Part shown: positions 1 through 32,000 of the stretch, piece after piece
Numbering within the stretch: position 1 is the first letter of the stretch
Layout: each line of letters begins with the position of its first letter
NCBI RefSeq assembly: GCF_016127575.1
Contig: NZ_CP066019.1
Location: forward strand, 2,790,001 to 2,822,000
Direction: 5' to 3'
DNA length: 32,000 nucleotides
Source of the DNA: Cupriavidus necator
GTDB lineage: Bacteria; Pseudomonadota; Gammaproteobacteria; Burkholderiales; Burkholderiaceae
Notes under the pieces: generated by a model
Database searches by the model: none
The model's input: the letters and a program-made list of their open reading frames with translations, nothing else
What the model was told of the DNA's origin: nothing
Translations under genes and position numbers: made by a program

Positions 1-212
1 ACGAACAGCGGCGTGCCCATCGCGTGCTCCAGGTTCTTCAGCCGGTAGCTCGCCGCCGACGCGGTGATATGCGTGGCCGAAGCGCCACCTGACAGGCTTT
101 GCGCATCGGCAATGGCCTGGAACAGGCGCAGGTCGGTCAGTTCGTAACGCAAGGCAACTCCGTTTGGGGCAGGACGGTCGAAAGGATTGGCGCTTGGTGG
201 TGTCGCGGCCAT
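1..212 (-). CDS. LysR-family transcriptional regulator, N-terminal part (continues beyond window start)
   Basis: Reverse-strand translation from the ATG at 212 gives MAATPPSANPFDRPAPNGVALRYELTDLRLFQAIADAQSLSGGASATHITASAASYRLKNLEHAMGTPLF. This is a typical LysR winged-HTH N-terminus. It is absent from the ORF track because it is open at the window edge. The start is uncertain: a TTG at 152 is preceded by GGAG (161-158), and a CTAGAAT -10-like box (217-211) overlaps the ATG, which favours the shorter form. Confidence 0.7.
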   Translation of the reverse strand, partial: MAATPPSANPFDRPAPNGVALRYELTDLRLFQAIADAQSLSGGASATHITASAASYRLKNLEHAMGTPLF

Positions 213-417
213 TCTAGTGCAGCACCGTGGACTTCCCGCCCGCCCTCCAGCCTGCACACACTCCGCCCATTTAATGTGGACGTCGTCCATTTTCTTTGCT
301 AAGGTATTGTGGACGGCGTACACAAAAGCATGCGCCAGTTGCCAGCGCGCCGCCTGATTCGCGCGCCATGCCGATATCCACGGCCGCCCGAGCGGCGGCC
401 TACCTACAGGAGTTGTC

Positions 418-843
418 ATGCAAGTCCAGCCCTATCTGTTCTTCGAAGGCCGTTGCGATGAAGCCGTTGAGTTCTATAAGAAGATTCTCGGCGCCAAGGT
501 CAACATGCGGATGACGTTCAAGGACAACCCGGAGGCCGGCAAGGGCGGCGAGGGTTGCCAGCCCGGCGCCGGCACCGAAGACAAGGTCATGCACATGGAG
601 TTCCAGATCGGCGACAGCGTGATCATGGCCTCCGACGGCCGCTGCTCGAACCAGCCCGACTTCCATGGCTTCGCCCTGTCGATCAACTATCCTGACAAGG
701 CCGCGGTCGAAAAGGCCTTCAACGGCCTGAAGGAAGGCGGCCAGGTAGTGATGCCGCTGGACAAGACTTTCTTTGCCGACCAGTTCGGCATGGTCACCGA
801 CCGCTTCGGCATCATGTGGATGCTGCTGTCGGCACCGAAGTAA
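418..843 (+). CDS. VOC-superfamily protein, PhnB/YjdN-like (3-demethylubiquinone-9 3-methyltransferase-type domain)
   Basis: 141-aa ORF. The N-terminus MQVQPYLFFEGRCDEAVEFYKKILGA and the C-terminal DRFGIMWML are characteristic of the PhnB-like glyoxalase-fold family. GGAG lies 5 nt upstream of the ATG. The gene is divergent from the LysR gene. Confidence 0.8.
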   Translation: MQVQPYLFFEGRCDEAVEFYKKILGAKVNMRMTFKDNPEAGKGGEGCQPGAGTEDKVMHMEFQIGDSVIMASDGRCSNQPDFHGFALSINYPDKAAVEKAFNGLKEGGQVVMPLDKTFFADQFGMVTDRFGIMWMLLSAPK

Positions 844-929
844 GCCGCGCATCGCGCAGGTTTCCCGGCAGCGACGCGCCCCTTGAGCATAAGGGCTTAC
901 AATGCGCCGCCTGCCGGAGAAACCACGCC

Positions 930-1133
930 ATGGACGATCGCATCAACGAACTCGAAATCAAGCTCGCCTTCCAGGAAGACCTGCTTGATACCCTGAACAG
1001 CACCGTGGCGCGCCAGCAGCATCAGATCGACCTGCTGCAGGAGCAGTTCCGCGCGCTGTACCAGCAGGTGCGCAGCGCCGCCACCACCGCGGCCGAAGCC
1101 GATCCCCAGCAGGAAATCCCGCCGCACTACTGA
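930..1133 (+). CDS. slyX: SlyX family protein
   Basis: The internal ATG at 930 of ORF 816..1133 gives MDDRINELEIKLAFQEDLLDTLNSTVARQQHQIDLLQEQFRALYQQV, the SlyX coiled-coil signature. The upstream part of the ORF does not look coding. Confidence 0.8.
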   Translation: MDDRINELEIKLAFQEDLLDTLNSTVARQQHQIDLLQEQFRALYQQVRSAATTAAEADPQQEIPPHY

Positions 1134-1253
1134 TCGACGCGGCCCGCGCCATGCAGGCCGATCGCCGATGTGACGGAACGCCATCCCGCCCGCGCGGTCT
1201 GACAGGCTGGCTCCATCCACCGCCGCCCTCGACAGGCGCGCCCCATCCGCCAC

Positions 1254-1808
1254 ATGCGTCTGAAACTTTCCCTGCTGATTGCCGCCGCCTGCGTCGCTGG
1301 TGCCTCCTCGGCGCTGGCCGGCTACAACATCTGGACCGGCGAGTACTCCCTCTCCCGGCAGGAACTGCAGACCGCGCTGGACCAGCGCTTCCCCGCCACG
1401 CTGCGCTACGCCGAAGTCGTCAGCGTGCAGCTCAGCCATCCCCGGCTGGTGCTGGACGAGGCCAACAACCGCGTCACCACCCATGTCGACGCACGCCTGA
1501 CCAACGCCTTGCTGCCCTCCCCGCCGGTAGACGGCAAGCTCGCGCTGAACAGCGGCGTGCGCTACGACCCGGCCAAACGCGCGGTGCTGCTCGACAACCC
1601 GACCGTACAGCAGGTGGAAGTCGCCGGCATGGGGCAATACCGCGAACAGCTCAACGCCATCGGCGCTGTGGTTGCGCAGCAATTGCTGAAGGACTATCCG
1701 GTCTATACGTTCAAACCCGAAGAACTGCGCGTCGGCGGCAAGGACGTGGAGCCGGGGGCGATTACCGTGGGCAAGGATGAGGTGCGGGTGGAGGTGAAGC
1801 AGCGGTAG
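1254..1808 (+). CDS. DUF1439 (YceB-like) exported protein
   Basis: 184 aa with an N-terminal signal peptide (MRLKLSLLIAAACVAGASSALAG). The YSLSRQELQTALDQRFP...VSVQLSHPRLVL pattern is typical of the DUF1439 family. GC3 is high. Confidence 0.7.
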   Translation: MRLKLSLLIAAACVAGASSALAGYNIWTGEYSLSRQELQTALDQRFPATLRYAEVVSVQLSHPRLVLDEANNRVTTHVDARLTNALLPSPPVDGKLALNSGVRYDPAKRAVLLDNPTVQQVEVAGMGQYREQLNAIGAVVAQQLLKDYPVYTFKPEELRVGGKDVEPGAITVGKDEVRVEVKQR

Positions 1809-1848
1809 GCATAGCCTGCGGGCCAGGCTCGCTCCTTCTTCCTCTACC

Positions 1849-2757
1849 TCAACCCCGGCCACCTCTGAACACCACCCCCAACCCCGCCAGCACCGCCCCC
1901 ATCCCCGCCATCGCCAGCGGCGCCATGCGGTTGCCCAGCAGCAGGTAGTCGAGCACCGCCGTGCCCGCCGGCACCAGGTAGAACAGGCTGGTGACGTTGA
2001 CCAGGTTGCCCGCGCGGATCAGGCGGTAGAACAGCAGCGTCGCGCCGATCGAAATGACCAGCGCCAGCCACAACAGCGGCGCAGCAAAAGCCAGCGAAGC
2101 ATCGAAGGCGAAGGGCTGGAAAGGCAGGCACAGCAGGCAGGCCGCGAGGCTCACGCCGTATTGCAGCGGCAGCACTTCTGCGGGTGCGCGCGTGATGCGC
2201 TTCTGCAGGATGGCGCCGACGGTCGTGCTGGCGAGCGAGGCCAGCGCGCACAGCACGCCTGCCAGCGACAGCCTGGCCAGCAGCAGGCTGTCCGCCACCA
2301 CCATGGACAGCCCGGCGAGCGCGAGGGCCAGGCCCGCCATGCGAGCGGCGCTGAAGCGCCGCTCGGTCAGCAGCAGCGTCAGCATCGGCTGGGCACCAAG
2401 CACGGTGGCGAGCACGCCGGGTGTCATGCCGTGGTCGAGTGCAAGGAAGTAAAAGACGGAGTAGCCGCCGATCAGCAGCAAGCCGGTCAGGGCGGTGTAC
2501 CGCCACTCGCCGCGCGGCGGCAGCAGGCGGTGCCTGGCCAGGCCGATCGCGCCCAGCACGGCGCAGACCAGCGCGAAGCGCAGCGTCAGCAAGGCGAAGG
2601 GCGTGGCGTGGTCTAGGGCCAGCCGGGCGGCGATGGCGCCGCTGCTCCACAGCAGCACGAAGAGGGGCGTGGCCCAGGCGGAAGTGTTGGTGGTGCGTGT
2701 GCCGGTGGCGGCGTCGAAATGCGCCGGGCAGTCTTTGTCGGTTGTCATGGATGTCAT
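1849..2757 (-). CDS. DMT-superfamily (EamA/RhaT-type) transporter
   Basis: 302 aa and very hydrophobic, with about 10 predicted helices and a two-EamA-repeat architecture (LFVLLWSSGAIAARLAL..., ...LFYLVPAGTAVLDYLLLGN). Confidence 0.85.
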   Translation of the reverse strand: MTSMTTDKDCPAHFDAATGTRTTNTSAWATPLFVLLWSSGAIAARLALDHATPFALLTLRFALVCAVLGAIGLARHRLLPPRGEWRYTALTGLLLIGGYSVFYFLALDHGMTPGVLATVLGAQPMLTLLLTERRFSAARMAGLALALAGLSMVVADSLLLARLSLAGVLCALASLASTTVGAILQKRITRAPAEVLPLQYGVSLAACLLCLPFQPFAFDASLAFAAPLLWLALVISIGATLLFYRLIRAGNLVNVTSLFYLVPAGTAVLDYLLLGNRMAPLAMAGMGAVLAGLGVVFRGGRG

Positions 2758-3101
2758 CTGTCGTCAGCTTGGCAGGCTCCAGCGACGCGCATGCGGCCAT
2801 GGCACAGCGGCAGCGCGCACAGGCGTGCGGCTGCCGTGCGCACAGGGACACGGATGCGGGACTACCGGAGACGAATGAGGCTGGGGGGCGTGCCCGTCAG
2901 CCGCGCGGCGGCGGCGGCGGGTGCGCACCGCCGATGCACGGCGGCGGCGCGACAGATGTGAACGCAGGCTGGCGACGCACGCATGGCAACGCGCGGCCCG
3001 GGGGCGCGGCGTTGACGGGGCGTTGGCGGTCTGCGGTCATGGCGGGAATTGAAGACTTCGAAGATGTGGTCTGGCGATGCTATGCCAGTGCGGCCATCGC
3101 G

Positions 3102-3965
3102 TCAACGCGATTCTGTTGTGCGCTGCTCCAGCCGGGACACCAGCGCCTGCAGCGTCGGCGCGCATCCGGCTTCCACCTTCAGCGCCAGCATCGCGTCCGC
3201 CCGCGTGGTGCCCAGGTTGAGCGCGGCCACGGGCTTGCCCATCTGTCCGGCCCAGACGCAGAAGCGGTAGCCGGAATAGACCATCAGCGACGAACCGACC
3301 ACGAGCATGGCATCCGCTGCTTCCAGCGCCGCGCGGGCGGCATCTACCCGCGGGCGCGGCACGGATTCGCCGAAGAACACCACGTCCGGCTTGAGGATGC
3401 CGCCGCAGCGCCCGCACTCGGGCACGCGGAACTGCGCGAACAGCGGCGATTCGAAATGCACGTCGCCATCGGCGGCGGGCTCGGCGATCACGTCGCGCAG
3501 CGCGGCGTTCTGTGCCAGCAGCCAGTCCTGCAGGCCGGCGCGGTCATGGCGCGTGCCACAGTCCAGGCAGATGGCGCTGGCCAGGCTGCCATGCAGTTCG
3601 ATCACACCCTCGCTGCCGGCGCGCTGGTGCAGGCCGTCGACATTCTGCGTGACCAGCGCCGTGAGCCGGCCGTGCGCGCCAAGGCGCGACAGCGCATGGT
3701 GCGCGGCATTGGGCCGCGCCTGCCACGCCACCGGCCAGCCCAGCATGCTGCGCGCCCAGTAGCGCTGGCGCCCCGCGTGCGAGCCCAGGAAGGCCTGCAG
3801 CGTGATCGGCTGCGAGCGCTGCCACTGGCCGCGCGCGTCACGGTAGCCGGGAATGCCGGAATCGGTGCTGATACCCGCGCCGGTCAGCACGAACAGGCGC
3901 GGGTGGCGCTGCACGAAATCGAACAGCGCGGACGTCGGGTGCGGGAGTTGCAGCGGCTCGCTCAA
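3102..3965 (-). CDS. NAD-dependent protein deacylase, Sir2 family (class II / SIRT4-like sirtuin)
   Basis: Canonical sirtuin motifs are present: GAGISTDSGIPGYR, TQNVDGLH (catalytic His) and the Zn-ribbon cysteines CLDCG...CGRCGG. No ATG precedes the conserved N-terminal helix, so I propose a TTG start at 3965. That start has GAGGA 9 nt upstream and overlaps the stop of the preceding gene (TTGA). The ORF-track ATG at 4091 would overlap the whole upstream gene. Confidence 0.85.
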   Translation of the reverse strand: MSEPLQLPHPTSALFDFVQRHPRLFVLTGAGISTDSGIPGYRDARGQWQRSQPITLQAFLGSHAGRQRYWARSMLGWPVAWQARPNAAHHALSRLGAHGRLTALVTQNVDGLHQRAGSEGVIELHGSLASAICLDCGTRHDRAGLQDWLLAQNAALRDVIAEPAADGDVHFESPLFAQFRVPECGRCGGILKPDVVFFGESVPRPRVDAARAALEAADAMLVVGSSLMVYSGYRFCVWAGQMGKPVAALNLGTTRADAMLALKVEAGCAPTLQALVSRLEQRTTESR

Positions 3966-4165
3966 TTTGCCGGATCCTCGGCATGACGCGCCGCCTGGCG
4001 CGCTTCCCAGGCGCGCAGCTCCTCGCGGTAGCGGTCCATTTCCTGGTAGTAGTAGTCGAAGATGCAGGGATCGCAGCCGGAGCCGCAGCACTCGTCATCG
4101 CCGGGCCGCTCTGGCGGCACCGGGCGGGGGTCGTCGGGGGACACGGCAGGGGACGCTTGGGACAC
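3962..4165 (-). CDS. Oxidoreductase-like (Oxidored-like, OXLD1-type) domain mini-protein
   Basis: 67 aa. PPERPGDDECCGSGCDPCIFDYYYQEMDRYREEL matches the CC-x-GC-x2-C...Y signature of the Oxidored-like N-terminal domain family. Confidence 0.7.
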   Translation of the reverse strand: MSQASPAVSPDDPRPVPPERPGDDECCGSGCDPCIFDYYYQEMDRYREELRAWEARQAARHAEDPAN

Positions 4166-4242
4166 TGACAGTTCGCGAACAGGCGCGTTGGCGGATCAAC
4201 CGCCAGTATATTCCCGCCGGCCCCGGCCTGCCGCCGGACCCC

Positions 4243-4569
4243 TCAGTGGCTGAGCAGCCCTTCGCCGACCGGGATCACCAGCGCCGTGCCCGCCAGGCAG
4301 GCGATGTCGTCCTCGGCAAGCCGGCGCGACACCACGCTGGCCAGCCTGGCGCCGATGCGGGCAAGTTCGGCGGCGTCGGCCAGGTAGACGGCGTCGATCA
4401 CGCTCTGGTCGAACTGCAGGGCCGCGCTCAGGCGGCAGCGTCCGGGCGAGCCGGCCGGCTCGGCCTGCCAGCTGACCTGCACCTGATTGCCGTCGCTGCG
4501 GTGGTATTCGGCCGACATCGGAAACAGCCGGCAGGTATGCTCGCGGGCCCACTCGACCAGGGCAGTCAT
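4243..4569 (-). CDS. hypothetical protein (108 aa)
   Basis: The ORF has strongly GC-rich third codon positions, consistent with the host coding pattern. It has the same orientation as its neighbours and lies 45 nt downstream of the preceding small ORF. I recognise no family. Confidence 0.55.
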   Translation of the reverse strand: MTALVEWAREHTCRLFPMSAEYHRSDGNQVQVSWQAEPAGSPGRCRLSAALQFDQSVIDAVYLADAAELARIGARLASVVSRRLAEDDIACLAGTALVIPVGEGLLSH

Positions 4570-4614
4570 GGCGATTCCCCTTTGGCGGGACAGCGCGTCC
4601 GCCGGTACGCCGCG

Positions 4615-4851
4615 TCAGCGGCTCAGTACATGGTAGAGCCAGTCGTGCGCGCGTGCCGGCACGCCCAGCGCGCTGGCATCGATGCGCCGCCCCTGCACCC
4701 GCAGTGTGCCTTCGTGCAGGGCATCAACCGCTGCCTGGGCATCCGGGAACCTCCCCATCACGCCATTGCCCAGCATCAGCATCCAGTCCTTCTCGCGGGG
4801 AATGAGCGTGAGCTGTCCCGCTGCGGTCTGGCAAAAGAAATAACCGTACAT
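4615..4851 (-). CDS. hypothetical small protein (78 aa)
   Basis: This is the C-terminal part of ORF 4615..5178, which would otherwise collide with the plpD-like gene. The ATG at 4851 (MYGYFFCQTAAGQ...) has a G-rich stretch about 5 nt upstream. An alternative ATG at 4881 lacks a ribosome-binding site. I recognise no family. Confidence 0.45.
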   Translation of the reverse strand: MYGYFFCQTAAGQLTLIPREKDWMLMLGNGVMGRFPDAQAAVDALHEGTLRVQGRRIDASALGVPARAHDWLYHVLSR

Positions 4852-4948
4852 GCAACCCCCAAGCACCTCGCCTGTGTCCATCTTAGAGCAGGGCACCATG
4901 GGGCCGCGTGCCGATCTGCACGCTTCCGAACGGCGTGATGAATTGTTT

Positions 4949-4977
4949 TTGCACGGCCGCGAGGGGGCGGCCAGAAT
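4949..4977 (+). promoter_or_regulatory. candidate sigma70-type promoter for the patatin/Omp85 gene
   Basis: TTGCAC (4949-4954), a 17-nt spacer, then CAGAAT (4972-4977), about 100 nt upstream of the ATG at 5076. This is a pattern match only. Confidence 0.3.
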
Positions 4978-5075
4978 GCCGCATTTTGCCCGAAGATAGC
5001 CGGACCTCCCCGCCCGGCTGATGCCGGGCCGGGCTACTGCCGCCCGTTGCGGCCGACAGCGAACCCCACGGTGCC

Positions 5076-7370
5076 ATGAAGGCAGCCTCATTCCATTGCT
5101 TGCACAAACTGCTCGTGCCGGCGGTCCTGGCACTGGCTGCGGGCTCGGTCCTGGCCGCTGAGCCGGCATCCATGCCAACGGCCTCGGGCATCGAGCCGCC
5201 CGCAGACCAGGCCGCGGCAGCCACGCCGCAGGTGGCCGCGGGCGCGCGCCCCCGCATCTGCCTGGTGCTCTCGGGCGGCGGCGCGCGCGGCGCGGCCCAT
5301 ATCGGCGTGCTCAAGGTGCTGGAGGCGATGCGCATCCCGGTCGACTGCATCGCAGGCACCAGCATGGGTTCGCTGGTGGGGGGCGCCTATGCCACCGGCA
5401 TGGCTCCCGCCGAAATGGAGCGGCTGGTCGGCGGCCTGAGCACCGACAGGATCTTCAAGGAACGCCCGCCGCGCCAGGACCTGACCATCCGGCGCAAGCA
5501 GGACGATTTCACCAACCTGTTCACGCCCGAGATCGGAGTGCAGGCCAGCGGCCTCTTGCTGCCCAAGGGCGCGGTCTCGGGCGTGCAGTTGGAGACCGTG
5601 CTGCGCCAGCTGGCCAAAGTGCCCGGCTACCGGGACTTCGACCAGTTTCCGATTCCCTACCGCGCTGTCGCCACGGACCTGGTGGCAGGCACGCCGGTGG
5701 TGTTCAGCCAGGGCGAGCTGGCCAACGTGATGCGCGCCAGCATGTCGGTGCCGGGCGCGGTGGCGCCGGCCGAGTACGAGGGGCGGCTGCTGGTCGACGG
5801 CGGCCTGACCGACAACCTGCCGGTGGACGTGGCGCGCAGGATGGGCGCCGATATCGTGATCGCGGTGAACCTGGGCACGCCGCTGATGAGGCGTGAGGAA
5901 CTGACCTCGATCATCGGCGTGACCGGCCAGATGCTCAATATCCTGACCGAGCAGAACGTGCGTGCGTCGCTGGCCTCGCTGCGGCCCACCGACGTGCTGA
6001 TCGAGCCGGCGCTGGGCGATTTTTCCGCGACCGACTTCGACCATCTGCCGGCAACTATCCCCATCGGCGAGGCTGCCGCGCGCAAGGTCGCCGACCGCCT
6101 CGCGCCGCTGGCGCTGCCGCCGGCGCAATATGCACAACTGCGCGCCAGGCAACAGGCGGTGCAGCCGCCTGACACCCGCCCGGTCGATGAGATCCGGCTG
6201 GCGCCGCTGCAGCGCGTCAACCCGGACTACGCCACCGCGGTGATGGAAACCAAGCCCGGGCAGCCGGTCGACCAGGCCACGCTGGACCAGGACATGCGCC
6301 GCCTGTTCGGCACCGGCGACTTCGAGCACGTCAACTACGGCATCCTGGAAGAGCCCGGCAAGCGCGTGCTGGCGGTCAATGCGGTGGAAAAATCCTACGG
6401 TCCCGACTACCTGCGCTTCGGGCTCGGGCTGAGCTCGGATTTCCGCGGCGATGCCTACTTCAACCTGGTGGGCAGCTACCGGCGCACCTGGCTCAATGCG
6501 CTTGGCGCCGAATGGCGCACCGATGCGCAGGTGGGCCAGACCTCGTCGCTGATCAGTGAGTTCTACCAGCCTCTGGATACGCGCCAGTATTTCTTTATCG
6601 CGCCGCGCATCGAGCTGGAGCGGCGCCCGGTCAATGTCTTCCAGGGCAGCACGCGCATCGCCACCTATGACCTGCGCCGCTTTGACGTCGCGCTGGACGC
6701 GGGCAGCCAGTTCACCAAGTACGGCGAGCTGCGCGTGGGCTTGCAGACCGGCGCGGAACACGCCACGCTGAGCACCGGCCCGGAGTCGCTGTCGCCAGGC
6801 CCGGGCAATATCCGGCGCGGCGCCATCACCGGGCGGCTCATCTTCGACCAGCTCGACAGCGTCGACTTCCCGCGCTTCGGCTATGCGGCCCGGTTTCACA
6901 TCTACGGCTCGCAGCCGGGGCTGGGCGCCGACCAGGCTTATGTCAAGGCGCAGGCGGACGGCATCTATGCCCACTCGTTCGGCGACAACACGGTCTCGCT
7001 GGCCTTCAAGGTCGGCAGCAATATCGGCGGCAAGCCGTTGCCGCGCTATGACCTGTTCCAGTGGGGCGGCTTCCTGCAGCAATCCGGTTATGCCACCGGG
7101 CAACTGCTGGGCGGCAACCTGCAGTTTGCGCGGCTGGTCTACTACAACAAGCTGGCGCGCCAGACCCTGCTGCAAGGCGTGTACGCAGGCTTTTCGCTGG
7201 AGGCGGGCCGCATGGGCGACCCGCTGGTGCCGGGGAGCCCGACCGGGCTGCTCAAGTCCGGCTCGGTCTTCCTGGCGCTGGACAGTCCGCTGGGCCCGCT
7301 TTACCTGGCCTATGGCCGCGCCGCCGCAGGCACATACAGCTTTTACCTGTTCCTGGGTAAACCCTTCTGA
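5076..7370 (+). CDS. patatin-like phospholipase fused to a POTRA/Omp85-type beta-barrel (PlpD-like, type Vd autotransporter architecture)
   Basis: 764 aa. It has a signal peptide (VLALAAGSVLAAEP), a patatin oxyanion hole GGGARGAAHIGV, the nucleophile motif GTSMG and the catalytic DGG (LVDGGLTDNLP). The C-terminal about 330 aa are rich in alternating beta-strand pattern and end in an aromatic residue (LGKPF). Confidence 0.9.
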   Translation: MKAASFHCLHKLLVPAVLALAAGSVLAAEPASMPTASGIEPPADQAAAATPQVAAGARPRICLVLSGGGARGAAHIGVLKVLEAMRIPVDCIAGTSMGSLVGGAYATGMAPAEMERLVGGLSTDRIFKERPPRQDLTIRRKQDDFTNLFTPEIGVQASGLLLPKGAVSGVQLETVLRQLAKVPGYRDFDQFPIPYRAVATDLVAGTPVVFSQGELANVMRASMSVPGAVAPAEYEGRLLVDGGLTDNLPVDVARRMGADIVIAVNLGTPLMRREELTSIIGVTGQMLNILTEQNVRASLASLRPTDVLIEPALGDFSATDFDHLPATIPIGEAAARKVADRLAPLALPPAQYAQLRARQQAVQPPDTRPVDEIRLAPLQRVNPDYATAVMETKPGQPVDQATLDQDMRRLFGTGDFEHVNYGILEEPGKRVLAVNAVEKSYGPDYLRFGLGLSSDFRGDAYFNLVGSYRRTWLNALGAEWRTDAQVGQTSSLISEFYQPLDTRQYFFIAPRIELERRPVNVFQGSTRIATYDLRRFDVALDAGSQFTKYGELRVGLQTGAEHATLSTGPESLSPGPGNIRRGAITGRLIFDQLDSVDFPRFGYAARFHIYGSQPGLGADQAYVKAQADGIYAHSFGDNTVSLAFKVGSNIGGKPLPRYDLFQWGGFLQQSGYATGQLLGGNLQFARLVYYNKLARQTLLQGVYAGFSLEAGRMGDPLVPGSPTGLLKSGSVFLALDSPLGPLYLAYGRAAAGTYSFYLFLGKPF

Positions 7371-7499
7371 GCCGGTCAGCATAAGCATCCAGAAAATGTG
7401 AGCCGGCCGCACCCTACCAAAGTTGTATGTAATGTCTTAATTCAAATGTCTATACTTTTTACGTCACCAAGACCCCCTCTTGAATGACGACCTTCCCCG

Positions 7500-7530
7500 G
7501 TCGCCGCTCCCCAGCGGCGACATTTTTTTT
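7500..7530 (+). terminator. rho-independent terminator
   Basis: A perfect 9-bp stem GTCGCCGCT / AGCGGCGAC (7500-7508 / 7513-7521) with loop CCCC, followed by A plus eight T (7523-7530). Confidence 0.7.
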
Positions 7531-7560
7531 GGGCGCCCGCCTGGCATGCGGCGCCTATGA

Positions 7561-7728
7561 TCCGCGCCTCGGGCTGCACTGGCGGGCGCTCCGCGCCTTT
7601 GCTGCACCAGCGGGCACGGCGTGTGCGGCCTGTCGCGGGGCTCGGTGCGCTCGCTGGCCGCCACGGTGACCTTCATGGCGGCGGGCTTCCTGACGGTGCT
7701 GGTGCAGCGCCATTGGCTGGGAGGCTGA
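7561..7728 (+). pseudogene. remnant of a YeeE/YedE-family (sulfur-transport type) membrane protein gene, C-terminal part only
   Basis: The frame ending in TGA at 7726-7728 reads ...[42 protein letters not shown]. This is the [14 protein letters not shown]-terminal signature of the small YeeE/YedE proteins. The frame is closed by a stop at 7558-7560 and has no start codon. Upstream similarity continues only in another frame. Confidence 0.55.
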
Positions 7729-7960
7729 CCGATGGGCACGCTCTTCTCATTGCTGGCCGGGCTGGTATTCGGCATCGGCCTGATCCTGTCCGGCATGGCC
7801 AACCCGACCAAGGTGCCTGGGGTTTCTCGACCTGGCCGGGGCCTGGGACCCGTCGCTCGCCTTTGTCATGGCCGGCGCGATCCTGGTGGGAGTGGTGGCC
7901 TTCGCACTGGCGCGCCGGCGCCAGCGCTCCTGGGCGTTGATGCCGTGCAGCATCCGGCCC

Positions 7961-8040
7961 GCGTGCCATGCGTGCCATGCGTGCCATGCGTGCCATGCGT
8001 GCCATGCGGGCGATGCGGGCGATGCGGGCGATGCGCGCAT
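7961..8040. repeat. 9-bp tandem repeat array, GCGTGCCAT x5 then GCGGGCGAT x3 then partial GCGCGCAT
   Basis: Read directly: 7961-8005 holds five exact copies, 8006-8032 holds three exact copies of a 2-substitution variant, and a degenerate copy follows. Confidence 0.95.
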
Positions 8041-8048
8041 GCAGCAAA

Positions 8049-8070
8049 GGCTGGCCCCTGGCGGCCAGCC
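8049..8070 (+). other. GC-rich hairpin between the repeat array and the IclR gene (possible weak terminator or insulator)
   Basis: GGCTGGCC (8049-8056), a 6-nt loop, then GGCCAGCC (8063-8070), followed by GGTTTAAGATT. The U-tract is poor. Confidence 0.3.
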
Positions 8071-8122
8071 GGTTTAAGATTGCGCGATTATCGGACAACA
8101 AGCCCAGACAACACACCTCCCA

Positions 8123-8971
8123 ATGGACGTCCTCCGCCCCCTCGGTCTTGGCCATGCACAGGCCGACACCGTCCGCGTTGCCCGGCCCCAGGCCGACCTG
8201 CTCGCCAGTTTTGCCGGCGATCCCAACTTCATGCTGTCGCTGGCGCGCGGGCTGACCGTGCTGGAGGCGTTCTCGGAACGCAAGCGCCCGCTGACGATCT
8301 CGCAGGTGGCGCAGCGCACGCAGCTGTCGCGCGCCTCGGTGCGGCGCTGCCTCTATACGCTGGAACAGCTCGGCTACGTCAGCCAGCAGGACGGCCAGTT
8401 CGCGCTGCGGCCGCGCGTGCTGCACCTGGGCCACGCGTATTTCTCGTCGACCTCGCTGGTGTCTCTGGCGCAGCCGATCCTGGACAACCTGAGCGCGCGC
8501 ATCCACGAGACCTGCACGCTGGCGATCCTGGACGGCACCGACATCCTGTACCTGGTGCGCTCCGAAGTGCAGCGGGTGCTGAACTATTCGCTAGGCATGG
8601 GCAGCCGCCTGCCGGCCTACTGCACCTCCAACGGCCGGCTGCTGCTGGCGCACCAGCCCGCCACGGTGCTGGACGGCTTCTTCGAGCACGCCGAACTGCG
8701 CCCGCGCACGCTGCAGACCAAGGTCTCGCGCCAGGAGCTGGAAGCATGCTTCGAGCGCGCCCGCGAAGTGGACTACGTGATCGTCGATGAGGAGCTGGAA
8801 CCGGGCCTGCGCGCGATGGCCGTCCCGGTGCGCTCGGCCTCGGGCATCGTGCTGGCGGGGCTGAGCGTGAGCGTGCGCGCCGCGCGTGTCTCTGAAACAG
8901 AGATGATCTCGCGGCTGCTGCCGCCGATACGCGAAGCCGCGGCGGCAATTGGCCGGCTGATCGGCTCCTGA
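8123..8971 (+). CDS. IclR-family transcriptional regulator, PcaR-like
   Basis: GDPNFMLSLARGLTVLEAFSERKRPLTISQVAQRTQLSRASVRRCLYTLEQLGY and GSRLPAYCTSNGRLLLA closely follow the PcaR/PobR subgroup pattern. The start codon is uncertain because no SD precedes 8123. Confidence 0.85.
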   Translation: MDVLRPLGLGHAQADTVRVARPQADLLASFAGDPNFMLSLARGLTVLEAFSERKRPLTISQVAQRTQLSRASVRRCLYTLEQLGYVSQQDGQFALRPRVLHLGHAYFSSTSLVSLAQPILDNLSARIHETCTLAILDGTDILYLVRSEVQRVLNYSLGMGSRLPAYCTSNGRLLLAHQPATVLDGFFEHAELRPRTLQTKVSRQELEACFERAREVDYVIVDEELEPGLRAMAVPVRSASGIVLAGLSVSVRAARVSETEMISRLLPPIREAAAAIGRLIGS

Positions 8972-9048
8972 TTGCCGCTGACTACCCGGGCAGCCGCACG
9001 GGATTGAGGTAAGCCGGGTCCGGGTTGCGCGGCCTCGGCACCAGTGCT

Positions 9049-9807
9049 TCAGCCCCGGTGCGCCAGTTCCAGCGCAAATACCAGCCGCTGCAGGAAGTTC
9101 TCCATGCGCCCGTCCGGATGGATGAAGGCGCAGCCGAAATGGTGGATGGCGCTGTCGTCATGGCCCACCAGCCAGTGGCCAACCACCTGCAGGTCCAGCT
9201 CAAGCTTGCCCAGTTCGCGGAAGTCCAGCCGGCACTTGCCGACCGTGGTGCCGACCGGCAGGTGCTCTGCCGAGACCGTCTTCGAGCGCAGCCCCACGCC
9301 CGACAGCGACAGGTCGGCGATATCGAGCCCCAGCACGGTCTTGTCCGACATGTGGATCTCGCAGCGGTAGCCCCTGGTCACCAGCGTGCGCGCGCGGAAA
9401 TGGCGGCGGCGCTGGAAGTGGTAGAGCTTCTCGGGGAATTCGACGACGAAGGCCGGGCCTTCCTCATAGCGCATGGCGGCCGGCTGGCCCACCACAAAGT
9501 TGACCGGCACGCCGCGCAACAGCCCCGAGAACGCATTTTCATCCGAGGTCATCAGCGACATCCGCTCGGGTTCCGCGTTGCACCAGTCGAACACGAAGGT
9601 GCGGTCGACCGGGTCGACGTGCAGGACCGACGTGACGAACTGGTGCCCGGTGCGGGTGCGCACGCTCAGCATGCACTTCTGCCAGGACAGGTCGCGCAGC
9701 ACGGTGCCGATCTGCGAGTTGTGCGTCAGGCGATAACGGTCATCCGCCGGCTCAATGTCGGATTCGGCGCCGTTATCGGCTGGCCCGGAGGCATCGTGCT
9801 GATTCAT
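9049..9807 (-). CDS. ycgR: flagellar brake protein YcgR (YcgR N-domain plus PilZ c-di-GMP-binding domain)
   Basis: The RRRHFR...DLSLSGVGL PilZ motifs (RxxxR and D/NxSxxG) follow a YcgR-type N-domain. The length from the ATG at 9807 is 252 aa. ATGs further upstream extend into non-coding-like sequence. Confidence 0.8.
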   Translation of the reverse strand: MNQHDASGPADNGAESDIEPADDRYRLTHNSQIGTVLRDLSWQKCMLSVRTRTGHQFVTSVLHVDPVDRTFVFDWCNAEPERMSLMTSDENAFSGLLRGVPVNFVVGQPAAMRYEEGPAFVVEFPEKLYHFQRRRHFRARTLVTRGYRCEIHMSDKTVLGLDIADLSLSGVGLRSKTVSAEHLPVGTTVGKCRLDFRELGKLELDLQVVGHWLVGHDDSAIHHFGCAFIHPDGRMENFLQRLVFALELAHRG

Positions 9808-9981
9808 GGATTCACGCAACATCTGGAGTGGCTGGGATCGCCGGGTACGGGGGCTTCGGCCTGCCGGCCGCGCGCATGTTAAGCGCGTGTCCCGATGCCC
9901 GGCAAGACGCATGCTCTCACTTCGGCAGATCTGTGGCAGAACTTGAGCACAGACTTCCGGGGGGTAGCGCGCACGGCGCTT

Positions 9982-10875
9982 TCAGGCGTCCGGGGGTAAA
10001 GGCGGCGGCGCAGCAAGCGTTGCCTGCGCCTCTTCGCGCAACCACGCCAGCAGCACCAGCCGGCGCGTGTCGTGTTCAAACGGCGCGGGCGACAACAAAT
10101 GATAGGCCGTTCCGTCAGCAACGAAGCCGAACGGCGCGGCCAGCCGGCCATCGGCGATCTCGTCGGCGGCCATCAGCTGCGAGGCCATGGCCCAGCCCAG
10201 CCCCGCTGCGGCGGCCTGCAGGCTGAGGTAGAAATGTTCATACCAGGCGTCGCCGTCGCACTGCACGGCGGGGGCGGCATCGCCGCGCACCGCCTGCCAG
10301 CGCTGCCATGCCTCGGGCCGCGTGCGCGTATGCAGCCGCGCCGGGACCGTGGCTGCCCCCTGCGCAAGCTGTGGCCGGCACACCGGCCCCACCCGTTCCT
10401 GCGCTACCTCGCGCGCGTGCCAGCGCGCATCGAAGGCAAAGTCATTGCGCCGCAGTGCCAGGTCGGCGCCGCTGCGGGTGAAGTCGATCGGCCCGCCCGC
10501 AGCCATCAGGTGCAGCGGGATATCGGGATGGCGCGCGGCAAAGCGCGGCAGCCGCGGGATCAGCCAGCGCATGGCGATGGTCGGCTCGCATGACAGCACC
10601 AGCGCTCGCCCCGGCGGCTGCGTGCGGATGCGCGCGGCGGCGCCGGCCAGCACCTCCATCGATTGCGTGGACGCCGCAAACAGCGTGCGCCCCGCCTCGG
10701 TCAGGAAGACCCCGCGGTTGCGCCGCTCGAACAGCGCCACGCCCAGCGTGTCCTCGAGCTGGCGGATCTGCCGGCTGACCGCGCCATGGGTCAGGTGCAG
10801 TTCCTCCGCCGCCCGGACAAAGCTTTCGTGGCGTGCCGCGGCCTCGAAGAATCGGATCCAGCCCAGCCAGTGCAT
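9982..10875 (-). CDS. LysR-family transcriptional regulator (GcvA-like)
   Basis: MHWLGWIRFFEAAARHESFVRAAEELHLTHGAVSRQIRQLEDTLGVALFER is an HTH followed by a LysR substrate-binding domain. The gene is divergent from a LysE exporter. Confidence 0.9.
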   Translation of the reverse strand: MHWLGWIRFFEAAARHESFVRAAEELHLTHGAVSRQIRQLEDTLGVALFERRNRGVFLTEAGRTLFAASTQSMEVLAGAAARIRTQPPGRALVLSCEPTIAMRWLIPRLPRFAARHPDIPLHLMAAGGPIDFTRSGADLALRRNDFAFDARWHAREVAQERVGPVCRPQLAQGAATVPARLHTRTRPEAWQRWQAVRGDAAPAVQCDGDAWYEHFYLSLQAAAAGLGWAMASQLMAADEIADGRLAAPFGFVADGTAYHLLSPAPFEHDTRRLVLLAWLREEAQATLAAPPPLPPDA

Positions 10876-11007
10876 CAGTCAGTTTTTCTCACGTAATTGC
10901 GCGAGTATATATCGGTTGTGACGGCGCTTTCCGGCACGCAGAATTGGGTACGCCCGGATCTCCCGATGTGGCGATCTCCGGATAATTACAACGTAACCTG
11001 ACAGAAA

Positions 11008-11631
11008 ATGCCCCCAATCGCCGAATCCCTGGCGGTCGCCGCCGTGACCGTGCTGGCCGTTGTCAGTCCGGGCCCGGACTTCGCCATGGTGACCCGCAAC
11101 AGCTACCTGTACGGCCGCCGCGCCGGCCTGCTCAGCGCCCTCGGAATCGCGCTGGGGGTGCAGGTGCATGTGCTCTATACGATGTTCGGGGTGGCGCTGC
11201 TGATGGCTCATGCGCACAGCATGCTGACGGTGGTGAAGATGCTGGGGGCGGCCTACCTGGTGTGGATCGGCGTCCAGACCCTGCGCAACCGCGAGGCGCT
11301 GGCAGCAGACCTGCAAGGTGCGCGCACGCTGCGGCCGTGGGCGGCGCTGCGCATGGGCTTCCTGACCAATGCGCTGAACCCGAAGACCACGCTGTTCGTG
11401 GTCAGCACCTACACCCAGGTGGTCGGTGCGCACACGCCGGTGCCGGTGCAATGGGCTTATGGCGGATTCATGTCGGTGGCGCACCTGGCGTGGTTCAGCC
11501 TGGTGGCGTGCGTATTCACCGCGCCGGCGCTGCGCGCGGCGATGCTGCGGCGCCAGCGGCTGCTGGACCGCACCATCGGCTCGGCCTTGTGCGGGCTGGG
11601 CGTGGCGCTGGGGCTCAGCAACCTGGCGTAG
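11008..11631 (+). CDS. LysE/RhtB-family amino-acid exporter
   Basis: 207 aa with six hydrophobic segments. The N-terminal VSPGPDFAMV motif is typical of LysE/RhtB translocators. Confidence 0.9.
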   Translation: MPPIAESLAVAAVTVLAVVSPGPDFAMVTRNSYLYGRRAGLLSALGIALGVQVHVLYTMFGVALLMAHAHSMLTVVKMLGAAYLVWIGVQTLRNREALAADLQGARTLRPWAALRMGFLTNALNPKTTLFVVSTYTQVVGAHTPVPVQWAYGGFMSVAHLAWFSLVACVFTAPALRAAMLRRQRLLDRTIGSALCGLGVALGLSNLA

Positions 11632-12184
11632 GGCCAGCCTGCGTCAGTGGCCAGGCCTGGCGCACGAGATGCTGGGGACCTTGCGGGCCGAGCCGGCTTT
11701 CGAACAGCACCAGCCGCTGCACGTGCCAGGGCTCGCTGGCCAGCGTGCGGTGCGTGTCGAGCCAGGCGCGCAGCACGCTTTCGGGCACTGACGGCTTGCA
11801 GCGCGCCAGCGTCAGGTGCGGATGGAAGCGCCGCCGCTCTGGGGTAATGCCCGCGGCCCCGGCCAGCGCCTGCCCGACATCGGCGTGCAGGGCGCGCAGC
11901 GCGTCCAGGCCGGGACCTGGCGCCAGGCCTGCCCACAGCACCGAACCCTGGCCGCTGCGGAAGCGCCCGGTACCGGCCGCCTGAAGCAGGAAGGCAGGCG
12001 CGCGGATGCTGTCGAGCGCGGCCTCCAGCGCGGCGCCAGGCACGTTGCACTCACCCAGGAAGTGCAGGGTCAGGTGGACCTGCTCTGGCGCTGCCGGCCG
12101 CACACCATGCGCGGGCGGCAGGGTCGCCAGCAGCCTTGCCGCCCGCGCGGGCGGGACTTCCACGGCAATGAACAGGCGCGGCAT
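11615..12184 (-). CDS. thpR: RNA 2',3'-cyclic phosphodiesterase (2H phosphoesterase, ThpR/LigT)
   Basis: Two HxT/S motifs at the expected spacing (HLTLHFLG and HLTLAR). Length is 189 aa. The 3' end overlaps the convergent LysE gene by 17 nt. Confidence 0.85.
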   Translation of the reverse strand: MPRLFIAVEVPPARAARLLATLPPAHGVRPAAPEQVHLTLHFLGECNVPGAALEAALDSIRAPAFLLQAAGTGRFRSGQGSVLWAGLAPGPGLDALRALHADVGQALAGAAGITPERRRFHPHLTLARCKPSVPESVLRAWLDTHRTLASEPWHVQRLVLFESRLGPQGPQHLVRQAWPLTQAGPTPGC

Positions 12185-12203
12185 GGCAGCGCGGCCAGCG
12201 CCA

Positions 12204-12704
12204 TCAGCCGGGCGTGGTGCCGACGCCTTCGCGCTGCAGCAAGGCGCGCTTGCGCTCGATGCCGCCGGCGTAGCCGGTCAGCGCGCCGGCGCTGCCCAGC
12301 ACGCGATGGCAGGGCACGATCACCGACAGCGGGTTGCGTCCCACCGCGCCGCCGACTGCGCGCGCATGCGTGGGCGGCAGGCCCAGGGTGCGGGCCAGTT
12401 CGCCGTACGACGCGGTCTCGCCGCAGGGGATGGCCAGCAGCGCCTCCCACACGCGCTGCTGGAACGGGCTGCCGGCAAAGCGCACCGGCACGGTGAAGGT
12501 ATCGCGGCGGCCGGCGAAATATTCGGCCAGTTCCGACGCGGCGCCGTCGAGCACCGCGGCATCGGCCGGCGACACGTCGCGGCTGTCGGCAATGCCCGCG
12601 GGATGGTATTTCTGCCCGGCGAAGAAGAGGCCGGTCAGGTGTGCGCCTTGCACGCGCAGCAGGATGGTGCCGAGCGGGCTGTCGATATGGCGATAGCTGG
12701 TCAT
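12204..12704 (-). CDS. ogt: methylated-DNA--protein-cysteine S-methyltransferase
   Basis: It has the PCHRV active site plus the GETASYGELA and NPLSVIVPCHRVLG context. The ATG at 12704 overlaps the stop of the upstream gene (ATGA). The longer ORF-track version (to 13559) overlaps the Ada-AlkA gene out of frame. Confidence 0.9.
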   Translation of the reverse strand: MTSYRHIDSPLGTILLRVQGAHLTGLFFAGQKYHPAGIADSRDVSPADAAVLDGAASELAEYFAGRRDTFTVPVRFAGSPFQQRVWEALLAIPCGETASYGELARTLGLPPTHARAVGGAVGRNPLSVIVPCHRVLGSAGALTGYAGGIERKRALLQREGVGTTPG

Positions 12705-14182
12705 GTGATCGTCTCCGGTTCGGCCGCGGCGCTGGCCGCGTCCTTCATCGCTTCGTAGCGATGCCACAGGTGGATGGCGGCGTAGGCACGCCACGGTGCC
12801 CATTGCGCGGTGCGCTCGTGCATCGCGCGCACGGTACTGACGCCCAGCACCTTGCGCAGCGCATAGTCGGTGCCGGGGAACGCATCGGGCCAGCCCAGCG
12901 CGCGCATGGCGACATACTGCGCGGTCCAGTCGCCGATGCCGTCGACCTCGCGCAGCGCCGCCACGGTCAGTTCCGGCTGCGCGTGCGCATCGAGGGCCAG
13001 CGTGCCGTTGGCCACGCGCTGCGCCAGCGCCAGCAGCGTGCGCGCCTTGCCCGCCGACACCCCGGCATCGCGCAAGCCTTGCTCTGGCAGTGTGGCAATG
13101 GCGGCGGCACTCGGGAACGTGTAGCGCAGGCCGTCCGGGGGCGTGCCGTCCAGCGCCTGTCCCGCGTGCCGCGCCAGCGCGCCCAGGATGCGCCGCGCCT
13201 GCACCACCGAGATCACCTGCCCCACCACCGCGCGCACCGCGATCTCGAAGCCATCGACGCTGCCCGGCAGGCGCACGCCCGGCATGGCCTCGGCAAGCTC
13301 GCCCAGGTGCCGGTCCACCACGTCCGGGCGGCAGCCCAGGTCGCACAGGCGGCGCACCTTGCCCAGCGCCTGCGGAATGACGCGCGCCAGCGAGGCCGAC
13401 AACGTCACGCGCAGCACCAGCCGGCGCGGCACGTGTTCGATCCGTACCCAGCCGGTGTGCGTGCTGCCGCCGGCATCCACCAGCAGCGTGCGCATATAGG
13501 TGCCGTCCCGGATCGCCTCGATGCCATCCACCGCGCGGGTAGCCAGGAAACGCAGCCATGCCTCCCAGGCAAACGGCGGGCGGTAACCCAGGTCGAACAC
13601 CAGCCGGTCGGCCACGCCGTCGGCGGCGCGGCGGCGCAGCGCCAGCGGCGTCAGGCCGTAGCGGGTCTTCAGCACATCGTTGAAGCGGCGCACGCTGCCG
13701 AAACCCGCCGCCAGCGCCACTTCGGTCACCGGCAGCGCGGTGTCGGCCAGCAAGCGCTTGGCCAGCAGCAGCCGCTGCGTCTGCGCGTACTCAAGCACCG
13801 ACACGCCGAACTGCGCATCGAACAGGCGCCGCAGGTGCCGCTCGGTCACGCCGATGCGCGCCGCCAGCGTGGCCACGCTGCCTTCGGCCATGAAGCCCTC
13901 GTCGATCAGCGTGGCCGCTGCCTGCGCCAGCCGGCCTGAAATATCGGCCAGCCCATGCCCGGGCGCAAGCTCCGGACGGCAGCGCAGGCAGGGGCGGAAG
14001 CCATGCTTCTCCGCCGCCGCGGCGCTCTCGTAGAAGGTGCAGTTTTCGCGCTTGGGCGTGCGTACTGCGCACACGGGCCGGCAGTACACGCCGGTCGACG
14101 ACACGCCCACGAAGAAGCGTCCGTCGAAGCGGCGGTCGTGCGAGGCGACGGCCTTGTAGCAGGTGTCGGGATCGAGGTGCAT
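12701..14182 (-). CDS. Ada N-terminal (Zn methylphosphotriester acceptor) / AraC HTH / AlkA DNA-3-methyladenine glycosylase II fusion protein
   Basis: The N-terminus RFDGRFFVGVSSTGVYCRPVCAVRTPKRENCTFY...FRPCLRCRP is the Ada Cys4 Zn module. An AraC-type HTH follows (ERHLRRLFDAQFGVSVLEYAQTQR). The C-terminus carries the HhH-GPD glycosylase (VDGIGDWTAQYVAMRALGWPDAFPGTD). Confidence 0.9.
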   Translation of the reverse strand: MHLDPDTCYKAVASHDRRFDGRFFVGVSSTGVYCRPVCAVRTPKRENCTFYESAAAAEKHGFRPCLRCRPELAPGHGLADISGRLAQAAATLIDEGFMAEGSVATLAARIGVTERHLRRLFDAQFGVSVLEYAQTQRLLLAKRLLADTALPVTEVALAAGFGSVRRFNDVLKTRYGLTPLALRRRAADGVADRLVFDLGYRPPFAWEAWLRFLATRAVDGIEAIRDGTYMRTLLVDAGGSTHTGWVRIEHVPRRLVLRVTLSASLARVIPQALGKVRRLCDLGCRPDVVDRHLGELAEAMPGVRLPGSVDGFEIAVRAVVGQVISVVQARRILGALARHAGQALDGTPPDGLRYTFPSAAAIATLPEQGLRDAGVSAGKARTLLALAQRVANGTLALDAHAQPELTVAALREVDGIGDWTAQYVAMRALGWPDAFPGTDYALRKVLGVSTVRAMHERTAQWAPWRAYAAIHLWHRYEAMKDAASAAAEPETIT

Positions 14183-14287
14183 GACGGCATGCTACCGCTA
14201 CCGGCAACCGCTTACCCGCTGGATTCGGACATTTCCCTCTGGCGCGCGGGCGTGGGCTGCGGCACAGTTCCTGGCAGGGGCGGCGGC

Positions 14288-14293
14288 TAGAAT
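14288..14293 (+). promoter_or_regulatory. candidate -10 box (GCTAGAATG context) for the M16 peptidase gene
   Basis: TAGAAT lies 52 nt upstream of the ATG at 14346. The same CTAGAATG octamer recurs upstream of three other genes in the window. Confidence 0.35.
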
Positions 14294-14345
14294 GCGCTTC
14301 GTGCCTCACCCGCCAACCCACTGCCACCGCCCGCCCGGAGACGCC

Positions 14346-17192
<2,847 letters not shown>

Positions 17193-17321
17193 CATACGCA
17201 GGAAACAATATTCGGCTGCACTGGCGAAAGGCCGCAGGCGCGGCCAGCGCAACATCGCAGTGGCAAGGCAGGGAGCGCTCGGCAGGCGTCCGGTGCAAGC
17301 CCCTTGCCGCGACCCCGGGTT

Positions 17322-17341
17322 GACTGTATATTCGTACAGTA
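17322..17341. promoter_or_regulatory. LexA (SOS) box overlapping a promoter
   Basis: GACTGTATATTCGTACAGTA has the form CTGT-N8-ACAG and matches 16 of 20 positions of TACTG(TA)5CAGTA, including all CTG/CAG positions. It overlaps TTGACT (17320-17325) and TATAAG (17340-17345), 23 nt upstream of the ATG at 17364. Confidence 0.75.
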
Positions 17342-17363
17342 TAAGTCGATATAAGAGGTGTGG

Positions 17364-17738
17364 ATGTCAATCGTGCGAGCTGGCAGCAAGGCAGAAGCGC
17401 TCAGGCTTCTGGCCTCGGAAGGTGTGCTGGCGCTTGAGCTGGACTACGAGACAGGATGGCAGGATGCCGTCGAACTCGGCAGGCTCGGAGAAAAGCGCGG
17501 TATCAAGGTGCAGTATCGCGGACAAGAAAGCATCGCCGTCCGTTCCCGCGAAGCCCTGATCGAAGGGCTGGCCAAACCCAAGGCCACGTTCCGTCAACGC
17601 AATCTCTATTGCCAGTTCGATCTCGGCACGCTGGCGGACCATGAACTGCTCGACCTCGAGGCCAAGGCCACGCGGCTCGGGGACTATATCCTCGCCGGCC
17701 ACCTGCTGCGCGATGTCGATGGCGTGTGGCCGCAATAA
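17364..17738 (+). CDS. hypothetical protein, predicted SOS-regulated (124 aa)
   Basis: The ATG at 17364 is preceded by AAGAGG (17353-17358). The ORF-track start at 17358 is a GTG inside the RBS spacer. The protein looks soluble and charged and has no recognisable family. A LexA box sits in its promoter. Confidence 0.6.
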   Translation: MSIVRAGSKAEALRLLASEGVLALELDYETGWQDAVELGRLGEKRGIKVQYRGQESIAVRSREALIEGLAKPKATFRQRNLYCQFDLGTLADHELLDLEAKATRLGDYILAGHLLRDVDGVWPQ

Positions 17739-17774
17739 GCGGCTTGCGCGCACGCCGGGCCACTAGAAGAGAAA

Positions 17775-17795
17775 AAGCCGCCATGCAGGCGGCTT
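17775..17795. terminator. bidirectional-type hairpin terminator between convergent genes
   Basis: Stem AAGCCGCC / GGCGGCTT with loop ATGCA. An A-run lies upstream on the plus strand, giving TTTTTCTCTTC after the stem on the minus strand. This fits termination of the minus-strand operon ending at 17840. Confidence 0.55.
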
Positions 17796-17839
17796 CCGTC
17801 ATATTGCGCTGAGCACGTTCTTCGTGCCCGATGCCCCGG

Positions 17840-18415
17840 TCAATGCCACACCCGCGTGGCGTTGGCCCAACGCGCCGCGCACGACGACTGCGCTACGGCC
17901 GCGTCGATCGTTTCGTTGGCGGCCTCCGCCGCCGGCACCGTCGCGGCAACATCCAGCGCGGCGCGCCACAGCACCGCCGACACCAGCGTCTTGCATTGCC
18001 GCCGTTCGCCATGCGCAAGCGCGAGCAGCCGCTCATAGCCGTCCAGCACGATCAGCCGGTCACCACGGCGCGGATGCAGCGACAGCGTGTAGAGGTGGTC
18101 AGACTCGCATTGCAGGCTGCCGCCGCTGACCGCGACCACGATTGCACCCGGCAACGCAATGCCGCTGGCCTGGACCTCGCCACGCAAGCGCGCCAGGTAC
18201 GCGTGCGCGCGTGGATCGCAGGTGCCGCCCACACCGCCCGCCATCTCTGCCGGCAGCGCGCAGAGCGCCATCAGCTCGGCCGGCGAAACCGCCAGCGTAT
18301 AGGCCTGCAGCGTGGGACGATAGGTTGCCACCACGGCGCGCAGCCGGTGCGGCGCATCGCCATCATGCCCTGCCTGCAGCGGGCTGTCCGGCCCGCGTAA
18401 CTGCATCGTGTTCAT
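17840..18415 (-). CDS. hypothetical protein (191 aa), possible degenerate ParB/Srx (DGQHR-like) fold
   Basis: Good GC3. GGAG lies 5 nt upstream of the ATG at 18415, only 32 nt downstream of the acyl-CoA dehydrogenase stop. The segment GAIVVAVSGGSLQ...RLIVLDGYERLLALAHGERR resembles the beta-strand plus DGxxR helix core of ParB/DndB-like domains. That assignment is by eye only. Confidence 0.55.
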   Translation of the reverse strand: MNTMQLRGPDSPLQAGHDGDAPHRLRAVVATYRPTLQAYTLAVSPAELMALCALPAEMAGGVGGTCDPRAHAYLARLRGEVQASGIALPGAIVVAVSGGSLQCESDHLYTLSLHPRRGDRLIVLDGYERLLALAHGERRQCKTLVSAVLWRAALDVAATVPAAEAANETIDAAVAQSSCAARWANATRVWH

Positions 18416-18447
18416 GTCGACTCCTGCCGCGCGGGGCGTTTACCTGG

Positions 18448-19605
18448 TCAGTCGCGCAGCAGTTGCTTGGCGATGATCAGCTGCTGGATCTGCGTGGTGC
18501 CTTCATACAGGCGCAGCAGGCGCACGTCGCGGTAGAAGCGCTCGGCCTTGTACTCGGCGATATAGCCGGCGCCGCCATGGATCTGCACCGCGCGGTCGGC
18601 CACGCGGCCCACCATCTCGGTACAGAACATCTTGGTGCACGAGGCCAGCATGCTGACCTCCGGATCGCTCTTGCCGGCGGGCTTGGCGTCGTAGCGCTGG
18701 GCGCAGTCGCGCACCATCGACAGGCCGGCGTAGAGCTCGGCCTGGCTGTCGGCCAGCATCGCCTGGATCAGCTGGAAGTCGCCGATGGGCTTGCCGAACT
18801 GCTTGCGCTCCCTGGCATAGGCCACAGCGTCGGTGATCAGGCGATGCGCCATGCCGCAGGCCAGCGCCGAGATATGCAGGCGGCCGCGGTCGAGCACCTT
18901 CATCGCGGTCTTGAAGCCCACGCCCGGCACGCCGCCGATGATATTGGCGGCCGGCACGCGCACGTTCTCAAGCACCACGTCGCAGGTCTTGGTGCCGCGC
19001 TGGCCCATCTTCTTGTCCGGCTTGCCCAGCGAGATGCCCGGGGTGTCGGCCGGCACGATGAAGGACGAGATGCCCGAAGCGCCCGCGCCGCCGGTGCGCG
19101 CCATCAGCGTGAAGGCGCCGGCGCGCGGTGCGTTGGTGATGAAGCGCTTGGTGCCGTTGATGACATAGTGGTCGCCATCCAGCTCCGCCTTGGTCTGCAG
19201 CGAGGCCGCGTCGGAACCCGCATTGGGCTCGGTCAGCGCGAACGAGATGATCAGCTCGCCGCTGGCGATGCGCGGCAGGTACTGTTGCTTCTGTTCCTCG
19301 GTGCCATCCATCAGGATGCCTTGCGAGCCGATGCCGACGTTGGTGCCGAACACCGAGCGGAAGGCAAAGGCGGTATGGCCCAGGTCGTAGACCACATCGC
19401 ATTCCTGCGACATCGACAGGCCGATGCCGCCGTAGTTCTCGGGGATGGAGATGCCGAACAGGCCCATCTCCTTCATGTCCGCGACGATCTCGGCGGGCAC
19501 GTCGTCGGTTTCCTCCAGCGTGTCTTCGGCGGGCTTCAGGCGTTCGTCGATGAAGCGCTGCACCGAGGCGCGCAGCAGGGCAAAGGATTCTTGGTCAAGG
19601 GCCAT
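18448..19605 (-). CDS. acyl-CoA dehydrogenase family protein
   Basis: It shows ALTEPNAGSDAASL, YVINGTKRFITNA and a C-terminal RLYEGTTQIQ, the classic ACAD motifs. The ATG at 19605 has GGAGA 6 nt upstream. Confidence 0.9.
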   Translation of the reverse strand: MALDQESFALLRASVQRFIDERLKPAEDTLEETDDVPAEIVADMKEMGLFGISIPENYGGIGLSMSQECDVVYDLGHTAFAFRSVFGTNVGIGSQGILMDGTEEQKQQYLPRIASGELIISFALTEPNAGSDAASLQTKAELDGDHYVINGTKRFITNAPRAGAFTLMARTGGAGASGISSFIVPADTPGISLGKPDKKMGQRGTKTCDVVLENVRVPAANIIGGVPGVGFKTAMKVLDRGRLHISALACGMAHRLITDAVAYARERKQFGKPIGDFQLIQAMLADSQAELYAGLSMVRDCAQRYDAKPAGKSDPEVSMLASCTKMFCTEMVGRVADRAVQIHGGAGYIAEYKAERFYRDVRLLRLYEGTTQIQQLIIAKQLLRD

Positions 19606-19728
19606 GATGATTCTCCGGGTCAAGCCAGTGCGTCAGTCTGGCCGCCTATGGTACGCTGGTCGCGGGATTTGACAATCCACTGAAACTTGGACAGAAGCGT
19701 CAGTATAATTTGACAATCGCAGCCGGCC

Positions 19729-21507
19729 TCAACCCAATGTGGCGGATAACAGGCCCGCCACGCCGATGGCCAGCGCCGCCAGCGCATCGCCCGCGATCAG
19801 GCCGCCACCGACCAGCGATGCCGTGCTCATATCCTGCGGCAAACCCCGGGCCGGCCTTGCGGGCCTGGCCACGGCGGCGGCCACGCTCGCCACCACGCCG
19901 CCGGCCGCCATCCACCCGGCCGCCGCCAGGTTGACGAAGCCGCCGAAAGATGACGCATAGGGCGAAGGCAGGATCACCGCATCGAGCAGGAAATCCGCCA
20001 CCCGCCCGCGCCGGCTGGCTTGCGCGAAGCGCTGCCACGCCTGCCGGCCGAGGATGGCCTTGCGCAATACCGCGGTAGCCAGGCCGAGCGCGAGGCCCGT
20101 TGCCACTGCCACATGCTGGCCGGCACGGCTTTGCGCCAGCCCGTGCAGCACGCCCACGATCTTGTATGTCATGGCCGAGGTCCAGCGCGCCGGCTGCTGG
20201 TCGGCCGGCAGGCTGGTCTGGTCCAGCGCCAGCACCGGGTAGGCATGCATGAACAGCCGTGCCATCGCCACCGCAACCAGCGCACCCACGACGATGCCCG
20301 CCACCTGGTAGCCGAACTGCACCATGCGGTCGCTGCCCAGGCGCCAGCCGGTGGAGCGGTCCTGCTGCATGTCGCTCGCCTCGGCCGTGGCCACCAGCAA
20401 GACCGTGGCGGCGATCAGCCCGACATGGGGCGCGCGCAGCCCGGCGGCGGCCATCAGGATCACGGACAGCACGAAGGCCGACGAGATCGGGTTCTGGTCG
20501 ACCATGCCGACCGAGATGCCGTTGACCAGCGCAAACACCAGCACCAGCAGCACGGCCATCAACTGGAAACCCAACGGCTGGCCGAACCATGCCACGCCCG
20601 CCGCCACCGTGGCCGCGCCCCACAGCAGCGCCCAGGCCGCCACCCAGCCCATGCCCGGCCCGCGCCGCGGCGCAGGGTGGCGGCGCGCGCGCCACTGGCG
20701 GCACGCCTGCGCCAGCAGCAAGGCCACATCAACCGCAGCCGCCCCCATGATCATGCCCAGGGCCACCAGGAAGGTGGCCTTGCGATAGGGCTCGCCAGGC
20801 GCCATCCAGCCCGCGGCAACAAACCACGGGGTCATGGCCCAGCCGGCCAGCCCGCCCACCAGCGCGGCAATGCCCACGCGCGCGCCGACGATCATCCCGG
20901 CGCCGAAGGTCGCGGCCGACAGGTCCAGCGCCGCCAGCCACGGCATGCGCGCGGCGCCCAGGCCGCAGCCCAGGCCCAGTGCCATGCCGCCCCCGAGCCG
21001 CGCCACCGAACGCCGCAGCAGCGCCGGATCGGTCAGCGCGCGCAGGATATTGGCCACGGCCAGCCCCGACGGAAAGGTCAGCTGCATCCGGTCCACCAGC
21101 AATGGCGTGTACAGCATGCCCACACCCACCCCGAACATGCCGATGCACAGCATGTACAGCACCAGCTGCCACAGCGGCGGCTGCGCCATGCCCAGCCACG
21201 CCATCGCCTGCAGCACCACGGCCATGCCGCCCATGCCCGCCACCGACGCCGCCGCGGTCTGGATGTAGTTGGCACCGTGGCGCCCGGGCGCGCCATAGCC
21301 CGCCGTCACCACCGAGCCGAGGATGCCCGCCAGCACCTGCCCGCCGACGAAGAAGCCCAGCGAGAAATTCATATACGCGGCAGCGATGCCGCCCAGCGGG
21401 CCCAGCACCAGCATGCCTGCCGCGCCCAGCAGCACGTGGTACTGCCAGCTGCCCGGCGAAGGCAGCCTGGTGGCGCGGGGTGCGGCATCGGTCGGGAGCG
21501 TGGGCAT
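19729..21507 (-). CDS. OPT-family oligopeptide transporter
   Basis: 592 aa and polytopic, with more than 14 hydrophobic segments. The N-terminal YHVLLGAAGMLVLGPLGGIAAAYMNFSLGFFVGGQVLAGILG pattern is typical of bacterial OPT proteins. Confidence 0.85.
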   Translation of the reverse strand: MPTLPTDAAPRATRLPSPGSWQYHVLLGAAGMLVLGPLGGIAAAYMNFSLGFFVGGQVLAGILGSVVTAGYGAPGRHGANYIQTAAASVAGMGGMAVVLQAMAWLGMAQPPLWQLVLYMLCIGMFGVGVGMLYTPLLVDRMQLTFPSGLAVANILRALTDPALLRRSVARLGGGMALGLGCGLGAARMPWLAALDLSAATFGAGMIVGARVGIAALVGGLAGWAMTPWFVAAGWMAPGEPYRKATFLVALGMIMGAAAVDVALLLAQACRQWRARRHPAPRRGPGMGWVAAWALLWGAATVAAGVAWFGQPLGFQLMAVLLVLVFALVNGISVGMVDQNPISSAFVLSVILMAAAGLRAPHVGLIAATVLLVATAEASDMQQDRSTGWRLGSDRMVQFGYQVAGIVVGALVAVAMARLFMHAYPVLALDQTSLPADQQPARWTSAMTYKIVGVLHGLAQSRAGQHVAVATGLALGLATAVLRKAILGRQAWQRFAQASRRGRVADFLLDAVILPSPYASSFGGFVNLAAAGWMAAGGVVASVAAAVARPARPARGLPQDMSTASLVGGGLIAGDALAALAIGVAGLLSATLG

Positions 21508-21635
21508 GGCGCAGCGGGCGGGCTGAAGTAGTGTGCCTCTTGCGAAGCATAGGCCAAGGCCGGTCTGCGGCGATGTGCGACTTGTTCCCGACTTTCGCCG
21601 GATGGCCGTTTCCCGGCCGGGTTAACACTAGTTTC

Positions 21636-21668
21636 GTGCGCAACCATCTAGTCGATATAGTTGCGCAC
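21636..21668. promoter_or_regulatory. perfect 9-bp inverted repeat, candidate operator of the downstream MarR regulator
   Basis: GTGCGCAAC (21636-21644), a 15-nt spacer, then GTTGCGCAC (21660-21668). It overlaps a TATAGT -10-like box (21656-21661), 34 nt upstream of the monooxygenase ATG. Confidence 0.5.
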
Positions 21669-21701
21669 ACAACTACATCGCAGAGACACTACGACCCCAC
21701 C

Positions 21702-23384
21702 ATGCCAGACTCCACCGCACCCCACGCCGCAGTGCCGCCGGCACCGCCGCCCTCGTCATCGCGCCCATGGCCGCAGCGCGTGCCGGTACTGATTGCCGGC
21801 GGCGGCCCGGTCGGCCTGACGCTGGCCGCGCTGCTGGCGCGCCAGGGCATAGCCGCGCTGGTGGTGGAAGCCGACGACGGCTACTGCGCCGGCAGCCGGG
21901 CCATCTGCATGGCGCGGCGTTCGCTGGAGATCCTCGGCTGGGTGGGCGCAGACCGCGCCACCGTCGAAACCGGCCTGCCGTGGGTGGGCGGGCGTAGCTA
22001 CTACCGCGATGCCGAGGTGCTGCATTTCCGCATGCCCAGCGAGGCCGGCGAGCGCTTCGCCCCGATGGTCAATATCCAGCAGTACTACCTGGAAGCCTTC
22101 GCCCACGACGCCGCGCTGCGCGGCGCTGCGCCAGCGGATGTGCGCTTCGGCGCGCGCGTGCAGGCGGTGCGCCAGCACGGCAGCGGCGTCGTGGCCGAGA
22201 TCCAGACAGGCGCAGGCGTGGTGCAGGTCGGCGCGCAATGGCTGGTGGCCTGCGACGGCGGGCGCAGCACCGTGCGCGAGCAACTGGGGCTGCGCATGAA
22301 GGGCACCCAGTACGAAGGCCGCTACGTGATCGTCGATATCGTGCAGAAGACGCGGCGCGAGGTGGAGCGGCTGGCCTGGTTCGACCCGCCTTCCAACCCC
22401 GGATCGACCATCCTGATGCACCGCCAGCCTGACGACGTCTGGCGCATCGACTACCAGATCCGCGACGACGAAGACCCTGACGAAGCCGTCAAGCCGGAGA
22501 ACGTGCTGCCGCGCGTGCAGAGCCACCTCGACATGATCGGCGAGACCGAGCCGTGGCGGCCGTTGTGGATCTCCATCTACAACGCCAAGTGCCTGACCTT
22601 GCAGGACTACCGCCACGGCCGCGTGCTGTTTGCCGGCGACGCCGCGCACCTGGTGCCGATCTTTGGCGTGCGCGGGCTCAACTCCGGGCTGGACGATGCC
22701 GGCAACCTGGCCTGGAAGCTGGCGTGGGTGCTGCGCGGCCAGGCGCCCGAAAGCCTGCTCGATTCCTATTCGACCGAACGCGTGCATGCCACGCGGCAGA
22801 ACATCGCCTACGGCGCCAAGAGCACCGAGTTCATGGCACCGCCCGACTTTGCCTTCCGGCTGATGCGCGAGGCCACGCTGCGTCTGGCGCAGCATGAGCC
22901 CGCGGTGCGGTCACTGATCAATCCGCGGCAGTCGGCACCGATTGCCTATACGGATTCGGCGCTGAACGGTCCCAGCGACTTTGGCGACGACTGTCCTGGC
23001 GCCGCGCCCGGCCTGCCCGCGCCGGAAATGCGCGTGGCAGGCCCCGACGAGGTCGTGCACCTCACGCAATGCTTCGGGCAACGGTTCACGTTGCTGTACT
23101 TCAGCGATGCGCCCACGCTGCCCGAGCCACTGGCCGCGTTCGCGCATGCGCATCCGGACGCCATGCAGACACACGTGGTGGTCACCGGCGGCAACGTGGC
23201 CGGCGCCACGGCGCTGGCCGACGTCGCCGGCCAGGCCCACGCCCGCTACGGCGCACGACCCGGCACGCTCTACCTGATCCGCCCCGATGGCTATGTCCTG
23301 GCACGCTGGCGCGAACCGTCATGGGACGCCGTGCGCGCCACCCTTGCCCCCCTGATGCAAACCGGAGCCCGCCATGCAAGCTGA
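21702..23384 (+). CDS. FAD-dependent aromatic-ring monooxygenase (PheA/TfdB / MhpA-like hydroxylase)
   Basis: It starts at MPDSTAPH. It carries the GxGxxG dinucleotide fold VLIAGGGPVGLTLAALLARQG, then DGGRSTVR, then GRVLFAGDAAHLVPIFGVRGLNSGLDDAGNLAWKL (the GD and FAD-ribityl motifs). The upstream part of ORF 20979..23384 is antisense to the OPT gene. Confidence 0.9.
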   Translation: MPDSTAPHAAVPPAPPPSSSRPWPQRVPVLIAGGGPVGLTLAALLARQGIAALVVEADDGYCAGSRAICMARRSLEILGWVGADRATVETGLPWVGGRSYYRDAEVLHFRMPSEAGERFAPMVNIQQYYLEAFAHDAALRGAAPADVRFGARVQAVRQHGSGVVAEIQTGAGVVQVGAQWLVACDGGRSTVREQLGLRMKGTQYEGRYVIVDIVQKTRREVERLAWFDPPSNPGSTILMHRQPDDVWRIDYQIRDDEDPDEAVKPENVLPRVQSHLDMIGETEPWRPLWISIYNAKCLTLQDYRHGRVLFAGDAAHLVPIFGVRGLNSGLDDAGNLAWKLAWVLRGQAPESLLDSYSTERVHATRQNIAYGAKSTEFMAPPDFAFRLMREATLRLAQHEPAVRSLINPRQSAPIAYTDSALNGPSDFGDDCPGAAPGLPAPEMRVAGPDEVVHLTQCFGQRFTLLYFSDAPTLPEPLAAFAHAHPDAMQTHVVVTGGNVAGATALADVAGQAHARYGARPGTLYLIRPDGYVLARWREPSWDAVRATLAPLMQTGARHAS

Positions 23385-23553
23385 AGACCTCGACCTCGCC
23401 TACACCCATCTGTGCGAGGCCATGGGCCGTGCCGGCGAAGCGCGCACCCCGCTGCTATTGGCAATGGTGTGCCTGGGCCTGATGAGCCGGCAGGAAGCGC
23501 TGGCGCCGGTGCTCGCGCTGATCGACGAAGCCGAGGCGCGCAGCCAGAAATAG
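23374..23553 (+). CDS. small protein, DUF2783-like (59 aa)
   Basis: It falls below the ORF-track length cutoff. Translation is MQAEDLDLAYTHLCEAMGRAGEARTPLLLAMVCLGLMSRQEALAPVLALIDEAEARSQK. GGAG lies 6 nt upstream, and it overlaps the monooxygenase stop by 11 nt. I recall that small DUF2783 proteins commonly follow this monooxygenase class. Confidence 0.55.
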   Translation: MQAEDLDLAYTHLCEAMGRAGEARTPLLLAMVCLGLMSRQEALAPVLALIDEAEARSQK

Positions 23554-23565
23554 GGAACATAGGGC

Positions 23566-23571
23566 TAGAAT
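23566..23571 (+). promoter_or_regulatory. candidate -10 box (GCTAGAATG context) upstream of marR
   Basis: TAGAAT lies 24 nt upstream of the ATG at 23596. It is one instance of the recurrent octamer CTAGAATG. Confidence 0.35.
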
Positions 23572-23595
23572 GCCGACGCCTGACAAGGACACGCC

Positions 23596-24066
23596 ATGAA
23601 GCCACTGCCACGCCTCGACCAGTTCCTGACCTACCGCCTGCACCAGGTCAACAAGCTCAGCGACAAGGACAGCGCCGCCGCCTACCTGGAGCAATGCGGC
23701 CTGCCGCTCGGCGAGGGCCGCTGCCTGGCCGCGATCGGCGCCTTTGCGCCGCTGTCGGTCAACGAGCTGGCGCACCGCGCCAACCTGACCAAGGGCCAGG
23801 CCAGCCGCTCGGCGCAGGCGCTGGTGGCGCGCGGGCTGGTCAGCAAGGAGGCCAGCGAGGCCGACGGGCGCGGCGTGGTGCTGTCACTGACAGCACAGGG
23901 CAAGCCGCTGTACCGGCAGGCGATCACGATGATCGCCAGGCGCAATGCAGAGATCTTCGGCTGCCTGAGCGACGCCGAACGGGCGCTGCTGGGCAGCCTG
24001 CTCGACCGGCTGGTCGCGCACGCCGGCCAGCAGGACGAAGAAGGCGCCGAAGACGCCGGCGCCTGA
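23596..24066 (+). CDS. MarR-family transcriptional regulator
   Basis: 156 aa with a winged-helix core LSVNELAHRANLTKGQASRSAQALVARGLVSKEASEADGRGVVLSLTAQG. Confidence 0.9.
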   Translation: MKPLPRLDQFLTYRLHQVNKLSDKDSAAAYLEQCGLPLGEGRCLAAIGAFAPLSVNELAHRANLTKGQASRSAQALVARGLVSKEASEADGRGVVLSLTAQGKPLYRQAITMIARRNAEIFGCLSDAERALLGSLLDRLVAHAGQQDEEGAEDAGA

Positions 24067-24070
24067 TCCT

Positions 24071-24526
24071 TCAGCGGCGCAGGTTGTCCACCTGCACGCG
24101 CGCGCCATCGCGGCGCGCTGCGTCGGCCACCTCATTGGTGACCACGGTCTGGCCGATCGGCGCCAGCGCAATGCCGGCCAGCTTCAGGTGCTGGATCGCA
24201 AACGGGATGCCGATGATGGTTACGAAGTTGGCGACCGCCGCCATCACGTGGCCGATGGCCAGCCACACGCCGGCAAAGACAAACCACAGCACATTGCCGA
24301 CCAGCCCCAGCGCGCCGGTGCCGACATCGTCGCGTCCGCTCAGCTCGCGCCGGCTGATGGCCTGCTTGCCGAACGGGAAAAAGGTGAAAGTGCCGATCAC
24401 GAAGCAGGCCTTGCCCCAGGGGATCCCGATGATCGAGATAAAGGCCAGCAGCCCAACCAGCCACCAGGCCAGGCCCATGACCACGCCGCCAAGGATGAAC
24501 CAGAGGAAGTTGCCGATTGCGCGCAT
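24071..24526 (-). CDS. yccF: YccF-domain inner-membrane protein
   Basis: It starts at MRAIGNFLWFILGGVVMGLAWWLVGLLAFISIIGIPWGKACF and contains a second repeat GNVLWFVFAGVWLAIGHVMAAVANFVTIIGIPFAIQHLKLA. This is the duplicated YccF motif. The longer ORF-track version adds a non-coding-like N-terminus. Confidence 0.85.
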   Translation of the reverse strand: MRAIGNFLWFILGGVVMGLAWWLVGLLAFISIIGIPWGKACFVIGTFTFFPFGKQAISRRELSGRDDVGTGALGLVGNVLWFVFAGVWLAIGHVMAAVANFVTIIGIPFAIQHLKLAGIALAPIGQTVVTNEVADAARRDGARVQVDNLRR

Positions 24527-24611
24527 GTCATTCTTTCGCGAGTGAGGAAGAGAACACGCATGATACGCAACGGTGTGGTGCGGGCATGGCGCCGAGCGGG
24601 TCGTGGCAGCA

Positions 24612-24630
24612 AAGCGTACCCGTTTCTGCG
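24612..24630 (+). repeat. 19-bp motif AAGCGTACCCGTTTCTGCG, copy A
   Basis: Exact match to three other copies. Copies A and B share an exact 28-mer GCAAAGCGTACCCGTTTCTGCGTGCCTC. Copy A is intergenic, 86 nt upstream of the yccF start on the other strand. Confidence 0.9.
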
Positions 24631-24746
24631 TGCCTCGCCGAAACCGGCGGAACGGCATCGCCGGCCCTTCGGGAAACGCGTTCGACCCTTGTTTATAGGC
24701 ATATTCCATTCTGCAAGACCGATCGCAAACCCCGCTGCCGCGGGCA

Positions 24747-24765
24747 AAGCGTACCCGTTTCTGCG
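24747..24765 (+). repeat. 19-bp motif AAGCGTACCCGTTTCTGCG, copy B
   Basis: Exact copy 135 bp downstream of copy A. It lies 48 nt upstream of the TAGAAT box at 24813 and 147 nt upstream of the 2-hydroxyacid dehydrogenase ATG. Confidence 0.9.
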
Positions 24766-24812
24766 TGCCTCCGCGCGTGCTGTCGCCTTCGGCAAGCCCG
24801 GCGCCGCAGCGC

Positions 24813-24818
24813 TAGAAT
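24813..24818 (+). promoter_or_regulatory. candidate -10 box (GCTAGAATG context) for the 2-hydroxyacid dehydrogenase gene
   Basis: TAGAAT lies 93 nt upstream of the ATG at 24912. It is one instance of the recurrent octamer CTAGAATG. Confidence 0.35.
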
Positions 24819-24911
24819 GTGACGTCTGCCCGCTATCCGCGTGACGGACTCCGGGTGCATCCCACCCGCTGTCACCCTTCTCCGACTCCATCGCCTGCTC
24901 CGCTGTCCCCC

Positions 24912-25847
24912 ATGAAGCCCACGCTGCTGATCCTGACCCAAGTCGCCACCCACCACCGCGACGCCATTGCCGAACGATTCGAGATCCTCTACGCGCCAGA
25001 CGCCGAAGGCCGCGCCGCGCAGATCGCCACGCAGGGCGAACGCATCCGCGCGGTACTGACCATCGGCTCCACCGGCCTGACCGCGGCGGAGATCGACGCG
25101 ATGCCGGCACTGGAACTGGTGTGCGCACTGGGCGCGGGCTTCGAGAACATCGCCGTGGCCCACGCCCGCGCACGCGGCATCGCCGTGGCCAATGGCGCCG
25201 GCACCAACGACAGCTGCGTGGCCGACCACGCCTTCGCGCTGCTGCTGGCGACCGTGCGCGCCGTGCCGCAGCTGGACGCGGCCACGCGCGCAGGCACCTG
25301 GCGCACTGCACTGCCGCTGCGGCCCAATGTCTCTGGCAAGCGGCTGGGGATCGTCGGGCTGGGCACCATCGGCCGGCGTATTGCCCGGCGCGGCGAAGGC
25401 TTCGACCTGGAGATCGGCTATCACAACCGCAAGCCGCGCGAAGATGCCGGGTACCGGTACTTCGACAGCATCGGTGCGCTGGCCGCTTGGGCGGACTACC
25501 TGGTGATCGCCACGCCGGGCGGGGCAGGTACGCGGCACCTGGTCGATGCAAGCGTGCTGGCGGCGCTCGGGCCGGCCGGGTTCCTCGTCAATATCGCGCG
25601 CGGCAGCGTGGTGGATACCGAAGCGCTGGCTTCAGCGCTGCGCGCTGGCAAGCTTGGCGGGGCGGGGCTGGATGTCTATGAGAGCGAGCCGGCGCCGCCG
25701 GTGGTGTTGTTCGACTGTCCTAACGTCGTGCTGACGCCGCATGTGGCTGGCTGGTCGCCGGAGGCCATCACGGCGTCCGTGACGCAGTTCCTGGAGAATG
25801 CGCGGCGGCATTTTGCTGGGGAGGGGTTGTTGACGCCGGTGGACTGA
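24912..25847 (+). CDS. D-isomer-specific 2-hydroxyacid dehydrogenase (glyoxylate/hydroxypyruvate/2-ketoacid reductase type)
   Basis: NAD-binding GIVGLGTIGRRIARR, and the catalytic-region motifs FLVNIARGSVVD and LTPHVAGWS. The start is the ATG at 24912 (MKPTLLILTQ). Confidence 0.9.
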   Translation: MKPTLLILTQVATHHRDAIAERFEILYAPDAEGRAAQIATQGERIRAVLTIGSTGLTAAEIDAMPALELVCALGAGFENIAVAHARARGIAVANGAGTNDSCVADHAFALLLATVRAVPQLDAATRAGTWRTALPLRPNVSGKRLGIVGLGTIGRRIARRGEGFDLEIGYHNRKPREDAGYRYFDSIGALAAWADYLVIATPGGAGTRHLVDASVLAALGPAGFLVNIARGSVVDTEALASALRAGKLGGAGLDVYESEPAPPVVLFDCPNVVLTPHVAGWSPEAITASVTQFLENARRHFAGEGLLTPVD

Positions 25848-25907
25848 GGGGCAAGCTCTTGCATTGGACAACGGTACGCCGACAACAGCCCAAGCAGCAG
25901 CTAAGAT

Positions 25908-27236
25908 CTACCCGGCCCCAAACACCACCCTCACCCTCAACCCCGGCCCCGCATCCTCCAGCACCACCCGCGCCCCATGCGACTGGGCAATCTCCGCCAC
26001 GATGGCCAGCCCCAGCCCGCTGCCGCCGGTCGGCGCATCGGCCACCCGATAGAACCGGTCAAACACGCGCGCCCGCTCCTCAGCGGGGATCCCCGGCCCG
26101 TTGTCGCTGACAACCAGCTCAACGGCGCGCCCATCGGCGCTGCGACCCACCAGCACATCGATACGGCTTCCGGCAGGGATATAAGCCAGCGCATTGTCCA
26201 GCAGGTTGGTCAGCAGGATGCGCAACGCATCCACATCTCCACGCACCACCACCGGCGACGTGTCCTTGCTGCCGTCCAGCCCAAGGTCGATATTGCGATC
26301 CAGCGCTGCCTGCGCCATGTCCGCGACCACGCTTGCGGCCAGTTGATGCAGCTCCACCGGTTCGTGCCGGGGCATGGCTGCGCCCGGCTCCTGCCGTGCC
26401 AGCGTCAAAAGCTGGGTGACCAGGTGGGTCAGCCGCTCCAGCCCCTGGCGCAGCTTGCCGATCGCTTCGTCACGCGCTGCGCCGTTGGCGGCGCGCTCCA
26501 CCAGCTGTGCCTGCAACTGCAGCGCTGCCAGCGGCGTGCGCAGGGCGTGCGCGGCGTCGGCGACGAAGGCACGCTGGGTGTCGATGGCGTGCGAGAGCCG
26601 CGCCAGCAGCTGGTTCAGCGCTGCGCTCAGCGGAGCGATCTCGTCCGGCATCTGGCGCACGGCCAGCGGCGCCAGTGTGTTGGCGTCGCGCGCGCGCACT
26701 TCGGTGGCAATTTCGCGCAGCGGGCGCAGGCCGCGCCCCACTGCCATCCACACCAGCCAGCCCAGCAGCGGCAGCAGCAACAGCAGCGGCGCCACGGTGC
26801 GCAGCGCCATGCGCGCGGCCAGGGTGCGCCGTGCGCTCATCGGCTGCGCGATCTGCACCACGGTGGGCCCAAGCTGCATGCTGTATAGGCGCCATTCGCC
26901 CTGCTGCGTGGTCACGTTGGAAAAGCCCAGTTCCGCACGCGCGGGCAGCGCCGGGTGCGAATGCGACAGGTACAGGCTGCGGCCGGAGCCGTCCCAGATG
27001 TGGATGACCACATCCTCGTCGGCGTGGGTCAGGTCGCCGGGCGAGCCCAGGAAAGGCGGCGCCACCGGGTCGGCGAACTGGCTGGGCAATGCCGCGGCCA
27101 TCTGCTTCATCTGGTAGTCGAACAGCGCGTTGGCTTCCTGCCGTGCCTGCCCGTAGATCAGCGCCGTGGCGACGGCGATGCCGGCAAGCAGGCCCGCGGC
27201 CAGCCACCACAGCAGGGTTCGCTGGATGGAGCGCAT
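25908..27236 (-). CDS. two-component sensor histidine kinase (periplasmic sensing domain, HAMP, HisKA, HATPase)
   Basis: Two TM segments flank a domain of about 130 aa. H-box FVADAAHALRTPLAAL, N-box LLDNALAY and G-boxes DNGPGIP / GGSGLGLAIV are present. Its ATG overlaps the regulator stop by 1 nt (TGATG). Confidence 0.9.
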   Translation of the reverse strand: MRSIQRTLLWWLAAGLLAGIAVATALIYGQARQEANALFDYQMKQMAAALPSQFADPVAPPFLGSPGDLTHADEDVVIHIWDGSGRSLYLSHSHPALPARAELGFSNVTTQQGEWRLYSMQLGPTVVQIAQPMSARRTLAARMALRTVAPLLLLLPLLGWLVWMAVGRGLRPLREIATEVRARDANTLAPLAVRQMPDEIAPLSAALNQLLARLSHAIDTQRAFVADAAHALRTPLAALQLQAQLVERAANGAARDEAIGKLRQGLERLTHLVTQLLTLARQEPGAAMPRHEPVELHQLAASVVADMAQAALDRNIDLGLDGSKDTSPVVVRGDVDALRILLTNLLDNALAYIPAGSRIDVLVGRSADGRAVELVVSDNGPGIPAEERARVFDRFYRVADAPTGGSGLGLAIVAEIAQSHGARVVLEDAGPGLRVRVVFGAG

Positions 27237-27949
27237 CAGGGGGTGTCTCCTTCGCCCACGGATGCTGCATCCCCATCGAGGCGCGGCACCACATAGCCCA
27301 CGCCGCGGATATTGCGAATCAGCGCCGCGCCGAACTTCTTACGCAGCGCGTGGATATAGACCTCGACGGTATTGCTGCCGACTTCATCGTCCCAGCCGTA
27401 CAGCCGCTCCTGCAGCTGCGGCACCGACCAGACCTTGCCGGGCCGCGCCATCAGCGCGGCCAGCAGCGCGAACTCGCGCGCCGACAGGCGCACCGGCTCG
27501 CCGCGGTGGGTGGCCTCGCGGGTAGTGGGGTTGAGCACGATGTCGCCGTAGCTGACCAGCGGTTCCGCCCGGCCGGCGGCACGGCGCGCCAGCGCGTGCA
27601 TGCGCGCCGCCAGTTCCTGCAGGTCAAAGGGCTTGACCAGGTAATCATCGGCGCCGGCATTGAGCCCCGCGACACGATCCGCGACGGCATCGCGCGCGGT
27701 CAGGATCAGCACCGGCGTCGGCACGCCGCGCGCGCGCAAGGTGCGCAGCACGTCGAGGCCCGGGCGCCGCGGCAGGCCGAGGTCGAGCAGGATCAGGTCA
27801 TAGCACGCCTGGCCGTGCTGCGCGGTGCTGGCCGCGGCCAGGCCCGCGTCGCCGTCGCGCACCCAGTCGACGGTAAAGCCTTCCTGGCGCAGCGCCAGCT
27901 TGACGCTGTCGCCGATCATGGCGTCGTCTTCCACCAGCAGCACGCGCAT
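27236..27949 (-). CDS. OmpR-family response regulator (GltR-like by gene context)
   Basis: MRVLLVEDD...DLILLDLGLP...LILTARD...DDYLVKPF is a receiver domain, followed by a winged-helix output (LSAREFALLAALMARPGKVWS...VEVYIHALRKK). The ATG at 27949 lies 2 nt after the glk stop. The ORF-track extension overlaps glk out of frame. Confidence 0.9.
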   Translation of the reverse strand: MRVLLVEDDAMIGDSVKLALRQEGFTVDWVRDGDAGLAAASTAQHGQACYDLILLDLGLPRRPGLDVLRTLRARGVPTPVLILTARDAVADRVAGLNAGADDYLVKPFDLQELAARMHALARRAAGRAEPLVSYGDIVLNPTTREATHRGEPVRLSAREFALLAALMARPGKVWSVPQLQERLYGWDDEVGSNTVEVYIHALRKKFGAALIRNIRGVGYVVPRLDGDAASVGEGDTP

Positions 27950-27951
27950 GG

Positions 27952-28965
27952 CTATGCGTTCCGGCCGCGGCCGTCGAGCTGCTCGGCCAGTGCGCGCGCC
28001 AGTCCCGGCAGCGCGGGGTGGCTGGCGGTGATGACGTGGACCGGCACGGCCTCCAGCCAGCCGCGCATGCGGCCCTTGGCGACAAAGCGCTCGGCGAAGG
28101 CCGAGGCCTGCAGCGCAGGCACGAAGCGTGGCAGGATGCCGCCGCCCAGGTAGACCCCGCCACGTGCGCCCAGCACCAGGGCGATGTCGGCCGCAACCGA
28201 GCCGAGCAGGCCGAAGAACACCGCCATGGCGCGCTGGCACAGCGGGTCGTGGCGCTCGAAGGCGCCGGTGGTGACCTGCTCCGGCAACAGCGGCGCGAGC
28301 AAAAGCGTACCCGTTTCTGCGGCCAGCGCGGCATGGATATGCGACAGGCCGCTGCCGCACAGGAGCCTCTCCGCCGACACCCGGCCAACGTTGCGATGGG
28401 CGGCGCGCCAGGCGATCCATTCGTCGTCAGTGTCGGGCATCAGCTCGATATGGCCGCCTTCGCCGGCCAGCGCCACGGCTGCTCCGCCCGGCGCCGGCAC
28501 CAGGCCGGAAACGCCCAGCCCGGTGCCCGGCCCGACCAGCGCGAGCGGCGCGGTGCGCACCGCGGTGCCGGCACGCACGGGCACCAGCCCGTCGGCAGGC
28601 AGGTACGGCAGGGCCAGCGCCAGCGCGGTGAAGTCGTTGATGGCCACCAGCGTCTGCAGCCCGAGCGCGCGCCGCATGCCGTCGATCGAGAACGACCAGT
28701 TGTGGTTGGTGAGCCGGACCTGGTCGCCGGTCACCGGGTTGGCCAGGCCGATCGCCGCGTGGCGCGGCACCGGCTTGCCCGACGCGGAAAGTCCGTCGAG
28801 GTATTGGCGCAGGGCTGCTTCGAGCGACGGGAAATCGGCCACCTTCAGCGCGGTCACCGGGCCGATCCGCATTGGTGCGGTTTCCAGTGCAAAGCGCACG
28901 TTGGTGCCGCCCACATCGCCGAGCAGGCGGGGGAAGTCAGCGCAGGAGGATGCAGTGGTGGCCAT
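27952..28965 (-). CDS. glk: glucokinase
   Basis: LLGDVGGTNVRFAL (ATP-binding), a ROK-less Glk family pattern, GPGTGLGVSGL and YLGGGILPRF. Confidence 0.9.
   Translation of the reverse strand: MATTASSCADFPRLLGDVGGTNVRFALETAPMRIGPVTALKVADFPSLEAALRQYLDGLSASGKPVPRHAAIGLANPVTGDQVRLTNHNWSFSIDGMRRALGLQTLVAINDFTALALALPYLPADGLVPVRAGTAVRTAPLALVGPGTGLGVSGLVPAPGGAAVALAGEGGHIELMPDTDDEWIAWRAAHRNVGRVSAERLLCGSGLSHIHAALAAETGTLLLAPLLPEQVTTGAFERHDPLCQRAMAVFFGLLGSVAADIALVLGARGGVYLGGGILPRFVPALQASAFAERFVAKGRMRGWLEAVPVHVITASHPALPGLARALAEQLDGRGRNA
28303..28321 (+). repeat. 19-bp motif AAGCGTACCCGTTTCTGCG, copy C (inside glk, on the antisense strand)
   Basis: Exact copy. It is read on the minus strand as glk codons for AAETGTLL. 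Confidence 0.9.
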
Positions 28966-29000
28966 GGTGTCGGGTAGTGCTCCGCTTGGGAATCAGTCTG

Positions 29001-29681
<681 letters not shown>

Positions 29682-29715
29682 GATGGTTTCCTTTGCGATT
29701 CTGCGAGCGCATGGC

Positions 29716-31179
<1,464 letters not shown>

Positions 31180-31308
31180 CCTGGACTCCTTTAGCGATTT
31201 GAGGACCCGCCATGGAAGGCGCGCGGTGTGGCCAGTTTACGTGACTCGCCAGCGCTTGGCGAGGCGCAGGCCGCGGCACTTGCTTGGCAAAGGCATGACC
31301 GGAGCGCG

Positions 31309-31327
31309 AAGCGTACCCGTTTCTGCG
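31309..31327 (+). repeat. 19-bp motif AAGCGTACCCGTTTCTGCG, copy D
   Basis: Exact copy in the divergent zwf/edd intergenic region. It lies 73 nt upstream of the edd ATG, 130 nt upstream of the zwf start, and 42 nt upstream of a GCGCTAGGCT -10-like box (31369-31374). Confidence 0.9.
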
Positions 31328-31399
31328 TGTGCTGCGCAGTGGATCGTGCGGTACGCGGCAAAGTGCGCTAGGCTGAAAGCTCCCCCGCAGGAGAACCCC

Positions 31400-32000
31400 A
31401 TGCCACGTCATCCAGTGCTCGAGCGGGTCACCGCCCGCATCGTCTCCCGCAGCGCCGCCTCGCGCCAGGCGTACCTTGACCGCACCCACGCCATGGCCGG
31501 GCAGAAGGTCGAACGCGCGCAGCTTTCCTGTACCAACCTGGCCCATGCGGTGGCTGCCATGCCGGACGCCGCGAAGATCCGGCTGAAGGCCGACGAGCGG
31601 CCCAACCTGGCGATCGTCTCGGCCTACAACGACATGCTGTCGGCGCACCAGCCGCTGGCGGCTTTCCCTCAGTGGCTCAAGGAAGCGGCGCTCGAGGCCG
31701 GCGGCACCGCGCAGTTTGCCGGCGGCACGCCCGCGATGTGCGACGGCGTCACGCAGGGCCAGGACGGCATGGACCTGTCGCTGTTCTCGCGCGATGTGAT
31801 TGCGCTGGCCACGGCGGTGGCGCTGTCGCATCAGATGTTCGATGCCGCGCTGTACCTGGGCGTGTGCGACAAGATCGTGCCCGGGCTGGTGATGGGCGCG
31901 CTGTCGTTCGGCCACCTGCCGGCCGTGTTCGTGCCGGGCGGGCCGATGACCACCGGCATCAGCAACGACGAAAAGGCGCACACGCGCCAGCTCTACGCCG
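31400..32000 (+). CDS. edd: phosphogluconate dehydratase (Entner-Doudoroff), N-terminal part, continues beyond the window
   Basis: [18 protein letters not shown]...[16 protein letters not shown]...[18 protein letters not shown]...[11 protein letters not shown] are IlvD/Edd-family motifs with the Edd-type N-terminus. GGAGAA lies 5 nt upstream of the ATG. Confidence 0.9.

Follow-up and report, generated by a model that had tools for sequence, protein, structure and literature searches.

A candidate LexA-regulated gene, conserved across Cupriavidus, that codes for a 124-aa protein with relatives on mobile elements

The DNA inspected here is a 32 kb (32,000-nt) stretch of Cupriavidus necator, referred to below as the window. 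It contains a short open reading frame coding for a 124-aa protein, located downstream of a gene for an M16-family peptidase. The 171-nt gap between the stop codon of the peptidase gene (17192) and the ATG of the short gene holds GGGTTGACTGTATATTCGTACAGTATAAGTCGATATAAGAGGTGTGGATG. Upstream of the peptidase gene lies a gene in the opposite orientation coding for an Ada-AraC-AlkA fusion, i.e. an adaptive-response regulator plus a glycosylase. The features of this region are as follows:

12701-14182, minus strand: Ada-AraC-AlkA fusion, 493 aa (Ada_Zn_binding, HTH_18 and AlkA_N domains; HhH-GPD sub-threshold)
14163-17192, plus strand: M16-family peptidase ORF, 1009 aa (Pfam Peptidase_M16 and M16_C)
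17304-17309, plus strand: probable -35 element, TTGCCG (promoter scan; overlaps a conserved CTTG)
17321-17342, no strand assigned: predicted LexA (SOS) box, 22-mer TGACTGTATATTCGTACAGTAT, with the core CTGT-N8-ACAG at 17324-17339
17327-17332, plus strand: probable -10 element, TATATT, within the LexA box (promoter scan; invariant in orthologues)
17353-17358, plus strand: ribosome binding site (RBS) AAGAGG, 5 nt before the ATG (read from the sequence)
17364-17738, plus strand: CDS of the 124-aa protein, 13.8 kDa, pI 5.7 (ORF; stop codon at 17736-17738)
17773-17797, no strand assigned: GC-rich hairpin between convergent genes (found by the terminator scan on the minus strand only)

The 16-nt core of the predicted box (17324-17339) is CTGTATATTCGTACAG, the sole exact CTGT-N8-ACAG in the 32 kb window, and is separated from the ATG (17364) by 24 nt. 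The bare CTGT-N8-ACAG pattern is not significant, at least one match having been obtained in 28 of 100 dinucleotide-preserving shuffles. A 22-column matrix was built from 27 distinct LexA sites of C. necator H16, C. metallidurans CH34, C. taiwanensis and R. pickettii (PMC3323433, supplementary file 4), all of them computational predictions themselves. The 22-mer at 17321-17342 scored 30.6 bits on the plus strand and 32.9 bits on the minus strand, compared with 24.7-44.5 bits for the 27 sites on their own matrix and a maximum of 14.6 bits among the shuffles (n = 100). This score, within the range of the predicted Cupriavidus/Ralstonia sites and far above the shuffles, speaks for LexA regulation. 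The matrix scan found no other LexA-like site above 8 bits in the 32 kb window, and the box has a single downstream target, the 124-aa ORF. A near-consensus box lying in an AT-rich patch had been proposed in the first-pass annotation of this DNA, and both observations were borne out: the 60-nt segment starting at 17321 has a GC content of 42%, the second lowest in a window of 69% GC. The most AT-rich patch (7391-7450, 32% GC over 60 nt) is intergenic and lies 3′ of a 764-aa ORF (5076-7370); a search for a LexA-like site in it found none.

The promoter scan identified the hexamers TTGCCG and TATATT separated by a 17-nt spacer, with 9 of 12 matches. The operator (17321-17342) covers the -10 element and the spacer of this predicted promoter, which would correspond to the classic layout for repression by occlusion. 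Among 52 distinct orthologous upstream regions, the CTTG at 17302-17305 was ∼90–100% conserved and lay at a fixed distance from the box, the TTG of the -35 element being the only other strongly conserved upstream block. The GAGG of the RBS was invariant in the orthologues. The promoter had earlier been read as TTGACT (17320-25) and TATAAG (17340-45), but the spacer between these hexamers is only 14 nt and neither is conserved in orthologues, so this assignment was abandoned. The proposal that the 124-aa gene ends at a hairpin terminator fared no better. The plus strand following the hairpin stem reads TTCCGTC, that is, just TT, and the T-run lies on the minus strand. The hairpin is therefore a better fit for the convergent ORF at 17840-18415 than for the 124-aa gene, and termination on the plus strand at this site, if any, would be weak. 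This convergent ORF (191 aa, minus strand) was detected by tblastn at most syntenic Cupriavidus loci with 50–94% identity, well below the values for the flanking acyl-CoA dehydrogenase (94–99%). Searches of Pfam and PADLOC yielded no match to it, and it may be a hypothetical gene that evolves fast.

A scan of one genome per species recovered 80 loci. At loci L001-L051 the protein was 79–100% identical, and most of these loci were syntenic, with the M16 peptidase gene upstream and the convergent 191-aa ORF and the acyl-CoA dehydrogenase gene downstream. The box was kept at all 53 orthologous Cupriavidus loci examined, which comprise 50 of L001-L051, L030, L055 and the chromid copy of C. metallidurans CH34. 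In the first 50 (L001-L051 except L030) it reads CTGTATATT(C/T)(G/A)TACAG and lies 39-42 nt before the ATG. The box is also present upstream of the diverged but syntenic copy of C. gilardii J11 (L055) and of the CH34 chromid copy. At L030 (C. basilensis KF708) it lies 215 nt upstream, with an insertion of ∼175 nt between the box and the RBS. This insert (2810-2985 of that locus) has a TATAAGAG-like sequence at both ends, and could be a small insertion element that separated the operator and promoter from the gene.

Alignment of the 52 distinct orthologous upstream regions showed ACTGTATATT..TACAGT to be invariant, the two central bases of the box to be 70–80% conserved, and the flanking positions to be 40–70% conserved. 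Since pairwise dS values in the coding region are 0.5–0.95, the 18-nt invariant block is not neutral. Retention of the box in the orthologous promoters was thus complete, with invariant arms between diverged flanks. The box also accompanies the gene in C. respiraculi, C. gilardii and C. cauae, despite a different upstream neighbour. In C. respiraculi (L033), ada-alkA lies directly next to the 124-aa gene, in divergent orientation, and the box is located in their common intergenic region. As for the coding sequence, dN/dS values of 0.04–0.20 against eleven orthologues indicate strong purifying selection on the 124-aa protein.

These dN/dS values, together with the 480 homologues found in a database of 5.8 billion proteins, indicate that the ORF codes for a real protein. 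The family is small (61 clusters at 50% identity among 1.84 billion representatives). The 124-aa protein gave no match in Pfam-A or NCBIfam, even at E ≤ 10, and nothing above threshold in PHROGs. Four family members had no match in PADLOC at E ≤ 1, and the distant members of the family showed nothing above threshold in Pfam, NCBIfam, PHROGs or PADLOC. A homologue was absent from the phage collection searched by tblastn. Searches of PDB sequences, both with the single sequence and with a profile, returned no match to the protein; an 18-residue match to an AI-designed TIM barrel was rejected as spurious. The first-pass annotation had described the product as unlike any SOS function, and this description held. 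For the small SOS effectors SulA, DinI, RecX, PsiB, YebG, ImuA and SRAP, there was no Pfam-A match at E ≤ 10 (Pfam includes known small SOS effectors), no PDB sequence match and no structural match. Further, Pfam and Foldseek revealed no relation in sequence or fold to DinI, PsiB, RecX, SulA or any nuclease.

AlphaFold modelled the 124-aa protein with a pLDDT of 81.7, and the most distant family member (P0178) with a pLDDT of 94.3 and a pTM of 0.80. The strand-helix order is b-a-b-a-b-b-a-b-a-b in both models, which predicts a single alpha/beta fold. Neither model had a Foldseek match at E ≤ 0.001 in the PDB, nor did the one searched against BFVD, and TM-scores were ∼0.3; profile and structure-prediction searches alike ended without a family match. 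The idea of a ‘half TIM barrel’ was discarded, the weak Foldseek matches (designed TIM barrels and Rossmann-type enzymes) reflecting generic beta-alpha repeats. Six polar residues (D27, Y28, D34, K73, R79 and D107) are conserved down to 27% identity, a pattern that suggests a ligand-binding or catalytic site.

Among the non-orthologous members examined, all are found on or next to genes of plasmids, ICEs or genomic islands. The paralogues are 62–70% identical, and some genomes hold four or more. The megaplasmid pHG1 has two, and further copies were found on other megaplasmids or on replicons listed as plasmids. One Ralstonia paralogue lies in an integrase-bordered island with genes for H-NS, HU, YqaJ and DUF932 proteins, and one of C. 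necator lies among genes for transposases, H-NS and Hfq. H-NS was the commonest neighbour (10 of 29 paralogue loci). The contig of one distant member includes genes for a TraI_2 relaxase, TopB, a PD-(D/E)XK nuclease and, adjacent to the family member, an MrfA-type helicase; it is read as an ICE or plasmid. Other distant members occur on an Aeromonas MOBH plasmid and on Vibrio plasmids. The most distant one is located two genes after a RecA/UvsX-like recombinase gene, in the same orientation, on a 177-kb contig of 41% GC. This contig (L083) is metagenomic, and the same-strand run at 6583-8765 codes for the recombinase, a 131-aa unknown protein, the family member and a 120-aa protein with matches in phage families of unassigned function (phrog_7810). 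Most of the contig consists of small ORFs with no Pfam match, and it may be a large phage or plasmid. No consistent operon partner was apparent in the paralogue and plasmid loci, where the neighbours had no Pfam match, and the gene stands alone at most loci.

No LexA box was found upstream of the mobile-element paralogues or the distant members, where no site above 14 bits was present near the gene. SOS control is therefore not a property of the whole family. About half of the Cupriavidus/Ralstonia mobile-element paralogues (L052-L082 and L087) share another upstream block, GCTTACAATGTTGC(Y)(R)TGCAA(Y)ATG, located ∼60-115 nt upstream of their start codons. It includes a -10-like TACAAT hexamer followed by a TTGC-N3-GCAA inverted repeat and, often, by a CAGGGC...GCCCTG hairpin. 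This block looks like a promoter and the operator of a different repressor, at roughly the place taken by the LexA box in the chromid copy. A second group of paralogues (L054, L056, L058 and L073) has TTTTTCTTACGTCAGAATTAAGC upstream instead. The 124-aa gene has a GC3 of 0.71 and an overall GC content of ∼62%, in a window of 69% GC, values consistent with a foreign origin. Taking distribution, synteny and low GC3 together, the Cupriavidus chromid copy looks like a mobile-element gene that became fixed in the genus and was rewired to LexA.

The position, score and conservation of the operator make it quite probable that the 124-aa gene is repressed by LexA, inducible by DNA damage and fixed across Cupriavidus. 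The combined proposal, LexA regulation together with a mobile-element origin, is considered probable. The operator, its position and its conservation are observed; LexA binding and induction at the box are deduced from canonical SOS biology. In an undamaged cell, LexA dimers bound at 17321-17342 would exclude RNA polymerase from the sigma-70-type promoter TTGCCG-17-TATATT. DNA damage would lead to RecA-ssDNA filaments and LexA self-cleavage, the promoter would open, and a leader of ∼25 nt with a strong RBS would allow synthesis of a soluble 124-aa alpha/beta protein. On the most parsimonious history, the gene would have been captured from a mobile element, domesticated and placed under LexA in Cupriavidus. 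As to function, we tentatively suggest, at somewhat less than even odds, a small accessory factor in DNA-damage processing; it would act by binding or modifying either a ligand (nucleic acid or nucleotide) or a partner, for instance RecA. Residues D27, Y28, D34, K73, R79 and D107 would then form its active or binding site. This guess draws on loose neighbourhoods, and the prevalence of H-NS is as compatible with a general mobile-element ‘establishment’ or conflict role as with DNA repair.

Several other explanations were considered, one of which concerns the box itself. The palindrome might not be a working LexA operator but a promoter element, or the site of another regulator, upstream of a gene that is not damage-inducible. 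The -10 element lies inside the box, so some conservation would be expected anyway and part of it could reflect the embedded hexamer rather than LexA; further, the minimal pattern arose by chance in 28% of the shuffles. However, the conserved positions are those of the LexA-contacting arms (ACTGT and ACAGT) and the AT-rich spacer (16-18 of 18 positions). Variation at the two central bases is also seen in known sites, the score matches that of the published (predicted) Cupriavidus LexA sites, and the paralogues with other promoters are entirely devoid of the box. This explanation thus appears highly unlikely. Less probable still, to the point of being very hard to sustain, is that the protein is a phasin-like PHA-granule-associated protein, as implied by the name ‘PHA-granule associated protein 4’ given to many family members by NCBI and UniProt. 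A PHA depolymerase gene (10451-11398 of L087) does lie ∼4 kb from a pHG1 copy, and a true Phasin_2 gene (E = 3.5e-25) is found ∼1 kb upstream of the paralogue at L054, L056, L058 and L060. Nevertheless, the 124-aa protein had no Pfam or NCBIfam match at E ≤ 10 to phasin-type or PHA-related domains (Phasin_2, Phasin, PhaP_Bmeg, PHA_gran_rgn). Phasins have an all-helical amphipathic fold, an architecture at odds with the globular alpha/beta order predicted by both models. A literature search for the name found no paper using it, and it is hard to see why a storage-granule protein would be under LexA control. The simplest account of the name is a spill-over from neighbouring phasin genes, adjacent at 4 of the 29 paralogue loci, or PHA depolymerase genes. 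It is probably wrong, and it could mislead bioplastic work on C. necator.

If LexA does control the gene, its product could still serve a purpose other than repair. An SOS-induced inhibitor of cell division, a functional analogue of SulA, SidA or YneA in Cupriavidus, would agree with a gene that is small, stand-alone, LexA-controlled and lineage-specific; the division inhibitors of other clades are non-homologous, small, stand-alone, tightly LexA-controlled and lineage-specific. A sulA column is also absent from the beta-proteobacterial LexA-regulon table (PMC3323433). Yet no similarity to SulA was found in sequence or fold, and the mobile-element paralogues, which escape SOS control and often number several per genome, would be toxic if they blocked division, which renders this role improbable. 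A part in the conflict between mobile elements and their host has a better, though still minor, chance of being correct. The product might act in anti-defence, exclusion or establishment, being kept by the host and switched on when SOS signals prophage or ICE activation. The non-orthologous copies examined all lie near genes for H-NS, HU, Hfq, methyltransferases, AbiE-type toxin-antitoxin systems, ParAB, relaxase or integrase, and the low GC3 suggests acquisition. Against this, PADLOC and PHROGs gave no match, no defence or anti-defence partner is consistently adjacent, and both genus-wide fixation and dN/dS values of 0.04–0.2 would be atypical of arms-race genes, whose turnover tends to be rapid. 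A further and bolder proposal, which we regard as a rather long shot, is that the 124-aa protein represents an alpha/beta family of new structure by which mobile elements manipulate the DNA-damage signalling or recombination of the host, one copy having been captured into the SOS response of Cupriavidus. Such a protein might be, for example, a modulator of RecA or of the replication fork, or an enzyme acting on a nucleotide signal through an Asp/Asp/Asp plus Lys/Arg site. Were this so, it would represent a new class of SOS effector for which no solved structural analogue was found.

The preferred reading remains that of a LexA-regulated gene of mobile-element origin. SOS regulons have been well mapped in only a few model bacteria, and their lineage-specific members are a source of new damage-response functions, including division inhibitors, RecA modulators and mutasome parts. 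The present candidate is unusually clean, with one near-consensus operator, genus-wide conservation, purifying selection, and a confidently predicted fold for which no solved analogue was found. The clean operator, the conservation, the fold and the relatives on plasmids and ICEs make it a tractable case of a mobile-element gene recruited to a host stress regulon.

Judged from its sequence, the 124-aa gene is likely a new member of a well-known type of regulon. Cupriavidus lexA, recA and imuA carry the CTGT-N8-ACAG motif, lexA being tabulated with it for C. necator H16, C. metallidurans CH34 and C. taiwanensis (PMC3323433, supplementary file 4). The 124-aa gene shares with the canonical SOS genes of beta- and gamma-proteobacteria (lexA, recA, imuA-imuB-dnaE2 and splB; Sanchez-Alberola et al. 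2012, PMC3323433) the operator motif, the score range, the promoter-proximal position over the -10 element and the genus-wide conservation. Unlike them, it codes for a product with no recognizable repair, recombination or polymerase domain, and in its box-bearing form it is confined to Cupriavidus. Its box sequence was looked for in the available version of the published beta-proteobacterial regulon table and is absent from it. Literature searches on SOS/LexA in Cupriavidus and on mitomycin transcriptomes returned nothing on the gene, nor any Cupriavidus SOS transcriptome. The suggestion of the first-pass annotation that this is an unassigned LexA-regulon member of the lineage thus gains in silico support from the box conserved at 53 of 53 loci, the purifying selection, the lack of a Pfam match and the absence from the published table.

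The closest published parallels are hypA and hypB, hypothetical genes of restricted lineage distribution for which LexA regulation was predicted in beta-proteobacteria that have multiple chromosomes (PMC3323433). Like the 124-aa gene, these are orphans whose SOS membership was predicted by comparative genomics only, and they too are often found on secondary replicons. Identity with hypA (H16_B0943, Rmet_1637, RALTA_B0767) was considered and rejected, since the features compared (locus tags, box number and box sequences) all differ. In H16, hypA has two boxes of different sequence, at -52 and -11 (PMC3323433), whereas the 124-aa gene has one box ∼40 nt upstream.

With respect to the protein, cREC (PF20274), a divergent receiver domain for which Iyer et al. 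2021 (PMC7824862) proposed a role in processing cyclic phosphates, is likewise a small alpha/beta domain with conserved Asp residues. However, cREC_REC (PF20274) matched only P0178 among the 28 members scanned, over ∼33 residues and with 23.5 bits against a gathering threshold of 27; neither the 124-aa protein nor the other 26 members matched. The top 50 PDB matches of Foldseek for the model with a pLDDT of 94 included no receiver (CheY-like) fold, the best TM-score being 0.34, and no NAD+ or RNA-repair neighbours were seen. The cREC lead was set aside, being a single sub-threshold match unsupported by the fold search.

DinI and PsiB are small modulators of RecA; dinI is chromosomal and LexA-controlled, and psiB is plasmid-borne. 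The 124-aa protein differs from both in sequence and fold, the Pfam DinI and PsiB models being unmatched and Foldseek returning nothing, so that any likeness is by functional analogy only. It is nonetheless, as they are, a small, acidic, soluble protein, with a chromosomal copy behind a LexA box, relatives on conjugative plasmids or ICEs that have no such box, and a distant member encoded two genes after a RecA-like gene. Since the RecA/UvsX-like recombinase and the MrfA-type helicase each lie near one distant member, this analogy and these neighbours together favour a role linked to DNA or RecA for the 124-aa protein.
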